Of a DNA stretch of 64,000 bases, positions 1-64,000 are shown piece after piece. The notes beneath the pieces were generated by a model. That model had not been told where the DNA came from and searched no databases. It saw only the letters and a program-made list of their open reading frames with translations. This stretch comes from Dicyema japonicum (Eukaryota > Animalia > Dicyemida). The position numbers and the translations under genes are program-made. How positions within the stretch are numbered: position 1 is the stretch's first letter; each line of letters opens with the position of its first letter. The stretch is from assembly GCA_011109175.1 (NCBI GenBank), contig RDEW01000030.1:665937-729936 (forward strand), read 5' to 3'.

Positions 1-1345
1 GTACGGAACTACTAATCCCCATACAAAAAAATGAACAAAACCAGAGGACCGCTCGAAAATTTGTGACCCATCATACTACTAAATTCATTACGCAAAGTCT
101 TGGCAAACATTGTGCTTGAACGAATAAAAGGATCTGCTTACAAATACCTACTAGATAGTCAAAGTGGTTTTCGAGATGGGAGATCCACAGCTGATGCGGT
201 CTGGAGTCACAGATGGAGATGTGCAACATATCAAAGATACCGTAACGCCACCTATATTCTGGGAATTGACCTATCAAGAGTTTTTGATACGGTTAACATG
301 AACAAATTAATGGGGGTACTGAGCGGATTTCTTGATGAGTAGAGTCTAAGGATGACCCGAATTTTACTTTCCAACACTGAGCTCCTTGTGAGAGTCGGAA
401 AGACCTATTCAAGAAAATTTGAAACAAACACGGGCACTCCACAAGGAGACTCTCTTTCTCTTCTACTATTCACAATTTATTTGGAAGCCGCTATGAGGGA
501 ACTTAGACCGTTATACCAAGGAAAGACGGAAGAAGTGATCTACGCGGACGATGTAGACCTAATTTCTGAAGACAAAGAGGTCCTGGAAAACCTATTAGAA
601 AAAGCACCAGATGTACTAGGGAAATGGTTTCTTACTATGAATAGAGAAAACAGAACTCACAGAGATAAGAAGGATGAGTAACGTCCTAGAAGAGAAGTGG
701 CGACAAGTAAAGAAACTCGGTTCATTTATGGGAGATAGCGAAGAAATTTTACTCTAGCCAATGCTGCGTTATATAAACTGAAGAATCTATGAAGCTCAAT
801 CAAAGAGGCATCGACACAAAAATGAGAATCCTATTATACGAATCATTCATAAAAACCCGTACTTTTATATAACGCTGGAACTTGGGCGACCTCATCACCG
901 GATATGGAAAACTAGACTCGTTCCACAGAGGTCAGCTGAGAAAAATAACAGGAACTACTTGGCCTACGAGAATATCGAGGAATGCTTTATATAGAGATGC
1001 AGCACTAGACCTATCAGCTTAGAAGTACTGGAATCCCGATGGAAGCTCTTCGGACACGTGCTGAAGATGGAATTAACATCCCCACCGAACATATCTATGG
1101 AAACATACTATGTTAGTCAAGAAGGTCGCTATCGTGGAAGACCTAGAACAACACTGCCAATAGTCTTACAAAAAAACCTGGTCAATATCAAAAGAAATCT
1201 AAAAAATGCCGACGACCTGGATAACATGAGAGCCTTGGCTAGGAACAGGGGAGCATGGAAAAGGATGACATCTAACCTTGTTTCTTTTGCTGCACATGCT
1301 ATAATTAGTGTGGCTCTCGTGAAGTGCTTAAATAATAATAATTAT
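1..1345 (+). mobile_element. Decayed RTE-like non-LTR retrotransposon (RT domain to 3' end; 5' end outside window)
   Basis: ORF pieces carry RT motifs QSGFRDGRSTAD, GIDLSRVFDTV, GTPQGDSLS, YADDVDL and a C-terminal GRPRTTLP..DDLDNMR. The 3' UTR gcacatg..ggctctcgtgaagtgc plus (TAA)n tail recurs elsewhere in the window. Confidence 0.9.
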
Positions 1346-1776
1346 CAATCAGCTGTAGAATTCCGTACGGTATACTTCTCCACTTATAGGAATCGGAATA
1401 CAAATGGCAATAAACATATTCTAGCTTAAATATTTTAGTGCAATAGACTTACACTGGAAGCCCAACCTTTGACGAGAAACCGATATAGACTAGTATTCTG
1501 TAAACTTGGAGTTCCAATCAAGTAGTGTTTTAGTGATGAATTTTATAGTAAAACTTTGAAGGAGCCTTAGTGTTTAGTTATGGTCTCATTTCATGCGAAC
1601 TTGAACTAACAATGTTGATTTTTGGTAACAAAGTTATAGTATTTAAAGATTCAACACCTTTTGAATCCAGAAATTGATGAAAGGAGGAAAAACGTAGGGT
1701 GTTATCAGTCGGATAGTCACACAATATGAAAGATTAATTGTTATGAAATCAAACTTAGTTTTACATATATAACTGA

Positions 1777-2072
1777 ACCGTGTGGCTTAGTGGTTAGGTG
1801 TCGGGCTTAAGTGGCTTAGGCTACGGGTTCGAATCTCGTTGCTGTTCACCTGGTGGAAGGTTCCACGCATCTACGATGCAGAAATGGTTTGACGAGTGAC
1901 GCCGTCATCAGTGAATACTCACTGCGGAACTGGATTTGTCTAGAAAGTACACTCACACAAGAAAAAAAAGAAGTGAAGACCTAGTTCTACGATTAGTTAA
2001 AATTAACTGTTCTTTACTTAAATAAAGTGTGTGTCCTGCCTATGCGGGCTCTCGTGAAAAGGCTTTATTATT
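1777..2072 (+). mobile_element. tRNA-derived SINE (family 1) with RTE-derived 3' tail
   Basis: A box tggcttagtgg, B box/T-arm acgggttcgaatctcgt, tail ggctctcgtgaaaaggc(tta)n. 12-bp TSD atatataactga at 1765-1776 and 2073-2084. Close copy at 46991-47311. Confidence 0.9.
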
Positions 2073-2466
2073 ATATATAACTGAGAAATTAGCTTCGCTC
2101 ACAACATTCTAGTATCTATAAAGTTTTTTCGATAGTGGAGATTTGAAGGAAATCCTCAATAGAGTCGCGGGCGTATTAAATTATTAATTTGAAGGTTGGT
2201 ATCACAACCTTACTACCAATTTGTATAACTTTCTCGTCCCAGTCACACTTGCCGAGCGGACCCGAAAAACCCTGAGAGGTTCCTCAAGAAAGATAACAGC
2301 TTAGTCTGGACGGATTATCGACTAGTCCCAATTATATAGTACTTTGAAATATATGGAGCAAATCGGAGAGAGAACAGCGTAATCCCCTCCCCGAATTTAT
2401 GTTTTTTCAATAATAAAGAAACCTTAAAAAGAACAAAAAAAATCTTAATAAAACACAGTTTTATAA

Positions 2467-4536
2467 TCATTTAATTACTCGAAGGGAATTGTTATGATCT
2501 GAAAGAGTGACCTTGGAGGAACACCGGCGACTACAAACCTAAAATTAGAGAAATCCCAACCAATGAGGCAAATTTAAGCGAGGAAATCATATCAGACATG
2601 TTACCAGCAGAAACATGTACAAACAATACAACTTTGCAGTTCAACGACAACACAGATTTCATGTGCTTCACCAATTTGCAGTTTCCAAAAGCCGAGGTCT
2701 TTTTGTTCTGCACGAAGTTCAATGAAATTTTCAAATTCGGTAATTGAATTATCGATATTTATCGTTACATTCGAACAGAGCTCAACAAATGTTAGCCTGC
2801 CGATGACCTTTTCACCAGAATCCTTAATCCCCTCCATATCTATTCTCAAACATATATGTTTCGAATGAACATCACGTATTTTTCTCAACATCTCAGAAAA
2901 CTCAAGCTAAAAGACTCCCAAACCTGCTCCTGGGAACGAATTCTAACAGCAGCAAAACCGTCCACGTGCACAGACGTATGAAGAGGGCTTTTCCCGTAGT
3001 CCCCCAAAAGGTCAGTAATTTGAGCATCAATTCCCATAGCTGACATCGTAATGTCGTACTAAATTGGTAAAAATGGGTACCTCCATCCTAGTTTCTTTAA
3101 GAGATTCAACCGACTGTAAATAAGGTCACCTGCAAGCCGAATCACTCCACATTGTTCCTTATTACAATCTCCCAAAAAAGTGTATGACTTTCCAGTTCCG
3201 GGTCTTCCGTATGCAACGAAACAAACTCTGTGCCCGTCCAATGAGAATCGAACAAGATCCTTTACCTTATCAAACACAGCTGATTGTGTCACTCCAACCG
3301 AAAACACATGATCAGTCAAAAACTCTGAAATTCCATTAACATTTCGTGTGGTTTTCTACATATTATAACTAAGAGACTCTACCACTGCTGGAAGACAAAA
3401 TTCACAGAAATGTGCCGGTTATCCTTGTGGATAGTAAATATTTTGCATTTTTTCCTTATTTTCCGGCATAAAACGACAAAAAACCTGTACATCATTCTAG
3501 GAGAGTAATTTTACTAAGTAACCTTCAATTTTTGGACTTTTTCATTGAGATATCCTATGTGGCTGTCACCCTTGCCAATTTCAGAGTAGTAGTCATTCAA
3601 TATGGAACTGTAGGTCGAAATTTGTTCATAAAGTCTATTATTTTTATCCTATGCAGTAAGGAACAAATAAACTCGTAGATTTTCTGAAGGATTCCTTAAA
3701 ATTTGTCGACTGTTTTGTATTTTCAGCAATCTGTCGGAGGTTTTCTTGCTTTTTATTCGCCAAAGTAAGAATCTCGACATCTTTTTCATCACACTGTTTT
3801 TTAACCAACTCGATTTTATTTTTTAGTTCACTTGAATGTTAAAGAACTCATCTTACTTAATTTCCCGGTCAAATTCATTTGTCGATTGGTCTTCATTAGA
3901 TTTGATATTCTCGGTTTCCTCTATATGCTTGTTTACCTCATCTTCCATGTCCTTTATCCGTCCTTTGATGTCATAAGGGTTTCGGGAAAGCGACCTTGAA
4001 GACTCTACAATTAAATTAAACACAGAACTTGATGCTGTAGGTACCAAATTCTTTGCTGATACACCTAGATTGAGTAGATTGATATAACCTCCAATATTCT
4101 GCCGTAAACCCACAGTAGATGATGTTTTTGTGGGTCTTGATGACTTCTGTAGAGTTGGCAATGTCGTTGCTGATTTTGCTCTGCCGACAGTTTTCAGAGT
4201 GGTTGACGCTTTCTGACCCACTGAGCTAATCGTCGTAGGTCGTCTTGTAACAGTGGTATTAGATTTGGGAAGATTTGATGAGACCGCAGTAGGGCGACTA
4301 TTATGACTCTGTAGAGTCGATTTTTGAGATGATAAATTAGATTTGGGACGATTATTTACCGTAGTTTCTTTAGGTAGTGATGATTTTTCGGTTGTTAAAG
4401 TTGGTTTCACGCGGTTATTTGAAGTAGTCATGGGTGATTTGTCCCTTTTTGTTATTGAGGAAACGATCCTAGGTTTTAAACAGCTCTTAAAAGTATTTTT
4501 TTATTATACTACTTTGTTCACATGAGACAAAGGCAT
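2467..4536 (-). CDS. Kinesin-14-like protein (low-complexity N-terminus, coiled coil, C-terminal motor domain), multi-exon
   Basis: DHVFSVGVTQSAVFDKVKDLVRFSLDGHRVCFVAYGRPGTGKSYT matches the kinesin-14 P-loop region. C-terminus GNCKLVKHMKSVLSLNCKVVLFVHVSA..ISSLKFAS. Short introns include 4512-4486 (27 nt). Needs at least one 1-nt frame correction near 2734. Confidence 0.85.
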
Positions 4537-4609
4537 TTTGGCGGTAATTTATTTGATTTTTTTTTAAATTTATATAATTATTATTTGACCAACATTAACA
4601 AGTTAATAT

Positions 4610-6230
4610 TTAATAATCAACAACCTCCTTTGCCTGCCTGTTCGTGAGCCTCCTCGGGCAGGTTCGATTCTGGTTGCTGAAACAACTCCGAGAGGCCTTG
4701 TCCAATTGAACCCTCTACCCATGTGGCATCTCCGGGCTCTGCTTCCTATACTCCAGTGTCAGGCTCTCTAGAGACCGCTTTAATACAGTGGACTGTAGAT
4801 AGGCCTGGAGCTTCCTATCTACCCCCAACTGCTTCAGATAACCCTTGTGCTACTTTTTGCAATTCCTTCCCACGTCATTACTATTTGAATAACGAGGACC
4901 TTGCACCAAGCATCTGCCCTATTTCTTTTTTCAAGCAAGTCGTATTTCCTTTTTTTCCATCTCCACAGTCTGCAAACGGTCTTGAGACGTAATGCCAACC
5001 TCTATGATAAGGACTTGGCCAGACTCCTTATCGTGTTCAACAATGTCCGGTTTATTGTGCTTGACTAGCATCGAGGTACGGATAACTCTGTCTACCTTAA
5101 TTTGGACCCTGGTGTTCTCTACTACAGATTGCATTTTATGAGTCCGCAACTTTCTGGTGGCGAATACTATACTTATTCATAGTAGAAGATGAAGACTCCT
5201 TACTACCTCGTTGTGCCTCCACACATAGTCGTGGCTAAATGATAACCGACATACTACTTGACTTACAATGGGGACATGTATTTGTTGATCGACCCCAAAA
5301 AATATTGCAGTCTTTTATATACGTGTATAGCGCCTCCGATCGAGGTGAGTTGTCACCGTATTTTAGCTATATTGTCACGACTTAAGTCGACGTGTGGTAT
5401 CCATTGCTCTGAAGAGTACTTATGAAGGCCTTTTAAGTTGATCTTTTCCATCAAATTATTATATTGAATTCGATCAACGCCTTCACATTTACTAGCCCAC
5501 CATCATCAACACCATAAAGAAGGTCTGATAGTGCATAGGTGAGTTGCCCGTGTTTTCTCGGTCGTTATTATGGCGTACTTCCTAGAGAACACTTGACCCA
5601 GCTATCAAAGTGTCGTGCATTCACATAGGATACGCTCACTTAGTTGGACTACTCCACACAGTCCACGGCTGAATTTATCACGGGGTAAATATAGTCTCTC
5701 CTTATTGGATGCCAGCACATGGACATGGTTTTCTCTCTGAGTACTCACGGATCATAACATCCATCTCATCATACTCTTTGGGCTCAAACTCCACAACACC
5801 TATGTAGTGATTTAGCAGCGAGACAGCATACTCATTTAATGCTAGGAACAAATTCCTTGCATTTAGAGACGTCTTACACAATAACGCTGCTCTTTTACGG
5901 ATGCCTTCAGTAATTTGTCGCTTTGTCTCAGGCATTATAAGGGACTTTGGAGATTCGGTAACACCCAGATACTTATATCCTTCGTGTTCCTTTAGAACTC
6001 TTAATAACTCGCTACATACTTGCGTGTTAGTCGCAGACTTTGAATAATTCAAATCTAGTCCTATACTCTCAAAGAATTCCAAAATCCGAGGGTGCCCCAC
6101 CCCTGGGGTCTGCTCCAATTCGGGGTCGGACTGTAGCACAGAACGTGAACCGGTCAAGAAACACTTCTTAGCCGTTTTTGCAGCAGATAATTCCTTTACT
6201 GGGTTTCCAATACTTCCAAAGATTTCCATC
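4610..6230 (-). mobile_element. 5'-truncated R4/Dong-like non-LTR retrotransposon (RT C-terminus plus restriction-like endonuclease)
   Basis: YKYLGVTE..LNARNLFLALNEYAVSLLNHYIG and HNKPDIVEHDKESGQVLIIEVGITSQDRLQTVEMEKK (PD..E..K RLE motif). Confidence 0.85.
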
Positions 6231-6417
6231 TTAGATCAAGAAAAACCTTTTTTGAATCGAATTTAACATACAACAAGTGACTTCTTTACGTTCCGGCCCA
6301 TTTTAGTAGAAACAAACAAAAAAATCTTGATTACAAAAAACACATTACACAACATTATAGAGTTGCCGAAATTTTTTTTCAAACTCTTTCAGGAACAGGA
6401 TGGTTTGCTAAGAGAGC

Positions 6418-6582
6418 TCCTTCCTTGTCTTCTAATGACAAAGCATGTTTCCTTTTCTAATGACTCATCCTAAAAGACCTCTTTCCTTGTCTTCTAATGA
6501 CTCATCATGTTTCCTCTTCTAATGACTTATTATAAAAGACCTCTTTTCTTGTCTTCTAATGACTTATCATGTTTCCTTCTAC
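6418..6582. repeat. Minisatellite, about 2.7 copies of a ~62-bp unit made of two related halves
   Basis: Unit ctctttccttgtcttctaatgactcatcatgtttcctcttctaatgact..taaaagac is visibly repeated. Confidence 0.85.
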
Positions 6583-7208
6583 TTTAAAACAAGCAATCAG
6601 ATGTAAGCACTCCAAAAGGTCCACATCTCAGCAAATTATCCTAAAAATGTCGTTTGTATATCAAAGCTGTGAGAATCCTGGAAAAAATCAAAAATCCCTT
6701 GCGGCTGATATGGGACACTGATCACAGTTGAGCTTAACACATTTTTTTGTATCATTAGGTTAATAAACGATCATCCAACATAGCTAAAAACAATCATACA
6801 ATCCCCTTCAAGCTGAGGATCTTTAATGGATGACGCGATTCTAACCAGCAACATTGAATTTTCGAGCATCAAAAATGGACAAATATTTTCTTGGACTGAT
6901 TCTTGACAGTTGGTGCCTGACTAATAAAGATTGGATTTAAAAAAAACAAATATTTTATCATAAATACCTCAATCGAGTAAATTAAGACGTAAAAACGTCT
7001 TCTTACATTACAATACTAAAAAAGTAACAAGTTCACCAGATTCAATTCCTTTTTAACCATTTTTTGAATTGAACGAATTTCCCAGAAATCCCGAAGGAAT
7101 AGCCACACAGTTATGGTTGGGGGCCTCTCACACTAATTTTGTCTTAAAAACTCATTAAATTAGTAAAAAGAGGAATAAAAATCTACATTGAAAAAATAAA
7201 ACACCAAA

Positions 7209-8086
7209 TCACCACCCTAAGAAAAACTGAAAAATATCAGCAACAGAATCAGAAAATCTCTTAGGCGGAACAGGCATCACAGAAGCCTAAAAATAACCAA
7301 TCAAGTATACAGCATTCAACTGATCAAACGGCAGTGCACCCCCAGTATGTTGAACTGGCGACTCTGTGAAATCCCGAACTTCACAATTCAATATTTCCTT
7401 AATAAATAGGTCAACTACCGACTGCTTGCACTCCTTTACTCCAACCATCACCTTCAAATGCGGCAGTTTTATGATCTGTCCGTGCATGGCCAAAGCCTTC
7501 TCAGTATTACTGGGATCGTGATACTTTATGTGAAACCAAGTCGACCCTGAGACCGTCTGAAAATGAATGAAAACAAAACTATGTGTTTGGCAATGAGTCC
7601 TATGCGGCTGAAGTACTCAAACACGTCAGAAGCTGACGAAGGAATTATTCTAACGATAAATAATCAAATAAACCCAAAAACAGTCAACCATTCGGGCGTA
7701 GAACCACATCCGATACGACTAAAATTTATCCATTTTTCACTTTAGATTTAAAGGACGGGCGATTTGGGAGATATTTGACCTATTAAGGTAGAGTGAGGAG
7801 TTATTTTGAGGATTCTATAATATTAAGTGGATATTAACATGTTTTGGTGGTTCGTTAGGATTTAGGACTGAGGAATTCAGAACACTCCTTAAATATCACA
7901 AAGAGAAAATACTTGTTTTCCCTATTTGAATCAAAGAATGAAACTCCGTGAAATCTGTTCTCTTTGGTTCTCTAAATATTAAATAAAGTATTTTAGTCGA
8001 GTTAAATTTAATAAATTTACTTCTTTCTGTCGGAAAAGATACGATTTACAAGAATTTGGGTGGCCAATTGAGGAATTGTTTGACAT
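7209..8086 (-). CDS. NUP35: Nucleoporin NUP35/Nup53 (RRM/MPPN domain), multi-exon
   Basis: Spliced translation EWLTVFG..SASDVFEYFSRIGLIAKH..GSTWFHIKYHDPSNTEKALAMHGQII..VMVGVKEC. C-terminal amphipathic helix ..DIFQFFLGW* resembles the Nup35 FGW end. 24-nt intron at 7310-7287. Confidence 0.85.
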
Positions 8087-8239
8087 AACAAAGAAAAAAT
8101 GAAAGCAGGGTCTTATTTTATTATATTTTGATTTAATTTAAAAAATAATATAATTAATTATTATTTTTTCATATTTATTCGTAATAAAGGAATGTTTTTT
8201 ATTATTAATCTTAACTTTATTCACCCTGACCGGATGACC

Positions 8240-10370
8240 CAGTGTAATATTTAAGTGTGTTCATCAGTATAAGTGGTCTGAGGTTATCTACTTTCGTTCT
8301 TGGTTTGTGAGCCTTTCTGACGAGTATCAGGGTCTCCTCTCCCAGCTATAGGGTGATGTAGGTTCTGTAGAAGATACTAGTAATGCTTTCATACTGTTTT
8401 TAAGTTTTATATTTGAAGAATTCGCCGTTGAGATCGTCAGGGATCTTGTCATTTATAAATTTTGAGTTTGATACCTTTTTTTCATGTGGGGTTATTTCCT
8501 CTTCAAGTTCACATCTTATGGAGCTGTCCCAATGTTACCATGGTAATTTGATTTGAACATCTTTTCGAAGTGGCCAGCGATAATCTCACCCCCACTTACA
8601 ATTGATTCACGATCTGTCTCTCTACGTAGTCCCATAAAGTTCCTGGTTGCTTCAGTACTTTGCCTCTAATTCATCTAACAGCCTCATAGAACTTACCATT
8701 GTCCTTGTGGGTTTCAATCATTTTAATCTGATGACTTATGCATTTTCATCGTGGACAATGTCGATTTCCCACTCCCATCTCTGAAACTATCCCTAGTACA
8801 GGAGGTTGCAATAAAGATCATTGGATCAAAACACGGGATCCAGTCTATTAAAATCTTCTAATTGAATTACAACGAAAACTGGGTCAGTCTATCGAATTGC
8901 GAAATATTTACAAACTTTAAAGAAGCTTTGTCCGATGAATTACAGGACTCTCGACCCTGCCGGACTCTTCCTCTTCCCTGTCGAAAATACCAGGGACCAA
9001 TACATCGATTATTATCAGTGTCACTTTAAGATAAGGAATCCGAGAGTTATTGCGTTATCTTTGTGTGAATTTGTCGCTTTTGATGTGATATGTCGACGGT
9101 TGGTCGTATTGGCTGTCTGTACTCAAAATCTCAGAGAGGATGTACCAGAAAAATCTCTGATTCTGTGAAAACCCGATAACCATTCTAGGAGGAGATCTTA
9201 ACTCCAATACCAAGTACTTCGGTTGTAGAAAAACAGCAGGGATGGCAAGCTCTTGAAGAAGCTATCTGAATGCCTTGGGCTAAGAATCCTTATGTCGGAA
9301 GAAGACAATCACTTCTCTCCTTTCGAAGGTGAAAATCTCTGAGATCCTCCACTTTCATATCAAAGTCTGGTAAACTGTACTTAGATCGTTTTAACCATAG
9401 ATCTTCTCATCTTGACCTTTATCTTTTATTTCCTAGAAAACGCAATAATATAAAAGAATCAATTACAGTGAAGTAAATTGTTTCCTGAGTTTATGCGAAG
9501 AACAAGGAAACCTATTTCGGTAAAGGGTTATAAATACGAAGTATTCAAAGTCTTGAAAAAATAGCCCGACCGAGTTTCCTATGCAGAAATTCGAAGGGAC
9601 AATTTCGGAAGGGAATAGGTCAATGGCAATTCTGGAAAGAATCAAACCACTATAAGAGAGTCCTAGAGTTACTAGAAGCTGAGATCAGTTAATTAGTTGA
9701 CTTTGATACCTTGAGCATGAGGTTCTTCAACTGCATGGACTGGAAGTTTACTTCCCTTTCCACTGGTTCTGGGTTTTTTTGTGCGTGATAATAGAAGGTC
9801 TTATGACCACCTCTTATCATGTTCTGCCTCGCCTTCAATTTCTTCCCAGCGCCGGATCTTTTTAATTATCTCTATGAGCATCTTCTTTTGGCTGAAAGGT
9901 TGGATATGTTTAAACCGTAAACCACTGTACTGAATTACCAAAATTAATCTATGGATGTAGTTACTATTTTTCAGTAAACCAACGACATTGGGAAACTTGT
10001 ATTCTTCCAATGGAATATCGTATTTGGATGCAAAACACACAATTCCTCAATGGCCTAATCGAAACAAGAAATCTGAGACATATTGTTCCTATGGTCATGG
10101 ATAGCAAATAGCTAAAGAAGATTTTTCCACCATCTCAAAAGTCCTCAATGATGAAGACAAACCATGATTTTGTATCAACTAGGGCCATTCCTTCCCTAAA
10201 AAGAAACGCTCTTCTGGATACTCCTCCCTAGCAATATACGATTCAGAAGCAATCCTCGATAGTGCTTCTAAAAGAATCCTTCCAGAAATACCTCTCACGT
10301 CAATAGACAATTCAGAGGCAACCCTTGATAGAGATTCCAGAACTCTTCATTTTTAGTATTATATCATGAA
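8240..10370 (-). mobile_element. Heavily decayed Gypsy-type LTR retrotransposon pol region
   Basis: Fragmentary RT, RNase H and integrase-like peptides across frames with many stops. No LTR pair found. Confidence 0.55.
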
Positions 10371-11644
10371 CCGTCCCTTGAGCACATATAATAAAAAACA
10401 ATATTTTTTCTAGATTTATTATATTTAATGATTGTCCCTTCAATTTATTGATGGTCATTTTAAAACTCTTTTTTTAATTTCCGTATATTTGAGTAAGAAA
10501 CACAGCTAGACCAGCGGAACTAGCATAGTCCAGAGCAGTTCTGACGAACTGTTTGAATATAAGTTTAAGGGTGTTTTTTTCTTGTCCAAATTTGACTCCA
10601 GAAACATCAGGTTAAGTTTCGTGTTGTCTTCAGGATGATCCGGTACACGTGGGAAGAGAAAGAGAGGGATTGGTCCTAAATGCTCCCACATATTTCTAAG
10701 TTTTTATCACAGAGAACATTCCCAGATACCTTCACTTCAGAATGAAAATTAAACTGTCTTAAAAATTTAATGTTGCAAGTAAATCGATTGTCAAGTAGCC
10801 ATGTACTTGTAACTTTTTCAAGGCTTCATAAGAGAGTGAGTTTTTTGTTTCTTAAAATATTGCTTAAATTAAGGTTAAATAGAGCGGGAAAGAGGGCAGA
10901 GCTTTGCGAAACCCCGTCTGGTGATCTGACATTTATATTCGTCATTTTACGAAACAAAAAAACGTTAGCAATTTTTCTGCAAAATAATAATTGTTGGAGA
11001 CCACGTGTCGTGATAAAGGCGAGAACGGTTAGGAGAGGCAGTTATGGTTATTGAATGCAATGGCGATAAAGTCAGTGAGTTTAATTAGATGGGAGGTTGT
11101 GGAATGTGGTGGACGTAAGCCATGTTGCGATTTTGATTGGTCGAACAAATAGTAGATGAGGCTAAACCACGATTTTTTTTAATTTTGGAGGTGGCACAAA
11201 AAAAAGAAATAGGGAGGAAAGATTTTGGATCACGTGGATCCATGCTTGTTTTCAGAATAGGAATGTTAGTTGATTTTCCATAAGACAGAGATATTCGACT
11301 TTATGGAATCAGTGAAAATTTCCATGAGAGCTCATAGCCCCTCTGAGCAGAGATTCTTCAGGTTGTAACTACAAATTCCATCCAGGATTCTTGCTGATGA
11401 GAGATCATTCTTAAAGCACTGTTGTCCACGTTGTGGGTTGTCAGAAACATCATGAGTTCATACCTTTACGGTATTCAGCTGTAGAATATTAAGGGCTTTA
11501 GAAGGACTCGGTTATATTCCACGTTTCTGAACATAAATAGTGACTTGAAGGGGATAGAAGGTATTTTAGTAGTTGCTATGGAGAAAATTAGCATCCAAAT
11601 TTCTCCACGAGGAGATGACCGACATAGAAATTCTTTGTTTAGAT

Positions 11645-11880
11645 TTATTAAATTAAAATTATTCCAAAGACCAAGGGTAACCAAACTAACTAACTCCTTG
11701 ATCCTGACTCGTTCCAGCATTCCAGAACTTGTCTCCAGGTAACGAAATTTTCACCCAGGGAAGAATAATCGGATCCTCTTGATGCCGATTGGACGTTTCC
11801 TCAGTAATGGATCCAATGACGCCATCTGAAAATAACTTATGACCAACTAGCCACATTAAACCACATGGAGCCACGCGGCC
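11645..11880 (-). mobile_element. Short non-autonomous retroelement family B (structured core plus Jockey-like LINE tail)
   Basis: Aligns end to end with 55285-55530. Tail ggaacgagtcaggatc..gagttagttag..ggtctttggaataa resembles LINE 3' ends at ~44085-44130 and ~61520-61570. Confidence 0.8.
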
Positions 11881-12079
11881 TATTTTTTTATTTTTTTTAT
11901 TTTAAAGCCTTAAGACCACCAAGAAAAAAAGAATTAACTCTAAATTAAGTGATCCCAGCCTCCAACATGTCTCCTATTCTCTTCGAATGCTCCGCCATGC
12001 GGCCTAAAAAAACTGAATTAATCTTTTTTAACTTTGTATTTCTTCTCCTTTGCTCTCATCGTTTTACGTGGCATAGAGT

Positions 12080-12390
12080 GTGTCTACCGCGCTCCCGACA
12101 ATGTTGGATTGGGCAAAGGGGGTCGACACAAGTAGCATCCCAGACCAAAGGTTCCTTTCTTCAATGGGAAACTTGTGATTCTTCCGTCAGTACGTTTTAC
12201 GTCTCCTCTGTCCAAGCCAACAAATTCAAGTATGGCGGGGTATCCCGCAGACTACAAGGTTTCTTGAAAATTCCGTTGATCGCTATATGTCTTGAGAATC
12301 GTCCTGCACTTCTTAGACAAGATGTGCGTGGTGTCCATAACAGTCGACGGTGGCGCCAAATCGGCATTTGTGAGTCTGGCAGACTTATTA
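12080..12390 (-). mobile_element. CRE-like LINE 3' fragment (CCHC plus RLE)
   Basis: Minus-strand HKCRFGATVDCYGHHAHLV..AGYPAILEFVGLDRGD; closely similar to 38640-38960. Confidence 0.8.
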
Positions 12391-12642
12391 ATAAATAAAT
12401 TTAAATGTAATAATAATATCATTAATCACAGACCGTTAACAACTTATTTAAATAACTAAAACTAATGTCAATCATTATCGTTTGAAAATTTCAAATAGAC
12501 TAGATATGTTGGACATTGATGTTATGTTGACCTTTTTATAGGAAGTCATTGATATCAAAAAAACTCCAAGCAAGCCTGAAATGTCATTATTATATGATTT
12601 TACTGATTAGAACAACAGCTAAAGATATTCCATATTTTGGAG

Positions 12643-13447
12643 TCATTGAATTTTTTGGAGTCTCGCTTTTCTTGTTTGGAAAATGTACGCATCTTCACTT
12701 TTAGCAATTTGTGAATTTTCTGGTCTGTAGTATTTATAGGAACTTGGATTTGAAACGACGTTCGATTTCCCTAAACTATCGAATTGATTATAATTATTTC
12801 TAAAATTATAAATTTGATAAAACTTATTCGATTCGCTATCTGCCGATACGAAAAGCCTGTTTTGAGTAGTGATTGGCACAAAAGTTCTCCTCGTAGTTAG
12901 CCTAGGTGTAGTGGTCGTAGTTGGGTTCGGTGTTATAGTTTGTCTTAATTCTGTAAGTTTATTAGTCTGCTCTGTTTGAAGAGTTAGAGGAGAGTGTCTA
13001 TAGTTTATCCGAACGAAGAGGATTTTTTGGTTGGAAAATGTCTTCGTATTGAATATCCACGTGAGGAAGTATCTTCACTAAATGTCTATTTGAATTAGTC
13101 TTAGTCATACTTAGGTAAGGCTGGAGTCGTGGAAAATGCTTCATGGATGTTAAACATCGTCTTCTTAGTTGTCGTAGTAGAGATCTTTTTTTTTCTTTCA
13201 TATTGTTCCATTCTCATTTTACTAATTCTTTCAGTTTGTCTTGTCTTTCAACATCCAGAATTACTTCATTCTTTTGTGCTTTTTCCAGAGCTTCCTTAGC
13301 CAGAGTTTGACGGTGAACTAAGACATTTTGATCCAGCTCCATATTTTCCCGTTTCTCTAATCTATTTTTCTCTCTCTCCATTTTTAGTTTATTCATTTTT
13401 TTCTGTATCAAATCTTCTTTTTTATTTAAATTAGCTGTAGACATCAT
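12643..13447 (-). CDS. Putative orphan gene, K/E-rich coiled-coil N-terminus then Thr-rich tract
   Basis: Three consecutive same-strand ORFs with coding-like composition. No family recognised; splicing unresolved. Confidence 0.4.
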
Positions 13448-13739
13448 GACTGTCGCTTTAAATTGTAGTTTCGGGATTTTTTCAGTTTATATTTGATTCT
13501 TCGTATTAGGCTACTTTAATTCATTTAAAATAGAAGCAATTGGTTGACGATAAAATAAGTTGCAATTTGGAAATTTACATTTATGGAAGTTTTCATATAC
13601 AATCCACTCTGATTTTCAACCAGAATTTTAAATATCTTAAACGAGGCCAAATACCGAATATATTAAACAAGCCTAAGATTGAAAAAGTTTAATTTTGTTC
13701 GCTTTAAAGAGTCAAACCAACTCTGTCTTGTTATTTAAC

Positions 13740-14260
13740 TTACTAACAGTTACCTATACCACAAAAGAAATCGCAGAAGATACTGGGAGTCACTTTTGAT
13801 ACTTTCCTCTGCTTCTCAGCCCATGTGGAATCTATCATATCAACCTGCGCAAAGAAGATCAATTTTGTAAAGGCCTTCCTTTGGAACTGTGGAGGAATTT
13901 ATCCGCCAAGTATCGGGACCCTCTACAAGCAGTATGTCGAGCCAACAATAGGCTATGCATGTGCTTCATGGGGATCTAACTTGTCGGCAACGAACCTAAC
14001 AAAAATTCAAGAGATCCAGTCAAGAGCAAAAAATTACTAGAAAAATATACAGATAAAGAAATTGCCCCCAGAGCACTCGAGTCTATCATAGAGGCAACTG
14101 GAGGCAATTTCAGAAAGAGGAAAGGAAAAAGACCCCCGTCCGTATAGAAAATGCGTGGGATCACGGTCGGAGCATCGAGAAAAAATGGCCCGATTATTGG
14201 AGAGATGCCGGGATCACCTGAATATTAGTTATTCGTTAAGACGGTGTTTCTTTGGCTTAA
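13740..14260 (+). mobile_element. Jockey/I-like LINE 3' fragment
   Basis: ILGVTFD..LYKQYVEPTIGYACASW..KIQEIQ; ends with the ccgggatcac motif shared with 14930, 27470 and 59730. Confidence 0.75.
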
Positions 14261-14349
14261 ATAATAATAAAAAAAACAGTTGACAACTAATTAAAATCAT
14301 CTCCTCTTACCATCTCGTTAAAGCATACCTTCCAATATCACAAAAGTCT

Positions 14350-14472
14350 ATTAGAACCAGCGAAAGGGAAGAGAACACCTTGTCTATGTAGTTGTGAATC
14401 CCTCCAATGGAGTGTAGACCAAATGATCTTTTTTTGTACCACCTTTGGATCGCAGTGGATCACATGACGAAA
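14350..14472 (-). mobile_element. Degenerate partial copy of short element family A
   Basis: gtagttgtgaatccctccaatggagtg..aaatgatc..gtggatcacatgacg aligns with ~24995-25115. Confidence 0.65.
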
Positions 14473-14519
14473 CTTCCTCACATGTGCTAGTTCCACAAGT
14501 TGGTTTGAAGCAGAGATGA

Positions 14520-15300
14520 AATCTTATTAATCCCATGTTTGTGGTCACCCACCATACTTTCAAGTTTTTTTCACGGCTGATTGAATGTAAATCCTCATTG
14601 CTTCTTTGGTGGATAGTCTACAATTCTTGAAACATTTTGAGACACTCCATCCAGTCACCAGCGGAATAACCTTAACTTGATAGTGTAGAGAAGAGATAGC
14701 AGGAAGGTACTTGTAACAATTTAACCGGAGAACACTAAACGTCTCCTTAATCAAGGAATACCTTACGGAACGCCACCGAGACTTCCTCAAGATGTCAAAG
14801 TCTCTTGAACATCCTTTCGGGTCGGAAATCAAACTACGCCTGTCCGAGATACGAGAAGAAACCTTCCCCTTTGTGGAGATTAATCCAGGAAGCCAAAACT
14901 AGCCGCAGGAGAAAACCTAGTATGGACTCCGGGATCACTTAATTAGACGATAACTCTTGTCCTCTTTCTTTGGTTCCGGAGTTAATAAAATAAATTGATT
15001 CCGTACATTCTCCGTACACATATAGAATGCTTATTGCTAATTTATTCTTTTCGAACTTCACTTGTTGTACAACACATAAATCAAATTTTGTGTTTTATTG
15101 GGGACATAACTATCATAGAGGTGGGTATTACTCACCTAGAGTGTTTGCGGACAATGGAGGTGGAGAAGAAGCGTAAGTAGGCTTTTCTCGCAAATAGATT
15201 GTTATTCCCCTTACACGTGATGATATAATTACTAAGTTCCACAGAGGGTAATCGGGAGTAAATAGAAATAGTCACCCCATTATGCAATCAATTGGACTCA
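14520..15300. mobile_element. Two R4/Dong-like RLE 3' scraps (minus 14520-14720, plus 15100-15300) around a Jockey-like tail
   Basis: QVKVIPLVTGWSVSKCFK..YIQSAVKKT and IIEVGITHLECLRTMEVEKKRK are homologous to the 4610-6230 element. Confidence 0.65.
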
Positions 15301-15599
15301 GAATAACTCCCGAAAGTGTGTTTCCTGATTCATGTCGAGCCATTTTGTTAGCCGACTGTGGAAAAGACTAAGAAAATAAGTTAGTGGAATTTTCGCAAGC
15401 AGAAGGAAAAGACATATGAAAAAATGATCGAAGTAATTATTTCTCTGATTTTAGTTTCGTTTTATGGATAAAAAGACATCTCTCAAATTCCACGTTATTC
15501 GCTCAATCATTGAGTCTCTTCACTATTACTCACACTTCAGTTACTAAAGATAAATCAATTCAAATTTTTCCAGATCAAAGCTTATTTAAATTATTTTTT

Positions 15600-15770
15600 T
15601 CTTGGTTGCGTATGAGTCCCTAAGAAAATACGGTTCCTCAGTGCTAATGATGGGATCACTCGCCGATACAAGATTATCGTATAGAAGTGAAGCTTTCAAC
15701 TTTCAACAAAATGGACAGCAGCGAGATTCGAACACTCAACTGTCTGGATTTTATGGGGTACTTATGACAA
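15600..15770 (-). mobile_element. Diverged SINE family 1 copy
   Basis: Reverse complement gtgttcgaatctcgctgctg..gagtgatcccatcattagcactgaggaac aligns with 1825-1950. Confidence 0.6.
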
Positions 15771-15930
15771 TGATCCATCCAGGTTTTAAAACATGATTTG
15801 CAATAAATGAAATAAATTATTGATTAGATTAAAAAAATAATTTAAAAATAAATATTCTTGATCGTGTTTCTGGTTTGTTTTGTTATTCAATGCCAATATG
15901 AATTAAAATATTAATACTAATTAATAGGAT

Positions 15931-16429
15931 ATGCCAGTTCTCCAATCACTTGTAATTCAAGAACAGGAAGCCGTCAAATCGTACCAAGTCGATCGAGAAA
16001 AGGTTAGTCACACGTCACAATTAGACATGTCCCTCACTCTTGCGAGTTTTTTGTAATATAGCCAGTCACCATCAACTCTCCGACTTTGAAAAGGGCAATC
16101 TTCCTTCAAGTGAGTACAGGATTTACACGTGGTATTGACTTTGTTGGTCATTTTTCAGGAAGGATGCCACTCTCAAGGAGTTGACCTCACTGCTACGGAA
16201 AGTGAAGCCCGAAGTGAGGAGAAGGGACACTGTCATCAAGTTTTTGGAGGTCTATCCCGATTCAAGGAGTTACAGATTCCTTAGCAGAGATTTGGGGACA
16301 ATTATTGTTGGTGAGAACACTGATGGCGATGAAGTGACACTGGAATCGAAAGGATTCCGTATTGGGAACTATATTGACGTCTCCATTACTCCTCCCGGTC
16401 ACATTCCTCCACGACGCAGAAGATTCTAA
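15931..16429 (+). CDS. SAP18: Sin3-associated polypeptide p18 (3 exons)
   Basis: MPVLQSLVIQEQEAVKSYQVDREK|TCPSLLRVF..EYRIYTW|KDATLKELTSLL..FRIGNYIDVSITPP. Introns 16003-16024 (22 nt) and 16132-16158 (27 nt) give a clean frame. Confidence 0.95.
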
Positions 16430-16589
16430 CTGTTTTGTTTGTCAATTTGGCATTTTTGTTAATTATATCTAGAATTTTGTTGAATTTAGCTCATCTACAT
16501 AATTAGTGCTCTCTTAACGAGCAAAGTACGTGGTACTACCCGAGGATTTTTTGTCTGTTCCGCTCGCCGGTGAAACAAATTTTTTCTTG

Positions 16590-16760
16590 AGACGCTGGAA
16601 TTCTTGGGCCGTCTATGGAATCGGATTTCTAAACGAACAGGATATTTCCGTAAGCGCTGCAAGCTATTTGAGCGAATCTCGCTCGCCGTCCTAAGAGGGA
16701 ATAGCCACGCAGTGAAGGCGGCTGATGTATGACCATCGGTTGATTGTTTCTTTAATAATA
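16590..16760 (+). mobile_element. CRE-like LINE short 3' end
   Basis: gagcgaatctcgctcgccgtcctaagagggaatagccacgcagt (ERISLAVLRGN) also occurs at 24545, 37290 and 60240. Confidence 0.75.
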
Positions 16761-16849
16761 ATACTGCACTTAGCGAAGAGTCATATTAGCAATAGCTCCT
16801 CCCAAACAAAACACACTATTTTAGGTCATGAACAGTTATCATAACTACT

Positions 16850-17020
16850 CGATGAGGGAGAACCAAGGAATGTTCTTAGATTATTTTTATGTTGGATGTG
16901 AGTCCTTTTTTAATGATCGGTTGCGTAGTGAGATGTTCGCTGATGACGGCGTAAAGTCAAAGCACCGTAGATACGCGGAACCTTCAGCTGGAATGTACAG
17001 CAGAGAGATTTGACCTAGGG
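16850..17020 (-). mobile_element. Diverged SINE family 1 copy
   Basis: gctgatgacggcgt..cgtagatacgcggaaccttc aligns with 47165-47240. Confidence 0.65.
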
Positions 17021-17459
17021 GCCATTAGGCCTTTTACCTTCCACTCGTTACACTGATTGTTTCTTTATTCTATTTTAAACTGAGAAATTTATTATTTTTT
17101 TAAATTATTGCAGTTATCTATTATTAGATATGGGTTTGTACATAAAGGTGATCAGAAAACGGTGTTTCTTCTTTATGAGGTATCCGCCAACACCAGCTGC
17201 AGATTTTTGATTGGCAATTTTTGTTGAAAGTATAACTTCTTCCATTATTTACACTTCAAACCACGTGGATTACATGACGTCGGATTTATGGTTTCTTTTT
17301 GATTCGAACAATGTTAAACAATAGAAACAAATCAGACTCTAGCTAGCAGAGACAGTTAACATTGCCACGGATAATGGAAGTTCTATGCGCTGATAGAATC
17401 AACTCCATTTACGGAATCTCAAAGTCGCGCTGAGATTATTATTATTGGCACTAATGGTA

Positions 17460-17900
17460 TCTCATAGCTCGTGACAAAACATGTGCAACTTGGAAAATCA
17501 AGCTACTAGTTAGTTTCTTCCATTTTTAGCGACTCTTTGCCATATCCCGTACCTTCCCGTCCCTGAGTCGTCTCCCAATTTCTTTAAGGTCTTCATCAAG
17601 GATGGTCAGTAGAGTTTTCCTTAGTCGACCACAGAAACGTGGAGCGTCCAGAACAGAGTAGTCCTCCATGGCAACATTTGCGGGGATTCCCGGGTCCAGA
17701 CGAAGTACAAATACGTCTCCATCTTGCTTCCAGGATTTCTCTGACATTGAAAGTCAAGAGGGAGAAGTCTAGTCCTTGAATTCCATGTTTTCCAGAGATA
17801 TTGTTCAAGAGTCATGTCACCAACTCAACCAAAGATGGCATTTCCAATTTCACTGATGACTCCTTGCCAATCATTTCACTGATAAAAAGAGCAGAAAACG
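17460..17900 (-). mobile_element. RTE-like LINE 3' fragment (second subfamily tail)
   Basis: LRLDPGIPANVAMEDY..GRLRKTLLTILDEDLKEIG. Tail gcacatgttttgtcacgagctatg is related to tails at 23810 and 30830. Confidence 0.75.
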
Positions 17901-18384
17901 TGGATCAAAATTCAATGATTAACTTGAAAAATATGGTAAAAAAATATTTTTCATTTGCGATGAAACTGCAATTATTTATAATAAAAAAAGTTTTGTTGGA
18001 AAAAAGTAAATCATCCAACAGATAAAATAAGAAAATAACGTCTCTTGCTTTTTTTATATTGCAGCTACACTAAAGAAAAGTATAAACCACTTATTATTCA
18101 AACTGACCCTCTAGAAAAAAACCCGAATGAAAATGACCAATAGTTAGAAATTCTCTGAATTATGAGCAAACCTAGAGGAAAGGGTTCATTTTAGGCCACG
18201 CCCTGCCTTGAAAAACATCCTCACGCTAATGAAAACAATGATGAACAAAATTGGATTTGTGAGAAATTTATGTCACAAGATCAATCATTTAATTCAAAAT
18301 AGACAAATAATTGTAACAACTAGCAAATCTAAAGTCATCAAAGAGCTATGATGGCCTTATTAATGAGCCTCTTAAAAACATAAT

Positions 18385-18530
18385 ACTTTTCGCGAGAGCC
18401 ATAATACTTATATATAGTTCCGCACAGCAGGACACAGACTAAAGCAAAGGTATGATAACTAATCCTAGAAAGGGAACCAAGGAATGTTCTCTACTTCTTT
18501 TTCTTTGGGGGTCTTATATTTTTAAATGCT
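18385..18530 (-). mobile_element. SINE family 1 3' portion
   Basis: cgagagccataatacttatatatagttccgcacagcaggacaca matches the tail at 47003-47055. Confidence 0.6.
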
Positions 18531-18559
18531 ATCTTCTTATTTTTCACAAATAAAATAAT

Positions 18560-20080
18560 TTAGACAACAATTAGGACGACAGAATGGCAAAGGCGTTACC
18601 TCTGATAATCACCATTTCGAGCTTCTGCCTCAACCAGAGTCCCTTTCGTGGCTCGCACCTTTTTGAGGCGAGTTTGCTTCCAATGTTGTGGAGAAAGGCG
18701 TCAGTCTTCACGCTACAGTTCCAGTTGTCTCCACAGCAATGGGGGCGAAATGGCAATGGTCTCCGAGGGATTCGTACTTATGGATCGTCTTGACCTGGTC
18801 GGCTGCGTCTCCAGAAGAGTACGTTGCCGTCAGCAATCTGGCTTCTGAGAAGGTGTCCACACACGTTGCGATTTTCCGTGGGAGTATGGGAATAACGTCA
18901 TTCCATCCGACCTCTTACCGTCGCCTCTGTCTAAGCCCAATGGTTCCAATTGGGCCGGAAACCCCGCAGCCTTGAGGGCTCGAAAAATGATGTCATTGAG
19001 GGCTGCGTGGCGCGAGGCTCGACCAGCACTTCGTCGGCAAGAGAGTGGATATAAGCCTTTCGTATCAACGTCCCCGCCGCAACGGCATTTGTTTCTCTGG
19101 CATATGTCCAGTGAGTCCAAACTCTTCTGGCAAGCGAAGTTCGACGGGAATTCCAAGTCCAACTCACCCCACAACTTACAAACTCTGTCAAGCTCAGAGT
19201 CCAAAATATGTCCGGTTGCGTTACGTAGGACTGCTTGGGCCAAGCGACTGCAGCTCCCAAGGGATAAAAAGTAGGCAGGCAGGGCGGCTTCAAGGGGGAT
19301 TTCAACCCAATGCCCCCATTTCTCGCAGATAGTTTGCACATTGTCCAGCCCAGATCATCGAATTTGACATTCAGTATTGACTCCGTCGATCGTCTCAGAG
19401 TCCCATCAGTCGACAATAGTGCATTCCGGTGTTCAAAACATGGTGAACATCTCAAATATACATCATCCTCGACATGGAAATACATTTCTTGAGCAAGAAG
19501 AAAGACACATGTGGATCCAAAAATGATACTCTCTTTGTAAAGGCTTCAACTTCATTATTCTTACTGGTAAGGCAGTTTTCCAGCTCGTCGTTTCAGAGAA
19601 GGCAGCCAAGGAAGTGTACCTTGTCCAAGGAGGATATGCTGAAACCTAGATGTAGGGATCTGAATTCTTGGCAGGCAGTGGAAAACTTTGACACTTAAAC
19701 CCAATTCGTTTAGAGCTGGAATGGTTGGAGGAATATCCTGATAAACATTCTCCCATGGGCCAGCTATTATGGCGTCGTCCAAGTACCACAGGTTGAGTTC
19801 ACAGTTTATGTGTCAATTGTCATTGCGAAAAACAAATGCCCTAAAGGGCCTCCCTGCTGAACGCCTGTGCGTGAATAAACGATATCGTTTCCGTAAACTA
19901 AGGCTGAGTCCGTCCCATACGATAAGTGTACAAGTCGGCCAATCTCTGGAGCTCTCTTCCAACAGGTTTCCAAAATACAGTCTCTCCTCAGCGTGTGGAA
20001 GGCATTTGATATATCAAGCTTCAGGCCTAGTCTTTGGGAATTCATTAAAAAATTGACTCGGGGTTTCATTGGGACGGAGG
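18560..20080 (-). mobile_element. 5'-truncated CRE-clade non-LTR retrotransposon (RT, CCHC finger, RLE)
   Basis: LKLDISNAFHTL..GVQQGGPLG..WYLDD; [27 protein letters not shown]; [15 protein letters not shown]; LRQKLEMVIIRGN. Confidence 0.9.
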
Positions 20081-20259
20081 CGTACTGCAGTTTTTAAATA
20101 TGATCGAGTCGACTTTGATAATCTGAGTTTTAAACATTTTTGAGGTTACAAATCAGCAATTTCGAACAATATTTTAAACTGAAAAATATTAATTAATTAA
20201 AATTATTTTTTTAATTTAAATTAAAAATTTATTTAAATTTAAACGTGTTTATATATCGC

Positions 20260-21669
20260 ATGGTTGTGCTCAAAAATAGAATTGATTATGAGGATTTAAA
20301 TTTATTACGGATAAAATTGGCCTGTTCTATCAGAACTGGTAAATCCCTGACTATTACTACTGTTCAGCAGGATCTCCGAGGTTAGTAACTTATTTAGATG
20401 TAGATTATGAACTAAGTCTCCTTAAACTCGTGGAAAATCTAACGAACGGGACTTTCATAAAATTCGACAAAAACATGTATTTTTAAAAATTTTATTCTAT
20501 CAGCAAAAAAGCTGAATTTTCATCCGGGATTTCTGATCGGAGGGCATCTTTCTTTTGACTGCGCCAAGTCACGTGGTTTAGGGTACTACCTGCAATTTTT
20601 GTTGATGGTGGTCCCCTTCGTCAAGAATGAGCTGAATCTGACTTAACTGGAGTCACAGACGACCTAACCGATCCATCAGTATAAGTTGGGAGTAACATTA
20701 GGTCGACTATTTGGTTCGCTCCTCACTTCCGATTGTAAACTGTTTTATGTCAGGAAATGACTCGACTATTGGGATTGAAGTGAAAAGAAGGGGAGTGAGT
20801 CCTAATGGAGGAGGTGTCGTTGTTCTGACTTCCTCTCCAACTAGTGTGTTCAAACCACGACAGTTAATTGACTGTGGAAAAATCAAAAGAATTCGTGGAA
20901 TTGCGTTTGTTTTTTTAAACATATTTTATATTTTTTTGTTTTTATAATTAAGTTTTATTCATTTTTTAATTTAAAATTCTATTTAATTTTATTTTTATAA
21001 TTATTTTTTATAAAAAATTTAATCTTAAAATTTATGTGTAGATGGACTGTGAAAGTTTCCCCAGCAATCTCGAATAGAATAATTTTTTCTGCGCGTTCAA
21101 TATTGAATAAATTTATTCCCGATATCTACATAAATACACATCATACAAAGAGTATTTCAAATGAAAAGTATTTTTGCTTTGTTTTCTTTGATGTTCCCCT
21201 GGATTTGGAGTCACATTGTGGGCTCAGACTACTTCGGGAGTCATCTATAGTTCCCATTCATGTTCGAAACCCCGCTTGTCAGATGAAATGCCAGTGGAAA
21301 ATCCAAGTACTCCGGAGGAAGTTGGGCTTGAGGCTGCGAATATGCTAATTTGCGAGATTTTTAAGGTTTTTAGTAATTTATAGCTAAGGGCGGTTGCACT
21401 TGTTCGGGGAATCAGTCTCTGGTATGTTGGATGATGGCGGTCAATCAGGCGGACGTTTCAAGGGCAATAATGTCCCCTCCTACGTCTTTTACGTATTCTT
21501 GATTTGCTAGTTTAGTGTGGGAGCTCTGAGGTTACTTAGGGACTTCTTTGGGGTTGTCTTTAAAATGGAGCGTGTAGAACAGGATGAAGAGGTTGAGCAA
21601 GGTGGTACTAAGTTGAGTTATACTTGTGTGGGAATCGGTTATACCAATTCCAATAGGGAAGTTATTTGA
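20260..21669 (+). CDS. RCL1: RNA 3'-terminal phosphate cyclase-like protein (18S rRNA processing), multi-exon
   Basis: LRDYELSLLKLVENLTNG; RRGVSPNGGG; GKIKRIRGIA; SARSILNKFIPDIYI; SPGFGVTLWAQTTSG; TCVGIGYTN. Three 23-nt introns restore colinearity with canonical RCL1. Confidence 0.93.
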
Positions 21670-21899
21670 ATATTACTTTATTTTTATAAAGATTTTTTAG
21701 ATTGTTTATCTGCGTTAGCACCTTATTTTCAGTTATTGATATTCAAAAAACGTATTTAGTAAGTCGCTCTCATGATCGAACGCATTACCTCTTACATTTT
21801 GATGAAAATTAGTTGAATCAGCAACCCCCTCTTCTCGGATTACCCTCCACCTCTTTTTCATCAACGACACGTAAGGAGGAAAGCGACCAGAGTCCTATG

Positions 21900-22560
21900 A
21901 TTTTTGAGGTTTCCATTTATGTGTTGTTTATGATTTCGTGTACTATATTTAGAATGAGAGTTATTCTTCTATCCTGTTAAATATGTTGAGTTTTTTGCTA
22001 GCTAGTTGGAAGCACCACCTATTTCCCATAACCATACGAGTACTTAAGGTTTCGTTTGCCGTACTCTCTAGTATTTTTTCTACTATTTTCTTACGTCTAA
22101 TTTTCCTTTTTGAACGTATGTTCAGCATCTCCCAGAAGTGAGCCAAACTTTTTTATGAACCTACTTTCATCAACCCGCGTGGGCATCTTAGAAACAAAGT
22201 TGATGCCATCCGTATATATTAGTTCTACAAGACGTTCATTTAGGTAACCCAATTCTCTCCGTACGTTGTTAACTCAGCTTCCAAATAAATTGCAAAGAGT
22301 AGTGAAAGTGAGTCACACAGAGGAGTACCTGTCGTAAATTTTTTTGACTACTTTTTTTCTTCTTCACCTTCAGGCATCTGGCAGCAAAAATCATATAATT
22401 CTCGAGAGTAAACATAGTTTTATAGCCATTATTATTTAGTGGGATCGCACATTTTTGAGGTTTCTGTAAAGGAAGTAATATTCCCGTTGAAATTTTAACT
22501 GAACAGTGACTCTTGAATATTTCGTTGACCATAAACAATATTTTTTCAGTCAGTTGTGTC
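21900..22560 (-). mobile_element. Old, deletion-riddled RTE-like RT fossil
   Basis: TGILLPLQKP and AIYLEAEL..ELIYTDGINFVS are homologous to TIYLEAAM..VIYADDVDLIS of the 1-1345 element. Confidence 0.6.
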
Positions 22561-22859
22561 GATGTTTGTGTAGTCTATTCACTATTGATAGGGATACTGA
22601 AAAACCCATTTTATAATGTCGGCAGTCGAATAGTATTATTAACCATTAATTGCTGTTTGTACACCCCCATCCATTTTCACATTCATCTCCGACAGGCATG
22701 ACAAGCTAATTTTGTAAATTCCCAGATCTTTGTATAATGTTCGAAACGATCCCTCTGACAGTGAAATTTGCAATGGAAAACAGAATAGACAAACTGATTA
22801 CTATAAAGAAGACATTACTGAGGTCGAGAACAGAAAATTCTGGAGCAAGCTAACTCTTT

Positions 22860-22930
22860 CTGTGTTTTTTTGCTGCACATGCTGGGCTATAAATATTATG
22901 GCTCTCGTGAAAGTGCTATTAAAAATAATA
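22860..22930 (+). mobile_element. RTE-like LINE tail only
   Basis: gctgcacatgctgggctataaatattatggctctcgtgaaagtgc is nearly identical to 49163-49208. Confidence 0.75.
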
Positions 22931-23599
22931 ATCCTTCTTCCAGCAAACCATCTCGCTGGTTGTAGAGTATGACTCTGTTGCGTGGAGATTCGCGCCATCG
23001 GAAACTATGTTCCACAGACTAAACTTAATTTACCGAACAACCATTTGCATGTTGGGTCCTCATACTGTATCACCAGTCACTCCCCTGCTCACTGATGCTA
23101 CGATCCGTAGTCGTGGATCCGAATTCGCCCTGGACTGTGAGGAAAATGGAAACCCTCTTCCCCTGTATATATCTAAGGTAAAAGAAAATCGATTGGTACA
23201 AAAATTCCCTCACCAATCGAGTTCCTCTGCAGGAATGAGAGAAGGCTCTTTCGTACGATAGTGGAGACTATGGAAGACCACAGGCATGGTGGTGCAGTTG
23301 ATAGCGGGAACTGAGATCACCTATCTTTTTGACGTTTTTTCTAACTTTCTTTCTCAGTGATCTCGGGGTTATAAATAAAAGAGACCCTGTTGAGAAACGC
23401 TGATTTAATAAAAAAAACTCAGCATAGAATAATTACATCTCCAAACACGTTCAAAAAGTAATTATTGTTCGTTCATTTTAGGAAAATCAAATATTGAAGA
23501 TTTCAAAAACGAATGGACACATTTACAGGATTAAAAAAGAATCGAATCCTTTTGCTAAACAATAAAATATCCTCTTTCTTAATTCAATAACCCTAGTTA

Positions 23600-23835
23600 T
23601 ACCGGAAAGGGGTTAAGAGAGTTAATTAACGCGAAGGACTTCTCCTTCGACGTTCCGCGATCCCGTGAACGACCAAGGACCACTCTATCGATGATATTGG
23701 AAGGCGACTTCCAAAAAAATGAAAAGTGTATCAAAGAGGAATAAGACTTTGATGGACTACGGAAACTTGTTGTGATAGATAACGTTATTACAAGCTTCTC
23801 TGGTTGCACATGGTTTGTCATGACCATATCGCAGG
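23600..23835 (+). mobile_element. RTE-like LINE 3' fragment
   Basis: RERPRTTLSMILEGD..DFDGLRKL plus tail ggttgcacatggtttgtcatgaccatatc. Confidence 0.65.
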
Positions 23836-24529
23836 AAAAGTGCAATAATAACAATTGAAGCTAACAATAAAAATGCCCATTAGAATGACGCAAATAACAA
23901 AAAAAATTTTAAAAATGCCGAAAAATAATTATTCGAAAACCAAAAAACCGACATTTATTAAACTCCCTAAGGTTATAATTAATCGGATCATTGATGAAAA
24001 AAAGGAGGAACAACCGAGAAGGACGGTTGATTAATCGCATTTCCATACAAATCGTAAGGGGGAATGCAGTCTCAATCACGAGAACTACTTACTAATTTAT
24101 AATATTTTGTAAGTTTAATAAATCATTTTTATCTGAAAATCAAAAAATATTTCCGAAGAAGAATTTATTAGGACTAATATCTCCTTAACAGTCTTAACTT
24201 CAGCAACTAACGAAGATTTCTTATAAAAATCGAAAGATAAATTTCGAAAAATTTTGTCTATTTTCCTGTTGCGTTCGTGATTATGAGAAATATACCATTG
24301 CGTGCTCAATGCCTGCAGGCCATAATGGAGGCCTATCATAACAACTAACTAGATAATTTTAATAATTGTAATTATTTTTTAATATAAATCATTTTCCTAT
24401 TATTATCGAAAATCAATTAATTATTAGCATAAATTAATATAATTATTTTCCAAGTCAATCTAATGAAATAAACTACAGAATATTTTTGCCTACGATTACC
24501 AATTAATTCACATTTTAATCTAAATCGAT

Positions 24530-24660
24530 CGCTGCTGGATATTTGAGCGAATCTCGCTCTCCATCCTAAGAGGGAATAGCGACGCAGTCAGGATGTTGTA
24601 TGACCTTTCTGTTTATTCTGTATTTTAATATCTAAATCTCAAAATAATAATAACTTAGTG
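24530..24660 (+). mobile_element. CRE-like LINE short 3' end
   Basis: tttgagcgaatctcgctctccatcctaagagggaatagcgacgcagtc. Confidence 0.7.
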
Positions 24661-24878
24661 AGTAATTGAAAGCAAATTATTCCTTGCGATTTGTTTGGAA
24701 ATACATTCTATCAATCTTCTCGGCTAACACTCCTCCTTTTTGCTATCAAAGATCCGATGACATGTAGGAAAGGATGTGATTTTGTTTTTAGAATCCCAGA
24801 CGATTCCACAACACGGGGTTGAAAACAAATTGCCACCTAAAATCACGCACTCGATTCTTTAATAGTTTGGCCCTCGAT

Positions 24879-25192
24879 TATTATTATTATTATAACCCCG
24901 GATACACCGAGAAAGAAGTTAAAGTAACCAACTAATTAAGTGCATCCAGTTTCCACTTCTACAGAAACAGAGTCCATCCGGAATCAGCATAAAGGGTAAG
25001 ACGTCCATTACATGCAGTTGTGGAAACCCCTCCAGTGGAGTGGGGAAGAGCAAATGATCCTTTTTCATGCCGGCCTGGCACTGGGCGTCACCTAGACAGG
25101 TGGATCACATGACGCCACTATATTAGGAAGAGAGAGGAGGAACAGACAAGCAAGCAAAAAATTTAAACCAATTAACCACGCAGCACCACATC
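24879..25192 (-). mobile_element. Short non-autonomous retroelement family A (structured core, terminal stem-loop, (TAA)n tail)
   Basis: 12-bp TSD ttggccctcgat at 24867-24878 and 25193-25204. Highly similar to 50711-51036 in the opposite orientation. Confidence 0.9.
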
Positions 25193-25328
25193 TTGGCCCT
25201 CGATGAGGCTGGAAAATGAGTGTTAATTTAATTACATTATTGATTGTTTTTTATAATAATTAAAAAAAATTCAAACGCATTAATTTTCAAATTATAAGTA
25301 AGACAGCTATTAAATAGTGTGATTTTAC

Positions 25329-26990
25329 ATGGAGGAGGCTGATTCGTGTAATCTATTTAAGCATTACCCACTCCATCATCATCTTTTGTTCAATCAGGTG
25401 AATATAGCACTCGAATTCTAAGTTTAGTTCAGACTACGACATCTTGATAAGGTCATAATCCGTAATTTGAGCATTGGAGACTTCTTTGATGGCAAAGATG
25501 ACACTCCTTCATGTTTTGTGACTATCCACATCCTCACTGGAGAAGATAAAAACGGTATTTTCAGGAATCTAATGTTTAGTCTTCCTCCGGAGTCCCAAAA
25601 CGGACAACATCACAGTAAGAAATTTTTTTCACCCTAGACTGTCGTCTGGACGCTGAAAACGAAGCAAATGGCGGCTCTTGGCAGGGATCTCTTAGAATCC
25701 GAAGGTTGGGATCCTCTTATTTTAGCGATTTGCATCATCCTATGGGGACTGACAAACGTGGAAGATGAGATCCCCCTTATTCGGTGGAAAATAAATCTAA
25801 GGAATCTCCAACCTTTGGGAAATGATCTGGTTTTGTTTTATTTCCTCATTTTCAGAAAAAAGTAATAAACATTAAAAATGTGGTTACCCTCAGACTCCGC
25901 GGCAACACATTCATGATGACCTCGGAGGTAATGGTCCCTTGTATTTAAGACACTACGCCCTCCAACAGTCTGCCAGGTTAATTTGACCGACATAAAGAAT
26001 TCTGCCGATGTAAATTCTACTTTTAGGTCAAATTATGACATATTTCAGACTTCAGTCGTATGTTCATTATATAAGAGACACCAAGGACAGGCTAACTGCC
26101 TTGTGGGAGAATTTGGATCTGCTCATGCATAGTCTCCCTAACGTATCTTTACTTTTAAGGTCTAGAACGCCTCTCTCCAGCGTGTTAGCCAGAAAGTGAG
26201 CCAATTGAACATCAAGTTGTCCTCAAGTCGTGATGCCCTGAACTATCAGCTAGCCATCCTAACCAAAAGGCAGCAGACTTTTAAAAGATTGGGTTTTGAC
26301 TGAAATTATTTTAAGAAAGAGTGCTTTCCAATTATAAGAGTGACCAAAATGAGACCATTCTCCTGTTAAAGCGGCACTTTTTAGCTAAAGTACCCTATTC
26401 TAGCCATTTTAGAACAAGGATAAGTATGCCAGGCTAACCATGTTGATAAAACGGATACAAGCCGTATTTATGGCTAATTTGGGCGATATTATGGACATTT
26501 CTAAGGTTTTTAACCTTAATACGACTATTTAGGGAAGCATTGGAAGCATTATTCTTGACAATGGCATCAGGAACGACAAACGTAGTGAAAGGGGTTCATT
26601 ATAGGTGTATGTGCTGCTGTCTATGGAAATTTTATACTATTTATGATAACAGCCGCCAATATTCTGCACGTGGAATACCCATACAAGCTAAACTACGACC
26701 CTTCCCTGTCATGTGTATCCTCACATGCCGCATATGAAACCACGCAGGATGATCTGTATATTTAGTGATTTATCCAGATACCCTTTATATTCCACTAGCA
26801 AATCGACAAGATCAAAGCTGGCTCAAGAATATTTGACGAAAGATATCTTCCACGTGCCCTATTGAATTATTGTTAGTTGAGACGGTGTGTGGGACTAAAG
26901 GATGCCTCGGATACGCCTTTTAAAAGCATTGTGAGCCTAATTGAGGAGTACAAACATATGGCTGAGATGGAAGGATACAAAACTGGGTAG
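25329..26990 (+). CDS. UVRAG: UVRAG/Vps38-like subunit of PI3K complex II, multi-exon
   Basis: LFNQ|FRLRHLDKVIIRN; ICIILWG..PLIRWKINLRNLQPLG; AANILHVEYPY; RYPLY..LTKDIFH|LRRCVGL match recalled UVRAG motifs (RRLRHLRNI, FVVKIWG..LLIEWKVCLDGLKYLG, EFPLY..LNKNIAQLR). Confidence 0.8.
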
Positions 26991-27459
26991 TATTAATATC
27001 CAGTTATATTTGTAGATATCGATCAGACGGGGGTGAAATTTTGAATTTACCTTACCTTAAGTTGAGGAAGAGTTACAGTACTTCTAATTTACAAAGTATT
27101 GGAGACTTCAAGCACGTGAGAAGGTGGAAAAGTGTAGATTATTTGAAAAATTATTAAATAAAAAAAGATATTGTTAATTCAAATAAATCTATCGTTCCTA
27201 TTTTATTCTTCGCTGATTGCCTTTACGTGGTGGCTTCATCATATTTCCTACACTTTTTTATTCTACTTTTTTAAACCCACACTTGAGGTACGTCGCTCGG
27301 TCTTAAGGAAAGACACCCAGATCGAGTTCCTCTGTAGGCATTCGCGGTGGTTCTGTCATTTTACAGTTGGGAGATTGGTAGAGCACTCGAGGAGAACCAG
27401 GGAATTAATGGAAGATTTATTTATTTTGTTAACCCCGAAATCACGAGAAAGCGGATAAA

Positions 27460-28200
27460 AGTTATCGTCTAAGTGATCCCGGTGTCCACACCAGTCCTGT
27501 TCTTTCGGTTAGTTTTGGAGTCCTGGATAATCTCCACAACGGGGAAGGTTTCTCATATCTCGGGCAAGAGTCCATATATAGTTTGATGTCCGGCCCGAGG
27601 GGATGGTCAGGGGACTTTGCCATCTTGAAAAAGTCCCTGTCACGTTCTGTAATGTATTCCATGATTGGGGGACGTTTAGTGTTTTCCGTAGTAACGAAGT
27701 GGACGTTTTTTTCGACGATCTCAGTAGTATTCTGAGACATCGGTTTTGTAAAACTTCCAGCTTTAACTTAATTAATTTAACATCTTCCTTGATAGGGATC
27801 TCAAATAAAAATGTGGTTCACCAATTTTGTAAGTTTTGGCAACGCCTAGAAGGCACATAATGCGCTTTCAAAAAGAAGCAAACATTTCCTCTCCGATGTA
27901 CTCTAACCTACACAAGAGGGAAGTTTTTGCAGAATTGTCCTTTGATGATCATGAATGATCCATCACAAAATACTCCCTACAACTTAACGACCAACTCCAT
28001 CGGACATTAATTTTTGTTCCCCCGCCTTGATTACGATGACGACCTGGTCTGACAGATATGAATCAAAAAATACATTAGTGTGCAGAACCTTTACCTAAAT
28101 GGCTTCACTTCCTTTTCACAGAGCGGCTGAGACTATATCAAAGGCACTATCTAGGGCAAGGTCAATTTCCGTAACGAAACATTACTCTAACTCCGCTAGT
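27460..28200 (-). mobile_element. Jockey/I-like LINE, decayed RT and 3' end
   Basis: ALDSAFDIV..DSYLSD; 3' end ggacaccgggatcacttagacgataac is shared with 14930 and 59725. Confidence 0.65.
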
Positions 28201-28989
28201 GGTTAGGACAAGATCCATTTGACTCAAGAAGGAAATCGTCTTTAATGACACACCGACCTTTAATGACACCGAATTTTTATTTGAGAAATAAAATTTTTCT
28301 AGAAACGAAGAAATACAGCTTAAAGGACTAAAATAACTTGGTTAAACACTTAGTCAATACGGAACCAAAAGTTCCCCCAAATTTGTGGATTCAAACTCAG
28401 AGTTAGGTCCGCATCCATAGAGGATCCGAAGATTCTTTCATATATCCAATGCTTCCTAGTCAATCATTTTACGCATTCACCCGTCATGTCGTTCAATACA
28501 GCCAAAAATTTAATAATTTAATTAAGCCAAAAATTTAATGAATTGTCACGTGAGTCTATTCTTTATTGAGATTGTTGCTAATTATGTAATAATTAACGGG
28601 ATGTCTAACGGGGACTTAACCCTCCCTCCAATTTATTTAATTTTTTCAATTATGTTGAAACGTTAGTTCAAAGCCAGATTCTTTAAATAAGGAGAACAAA
28701 GTCTCGGCCAATGATGGATATTTCCTACTTTTCTTCTATCAAACCTTAAGATGCTTCCTCAAATCATAAGATTAAAAGATAAGTGGCATACGAATGTCAT
28801 TTTAATAATCCACCGCAATCCTGAGGCCACTCTATTTTTCCTGTTTCGTGTTTATTTTGACTAATAAAATATTATCAAGCCTATTCCATGAGTAAATCAA
28901 TATACTGTACACTTCACAGCATATCAAGGCAGTTAATTTTCCAATTGATTGGCACATCATCAATATCAAACAATAAAAATCACTTCCGC

Positions 28990-30760
28990 TAATGTCAAGG
29001 TTAAGGTTTCAACCAACGTGATAGACCATTTTAATGGCTACACATAAATAGACATTAGAATACTAAATTTACTTAAAATTACAATTATTCGTTTAATATA
29101 ATAAAATTGGATTGCTTACGACGGATTCCTCCTGGGGAATTTTTTTTGAAATTATAAAATATAATCGATTACGTAATACGACGTTAAATACATCATTTTT
29201 AAATTCAGCCATCGACGCTGATTATAATGTACATTTCTCTCTTCGTTATATGTATGTTACGTGAGCATTCATTTATGAGCAATCCACTTATATAACTTGC
29301 AGATAATCTGGTTGCGGATATTACTGTATATCCTGAATATACCGTAACGGATCGGAATGTTGTTGGTTCAATTTGCCAAGGGTATCAATCCGACGTTGAA
29401 GTGAGATGGCTAAGAAACAACAAACATATTCAGCCAAAGTGATAAATTGTTGATAAATTAGTGATAAATATTGCCACTGGGTATTTTATCGCCAACAAAT
29501 GTTATTCTTAACATTGATGTAAACAACGAAACTGTTGGTGAATACAAGTGCATATCAGAAAAAACTAAGGAAGTAGCGACTTTCAGATTCGAGACTCCTT
29601 GTAACCCAATTTTGTAATATTTTAGTTTTTAATCGAATTTAAGAAATGTCACTCCACACAGGTTAACGCAAACGATGAGGCATTCCTCAACTGCTATGCG
29701 ATCTCTAATAAAGTGATTTCTCTGTATTTTGGAAGAAGGATGGCGAGATATTAGAAGGTATTAGACTATTCTAATGTTAGAAAATAAGAGATTTCTGGTG
29801 AGTCCACTAGGACTTCACATTTCAAATTCGAATTTGAATGACACTGGAATTTACACATTAGTAGTGTGGAGGCTGACAAATATACACAAACAATAGATGT
29901 CAGGTTGACCGTAATCTGTATTTTCCATCAAATATTCTTTAGTGAATCCAGTTATCTACTTTGAGTCTCGTGGATTAAAATTTGGCGATGATCATAATAT
30001 CTCATGTCAAGTACATTCAAATACAAAATTCGAAATGTACATATTAAACGCTGAGGATAAAAAGCCAGTATGTTTGGGTTTAAATTGTAGAAACAATCAA
30101 TTATCAGTAATAATTATGGACTTTACAATATCACACAATCCATTATTAATCTGGACAAAGCTGAGCCTTATACTATTATAATTACACGTGCGTCGTTATT
30201 GGAGATCGAAGTTATTTATCAAAAGAAGCTTCTTTTAATTTTATCAGTATGAAACTAATGAGGTATTTTAGATCTCCCAGAAAGGTGAACCTTACTGTAT
30301 ATGGAACCAATGTAGTTGGATCCTCCCGACGTGAATACTTTCAGATAATTGGTACGTTGTACAAATTGCTTCAAATGAACTTCCTTTGCCGAATTTAACA
30401 TTGAGTGGAAAATCTCACCATGTCGACATAAAGGCAAACGTAAGGAAACCAGGGACCTACGTCATTACAGTGTGGGCGGTTAACGATATCGGACGTTCAC
30501 TACCGTCTACTGTATCCATGGATATTTTTGGTTAGTGCACGTGGGTGATTGTATAGAATATAGTAAAGCTACCATGAAGAATAACACCACAATATATATT
30601 GTTGTGGGGTTTATTGGAGTAGTTGCTGCTTTCATAATTACTGGGATCATATTTTTTTTAAATCGGAAAAGAAAGTTAATACATCCTAATAGAATTGAAC
30701 CTCAAGTGTCGCTGAGATTTAATAGATCTGACGTAGATAATTCTCTTTATTTTATGTTAA
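28990..30760 (+). CDS. Type I membrane protein with Ig-like domains plus FN3, one TM helix and a short tail (NCAM/contactin/Robo-like architecture); start uncertain
   Basis: CQG..VRWLRNNKHI..LNIDVNNETVGEYKC; KDGEILE|NKRFLVSPLGLHISNSNLNDTGIY (I-set DxGxY); PGTYVITVWAVNDIGRSLPS (FN3 strand F); TM IYIVVGFIGVVAAFIITGIIFFL followed by NRKRK. Confidence 0.75.
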
Positions 30761-30814
30761 TCATCTTAATAAGAATTAACCACGTCGTATTTTATTATTA
30801 TTGTTGGCTCTTAC

Positions 30815-30950
30815 GATATGTCATAGGACGTGACAAAGCATGTGCAACAAGGAAATTAAAATTATTAGTTAGTTTCATTTTTGACTACTCATGCTATGTC
30901 TCGTAGCCTGTCAAGGTCCTCCCTGTTCTTGAGATGTCTTCCGATTACGC
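30815..30950 (-). mobile_element. RTE-like LINE tail (second subfamily)
   Basis: cataggacgtgacaaagcatgtgcaac..ttagttagtttc aligns with 17463-17520. Confidence 0.65.
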
Positions 30951-32241
30951 CGTATTTTGAGAAGATTAAATCTCACGCGCAAAAGTGGTTACAATGCATA
31001 ATCTGTTGAAAAAATAAAAATGGATTCAGTTGATTAGTAAAACAATTTGGTTTGCATCATTTGTCCATTTTTTACAAAAGAAAATTTACAAAAACTGAGA
31101 GTGATGCACAGTAACCAGCATTAAACATCATGGTGTTTGAGTATTTACAATACTTTTGATAATCAGCCTGGTCTAGCGATGGAATGAGTTAGTTTCATTA
31201 GAGACAGCGTAGTTTGCTCATGACTATACCTCCACGTTTGGCATTTATCTCTCGTTTTTCCATCTTATCTACTTTAGAAAAGATGTCATATTAAAAATTA
31301 TTAACCGCAGAAAATTTCAATTCAACCTCTTCCAACTTGGGGACTTTTCGTATGGTGCCTAATTTCGAGTTGATACTTAAAGTCTCGTTTTAAGATTCTA
31401 TAAAAATCACAATTTTTACCTCTTCTAACACAGAGACCTGCCTTCGTGGTCCCTTACCTCGAGTTGACTTCCAAATCTTATTATAACAATATTTTAATAG
31501 AAAATTGTCTTCTGCATAAAAAATCGATTGCTGACAAACAAATATAGATTGACATAAGTCTAAAATTACACAGTTAAAATAATTGAATAAAAAACATAAT
31601 GTAATTAACAATTAATTTACTGTAAATTTCTTGCCTCAGTGTCTCAAGGGGGGGTTTTACCCCACTCCGGGGTCAAACTGTAGTAATGATTTAATTTCGT
31701 AAAGAAAAGAAAAACTCCAAAGACCATGGTAGTAAAATAGTTCCAAATACAAGTCGTCATAAATTATGTAATATTATTAAAAATTGTTGTTATTTTCAAT
31801 GCATTTATTTTTCAAAAAAACTAATAAATAAATATAGTTAGGCGGAAAAAATCGTCAATTTAATATTGGAAACTCATGGGCAACTTTAGAGGTTATACAG
31901 GTCACAAATAAGTCAGGAATAAAAAATCCACTAAAAGGGGATGAAAATAACCAGAACCTTAAAGATGCTGATTCTGAGGAAATATTTATGCGGGAAATTA
32001 ATCTTCTCAGTTCTACTCAGAAAGAATTTTATGAGCAAATTGGTGATATATCGGTTTCTATGATCAATAAAGGTTCTAACTACATTAAAATCTCTAGTAG
32101 ACGAAAAAGCCGGACATGAATGGCTCGTTGAGTCATATTATGAGAATTTTGAACCAACTGAGCTGTATAATTCTCTAAAAATACTTGCAGTATTCAAACC
32201 CAGCCTAACACTTCGTCAAAAACCGAATTACACTTTTTCGA

Positions 32242-32890
32242 CGTTATTAAAGGTGGGAGGTTGTATTGTTGCAGAACAATCAAACTACACGAATGAAAGA
32301 GTTAAAACATCCCATTCAAGCCCTAAGAAAGATGTACTGCATATATTTAATAGTAGGCATCAAATAATGCGGACAAGGAGGCGACTTTGATTCAAATGGA
32401 TGATTCTTGTCCGAATCAGTCGGATTGTTCTGAAAGTGGAGGGTTTCCACCACCAAACAAAAAAATTGTAGAATAAACTGTTACCGTAGAAATCAGCGAC
32501 CACCGTTAATTTCATGGAAAGAGAGAGTACGATAAATTTGCAAGAACAGAATTCACTCTCCGTTACTAAAGGTGGAAGGTTATATTGTTGCAGAACAATC
32601 AAATTACATTACGACTGGGGGAGTCCAATCATCTTATTCAAACTCAAGGCAGGATGTACTTCATATATTTCATACTAGACACTAAATAATGCGGACAAGG
32701 AGGCGACTTTGATTCAAATGGATGATTCTTGTCCAAATCAGTCGGATTGTTCTGAAAGTGGAGGGTTTCCACCACCAAACAAAAAAATTGTAAAATAATT
32801 TGTTACCGTAGAAATCAGCGACCACCATTAATTTCACAGAAAGAGAAAGTACGGTAAATTTGGCGAATTTGCAAGAACAGAATTTACATC
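32242..32890. repeat. Tandem duplication with 319-bp period in a decayed coding-like region
   Basis: Units start at 32242 and 32561; central aataatgcggacaaggagg..aaaattgta is nearly identical in both. Confidence 0.9.
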
Positions 32891-33719
32891 GTTTCTAGGA
32901 GGTTCCTCAAATCAAGTAAATTAGCCTTAATATTAGTCAAAAACCCCACAATTTGTAAAATGCACAAAACTAAACGAGTCGACTCTGAAAGCGGTATAAT
33001 ACTTATAACAAACTCAATAGATTGATAAAGAACACGTGTCTACTCAAGTAAGGGTATTATAACTTAGCAGGTGCACAAACGAACTGTAATTATGCCTAGT
33101 TAACGCAGAAGTTAGGTGTGAACTCTTGTGCTAAGAAAAGTTCAAGGACTGCAAAAGTTGGTGAAAATTCGAAAATGAAAAAAAAAGTTATTAGAAATAA
33201 TCACCCACGTGGTTAATATTATAGTGAAGTTAGATATTATTGAAGTTATTATGATGAAGATTGCTAAAAAGTTTATGGATAGTTAATTATGGCTTATCGT
33301 TGATTTTGGTTAATATTTGATATTCACTTGACCTTGTTATTAAATATTTTTTCTTGACTAGTAGACCAACTCAGAGGGTTGAGATAGTAAGATGTGACCA
33401 CGTGGTTAGTGCTGTCATTCGCGTCGCATTTAGCTGTGGATGTGATTCCCACTTCGCTACATGCTTTGTTGAAACATTCCTGTCTGCACTTTGCTTTTCT
33501 CAATTTGAGACTTTATTGGACCCACCAAGTTAGAAGATGCCCAATTTTTGATCGGCGATTTTCCATTTTGGATGAATGGGCACCCAACTTCTTCATGATG
33601 ATCTAGAATGGGTAACGTAAAAAATAATTCACGGCACACATTAAAAAAATTAAATTTTTTCGAATACGTAAAAGTGAAGACAAAAATTGGTAATTTAATG
33701 GGCAAATTTTTATTAATAT

Positions 33720-35660
33720 AAAACAGCGACGAAACTGTTATGCCTGCGACACCTGAGGTGCTGGAACTACTCAGACATAAACATCCTTGTGCTTCGGAAG
33801 ATTACCGCTTCTGGGAAATTTGTCAAGGATGACCGTCACCAGGGGCGAAGTGCGACGCGGCATTTCGTCGTTTGCGGCGAGTAGCAGTGGAGGTATCGAT
33901 AGCTTGCGGCCGGGTCACATCAAGGATCTTACGGCGGAGGTTACTGCAGAAGCTGGCTGCAACCTTGTCAACTCAATTACAAAACTGGTTATGCGTATTT
34001 TAAACGGAGATATTCCTCCACGCAAGGGAGCTTCTTTTCAGTGCACATCTACTGACCTTCAAAAAACCTGAAGTGGGGTCCGCCCCATCCGGTCGGCAAC
34101 TATTTCAGACTGACAGCGAAAATCGCATGCAGCATTGTCTGTCCGAGAATATCTGAAGAATTTTCCCCCTCCAACTGGGGGTTGGTGTAAGGAACGGATG
34201 CGAGGCGGCAGTGCACGCTGCGAGGCGTTTTTTTGGACAGAAGACGAACAAAACCCACACATTGGAGTCAAGCTGGACATCTGCAATGCCTTCAATTCAC
34301 TGAGGAGGGATCAAATTTTCGAAACTACAAGCAAACGAGCCCTGGAATTATTCCACTCGTCTTCCTCGCTTACGGAACCAATTCTTCACTGGTTTTCGGG
34401 GACAAGATTATCTGTTCGGAGACCGGGTTCAACAAGGGGACCCACTTGGTCCACTACTCTTCGCTCTGGCCATCGATGAAATTATCCGCTCTATAAACAC
34501 ACAACTAACCTTTGGTATCTCGATGACGCCACAATTGGGGGGCCGTAGAAAAGTACACGAGGTTCTGTCACATGCCGTGCCGGCACTACGAAACCTCGGA
34601 CTTGAGATAAATATAAAGAAATCAGAGCTAATAAATATCACATACTCGGAGAGTGATTTCATCAACGTGTCGAGTCTTTCAACTCGGTACTACCTGGAAT
34701 TACTGTCGTACCCAGGGAGCGGACATACTTTCTTGGGTGCTCACTTGACAAAAAGGAACTGCGGAGCCATCTACAAACAAAAGAGGATGAACTCTCCAGA
34801 GTCACGGAGAAACTCTCCTTACTCGATGGTCATACAGCGTTCTCCCTTTTGAAGAATAGCATCGGCTTGCCCAAACTCCTAGCTCTCCGATGTTCTCCCT
34901 GCTTCAAACATCGTGACATCCTCCTGTCACTGGATAGGACACTGAGAAAATCATCTGAATTGCTCTAAACATCCACTTTGACGTGCCGAGTTGGAATCAA
35001 TTCAAGCTTCCTACACGCCTCGGAGGAACGGGTCTCAGGTCGGCGCTGGAGATCGCCTATCCAGCATATGTGTTATCGCTCTCAAGTGGTAGCCTTTTGG
35101 TCTAAGAAATCCTACGTTTTACAACCGGACTTTCTTGGGAAAAAATCTTCGACGAAGCTCGTCTCGAATAGTGTGAAACTGGTTTGGATATGCCGAACGA
35201 TCCTTCGAAGCAACGTGACTGGGATGAGATCTACTCCAAGAATATCTTCGACGTGCTAAAGTCTGAGGCCAACCAGCATCGTCTTGCATGCCTCGTGTCC
35301 GCAGCCAACCATGGGAGCGGAGCGTGGCTGGATGCACTCCCGTGTTCCTCCTGGGGACCCTTTGGACAATGACTGTATTCGGATTGGATCGCACAACGCC
35401 TGGGAGTTATGTTTGCGTCGAACACCAATGTCGCTGTGGAGGGATCGTCGATGCCAAAGGCTGCACCCGCTCTCGTGCAAAAGGAGTGCGGGCAGAGCAC
35501 CCCGCCATGCTGCTATGAACAACATTGTCATGCGAGCTCTTGAAGCGGCAGGCTTCCCAGTACTGGAGCCTGTGGGATTGGATCGCGGTCATAGGAAAAG
35601 ACCAGATGGGTTAACTATCTTTCCGTTCACTGAGGGAAAGTCGACTAGCACATTTCCTGC
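33720..35660 (+). mobile_element. CRE-clade LINE copy 1 of cluster
   Basis: SSGGIDSLRPGHIKDL; VKLDICNAFNSL; QGDP..WYLDD; CRCGGIVDAKG; EPVGLDRGHRKRPDG. Confidence 0.9.
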
Positions 35661-35889
35661 TACTGGAAAACTATCAAGACATTTATTGACGAAGCATCCT
35701 CATTTAAAGAATAAAGATATCTCTTTTATCAAAACAAATTGAATGCATCTACAAAGTGCAAGTTGGAAATGTCCAATTTTGCGAAAGACGACAACTTGTT
35801 GTGTTTCAAAGAAACGAAATTTTCTAATTTACAAAAATTTGGAAAACAATCTATGGTTACAGAGAATTGCATATTTGATTTCAATTTAT

Positions 35890-37360
35890 GAATAGAGAAA
35901 ATCACCAAACTTCCGCACTCACCCTTCATCCTATAGTATCTGGATGATGCGGTCCTCGGAAGTCCCCCGGATACTGTTTTCCGGGATTTGGAAATGATAA
36001 TTCCAACACTGTCGGATGCTGGACTGGAAATAAATTACACTAAATGCAAAATCTACAATTGATGACTTTCAGAATATAAGTATTCAAAAGCTTTGTCATC
36101 TTTCGGAAATTTACTGCCTGGAAGTATTTCCACACCCGATTAAGAACTTATATTCCTCGGATTCCCAATTTCCATGATTGCAATGGGAAGAGGTATACGT
36201 TAAAAAGACTGTTACTCGGAGAGATTCAGAACTGATTGTGTCTACTTGAAATGCATACAGCATTATTCCTCCTGAAAAACTGTTTCAACGTACAGAGGCT
36301 TGCATATGTCCTGAGGACTGCTCCCTATTTCACTCAGTGTGATCAACTCGCACAGATTAACGAGATCTTCCGTACGACAGCGGAACGTATCTTCAACGTC
36401 CGGTTCGAGGATTATTCATGGAAGCAAGCCACGCTGCCAGTGAGACTCGGAGGAATTGGAATTCGGAACCCTCTGGACCTTTCTCTCCCTTCATACCTAT
36501 CATCGCTAGTAGGCTGTAACTCCCACGTCAATAGGATTCTACACTCTCTACCTGAATTCTCTATACATGGACGCCAGCCATGCTCGTGAGGCCTGGAGCC
36601 GCACTTATCAGCTTTCACTGCCTTCTTCGTTCTTTCAGGGGGGCTTGGACGATGCTATATGCTGGAATTCTTTCAAAGATTTGCTAGTGTCATCTAGCCA
36701 ACATCGACGTGCCTGTTTGTTTTCGGGGCGTTTCCGAGAGCGGTGCCTTGCTCAACACCATTCCCATGGAGCTTTGGGTACCTTCCTGGATGATGAATGC
36801 GTCCGTATTGGGATTTCATTGCGACTGGGATTAAAAGTCTGTGTTCCACATCTGTGTCGATGCGGAGTCCAGATCGACTGTTTTGGCCTACACTCTCTCT
36901 CCTGCAGAAAGAGTGCAGGCAGATTTCCCAGACATATGACCTTGAACGAAGTCGTTAGGCGAGCTTTGGACGCCGCCGGACACCCTTCCAGGCTCGAACC
37001 AGTTGGTCTTTGCAGGCGGAACGGGAAACGACCAATCTTCCCTTTTGAAGCCGGAAAACCCCTTGTCTGGGACGTTACCTCCACGACACGTTTGCCTCTT
37101 GCAACCTACTCCAGACTGCCTCTGTAGCCTGTTCTGCCGCTGAGAAGGCTGAGATGAAACGGGAAAAATACGCGGTCCTACCCAAGGATTTTTTTGTTTG
37201 TTCCACTCGCCGTTGAGACGTCTGGAATTCTTCTAGGAATCGGATCGCTACACGAACAGGAACCCTCGTGAGCGCTGCTGGTTATTTGAGCAAATTTCGC
37301 TCACCATCCTGAGAGGAAATAGCCACGCAGTCAGGGCAGCCGCTATATAACCGTTTACTC
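35890..37360 (+). mobile_element. CRE-clade LINE copy 2 of cluster
   Basis: YLDDAVLG; WKQATLPVRLGGIG; LCRCGVQIDCFGLHSLSCRKSAGRFPRH; GKPLVWDVT; 3' ISLTILRGN. Confidence 0.9.
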
Positions 37361-37749
37361 TCTTTTCTTTCCTTAATAAAAAGTTAATATTTATAAAAAG
37401 CTGAATAAATTTACATTATCGCTACAAGAAAAAGATCAAACTTTTTATTTTGAACGATAAAGTGGCCTTAAAACGGAAAATCGAATTTTGGCGGTCATCC
37501 GTAAATAAAAATAACATCACATGCTTTGCCATTTTGCAACGTTTGTTAGAATAGAATAGATATAAATCCAGTACATTCGATTATATAATTTTTTTTTATA
37601 AATTAAAATTAAGGACAAAATATAATTCAAACAATTAAACAAATTTTTGATAAAATTTCAAATTTGATTTAATTTATATGATTAAATAATTCAAACAATT
37701 AGACATGATTATGGCCTTGTTCAGCTTGGGAATTGCCCGTATCACGGAA

Positions 37750-39200
37750 TATTGTTCTACTCTCTGAAAGTATGGTATCTGGATGATTACACCATGGGCG
37801 GTCATCCGATGGATTTACTGGATTGTTTGAAAAGTCTGATAGTTCAAATGGAATCCCTATGCCTAACTCTAAACACATCGAAGTCTGAAGTTACCAATTT
37901 TGAATTTCCGCAGGCTGAATGGGACTCGATCCTTGCGATGTTCAGAGAGATCATTCCGAAAGCCACGGAAACCAAAGCAGAACAACTGGATATACTTGAA
38001 TGCTCCTCTTACTGATGCTGGAATCACTAACACTCTCAGAACAAAAGAACAACAAATAAAAACAACATTCAGACGTCTGGAGATGCTGGACTCACATACC
38101 TCCCTATTCCTGCTGAGAAACGCCTTATGAGCACAGAAATTGAACTACGTTCTTCTGGGGCACCCTGCTACCTGAAAATGCAACAGCTTGATACCATCGA
38201 TTCCCTCTTCTGGACCACTATTAAACGTATCACCAATGTTAAATTTGACGACCGAGGGTGGGACCAAGCGACCCTACCCACTAGCCTGAGCGAACTGGGA
38301 ATCCCTTTATCTAAGAATCTGGCTTGCCCTGTGTTTCTGTCCTATTTGGGCTCCAGTCGACTGCTGATCAGGATGATTCTTCAACTCCGAACAGAATCGT
38401 CTGAAATCACAGAAATGGAGCATTTGATTGGGATGATGCCTGAGCAGAAAGACCGTTACATGACCATCTGCGAAGATAAATATGAGAGGCTTCTGACCAA
38501 TCAAACCAACACAGACGTGACTGTCTAATCACTGGAAGATGCTAATGAAGTGACGCTTGGATCAATGCCCTCCCCATTGGTAGTGTCGGGACCCACCTTG
38601 ACGATGACACTGTCCGCATCGGCATCTCCACCAGACTTGGAGTGAAGATTTGTCAGACTCACAAATGCCGGTGTGACGGCACCGTCGATTGTTTAGGACA
38701 CCATGTTCTCTCTTGTAGAAGAAGTGGACGATTCCCAAGAAATAAGGCGATCAACGGAATTGTCAAACGAGCCCTGGAGTCTGCAGGATACCCCACCATA
38801 CTTGAACCTGTTGGCTTGGACAGAGGAGACGAAAAAACAGTCTGACGGAATCACAATTTTTCCATTTGAGGAGGGGAAACCTTTAGTCTGAATGCTACTT
38901 GTGTCGACCCCCTTTGCCCATCCAACATTGTCGAGAGCGCGGTAGACACACTCCATTACGCGGAAATAAACGATGAGGGCAAAGGATAAGAAATACGAAG
39001 CGCTACGCGACCGATTTGCGTTTTATCCCATTGTGGTCGAGACAACTGGAGGAATAAGTGGGAAATCGCTTCTAAAGCAATTTGGACGCCTATCTACACT
39101 AAAAAGCCACGACGCACGTGATACTCTGTGGCTTATCCAGTTGATCTATGTTGCGATCGTGAGAGGCAACTTAATGTCGATTATGTCGACGGGTATCATT
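37750..39200 (+). mobile_element. CRE-clade LINE copy 3 of cluster
   Basis: VWYLDDYTMGG; WDQATLP; KCRCDGTVDCLGHHVLSC; FYPIVVETTG..VAIVRGN. Confidence 0.9.
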
Positions 39201-39844
39201 TTGATTGATTTTTGTGTTTTGTGAAAATGAATTTTTTCATTCAAAATATCCCGATTTTGACGACTTAATTGGAAAAATGAAAATTTATCTTTTGAAATCA
39301 ATAAGCAAAGAATACGTCTGAGATTTAATTATCACAAAATGGGGGAGTTTCTTAAAGCGGCATTTTATTATTCAGAAAATGTCGTTGCAATAAAAGTCAC
39401 ATTGAACAATTTTGAAGATGACGGGATTATTCTTGCCAATGTAAGGCGGTCAATTATGAATGAAATTTTTTCTCATGAACTTTTTAAATTACGAAATATC
39501 AATGGCTAAAATCTAATTTGGAAAAATTGCAAAACTCACAGTATTCAATCGAATAAAATTATGCAGATTTTAAAAAAATCAGTTCTATTTCTGTAAAGGG
39601 GGAAATTGAAAATTATTTTATTACTCGATGATTATAAAATACTACACCGGCTCCTTCCTGCCATAGACCAATCAGAATCCTCTTTTACGGGGGACATCCG
39701 GGTAAACCTGGCTCGTCTACGATTTGGGCACCACTCCTCTCTACCGACGTACGATGTCATCTGTCCCTTTTGCAACCTCTACGTGTTGACAACAAACCAC
39801 TTTTTGAATGTCATAAATTAGCACAACGTTCGTCTACAATAAAA

Positions 39845-39942
39845 AATAATAAATTGTCCTATTTTTTTTCTTAAGATGTTCTTAATTGTACTATTTTGTT
39901 TTTAAAATGTCCTAAAAATTGTCCTATTATTTCCGCCCTAGT
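39845..39942. mobile_element. MITE/DNA-transposon end ending in ttccgccctag
   Basis: Second copy at 61305-61615 is split by an insertion; the terminal tagggcgg (reverse complement) is reminiscent of hAT TIRs. Confidence 0.5.
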
Positions 39943-40619
39943 CATCAGTGTGTCAAAGGTTACTCCATGAATCTTGACTGAGTTTTGTGTGGGATTTTTT
40001 TCTATTCAAAAACAAATTGGTATATAATTTTCCATTCTTCTATTTGATGTAATTAGAGAAGTCGAGGATTTCTCCGTCGACGTAGAAATTGAAGTAGATT
40101 CTAGCCACACGTTACGTCGATAGAGCATATATTTAAATCGTTGGTAGCTGTCGAAATACATTTGTTTTTGCTCGTGAATACACCGAGAAAGAAGTTAGCA
40201 GTAAAATACTAAATAAAAATTATTTTAAAGCCTAAAGCGTTCCACCGATTCCAGAACTCATCGCCAGGTAACGAAATTGTCTCCCAGTGGAAAAGATATT
40301 TTGAGCATATAATTTTGTTATATTATCAAGTTCCTTTGGTTTCTTTCAAATTTGTTACCCTTCTCACGAATTTTGACTTCGAAAGAGTGTTCCATATCTA
40401 TTTTTGATTTAGTCGTCAAGAATCGGATTATGTCTTAATCTCTTGTGTTAGTTTTTGGAGGTTTTTTAAATGATTAAGTTTTTTAATTCACAACCAATAT
40501 TTTTATTTATTTATTAACCACAGGCTTATAACATTGATAACCATTACAGGATTCCGCTTACAAGATATATCCTCCAATAGTCCATTACAGGATTCCGCTT
40601 CCAAAGAGAGGTGGAGAAG

Positions 40620-40900
40620 TATGTTCGCCCCCTTCATTTCATCACCGTCGCGGACATCACTTCATTCTTAGGCGGAAGAGTTTTCATAGTGGTAATCTTC
40701 ACCAGTGGAGTTGGTCAGGGGGAAAGTAGAAATATCCCATTCAACTACTTTGTCGTGCCAGAAGGACTCGTCGCATCATGATGGGATCTGTTTGACGAGG
40801 ATTGACCTCCGCTGAAAAACCACATTTTTCGGATTCGAACACACGACCTTCAGATCCAGATCCGATGTCATCAGATGTTCAGCCAGAGGGCCACCACAAC
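40620..40900 (-). mobile_element. tRNA-derived SINE-like element (second head type)
   Basis: Reverse complement gtggtggccctctggctg..gtgtgttcgaatccg gives a degenerate A box and a good B box. No cloverleaf found. Confidence 0.5.
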
Positions 40901-41004
40901 CAATATATAGAAGCAATCTAATCATTTGTGATTAAAAATAATCAAAAAAAGACAAAACATATTAAGTAATAAATTAGATTAACTAAAACCCAAAATAAAA
41001 TGAA

Positions 41005-41636
41005 TAATTATTTTTCTTATGTGAAAATTTAGTGAGCCATTTAATGCAGAGGTCAATATTATCACATGTTAAACAGGAAGCAGAATATATGCCACAATGT
41101 CTGCCTTCGACTGCATTTGAGATTCCTTACACTGTGATTAAAACTCCATTACAAGTGAGTTTTTATCTCATTGAGATCAAGAGCAGCAGATAAATCATTT
41201 TTATTAGCGACAACTAACAAGGGAATCTTTTCGAGTTCCGTGTTGTAGAGAAGTTCAATAAGAAGGGATTTCGCCAAGTCAAGTTTCTCTATATTAGCCG
41301 AGTCCACCATAAAGCTACGCGTTATAATATCTAATACAGAATGCAATCGACCCCCATACAATATCGAGGCCACATAGCACGAAAACGAGGTTGCCCACCA
41401 ATATCCCATATTTTCATATTGACTGATCCTTTGCTAACTCTACGAAGATTGAATCCTAAGGTAGGCACTGTTTCATCCTTGAAGTTGCCGGACTAGTGTG
41501 ATCACAACAAACATACACAAAGTAGCTCAACGAAGGTAGTCTTTCCGGCAGATTCAGGCCCAACGATGCAAATATCCATTTCCTGTTTGAAAAAAAGTTG
41601 ACGAAGCCAATCGAGAAATTTACGAAACCAATCCAT
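41005..41636 (-). CDS. ARL8: ADP-ribosylation factor-like GTPase 8, multi-exon
   Basis: [35 protein letters not shown]; [19 protein letters not shown]; [11 protein letters not shown]; [17 protein letters not shown]. One homopolymer frameshift near 41117. Confidence 0.92.
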
Positions 41637-41779
41637 AAGAAAACCCGTAAAATTCAAAATAATTTGTAACAACTTTTATTATTAATAAACATTTTAATAT
41701 ATTTTTTTCTTATAAATAATCAGAATAAATTCAATTTTGTGTGTTAATCAAACCTCCTAATCAATTACAAGATAAGGAG

Positions 41780-42200
41780 TCTGCGCTGAGCCACCGAAAA
41801 CCTCATTAGTAAAATCACGAGGATAACGCCAGAAGTCAATTTGAATGATTCTCCGATCCTAACCATAAAGACCCTTTCTATCCTTGGAGTTACTTTTGAT
41901 CATTTTGTGTCATTAATACAATGTAAGTTAATATCTTCGAGGATCCAATAAATGAGATTACTGAAGGCTTTTTTGTATTTTCCGGCGTCTACGGATCGCC
42001 CCTCTTTCGTTATCGACGCAAAGCAATTGGATATAGTGCAAAACCTCATTCTTATTACGATACTCGAAACGGACGTCTACCTCGCTGTTTCGGAAAACGG
42101 TAAATGGATAACATGGCCAGCGAGGTTTTCTTAAAGTGGCTAAATCTCAGAGTATCCCCTTGAACCAGAAGTCAGGTCATATCTGGAGATTTAATATCTT
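41780..42200 (+). mobile_element. Jockey/I-like LINE fragment
   Basis: ILGVTFD and YAKQ/IVQN-like remnants similar to 13740-14040. Confidence 0.45.
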
Positions 42201-43109
42201 CGTAGTGCATCATCTAATAATATGATCTAGTTCAGTAAATAGACTTGATGACAATAATTTAACATTTCAAAAAATGTTTGAACCTCTGAAAGATCAGTTA
42301 GACAAGTGGTTGATGGGTCGCAAGGTTGAGGTGATAACGTACCTCTTGTGCACAAGATGTCTACTTAGCTTCATGATTAATGCAAACCATTGCCTTTTTT
42401 CTCATTGGCATGGACAAGGAGACGGATTCAGGAGACACTGGAGACCTGAAGTTCTAAACAAATAAAGCTCCAGTTACACGTAGAATCCATATTCGAAGCT
42501 CGTCGAGCTAAAAATTGGAAGAGCTTGGAGGATCATTTGTCAGAAGCTACACGTGTTAATATAATTGCTAATTTTATGTAATCAATCATTATGCCAATTA
42601 ATTTCAAATGCGATCTTCTTGATATCGGATGCGACTCACCTGTTTCAAATGACCCTCACTACCAGGATGGCTACAAGAATGATCATTTTTTATCCTTCAT
42701 TCCGCTAGGTCATTCCTTGGAAGGGTTTTCTTTACGTTTTATTCATTTTCTCTGGATCTTGATAGACCGTAAAGTTCCCTTCTCATACGTGTGGATCAGC
42801 TACTAACGACAACTTACTGACTACTAAAAGCAACATCTACCAAAAGAAAAGATAATAACAATTATGGCGTGAAGAAGGCCAAACCTCCCCTGTGACATTT
42901 ATTTATAAACCCCGGATACTCCTAATTAAATGTATCCAGTTCATACAGTATGAGTCGCAGAAAAACAAGTCGAGGGTGATTTTTTTAATAAATCAAAAAT
43001 TCATGTTTTTTTAAATTGTTTAAAACACTTATAAAAACGTTGTTTTTAATCAATTTATTTTTAGGTCAATAATGTCATAAAATCAAGATTTTTTAGTTTT
43101 TATTGATTT

Positions 43110-43430
43110 TTATTTATTTTTTTAAGAATAATTTTTTAACAATTAAACAAATGTCAGTTGAGGAAGCCTCTGCGTGGATTGCGAACGAGTTCTCTCGGAG
43201 TATGGCTATTCCAATCTTTTGTCTTAGCCATAACCCTTCTCGTTGATCCCTTTTTTTTCTGGCAAGCAATCCTCCGAGTTCTCGCAAGAACTCAGCCGTC
43301 ATTGGACCAACGGCTCCCGATGATTCGGTCGCAACAGGAGTAAATCGGTAGCGATCCCCGAGGCAAGAATATTTCTTGATTTTTAGGTTCTCCGCAGTCG
43401 AAGCAGCTGCTCCAGGTGTCTGAACCGATT
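43110..43430 (-). mobile_element. CRE-like LINE 3' fragment
   Basis: AEFLRELGGLLARKKRDQREGLWLRQKIGIAILREN. Confidence 0.75.
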
Positions 43431-43599
43431 TAAAAATATTCGTGATTAATTTTTATTTAAATTAAAAAAGGGGACAAAATTCCCTTTTGCTAATGGTCAG
43501 AACCTGGTTTGGGGAGCTACATGTGTTGATACATACTCTCCGACGATCTAGACGAGTTGATGAAAAAGTTGAAGAAATAGTGGATGGCAAACGACGGTT

Positions 43600-44135
43600 C
43601 TGCACATCACTTCGTTTGATTGTATGACGCATTTGTCAAGCCGATCCTCGATACAATTTATCATCTAAAAAACGTCAAAAACCGAACAACTTGGACTAGA
43701 TTCTTTCCAACGAGAAAACTTATATCCTTACTAGGACTGAACTGGTCAATAAGAATAAACAAGGAATCACTATATAAGAAATGCTACACTTCCAGAGACA
43801 CTTGATGTAGATTTAAAACTTGTGAACAAAAGTCTAAGAAGTGATGACGATCTAGACGAGTTGAGGAAACTCTCTTACGACCGAGGAGGTTGGAAGAGGT
43901 TGGTTCGGAGGATTGTTTTGAATGTTGCACGAGTGAAATTATAACTATTATGGTTTTAAGCATGTTGCCTATAATAATAAGAAGACCCGAGGAACGTGCC
44001 GTTACGACTACGGGAAACCAGTTATATGGTTGATGCTTACTTGAGTGGGCTCGAGGGAGGAACATCGTGTCCTCTTTTGGAACGTGTCAGGATCACGCGA
44101 TTAGTTAGTTTTGCCTTACCGTGGACTTTGGAATT
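43600..44135 (+). mobile_element. Adjacent RTE-like (43600-43900) and Jockey-like (43960-44135) LINE 3' fragments
   Basis: YDAFVKPIL..SLLGLNWSIRINKESLYKKC..DDLDELRKL, then ggaacgtgtcaggatcacgcgattagttag. Confidence 0.65.
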
Positions 44136-44429
44136 TTTTTTATTTCATTTTTCATTTCAAAAAAGTTAAATAGATTGTTGTAAAATATCCTGAGATATTT
44201 TCGAATTGGGCACACTTGGGTGATTTTTGTCAATAAAATGAAAAATTCATATGTTCTTTAAAATTGCTTAAAACTTATAAAAAATGTTATTTTAATCAAA
44301 AATATTATAAACCTAAAGTTATAAAGTCAAAAAATCAAAATTTTGAGTAATGTAAAAAAAGGTCAAAATTTAATTTTTTAGGTCAATAAATTTTTTTATA
44401 TAAATAATCAGTTAATTTATCCCCAGTAA

Positions 44430-44670
44430 AGCATATTTAAAACTGCCATCCATCCAAGTGGACCCCCGCCGACATTATCGACGTTGCGTTGCCTCTCACG
44501 ATTGCAACAGAGATCAACTGGAGTAGCCACCGGTCTCACGTGCGTCGTGGCTTTTAGTGTAGCTAAGCGTCCAAGTTTCTTTAGGAAGCGAAGTGATTTT
44601 CCACTTATTCCTCCAGTTGTCTCGACACTATCGGATAAAACGCGAATCGGTCGCGAAGCGCTTCAATAAA
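44430..44670 (-). mobile_element. CRE-like LINE 3' end
   Basis: Reverse complement aligns closely with 39005-39195. Confidence 0.8.
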
Positions 44671-45299
44671 TTCAATTTTTTATTGATTTTATTTTTATTG
44701 ATTAATTTTCAGAGGTTTTAAATAAATACTAACGTGTAATCAGCTGTTTTTATTGAATCTTTTGTCAAATAAACATTTCAAACTAGCCAGTCTATCATTT
44801 TTATTACTATTTTACAGGTTCTACTGTAAAAATATCTGATTTTCTCATTACATCTACCAACACTATGATCAATGAGGTCACTTGCTTAGTCGAATATGAT
44901 TTTCTTTGCATATGTTGAACATTTAATTTTACAAATCTTGTTTGAGGGTATTGGATATCGTTTTACTTCCTACTATGCAAAGTGTAAATTTATGGTAATG
45001 GTAACTTGACCGAACCTTTTTTTGAGTTTTAAATGTTTTTAAAATATAGTTGAAAAAAATTGGTTTGATCTAAGAAATCGATATAAATATGCGTGAATAC
45101 ACAAAAATTTCTTCCGTAAAAATAGAAAGTTTTATTGAAATTGGCAATCTACCCAAAATAATTCTGGTCAGAAGGAAAATTTTTTTTGAAATTGTTAAAT
45201 ATTATTGTAAAAATTTTATTGAAGTAAAAATAAATTTAATTTTGATGGAAATGGAAAGATGCTTGGAAGTAATCTATTAAAATGAGCTAGATTATCACG

Positions 45300-46050
45300 C
45301 GCAAAGAAATTATGGTTGGGAAATTTTTTGAGTGGTCGACGAGAACGAGTACACTATGGCAATTGATGTTCCGTATCGAGACTATTAGCAAATGCGTTCC
45401 TTAGGGCTCCCCATTATCTCCCCTCTTGTTCAACGTTCTGATCGATGACTTGCTACTCCCTCAGGGGGACAATGACATATTATTAACGTATGCTGATGGT
45501 ATAGTCATTGCCTCAAGGGATGTGAGTATTGTGGAGGCAACGAGAAGAGTACAGGACAATCTGAATAATCTAAGTTTATGACTTTAGGAAAATCAATTGA
45601 CTGCTAGCCCGGAGAATTCGGTGTTGACACTATTCACGACAAACATAAGACTAGGGAAAGTATCAATTGACGTCACACTGGATGGGAAGAATATCCCGCA
45701 AAACAAATACCAGAAATCCTGGGAGTCACCTTGGACACCTTCTTAACCTTTACAAAACATGTCGAAAATATGTTATTGATTTGTACGAGGAAAATCAACT
45801 TCCTGAAAGCGTTCTTGGGAAACATAAGAGACATCTGAGTGGACTGGATGTCATATACAAACAGTTCATCAAGTCTTCAATAGGATACGCATATAATGTC
45901 TGGGGATCTAACCTTTCTGCAACGAATTTGGACAAGATCTGCAACATTCAAGTGAAGGCAGCAAACCTACTAAGGAAATCCCGTGTGAAAATTGATAAAG
46001 GTGACAGGAAAAACTTACTTCACGTAGAAAACACAGCTAGCATATTCAAA
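45300..46050 (+). mobile_element. Jockey/I-like LINE RT fragment
   Basis: VPxGSPLSPLLFNVLIDDL..LTYADGI; ILGVTLDT; YKQFIKSSIGYA. Confidence 0.75.
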
Positions 46051-46499
46051 AATTGTATTTCAGTAAAGATTTATGCGGAATTGAGAAGTATCTGGAATCT
46101 AGATTTTATGTTAATAAGGTTTTTCTATTAAAAAATGGAAAAACAACATATTTCTACATTCATATACGGCAAAAATATCCTTTAACATTATTATCTATTA
46201 AGAAAAGATTTTTATTATTGATAAATTATTATCTAAAGACCGAATTTTTTAACCTGAAAAACGTTTTGAATTACATTATTATATATTTAATAAATTTTAG
46301 ATTAGTTTTTCCATATTTAAAAATTTTTTTCTAGATAAATTTTTCATAAATTCAAAAATGGTCAAAATTTCGAATTTATAAGTCAAAAAATCGCCATACT
46401 TATAACTGTAAAGCAGTTTTTTATTGTTCACCTAAGAAAAATCAAACTAACAGGTTTATCATTTTTTATCATAATTCTAAGGCGCCAATGCTGTAAAAA

Positions 46500-47460
46500 A
46501 TATTTGATTTTCTCATCTTATTTACCGACTCGTGGATCTAAAGGCCACTAAGGCTTTTGTCAAATCCGATATTCCTTTCTCCCATAAGTTGAAAAGCTTA
46601 CAAGACTTGTTTGAGGGTATTGAACATTATAAGTGTAACCAGAAAATTGCATTTTTTAAACAAAAATTTCAAAAAAAATTTCTGAAAGGTTTCATTCACG
46701 TGTTTGAAGGAATCTCACGGAAGCGGATCTAACTACCACTCTTCGGACGTTGTGTACCGATTCTAGTCCAATGAATTCCTCCCCTGAGACAGTTTCTCTT
46801 CTGAAGGCAAAACACCCTATTATGCAAGACGATATTTGTGTGCCCGTCTGTCCCGATCCTTTTCCGATTCTGCCAATCTTTGTAATGTCCTTCGATAATT
46901 CCGAAGGAGTAGTGGGGGAGTTGATGGGCTTAAGCCAGGACATCTCATGGACCTTTTATCTCAATCTATTAGCCAGCCCGCTATACTTCTAATAATAATA
47001 ATAGCCTTTTCACGAGAGCCATAATATTTATAGCTCCGCATAGGCAGGACACACACTTTATTTTAGTAAAGAACAGTTAATTTTAACTAATCATAGAACC
47101 ATAGAATAATCTTCACTTCTTTTCTTTTTTTTGTGTGTGGGTCCTTTCTAGACAATCCAATTCCGCAGTGAGTATCCACTGATGACGGCGTCACTCGTCA
47201 AACCCTTTTAGCATCGTAGATGCGTGGAACCTTCCACCATGTGAACAGCAGCGAAAATCGAACCCGTAATCTAAGCCACTTTAGCCCGACACCTAACCAC
47301 TATGCCACCCGGCTATACTTCTTCTTCGGGAGAATTCTGGATCTTCTATCCAGAGTCGCAAGTACGATTTCTCCAGGGTCGTGCAGTTGAAGGACGTAAC
47401 CACCTCAGCTTACGATATTATGGAATCATACTTTCTCTGCTCAGGGGCTGTAGGGGGAAG
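46500..47460 (+). mobile_element. CRE-like RT fragment interrupted by a SINE
   Basis: LLKAKHP..DNSEGVVGE resembles 33760-33900; RT-like frames resume after the SINE TSD. Confidence 0.55.
46991..47311 (-). mobile_element. tRNA-derived SINE family 1, full length
   Basis: 11-bp TSD gctatacttct at 46980-46990 and 47312-47322; colinear with 1777-2072. Confidence 0.92.
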
Positions 47461-47699
47461 CCATAAACAAATTTTCCATCAATAATAAACATCGATCTAA
47501 AACATATTGAAATGGCATTAGGAGATGTAGATGATTTAGACCAGAGGCATGTCAAACTCAAAAGCTCCAAAAGATGATTTGATTATACACGCGGGCCGCA
47601 CTAACAAATCTATAAAACGTCGTAATCTTATTGAAGTTTATTTGATAATTTGCACGACTACTACAACAGCTATATTACGCTAACGCTCCATAACGACAA

Positions 47700-48280
47700 A
47701 AATAACAATTTTAATCATTTTTCGAGATTATTGAATCACTCTTTAGTCTTTGTTTTGTCTTGAGGTGCTTCCTTCCCTGCTTTGTCATTTCAGTCCTCGG
47801 CAATGAAGCATAAGTATGCTGAAAAGAATGCGTTATATACTCTTGTGTGGGTAGAGTGAAATTCATCGAGTTCTTCGGGATTTTCAGAGGCTCAGATTTC
47901 AGCCTGCGCGTATATTTTGATAATTGTCACCCTGAATTGGGTTTGGTTCACCATTTAATTTGTAGCACATCAATTCTATCCGAGACGGACTATACTTTGG
48001 ATATAAGATTGTACATTTTGCGATGGATTGCAAATCCAATTACATACTGAGGACAGGTAATCAGGCAGTAATTTACAACTTGCAATGTTCCGTAGTCTGC
48101 AATTTTCGTCTCCTGTCGACATATGGATAGCTTGTATCGTTCCAGATCTCGTACGAACTGAAGTTTTTCGAGTCCTCTAAAATTTGGAATGCAAGAGAGA
48201 ATGGCCTGGTGGATATCAAATTTGAAAAGACATTTGTGCAACAGAGCACGGCACCACCTCAACCGAACTTAAAAAAGTCA
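47700..48280 (-). mobile_element. LINE apurinic endonuclease (5') fragment
   Basis: NFRGLEKLQFVRDLERYKLSICRQETK..GFAI fits the APE motifs N..L..QET..GVGF. Confidence 0.65.
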
Positions 48281-48962
48281 TTTCCATATTAGAAGAGATT
48301 GATGTAACAGGGACATCAGTTTTGCATTCAAATTCTCAAGTTGATGTGAATATCCCAAATCAACTTTAGTATCATTCGAGTTCATTAAGTTGATCATACA
48401 AATCACCAGTTAAATCAAGGAAGTTCAGAAGACATTTACATCGCTCGACATCAAACTCAACTCACTACGTATCGGCGCAATGGAGTGGAAGGCATTCTGT
48501 GGCATCAAAAAAAAGATATCATGCGGAACGCTTGTACTCCTGATCAACAATTCGAATAAAATATCAAAAGTCTATGTCAAAGTGGATTAAAAAATAGTGA
48601 CGAATCACGACAAATCATGATTGAAACTGCAAAGGTAATCTTTTCCCTGGTCAACCTACACATTTGTGAAATTAGAGAGAATGAATGTCACCGAGACGTA
48701 GCAATCTTATCAAAATTATAAAGATTTGAAAATGTTTCAAACTATAGTTTACATATATACCACATGCAGCGCATCCATAGCTAATCGTTGATTGTATGCA
48801 TTGGTTTTATGTATCGGATGTAGAGTTTATTGATGAGTTGAACCAACTTCCATAGTGGCCCAGTCGATTAGAAATTATAAATTGAATTGAATTATAATTT
48901 TAAATATACAGTATTCACAAATTGAAGCAAAAATAATATAAATTAGATTAGAAATATACCGA

Positions 48963-49214
48963 ACATCGCAATGGAAGATTACTACTCATCCAATGTAAAA
49001 TGCTTTCGTGAAAGACCTAGAACTACCCTCCCGGTCGTTCTACAAAACGATCTGAAAGCCGTGAAGAAAACATTGGCATCTGGTGACGATCTGGACTCAC
49101 TGAGGGTCCTAGCAAAGAACAGAAGAGCTTGGAGCAACCTAACTAATTCTCTTATATTTTTTGCTGCACATGCGGGGCTATAAATATTATGGCTCTCGTG
49201 AAAGTGCTAATAAT
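48963..49214 (+). mobile_element. 5'-truncated RTE-like LINE 3' end
   Basis: 10-bp TSD aatataccga at 48953-48962 and 49215-49224; RERPRTTLP; (TAA)n tail. Confidence 0.9.
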
Positions 49215-50264
49215 AATATACCGACAAACAGGAAGTAGCAGTTAGGTCTTCCTTATGAGCGCATATAAAAGAGAAGAGTAACGAACGAAATAAATTAATA
49301 CATATAATAAGAAACAGTAGAAGCTTCAACACAGAGAAGAGAGTGGTGCTCTTAAGAAGAGAGGGCAGCCACCGAAAAAACCAGAAGTAGTCAGGAAACC
49401 CTGATTAATTCCCGTTCTCTTCCGGAAACGGGCCCTCAGTGCTGGTTGCTATAGCCAGCACGATCCAGATGGAAGTTCTAATTATAAACGAAACTAAATG
49501 GATTGGATTTTAGCATCTGAAATTGATGACGAATACGAAAGAAAAACGAGAAGAATCGGTGATTTATTACATTGCTTGTGGAAACTCGCATTGTAATTGG
49601 GGCTTTTTACGGAGAAGAGACATACGGTGTCTCATGAGAGTGCCCCGATATAGACGACCCAAATCTTGGCTTTCCTCTTTAGTTAATGGCTCTTTACCTT
49701 GTTTAGTTAGTTGGGGTTTTGCGAATAAATCATGTTATCTGTATCTTACGAAATAAATTATTGAAATGACCGGTTGGGTTATCCTTTATAATTTAGAATA
49801 CCCAAATATGTTGGATATGGAAGTTTTTAAATAAATATCCCGAGGATATCGACGTTAACATATTTATAGCATTCATGGTGTATCATACAAGTTTAAACCC
49901 AAGAGTTTGCGTAGAAATTATGTTAATGTTCTATCAACTGTTTCCAGATCTTTTTAGAATATTTTATGATGGTACTATTTGATGTTTACCTTTAGAGAAG
50001 AACATGTCGAGTCATGTCGAGAACAACCTGTTAGAGAACATGTCGCATATGTTAATCTTGACGGGACATGCGTTTACAGAGTATACGGAAGAGGTCCATT
50101 GTTTAGAAAAAATTGGAAAGGACAATACGTCCACGTGAAAGACCAATTTTAATTCGATTTTAATTCGATTAATTAACTTAAAATTTTTTTTTTAATTTTC
50201 CGTATTATAACAAATTATTTTTTATGGAAACTAATCGTAGAGGGAGAACAAAGGATTGCTATTC

Positions 50265-50400
50265 ACTTTTTTCTTTTTCTTGCGTGTATGTCCTTTATAG
50301 ACAATCTGGTTCTGCAGTGTAATATTCACTGATGACGTCGTCACAAGCCGAAACATCTTAGATGCATACAACCGGAATGTAGAAGCGAGATTCAACTTGG
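50265..50400 (-). mobile_element. Diverged SINE family 1 fragment
   Basis: gtcctttatagacaatc..gcagtgtaatattcactgatgacgtcgtcac aligns with 47140-47195. Confidence 0.6.
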
Positions 50401-50710
50401 GCCATCAGGCCTATTTTTGACACACAAATAGAGATAAAGAACCTCAAAAATTGCGCACATATAAGCAAACTATATTTCCGAACTATTTCTTGCGCAGTCC
50501 AATACCTATTGATATCGGCCCACCGGTTGGAGAATACTGTCTTAGATAACGTCGGTCCGACTGTAATTCGTTTGTTGAATGTATTTCAAGGATGAATGCA
50601 ATCAATGGTTTTATTACTGAAGATATCATTAGCTAAGGTATTTGTGAAAAACTTGGAATCAATAGTATTGAATTTAGTAAAGCTACACAGATTTAGAGGA
50701 AGATTTGAAT

Positions 50711-51036
50711 AAGCCGCATGGCGCCATTTGGTGCTTCGTGGCTAATTGGTTGAAGTTCTGTTTGATTGTCTGTTTCTCCTCTCTCTTCCTATTAGAATGC
50801 CGTCATGTGATCCACCTGTCTAGGTGACGCCCAGTGACAGGCCGGCACGAAAAAGGATCATTTGCTCTCCCCCACTCCACTGGAGGGGTTTCCACAACTG
50901 CATGTAATGGACGTCTTACCTTTTATGCTGATTCCGGATGGACTCTTTCTGTAGAAGTGGAAACTGGATACACTTAATTAATTGTTTACTTTAACTTCTT
51001 TCTCGGTGTATCCGGGGTTAATAAATAATAAAATAA
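50711..51036 (+). mobile_element. Short non-autonomous retroelement family A, full length
   Basis: Imperfect TSD ggaagattt(g)aat at 50698-50710 and 51037-51048; A/T-rich tail; matches 24879-25192. Confidence 0.9.
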
Positions 51037-51442
51037 GGAAGATTTAATCTTAAACTAAAGGTTCTTTTTGGAGAAGCCAACATCTTAGCCAAAGATGAAA
51101 TTAATTTGAATAGACAAAATATGATTGATAATTTAAAAGAAGTACCCTGATGAATTGCTAAACATGGATGAAACTGAAATCTTTTTTCAATCTTTCCCTT
51201 CTATAAAAATTTCATATAAAAATAGAAAAGCATAAAGCAATCAAAAGTGAGAATCAATATAGCTTTTTATGCTAATGCAACTAGAACAATAAAAATTAAA
51301 CCTTTTGTTATTAGGGAAGTCAAATACCAAAAATTTTTAAAAGATTTTGACTTAGAAAATTATTTACTATGCAAATAAAAGAGTTTGGATGACAACTGAA
51401 CTTTTTAATGTTATCATCAGTCATCTTAGTGATGAATTAAAA

Positions 51443-51538
51443 CATATTTATTAAAACACAAAAATCTATCAAAAGTGGTCCCCGCCTACATAATCGACGT
51501 TTATTTGTCTCTCGCGATCGCAATAGAGATAAACTGAA
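51443..51538 (-). mobile_element. 96-bp CRE-like 3' end inserted in the pogo fossil
   Basis: 14-bp TSD gtgatgaattaaaa at 51429-51442 and 51539-51552; aligns with 44432-44522. Confidence 0.8.
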
Positions 51539-51589
51539 GTGATGAATTAAAATGTTAAGAAAAAAGTTCTTTTTATTGATAATTAACCA

Positions 51590-52330
51590 TAGGGTTATTT
51601 GGTCACAGATTTATACGAATCTTCCATTTTGTGACAGGTTTCTGAATAGACCTGACAATCCAGTAGGTAAGATTAGAATTTTGTAATACCTGGTCCAGAA
51701 ACTTGTGGTCGACGCTTTTTTGACGTCAATCCAAGTGGAATTCAAACTGTTTCCATTTTGTTGATTTACGCACTTGTTGACGATAGCCTGTTCTTTCACG
51801 CCTTGGCATTCATCCTTTTATGGAATAAGATACGTTATCCCAATATAGAACCAATCACAAGGCGTATATTCATAATTCATAATCTTCTTAATCTCCTCAC
51901 AAAGATATTTATTAACCGAAGTTATGTTCTTAATAACAAAGTTATAGACTCCATTACATCAAGATGCTTTCCAATTTAAAAGCATCTTGATGTCTCGGTA
52001 ATTTCCTCCTCAGTGAAATCAGCAAAAGAGTTCTCTCATCCGGTCATTTTTTGCTAATAAAGAAATTGCTCTTCTTTCTCTCTTCCTTATTTTAAATACT
52101 ACTCCAAAATGGAAGACATTCCTCCTCATTGAAATTGATGACCGCCTTCTTATTATCTCCATTTATAATTCTATAAAATCGCCTTCTATTCAATTTGAAG
52201 CACCAGTTGGCACTTCTAAACCTCTTTCTCGGTTTGTAAACACGCAATTTATCACAAGTTTTGTTTGATCGCGAACACATGAAGAAAGCCTCTCGAATTA
52301 TACCCCTCTTCGATTCTTAAAGTTATATGA
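51590..52330 (-). mobile_element. R4/Dong-like LINE RT fragment nested in the pogo fossil
   Basis: KEQAIVNKCVNQQNGNSLNSTWIDVKKA; NWKASxCNGVYN; NRRRFYR. Confidence 0.75.
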
Positions 52331-52939
52331 GCATAAAGTATTGCGTATTTCTCCAAGCCACGTTTTAACGAAATATTTTGAAAATTAAAAATTTTATTCC
52401 TTCTAAAAAACACAACTGCTCATCTTCAACCAATGGATTCAGGCATAATCAAGAACTTTAAGCATTATTATGAAAAGACTTATTTTTGATTATATGGAAG
52501 TCCTTAATTTGGAAAAAAAGTTTCGTGAATTTACGGAAGGCCATCATTATGGTATCTCACGAATGAAGTAAAGAAAACACAAAAATTGTTTCAAAAAACA
52601 TGGGCAATTAAATGTCTTGAATTAGTGCTAATGAAGATATCAAACAAGATCCTTTAGGTAATGAGTAAAAAAAGAACTGGAAGAACTTGCTAATGAAGAA
52701 AAAAATAACTCAAACAGAAATGCTCGACGATAACGAAATCTTTTTTGTGAAAATTATAATGACGACGGAGAAATTATAGATGCTGAAAATGGAGAGATTA
52801 TTATGGATGAAAACATAAATATTAATTACAATGAAATTAGTATATTTATTGTCTTCACAATCAGAAATTCTTCAAATCGAAAGGCATCAAATTTTTTGTT
52901 CGGATTAATGAGGGTTTACTGTATATTCCTCAACAGCGA

Positions 52940-53400
52940 ATTTCTCCCAGTGGCTAATTATCCTAAAACTCTCGGAGTCACGCTACTCTGTTTTAACAAA
53001 CACGTTTAAGGACTTTTTATAAGAGCAAAGTGAAAATTAAACATTCTTCGAGTAGTAGCTGGGAAAAAAAGTATCTTACGTTTTTGTACAAACAATTAAT
53101 TAAGACGACATTAAACTATTCCTCCCCAAGCTGGGTCCCATGCATAGCACTCTCCCTCCTACAAAAGTTGTGACAGGTCCAATTAAATGAGGAACTTACA
53201 ATATCTCAAACAAACGCTTGACCCATACCACCCAACCTTCCCAGTTACTTGATTCAACTAACTGCAGACACATAAGAACATTCACTAATCTCCAAAGAAC
53301 ACTCAGGAAAATCCCATCTCCGGCAAAAGACAAAATCTGGACCAAAATTTACTTTTTGTCCACTCTATAGGAACCCTCTAAGAAGAACGAGATACTGGAA
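52940..53400 (+). mobile_element. Jockey/I-like LINE 3' fragment
   Basis: PKTLGVTL..YKQLI..LNYSSPSW..LQKL. Confidence 0.55.
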
Positions 53401-53680
53401 CGCAGATCTCATGTATCTGCTCAAATTGACGTATTATTTATAATATAGCATTTATAAGTCAGAAAATAAATTAATACTCCGAAGAAACTCGTTCGCGATC
53501 CACGCAGTCGGCTTCCTCAACTAACATTTGTTTCTTTGTTAAATAATTGTGTAATAGAAAAAAATAAATTGAAAATTATATTTTTGAATTATTCAGATTA
53601 AAGTCTACTAGAATTTAGATTGGCATAATCATGAGTCTTAATTTAAATATTTAAAAATAAAAAAATAGTAATTTGTCAGG

Positions 53681-55151
53681 TCACCATGTGACATTAATAA
53701 TGTTGGGGATAACACGGCGAAATTCGAGCCGTTTGGGAACAACAGGAAATTTATCCCAGGCAGTAAAGTTGGATTCTTCCCTGCAGAGTTTTTCAAGGGA
53801 GTCAACATCAGACTGACCGCTGATCTGTCCGCCCCCACCAAGACATCCATTATTACAGGCCATAATCTCCACAAAGTCGTATTCACACCGATTCCGTTTT
53901 ATCCGTTGTACCAAATTATGAATATTCCTAAAGCCATAGACATAGCCAAAACGGAGATCTCTACACAGTCCCCCAGAGGACGCCTCCAATACGACTTCTC
54001 TTAATCCCTTCGACCTAAATGACTCGCAATGTATACTTTGTAGCAATAAAATGCTGAGATGGTGAGAATTCCCCACGGTTAAGCTCCTCAAAAGTTCTTT
54101 TGTAAGCACGATAGAGAAGTGAACCAGAACAATCGTCATGTGGGATAACCACTTCTCTTTCAGACTCATCGAATCTATATAAGCGAGACAACATACATTA
54201 TGTCAAATCTCTCCTCTGGCGAATCTCTAAACCACGTAGGAAACCCTTCAAAATTCTCACAGAGTATGGTATACAATTCCTCTACCAATTACCCACAACG
54301 AAAACCAGTAGTGAGGACAGAATCTATATGGGAGTCAGTCCGGAGTGCCTCAATACGTCTGTCATAGCAGGACATCACTGAAACAACATACAAACTGCTT
54401 TTTGACCAACTTAATGGTCTAAGGTTGCTACAAAAAAAGACTTGAGTCGCTCTTTAATAATCTGAGCCATAATCGTCTGTGCTGAAGGGATTCTACTCAT
54501 GTGGGGGAAGAAAAGCTCTCCCAACATCTTCTCAGCATAGGAGACCCAACCTGAATAAAATATCAAAATACCAGGACACGTGGAAGTCAATAGAGGAAGC
54601 TTGCCTTCCTCCTTTAACGCAGATAGGAACTCATCGGCCACATAGGTGACCATTACTTCGCTGGCTACGTTGAGGTTGAATACAAGATCGACCCCTTAGT
54701 TATTTTTAAAAGCAAACCGAGTGTCTTCAACAATGAGACTAATTTACGAGCAGATTTACTGATTGATTCCCCAAATTGAGATGCAAAAGAAACGAAGGTC
54801 TGATTGCAAACAAAGACGACAATAAGCGGACTTTTTTGCTAAAAATAAATGAATCAAGCATGACATTTTTATTTTTGAGGGTTCTTTTGAAATCCTCTGC
54901 GATGGAAGAAGAAAGGAGTAGGGACTCTGTGGACGTGATGCATCCACTACATGACAAACAATCACTCAAATTAATTTTAACTTCTTTCCCTTAGAATTAT
55001 ATTTATTATTAAAACTATTGTCGTTTCTTGTGGTTTTTGCATCATTTGTCAGGATTATACAACTCTATTGATTATCAGTGCTTAATACCTGACTGGGCTT
55101 CAGAAAGTCGTTTAGAGTGGAATTATTGATTATCGAACTGAATTTATTCAT
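53681..55151 (-). CDS. CIAO3: Cytosolic Fe-S cluster assembly factor NARFL/Nar1 (hydrogenase-like), multi-exon
   Basis: LNDFLKPSQ; INLSDCLSCSGCITSTE; LLTSTCPG..WVSYAEK; VMSCYDRRIEA; EIMACNNGCLGGGGQ; terminal Trp. Confidence 0.93.
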
Positions 55152-55284
55152 TTACACACATGGAAGGAAACGTGCAAATACATAATTTAAATTTTATTTT
55201 TTTCTATATTAATTTAATAAAAAATTAATTAAAAATATAAATTTAATTTCACTCTTGCAAATAATGTTGCGAATTATCTCGTGG

Positions 55285-55530
55285 CCCCATATGGTGCTAC
55301 GTGGATAGTTGTCATTGGTGCTACGTGGGTAGTTGTATTTTCCTTCCTTCCAATGCGTCACTGAATCCACTTTACTGAGGAGGCGCCCAATGCCTGGCCG
55401 TCATCAAGAGGATCCAACAATTCTTCCCCGTCGTTATCTGGTGACAAGTTCTGGAATGGTGGAACGAGTCAGGATCGAGGAGTTAGTTAGTCTGGTTACC
55501 CTTGGTCTTTGGAAATAATTTTAATTTAAT
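55285..55530 (+). mobile_element. Short non-autonomous retroelement family B
   Basis: Aligns with the reverse complement of 11645-11880; internal 23-bp tandem duplication in the head. Confidence 0.8.
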
Positions 55531-55544
55531 TTTTAACTATTAAT

Positions 55545-56020
55545 TATCAGATAAGTGGAAACAATTAGACGTTGAAAGTAAATCTCAGTGGGAAAGTAAG
55601 CTAAAGATATACAAATGCTTTCTCGTGCCAATCCTAATATATAATTGCTGGACATGGGGCTTGTCGAAAAAGGCTATGGAGAGTATTGACAGCTTTCACC
55701 GCATCATGCTCTGGAATGCACTCAATATACAATATAACGCAAAATTATATAAATTATGTAACACAGAAACAATATCGATTGAAATCCGGCGATCAAGATG
55801 GAGACTGTTAGGTCACATTTTGAGGATAGACTTGGACTTACCAGTAAATCGTGTGATGGAGGAATATTTTTTAGAACAAGGAAGATTTTTTTTAGAAAGT
55901 CCAGGACAGCTCTACTATCTTTACTAAAACTAAAAACGGCCAACGATCTCGATGATCTAAGAGAACTTGCGAAAAGAGGGGACCTTAAATAAGACTGGTA
56001 CAAAGGGTGGCCTGCGGACA
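55545..56020 (+). mobile_element. RTE-like LINE 3' fragment
   Basis: PILIYNCWTWGLSKKAMESIDSFHR..RWRLLGHILR..DDLRELAKRG. Confidence 0.8.
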
Positions 56021-56189
56021 AGGGAACCTTAATTGACTTTGTTTTTTATGTGTTCTCGGCGTTGTCGATAATAATAATTAGACGTTAGATAAACGTGGTG
56101 TGTCTTGTATTATTTTCTTTTTAATTCTGCTTATTTAAGAATTTCTGTAGAAGTTAAATAACGTGCTGTGTCTTTTCGAAAATGTCTGT

Positions 56190-56900
56190 TTATTAAGAAG
56201 CGGGTTTTTGGGGCTCGATGCCAGTTTTGGATGACTACAGTAGTAGGGGAAGATAATCCCTGCAACATTTGTTTTCCTAGTAACTAGCGAAAGCTTTAAA
56301 TTTTGATTGTTCCTTCATAACTAACCTCCTCTCCCATTTATCAAAGTCATCATTTGATTCTTACTTCCCTCACTCAATCACTGGTAAACTTTTCCTAATA
56401 TCAGTCTCTCTAGAAAGCTGATCAACGTCAAAAAATTCACTTTCATCTTCCTCATACTTAATTTTTTTGGGTTCATTGTTGTCTGCCAAATCGACTGACA
56501 AGACCAACTGAATGGAAAAAAAACTACAAATCAACACAGTGAAGATATTTTTCGTTCAGTGGAAAAAGAGACTGACTGCTGTTAATAAACTAAGTGCTTT
56601 ATACTGGTAAGGCCCGGACTCCGAAGCAACGTTGTAAAATACAAAAACGCGTTTCTTGGACCGATCTATCCGAGAGGCGAATAAAGGTGAAATCCTGAAT
56701 AACGACCATAATAAGAAATATATTCCCATTAAATATAAAAAAAACTGGAATATATTTATCAAAGTCTTAGAAAAGTGAGAAATTGGTGGATGCACGTGAG
56801 CTAAAAAGAAGGCGAAGTTCATGAGCACAGATGGATTTGAGGCCGAGGATGTCGGAAACTTACAAAGAAAGTACAGTACCAACTTCTTAGAAAGGAGTTT
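56190..56900 (-). CDS. Putative multi-pass membrane protein fragment, unrecognised
   Basis: 108-aa ORF with hydrophobic stretches followed by an acidic tract; splicing unresolved. Confidence 0.3.
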
Positions 56901-57900
56901 TTAATTGGTATCAACACCGCAATATCACGGATATTGTTTATGCTGGACAGCGGGCGTATGAGGTTTTTTCACATCGTGCCCGAAAGAAAAGCGATTGGAT
57001 CCACAATATGTAAACCAAACTTACAAAACTGAAGAAGCAGTTTGAACAAATAGTAGAGCTAACCGAACAGAGAGGAAATCAAAAATATGATGATGAAACG
57101 AGAGATATACGTTGTCAATATGGATATCGAAATTCAAAAAAGGATGAATTCGGGAGAATAGATGATTGTATTCGAGATGACATATTGTGGAGAAAATCTA
57201 GGAAGGAATTAAGAAAACATAATTGATGTTGTGAACTCAATCGAAGATATTTTATCTTGGCTTAAACGAGGAGCAAAAGAATGCTGAATTCAACGAAAGC
57301 GAGTGTCATTTACCTTCGGAGAATATTTGAAAAAACAGGCGAGCAATGAAAATACATTTTTGCTGAACAACGAGTGACCGGGGAGAAGACAAATTTGCAA
57401 AATTAAGCAAAGAAAGCATCCTTGAAGTAATTAAACAGCCCCCGAAATGGAGAGCTAGTGGATGTGATGGGTGTACCTAAAAATTCACATCAATTCATGA
57501 CCACCTATGTGGAGAAGACTCCAAGTTAATATACGGAAAGTATACTCAGATGAGTGGTTTTAAACTGAAATTACCTCTTTTATCCCTAAGAAAGACGTGT
57601 CCCCACCCAATAGGATATGAGACAAATTACATCCCCAATTTATACAAGTTAGTTACGAAGTGTGTGATAAATGTCAGACTATATTGAGGCATACCATCAG
57701 TGACAATCAATTGGGAAGCTGAAGGATGTGTCGAGGGGCTAAAGAACAGGCAATACTTAACCAGTGCATCAACCAGCAGAATGGGAATATTTTACCTCTG
57801 TCGATGGTGGATCATGACTTATGTATCGTATAACTCTGGACTTCCATTCTGGATTATAGATTTCGTGAAAGCTTGATCACGAAATGGAAGATTAAGTTAA
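56900..57900 (+). mobile_element. Decayed R4/Dong-like LINE fragment
   Basis: PKWRASGCDG; ITxIPNLYKLVTKCV; RGAKEQAILNQCIN. Confidence 0.7.
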
Positions 57901-59760
57901 TTTTTATTCACAAAGTTATTGGAGAAATCAAGATGAAGAGAGGGATACTGCAGGGTGACTCTGTCATCGCAGATCTTGTGCTGTAATGAACTTTCTAAGC
58001 GAAATATCCCAAAAAAAACTATAAATAAAACAACATCCTTGAATACTGTAATTACATATCTGAATAAGGAAATTACCAATAAAATCAGAAATAAAAACAA
58101 AAAAATGGGAGGCTGCTTTGATGTCTGTAAACAGACACACAAAGACATCATCCTTATGGAGAACACTACGGAAACTCAAAAAGATTCCCATACAACATAC
58201 ACCAGGAATTAATCCTGACACGATTATGAAATTTTATGTCAGTTTAAGCCACAAACCATATTTGAAACTGGATGATCAACCGAAACACAAGAAGAAAAAA
58301 TATCCATACATCGAATATTTCAAACCACTGGATGTATTTTATGCAATTAAATACATGAAAAATACAAAATCCAAAGGGGCGGATGACATTTCAATAACTT
58401 AATTGAAACACTTGGGGCCAATAGCAATCGATGCCCTTACTAAGATTTTCAATTTCTCAGTGAATAGAGATGAGATTCCTCATTATTGAAAAAATCACTT
58501 ATACATCCATTAACTAAAAAGAACAAAGCTTTAGACAACCCCCGGAGTTATCGTCCAATATCAATTCTTTGTGGCTTTTCAAGAACATTGTAAAATTAAT
58601 CCTCCACAAGATTACTCATCGCTTATCTGCAATCCAAAATTAATCCTCCACAAGATTACTCAACTTAAACAGATCTAACAAAACTAACTCAGTTCATCTC
58701 GGATGAACTGAACTACTCAAAACCGCATAAAAGAACGGTACTTGTCGCTCTGGATATCGAGAAGGCGTTTGATTCGGTACCGAGGAAAACTCTAACAACA
58801 AAAATTTTTGACACTGTTATCCATCCGAAATCCAGATGTGGCTGCCAATTTCATTAATGGTAGAGGCCAAGTTGTCATGAATAATAGAAAATCAAGACAA
58901 CGATACCTCCCCAACGGGGTCCCTCAAGGATCCCCTTTATCACCAACCTTGTTCAATTTATTAACAAGAGACTTTCTAAATCCAAAATACCATCCTTCTG
59001 TCTTATGCCAACAATCTCATTGTCGCAGCAAGACACCAAGACCATAAAGAAGCTGCGCGAAGGGTTCAGGAGACCCTCGACATATGAACCCATGGTTCCT
59101 CAAAAACCACATGAAAATATCTCCTGGAAGTCGAGCACTGCGATTATCTCCTCCTACAGGAAACATACATCTTTCGATCTTAAATTAACTTGGAATGGAG
59201 AGCTTATCCCAGTTAATAAGAACTCATCAATCTTTGGAGTTACATATGACCCGTTGATGACGTTCACACATCATGTGGACACAATAATATCAAGAGTTCA
59301 AAAAAAGATGGAAATCCTCAAGACCTTTGCTAGATCTACAATATCTTCACTTTCTTATCTTAAATTATTATACAAACAGTATATTCTACCGACAATGGAA
59401 CATGCATGTACGGCGTACACCCTTGTCAACATCCACGCAGAACAAATTAGAGGTCATACAAAACCAATGCCTCCGGATCCTTCTTAAATGTGACAGAATG
59501 ACGCCTACGTCAGAAATGAAGAACACATTAGATCTCAAAAAAGTTATGGAACATCTCGGTGACGAACAACAAAAATTTTTGAAAATGATGCGATCTTCTG
59601 GTAGCCCCTTGAAAATGAGTTTTTTGCCTACCAGAAGTATGCTCGAAAATTTGAGATCAAACCCTTCTTTTTTTGGACGATCATAAAAGATTGCAGACAA
59701 AGTCGAAACAAAGAAGGACGCACTGACACCGGGATAACTTAATTAGATGATAACTTTTTC
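57900..59760 (+). mobile_element. Jockey/I-like LINE, RT domain to 3' end
   Basis: KSKGADDI; SYRPISIL; LVALDIEKAFDSV; NGVPQGSPLSPTLFN; IFGVTYD; 3' acaccgggataacttaattagatgataac. Confidence 0.88.
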
Positions 59761-60159
59761 CTCTTTCCTGTGTTTCCGGAATTATAATAATAATGAAAAA
59801 AGACATCAGACAGAATGCCAAAAAAGTATAGAGACCACTCAACTTTTTTTAGTAAAGATAACTAAGAAAAATTGATATCTTTTTGATTAAAGTATTATTA
59901 AATGCCGATATTCGACCTCAGAAATTAAGGAAAAGTTATATAAAAAGATATTTGTCAAATTAAATTATGTGTCCTTTCAACTACAGCACTCCGAAAAAAT
60001 ATACATAAACTTTATGATCTTCTAAAATGTCCGCTACTTCAATTGAAATGGAACAATCTTTCTCTAATTTAAAAAAAACATGTCAAAAATAGAAATTTCA
60101 ATAAACACTATATTGAAAAATATTTCATGCTAAATCATTATTTCTTTAACCTTGCGCCT

Positions 60160-60310
60160 GCGACGCTGGAATTCTTGAGTCGTCTAGGGAATCGGATCGC
60201 TACACGTAAATGAGACCCTCGTGAGCGCTGCTGGTTATTTGAGCGAATCTCGCTCGCTATAATAGCCATGCAGTCAAGGCAGCTTCTATATAACCGTTTC
60301 TCTATTTTCT
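60160..60310 (+). mobile_element. CRE-like LINE short 3' end
   Basis: Aligns with 16590-16740 and 37215-37355. Confidence 0.75.
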
Positions 60311-60759
60311 TTCTTTTTTTACATTCTAACCTCTACACGATTGTTTGATGATAAAGTTAAAACTTCTTTATAAATCGGAAATTTTGACCTAAAAAATTGA
60401 CTTTATTGATAGTTTTTGTTAATTTCAATATAAAATATCCTAAAATGATTTCTTAGATTGATTATTTTTGAGAATAATTTAAAATACAGATTAAGTATTT
60501 GTGATATTTCGTTTACAGTTAAACGCGAAAAAAACAAAATAGTTTGAAAAAAAATTAATTGTCTTATGAGACACTCTAAATAGCCTTTTCCTTTTTGACA
60601 AGAGTTTACAACCATGACTCACCAATTGACTTTTCAGCCGATCGGCTTTTTGGGTGAATTGGTGACGACATCTCTATTGCACTATGTCTTATTCGTATTC
60701 TTTACCGACTTCTCCGTTCACTCTGGGAACTTTCAATTGCAGAGGACTTAAACAACCTC

Positions 60760-61260
60760 ACAAGAAACACCAACTGGTATGCGACCAAGCCACAAGAAAA
60801 GGATAAAACTAAACACCAGGCTCAGAATATACAAAGCTTTTGTCATCCCGGTACTAACCTACAACTCTGGGATTTGGAGAATCTCTAAACGGAAAATGGA
60901 CCGTCTTGACTTTTTCCACAGAGCTCAGCTCAAATCGGTAATCAAGATTAACTGGCCTATAAAGATCTCTGATGCAAACCTTTATAATAAATGCAAATAC
61001 AGCGTGCTGTCAGATGATATTTTCAATCAAGACGTCTAAATGACCAGGTCCCCTCAAATTTCGCAATGGTCAACTACTTCGCACACACAGGAGCCGGATT
61101 TCGTGGAAGACCAAGAACGACACTTCCGACTATCTTGAACGAAGACCTATCGGCGGTTGGTATGAGACTAACTTCGGCGGACGATCTGAACTACCTAAGA
61201 GAACTAGCGCGCAACAGAGGATCATGTCGAAGTTGACGGAGAGGATGATTAGGAATACGG
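60760..61260 (+). mobile_element. RTE-like LINE 3' fragment
   Basis: RLRIYKAFVIPVLTYNSGIW..DFFHRAQLKSV..GRPRTTLPTILNEDL. Confidence 0.8.
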
Positions 61261-61344
61261 CACAATTAACTAATTTTCTCGCGAGTGATTTTAATAATAA
61301 TAATAATTCCTAATTTTTTTCTTAAGATGTCCTAATTGTACAAT

Positions 61345-61590
61345 TTTGTTTTTAAAATGTCCTTGTGGGAGACATAGAACCGGACCGACTACTCTGGAGG
61401 CCCTCATTAAACAAAACTCCGGCATGCGGGAAGGTGGCCCTGCAAATACAGTCAGCCGCCCTGTACGAGCTTGTGTGGTACGAGGAGGAGCACCGGAAAA
61501 GAATGAGGATTTTGGCGGAGCGCATCGGGATCACGTGATAGTTAGTTTTGGTTTTACCGTGGTCTTGGTGTTAAATAAATAAATAAAATA
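61345..61590 (+). mobile_element. Jockey-like LINE 3' end inserted into a MITE-like end
   Basis: The flanks 61305-61344 and 61590-61615 rejoin into the uninterrupted 39855-39940 sequence; A-rich tail. Confidence 0.7.
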
Positions 61591-61989
61591 AAAATTGTCT
61601 TATTTTTTCCGCCCTAATAATTACTATATTGGGCAAATAGATATATAGAACCTTCCGAATTTGAGCTAATCGACCAAAACATATAGAAAATTCTTTTAGA
61701 GAATCGGATTCATTCGAAACCTGGAAACAAGCTTAGAAGACGATCGGTATCCATTACCGATAAATAAAACTTAACTTTAGCCTTTTAAAAAAATTAAAAC
61801 GCCCTATATTTTGGTACGTAATTAAATCCAGTTTTTTCTGAACAAAATAATAAAGAGAACAAAAAAATCTATTTTTTCCAAAGTTTTTTGAACCCATTTT
61901 TATTTTATTACACGTGTTGTTTCTTGTTACATGGTTCTACAAGTTACATACCAAGAAAAAGGAGAAATTATTGCTTATTATAAAGTTTG

Positions 61990-62350
61990 AAAGTCATATC
62001 GACAAATTCGAAATCTTACCGAAAGATCCCTCAGTGCTATCTCGAGAGTCATTAAAAACTTCACCATGAATGATTCCTTTGAAAGAAAAAAAGGCTCAGG
62101 CGAAGATTTTCCCTTAACTCTGATGATCTCGAAATAATTGAAGGTGAACAAAAGTGATGTTAATGTCAATTCTGTAAAATGTTCGGAAATTTTACGTTAT
62201 GAAACGGGAACTGTTGTCAGATCACAGACAGTGATAATCTAGCTGAAAAAACTGAATATATCGACGTTTCAACTCACGAAAAGGCCATATCTATCGAAAA
62301 AACACAAAACGACGAGACTTTCTCAGTGCACAAAGTGGAATCATTTAACA
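61990..62350 (+). mobile_element. Tc1-like transposase fossil
   Basis: SRVIKNF..ERKKGSG..KRPYLSKKHKTTRLSQCTKW resembles the Tc1 second HTH-to-catalytic linker. Confidence 0.6.
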
Positions 62351-62629
62351 AAGTTAATTTACGACAAGCACTAATTTAATATCTGAGGCGTGGAAAAATA
62401 TAGATCATTATTCTGTTGTACAATGGTGGAACAGAATTTACAATAAATAGTCTCGGTACACCAGGAAGAAATCTATGATTAAATTTTATGGTGAAGCAAG
62501 AAAAAGTGAAATAATAAAAGAACTTTCAATAAATTAATGATTTGGAAGAATCCATTTTAGATATTCGCATTCCCTGAAAGATTTTTACTCGTTTAGGAAA
62601 AAACTAGAGCTTATTATTAGCACTTTAAC

Positions 62630-62875
62630 GAGAGCAATAATATTTATAGCCCTGCATGTGCAGAAAAAAATATAAGAGAATTAGTTAGCTTGCTCCAAGC
62701 TCTGCTGTTCTTAACTAGGTCCCTCAGCAAGTCCAGATCGTCACCAGATGCCAATGTTTTCTTCATGGTCTTCAGATCGTTTTGTAAAACGACCGGAAGG
62801 ATAGTTCTCGGTCTTTCACGAAAGCGTTTTACATTGGAGGAGGAATATTAATCTTCCATTGCGATATTCGGGGAG
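62630..62875 (-). mobile_element. 5'-truncated RTE-like LINE 3' end
   Basis: Reverse complement is colinear with 48963-49214. Confidence 0.85.
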
Positions 62876-63379
62876 GGGGATATCGGGTCCAACCTCAGGA
62901 CGTGTCCAAAAAGTCTTCAACGAGAGCTAATGATTTCGAAACTTAATGATCTACAGTCACACTTATTGTACTAGTCCTTTCCGCGAGATCTTGGATGCCT
63001 AGGACATTCCAGTTATGTTCCTTAGATGATTCATAAGCTTAACTTGAGAAAGAAATATGGACTTGGTAGTAGAATTGAATTTTTTTGATAATACGCCACA
63101 ATAAAATTTGTTAAGTTTTTTATATATATATTATTATTTCATAAAGTTATAATTATAGTGCAACCCCGCCCCAATAAAATTTCGGCTTGGGGCACCCTCT
63201 ATATATCGGGCACTTTGCCTTTTATAACGAAAGGGGAATGACTTAATTAAAAAAGAATTCTTGTGTCTTGAAACAAAAATTTTTTGAAACCATAGCAAGG
63301 AACTGAAATCTAAGATGTATAAAGTTGGGAAAGGGACACTATCTAGAATAAGTTGGGAAAGGACAATATAAAGTTAGAA

Positions 63380-63860
63380 GGGACGCCAAAAAACAATTTC
63401 TGATGAAAAGAATTCTTCCGACAAAATTCAATTAAAAAATTTTATGAAAAGTATAACGAGTTTTGACCAAGTTTAATATGGAAGATATTTTTAATTATGA
63501 TGAAACTTGTCTTTCAATTAAAAAGAATTCAAAAAATCATTTGTCACTGAAGATGAAAATTGTTTTGGTAATAAATCTGTAAAAATATCAGTCTTTCTAT
63601 GCTCTAGCATTATAGGTGAGAAGTTAAAACCGTTGGTTATTGGAAAGTTCAAATCACGGAGATGCTGAGGATTATGAGGTACTAATTTTAAATTATACAT
63701 ATAGGTTATATACATCAAAAAATGCATGGATGACTAGTGATTTCTTAAATTGGTTACAAAAAATAAATAATTAAATGTTCCTACAGAATCGACAAATTTT
63801 AATTATTCTTGATAATGCTTGATGTCACATTTGTCAAAATTCATTATTTATTAAAAAATA
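63380..63860 (+). mobile_element. pogo/Tigger-like transposase fossil
   Basis: IFNYDETCL; GEKLKPLVIGK; KNAWMTSDF; ILIILDNA. Confidence 0.75.
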
Positions 63861-63902
63861 GTATAAATTATTATACTCTCTGTACTTGCGGCGCTTTCTA
63901 TT

Positions 63903-63993
63903 GGTGCAGTGGTTAAACTGGATTTTTAGAACAATTTTAGAACAACCTCGGTTTTTGGAACGTTTCGTGTTTAAAATCGAGGTCAGACTGTAT
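63903..63993. mobile_element. Possible pogo-type MITE remnant
   Basis: Both ends read CAGT inward (gcagtggtt.., ..gactgta) with a TA at the right end; TIR match only partial. Confidence 0.3.
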
Positions 63994-64000
63994 AACTTAA

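Follow-up and report, generated by a model that had tools for sequence, protein, structure and literature searches.

The stretch of DNA analysed here, referred to as the window, comprises 64,000 nt of contig RDEW01000030.1 of Dicyema japonicum (positions 665,937-729,936), and positions given below without a locus name are those of the window. It contains four copies of short retroelements built around a 62-nt core, whose helices are designated P1 to P4. The copies belong to two SINE families, A and B. The original prediction had placed four cores of two retroelement families here, and its coordinates were found to be correct or at most 2 nt off (11771 for 11769 and 55415 for 55417).

Family A is represented by two of the copies. 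The first, at 24890..25191 on the minus strand, belongs to the young T-type subfamily and was aligned by blastn to the A consensus with 98.4% identity over 303 bp. It is 5'-truncated at consensus position 14 and is flanked by the direct repeat ATCGAGGGCCAA. Its core (25055..25116, minus strand), which is exactly the family-A consensus core, scores 80.3 bits with the covariance model (CM). The second, at 50713..51027 on the plus strand, is a full-length copy of the older C-type with 93.4% identity to the A consensus over 319 bp and the TSD AGGAAGATTT(G)AAT; its core (50799-50860, plus strand) contains two helix mismatches and scores 74.6 bits. The family B copy at 11648..11880 (minus strand, 86.4% identity to the B consensus) has a 9-nt deletion that takes out the 5' strand of P4 from its core (11771-11823, minus strand, 39.7 bits). 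The fourth copy, at 55270..55529 on the plus strand, is of subfamily B2, with AGGCGCC in P1' and a duplicated head segment, and its worn core (55354-55415, plus strand) scores 73.5 bits. The B2 head carries an internal duplication of about 22 bp, in which GGTGCTACGTGG.TAGTTG occurs twice, both at 55280-55335 on the plus strand and at L074:1427-1480.

A divergent relative of the core was identified at 14424..14471 on the minus strand (17.1 bits, E 0.029), with an nhmmer E-value of 2.2e-14 over 14360-14475. It contains the 5' strand of P1, P2 (TGATC/GATCA), a P3-like hairpin and an A-rich J4/2, lacks P1' and P4, and is followed by an A-like body. An 18-nt motif from the 5' part of the core was found seven times in the window with at most three mismatches, compared to 0.41 occurrences expected, and none of 100 shuffles reached seven. 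A separate repeat family of about 270 bp, unrelated to the SINEs with the core, is present at 14726-14995 on the minus strand (475 first-look candidates, 79-83% identity). The sole tRNA in the window is a tRNA-Leu(AAG) gene at 1775-1850 on the plus strand.

The genome analysed comprises 67,542,437 bases in 377 contigs; the published D. japonicum assembly was reported as 67.5 Mb in 377 scaffolds with 49% repeats, and no description of SINEs was found in that genome paper (PMC6736024). No paper on dicyemid ribozymes or SINEs was found in the literature. The data presented here give a first account of the SINEs and LINEs present in a dicyemid genome. Family A, of about 315 bp, is young, with 1748 first-look candidates in the 67.5-Mb genome, and the 40 copies scored for the query all aligned with 96-100% identity. 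Family B, of about 249 bp, is older, with 880 first-look candidates in the same 67.5 Mb; its 40 scored copies also all aligned, and B copies are 80-86% identical. Consensus sequences, confined to these two families and serving to set the limits of the elements, were made from about 30 copies of each family aligned with their flanks. With the covariance model, more than 100 copies of the core were detected in 348 kb of fetched sequence and at least 150 matches genome-wide. TSDs are present in both families; they were seen, as predicted for family A, at both A copies of the window and also at other loci.

Comparison of the two consensus sequences revealed islands of identity. The head (33/38, 87%) and the core (51/62, 82%) are well conserved between A and B, while the linker between them (22/51, 43%) and the 60 nt after the core (34/60, 57%) are not. 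The description of the elements as modular and tail-swapping is therefore right, and together with the covarying helices described below, these islands bear out a structured, conserved central domain in a group of modular SINEs whose LINE tails have been swapped. The core starts 88 nt from the 5' end of the element in A and 65 nt in B, within the 60-90 nt given by the original prediction.

The tails of A and B differ, as had been noted. Family A ends in (AATA/ATA)n, and its tail (consensus 258-307) is 80% identical to 59732-59779 on the plus strand. This site is part of a degraded LINE 3' part at 58808..59790 (plus strand), whose last 50 nt or so resemble the family-A tail, and it lies downstream of an RVT_1 hit within 58808-59047. 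Family B consensus 181-247 matches 44078..44145 on the plus strand at 81%, the 3' end of another LINE-like fragment. The match of the B tail to a LINE 3' end was thus found as predicted, but such a match is not confined to family B, since the A tail has its own counterpart. At 40178..40293 on the minus strand, blastn to the consensus sequences identified a tail-swapped relative with B-body-like and A-tail-like pieces. The elements are short and non-coding, carry TSDs and have a 3' end in common with a LINE (about the last 50 nt in A and the last 65 nt in B), and are thus SINEs. Copies also occur head-to-tail or nested, with two B copies 175 bp apart (L073:1326-1740 and L090) and an A copy broken by a B copy (L063:1230-1700), which shows that SINE insertion is very dense.

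The head common to A and B contains an A-box-like TGGCGCCATGTGG and, as originally described, no B box. Its first 11 nt presumably resemble tRNA-Arg. In four sister copies (L018:2480-2590, L074:2895-3005, L058:950-1062 and L060:2050-2159), a GGTTTGATTCC-like B box was identified 45-60 nt before the core. A search of sister-family heads with ARAGORN and with the Rfam tRNA models was negative for both. The designation of the group as non-tRNA is doubtful in view of the B-box-like motif in the sister copies, although it agrees with the lack of a tRNA model match in any head searched. The SINE group probably began with a tRNA-type head which was largely lost in A and B.

The core is a nested double pseudoknot

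Comparison between families shows that the core folds as RNA into a real nested double pseudoknot, whose helices follow one another as in HDV-like ribozymes. The 62 nt are arranged in the order P1-P2-P3-P3'-P1'-P4-P4'-P2', and the predicted succession P1-P2-P3-P1'-P4-P2' was recovered both in the consensus sequences and by a strict parser. Family A has the helices P1 GGCGUCA/UGACGCC, P2 UGAUCC/GGAUCA, P3 CCU/AGG and P4 GUGCC/GGCAY. L3, correctly described before as short, has 4-5 nt in the consensus sequences (GUCU in A and UACUG in B), and J1/4 is CA, also as given there. For the core at 25055..25116 (minus strand), P1 corresponds to 25116-25110/25090-25084, P2 to 25107-25102/25060-25055, P3 to 25100-25098/25093-25091 and P4 to 25081-25077/25071-25067. 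Its J4/2 (25066-25061) is GAAAAA, preceded by a U which is a C in older copies.

The strict parser used a fixed topology and allowed zero mismatches in any helix, and each sequence was compared to 200 dinucleotide shuffles. A parse was obtained in nine representatives, designated A1, A2, B, B2, L018, D1, D2, LINE-X and Y, of which the last two are the LINE and the LINE derivative described in the next section. Except for L018, their scores range from 15.5 to 22.5, with shuffle means of 0.0-0.9 and none of 200 shuffles reaching the score. L018 scores 17.0 compared to a shuffle mean of 2.1, and one of 200 shuffles reached its score. The sequence of the core at 25055..25116, present also at L003:1576-1637, was parsed with a score of 20.5, which 0/200 shuffles attained. 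A fold by chance is ruled out by these shuffles (0-1/200) and by the excess of the 18-nt motif in the window (0/100).

The covariance model was built on the nested part of the fold. No unusual stability of this part was identified by MFE (z = -1.5, +0.3 and -1.9), and the support for the fold is comparative, not thermodynamic. A loose descriptor scan of the 348 kb was rejected as uninformative, giving 610 matches outside the family in AT-rich DNA, and the strict parser with shuffles was used in its place.

Base pairs were compared at the family level in an alignment made by hand from the parser output, because MAFFT misaligned LINE-X against the SINE cores and an alignment fitted to the covariance model lost the register of P2'. 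All copies are from one genome and most copy-to-copy differences are neutral decay, so that only differences between families count. P2 is TGATCC/GGATCA in family A, GGATCC/GGATCC in B, TGGTTC/GAACCA in D (95 exact matches in the genome compared to 0 for the reversed control), GTGGTTT/GAACCAC in LINE-X and TGTGG/CCACA in element Y. Aligned from the P3 side, four of six P2 pairs are changed on both sides and none is broken; the outer pair is U-A in A and G-C in B. P4 differs in sequence in nearly every family, with the hairpin strands GTGCC/GGCAY, ATGCC/GGCAT, GTGTT/AACAC, ATGTC/GATAT, GATATAGT/ACTATATC, GATATAAT/ATTATATC, GTGTA/TACAC and GTGCA/TGCAT; it has 9 bp in LINE-X and is absent in Y. 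At its base, A has a G·U or G-C pair and B an A-U pair. The third P3 pair, U-A in A and B, is A-U in two D copies (L062 and L082), and P1 has been rebuilt in LINE-X (AATGACG/TGTCATT) and in Y. The compensatory changes noted originally, at the outer P2 pair and the base of P4, were thus recovered in the consensus sequences, and covariation extends to P2, P4, P1 and P3. All wobble pairs are G·U on the sense strand only, and the folded structure is therefore that of the RNA of the element.

The module at the 5' ends of LINEs

A fold of the same topology was identified at the 5' end of a young LINE designated LINE-X (L029, minus strand). Here, the module is in frame with the 2A-type peptide motif DIELNPGP, which is followed by an APE endonuclease domain (PF14529, E 1.5e-14). 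The frame is open from base 1 of P1, where the A of an ATG stands, and another ATG of this frame is located in J4/2. From the first ATG on, the fold codes for protein, and it encloses the start codons. A query extended by 159 nt of upstream flank was used to collect genome copies of LINE-X (97-100% identity); of 29 copies, 17 start at most 2 nt from the start of P1, 13 of them on the same base, and seven further alignments extend up to 22 nt into the A/T-rich flank. With an ORF that begins on the very first nucleotide, the RNA of LINE-X, as read from the sequence, would have no leader. More generally, LINE ORFs of this genome start with a leader of about 40-60 amino acids that ends in a 2A-type motif (DIELNPGP, DVEANPGP or DVEPNPGP), with the APE domain directly after it; such leaders are present at L029:1-1204 (minus strand), L005:2113-2291 (plus strand) and L046:1749-1990 (plus strand).

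Element Y (L005:2113-2291, plus strand, and L006) is a non-autonomous LINE derivative of 175 bp with about 800 first-look candidates of 93-99% identity. It consists of the module without P4, the ORF start, the 2A motif, the first APE residues and an A-rich end, and its copies start in the A-run that forms P1. In a third LINE, L046, the part with P2, P4 and J4/2 (CGAACA) is present. Closer to A and B are LINE 5' regions returned by a pattern search, which contain AAGGATCATTTGCTC or AAGGATCC and, 80-110 nt further on (the gap set in the pattern), an NPGP motif. AAGGATCATTTGCTC corresponds to P2' of SINE A plus the next 7 nt, an identity of 15 nt with another LINE family.

Neither the SINE-only nhmmer profile nor the covariance model gave a match to the modules of LINE-X and Y, and a link between SINE and LINE by sequence profile was rejected, since the profile falls short of these modules. 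The link of the SINE core to the LINE module is suggested by topology, short motifs and the 15-nt identity; with no significant alignment, it is not statistically established. The core domain is not an invention of the SINEs, as a fold of the same topology, overlapping the start codon, is found at the 5' end of the LINEs of this genome. Its position at the first nucleotides of a LINE and of a LINE-derived element leads to a picture of the SINE as a degenerate head, a LINE 5' module and a LINE 3' tail.

In the young A subfamily (window 25061-25069, minus strand, and the A consensus), a C-to-T change creates an ATG in J4/2 and opens a frame of 49 codons (MKKDH...). Judged by its start, which is like that of a LINE leader (MKKNH...), this frame is probably a relic of LINE coding sequence.

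Self-cleavage and the role of the core

It appears fairly probable that the core is a LINE-derived module with an HDV-type fold which serves in the SINEs as a non-cleaving structural signal imitating the 5' end of a LINE RNA. The 62-nt core would then belong to the 5'-terminal module of those LINEs of this genome which encode a 2A peptide at the N-terminus together with an APE domain, and in which the fold would begin at nucleotide 1 of the element and overlap the ORF start. Families A and B and several sisters would be composites, in which a degenerate pol-III-type head is joined to the LINE 5' module and to the terminal 50-65 nt of a LINE 3' end. Such a SINE would present both ends of the LINE RNA. 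The module would be no self-cleaver in the SINEs; the LINE protein may bind to it, just as the R2 protein binds the R2 5' pseudoknot, or alternatively it may recruit the translation machinery, as proposed for the ribozyme folds of R2 and L1Tc. By this analogy, recognition would be the most likely role of the module.

A different role, which we consider unlikely, is that of a working, perhaps slow, HDV-like ribozyme in the SINE RNA, which would cut the head off most transcripts and leave an uncut minority to be copied. The topology fits: P1 has 6-7 bp, P3 has 3 bp and abuts P1', and P4 is variable and dispensable. J4/2 opens with a C, with purines after it, in B (CAAGA), in D-b and D-c (CAAAAA), in LINE-X (CAUGAAAAA) and in L046 (CGAACA), among others. 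The candidate catalytic C after P4 was identified in 32 of the 46 unique B cores scored, the remainder being worn, and it is likewise present in D-b and D-c and in several others. The version closest to the canonical form is D-c, in which P1 is closed by a G1·U wobble and a 2-bp P1.1 (UG:CA) is plausible. Since the C has been kept in B, D-b and D-c and is joined in D-c by the G1·U, residual catalysis is conceivable there. A SINE-like element with an internal active hammerhead is, moreover, known from schistosomes (PMC2770079, PMC6765202).

The 5' ends of the SINEs speak against cleavage, as they are not piled up at G1. All of 28 copies picked by core score alone retain linker or head upstream of G1, and their truncations are scattered. 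Of 50 genome-wide B cores with an exact 5' half, 48 follow a TTCC-rich linker and one carries an internal deletion; no more than one could start near G1. The sequence upstream of G1 has been kept, and the reverse-transcribed SINE RNAs were therefore uncut. Even D-c has a conserved leader of 7-11 nt before G1, with heterogeneous DNA beyond it. An element 5' end at nucleotide 1 of P1, absent from the A and B SINEs (0/28 and at most 1/50), is found in LINE-X and Y, as in R2, RTE and L1Tc elements; a transcription start at this site explains it equally well.

The sequence of the core points in the same direction. Family A has a G where the C of B and D aligns, and the adjacent C or U can pair in P4; the subfamily that is youngest and tightest has exchanged this adjacent C for U. 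Identity to the A consensus, which is dominated by the T-type, averages 97.6% in T-type copies (n=28) and 93.0% in C-type copies (n=8). D-a has a U at the candidate C, and element Y, which lacks P4 and whose segment between P1' and P2' contains no C, is unable to use a C75-type mechanism. P1.1 is not conserved: UG:CA can be formed in A only by opening P3, lies elsewhere in B and is absent in LINE-X (AAGA/UUGGU), which leaves D-c as the only plausible case. The closing pair of P1 is G1-C in A and B instead of G·U, A1-U in LINE-X, G1·U in D-d as in D-c, and G2·U in D-a, and the L3 of A and B has just 4-5 nt.

Searches against Rfam, a check foreseen from the start, returned no HDV-type family. 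At the gathering score, the whole window contained no HDV-type match, and around the core nothing was found up to an E-value of 10 with these models, which are sequence-specific and without pseudoknots. Up to an E-value of 5, nine loci whose cores are divergent gave no match to the HDV, CPEB3 or drz models, and the three weak hits (mir-198, STnc180 and R2_retro_el) are unrelated. Self-cleavage in the SINEs is not supported. The active variant ribozyme considered in the original prediction finds no support in the SINEs in view of the uncut state of the copied RNAs, the U at the candidate C in the youngest subfamily and the absence of several HDV-like core features, among which the missing P1.1 had been recognized correctly for A and B.

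Another explanation, quite improbable in our judgement, is that the core is functionless in the SINEs, as a passive relic of a LINE 5' end captured once, the conserved appearance being due to kinship of the families. A and B are homologous over head and core, the variation among copies is mostly neutral decay and the sample is of one genome, all of which would agree with a relic. However, the core was held at 82% identity while the linker and the post-core region diverged to 43% and 57%, and the changes in P2, P4 and P1 among A, B, D-a, D-b and D-c are compensatory and non-random, which requires selection on the source copies.

It is very improbable that the module acts at the DNA level, as an internal promoter or initiator which sets the transcription start of the LINEs and serves as a second promoter in the SINEs, its RNA fold being incidental: the module does lie at the 5' end of LINE-X and Y and within 7-11 nt of that of D-c, and PMC3383444 describes the Pr77 region of L1Tc as both promoter and ribozyme, but a promoter motif would conserve sequence and not complementarity, whereas here the helix sequences were replaced wholesale between families with pairing kept, including G·U wobbles that exist in the sense-strand RNA only. 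A promoter and an RNA role could exist side by side.

The non-cleaving structural signal derived from the LINE 5' end is thus the explanation we prefer. Compensatory evolution has preserved the fold inside thousands of SINE copies that evidently come from uncut RNA. If confirmed, the fold would have been selected for a job other than cleavage, for example, protein binding or the start of translation, and SINEs would be able to borrow a LINE 5' signal besides the 3' tail. A more far-reaching version, put forward tentatively and with some doubt, is that the HDV-type fold is a non-cleaving recognition module throughout, that the LINE 5' knot, which surrounds the start codon of an ORF without leader, is recognized by the LINE protein, the ribosome or both, and that the SINEs succeed by copying both ends of the LINE RNA. 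Were recognition to be the true role, this would be the first SINE dependent on a LINE 5' signal, and a natural HDV fold would have been kept for a non-catalytic job. The natural variants with or without the C, the G·U, P4 and the leader form a set for parting catalysis from recognition in the HDV fold.

Comparison with known systems

Named superfamilies of SINE central domains are CORE, V, Deu, Ceph, Nin-DC, Inv and Meta. The core described here resembles them in that, in several families, it stands out as a conserved block between a head-linker that varies and LINE tails that are swapped. Compared by description, we know of no covarying pseudoknot or LINE 5' origin reported for the named domains. 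A full-text literature search with strings of 12-16 nt from the core gave unrelated matches only.

HDV-like ribozymes have been established at the 5' ends of LINEs and of their short, internally deleted derivatives, such as R2, RTE/Baggins, L1Tc/NARTc and SIDER (PMC6765202, PMC4035085 and PMC3383444). The module in D. japonicum shares with those of R2, RTE/Baggins and L1Tc, and of the R2 SIDEs, NARTc and SIDER1/2, the nested double pseudoknot with the same helix order, a P1 of 6-7 bp, a short P3 right before P1', a variable P4, and a J4/2 of C and purines in several families. It is likewise located at the first nucleotides of a LINE, LINE-X, and of an internally deleted derivative, element Y. 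In Leishmania SIDER2, a second, internal copy of the signature is present (PMC4035085). In contrast to these systems, the fold of the A and B SINEs lies 65-88 nt inside the element behind a separate head, and the copied RNAs are uncut. A conserved P1.1 is missing, L3 has 4-5 nt, the closing pair is G-C, and the C is lost in A1 and Y. Furthermore, the fold is coding from the ATG on in the LINEs of this genome, no HDV-type family of Rfam matches it, and ribozyme activity here is putative.

For R2, it was shown that the R2 protein binds a 5' pseudoknot which is part of the HDV-like ribozyme, and an IRES-like start on uncapped RNA was proposed (PMC6765202). The module of LINE-X would, by analogy only, take a corresponding role: it is also a 5'-terminal pseudoknot of a LINE RNA and encloses the start codons. 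The LINEs described here differ from R2 in being of the APE type with a 2A peptide.

The schistosome elements Sm-alpha and Sj-alpha offer a further parallel, being abundant pol-III-type short retroposons of a parasitic spiralian with a ribozyme fold downstream of the promoter region. However, their ribozyme is of the hammerhead class and its activity has been shown, and an origin from a LINE 5' end is not described there. Known so far are HDV-like ribozymes as processors of LINE 5' ends; what is new in D. japonicum is a covarying fold of the HDV type that is carried uncut in the middle of abundant SINEs.
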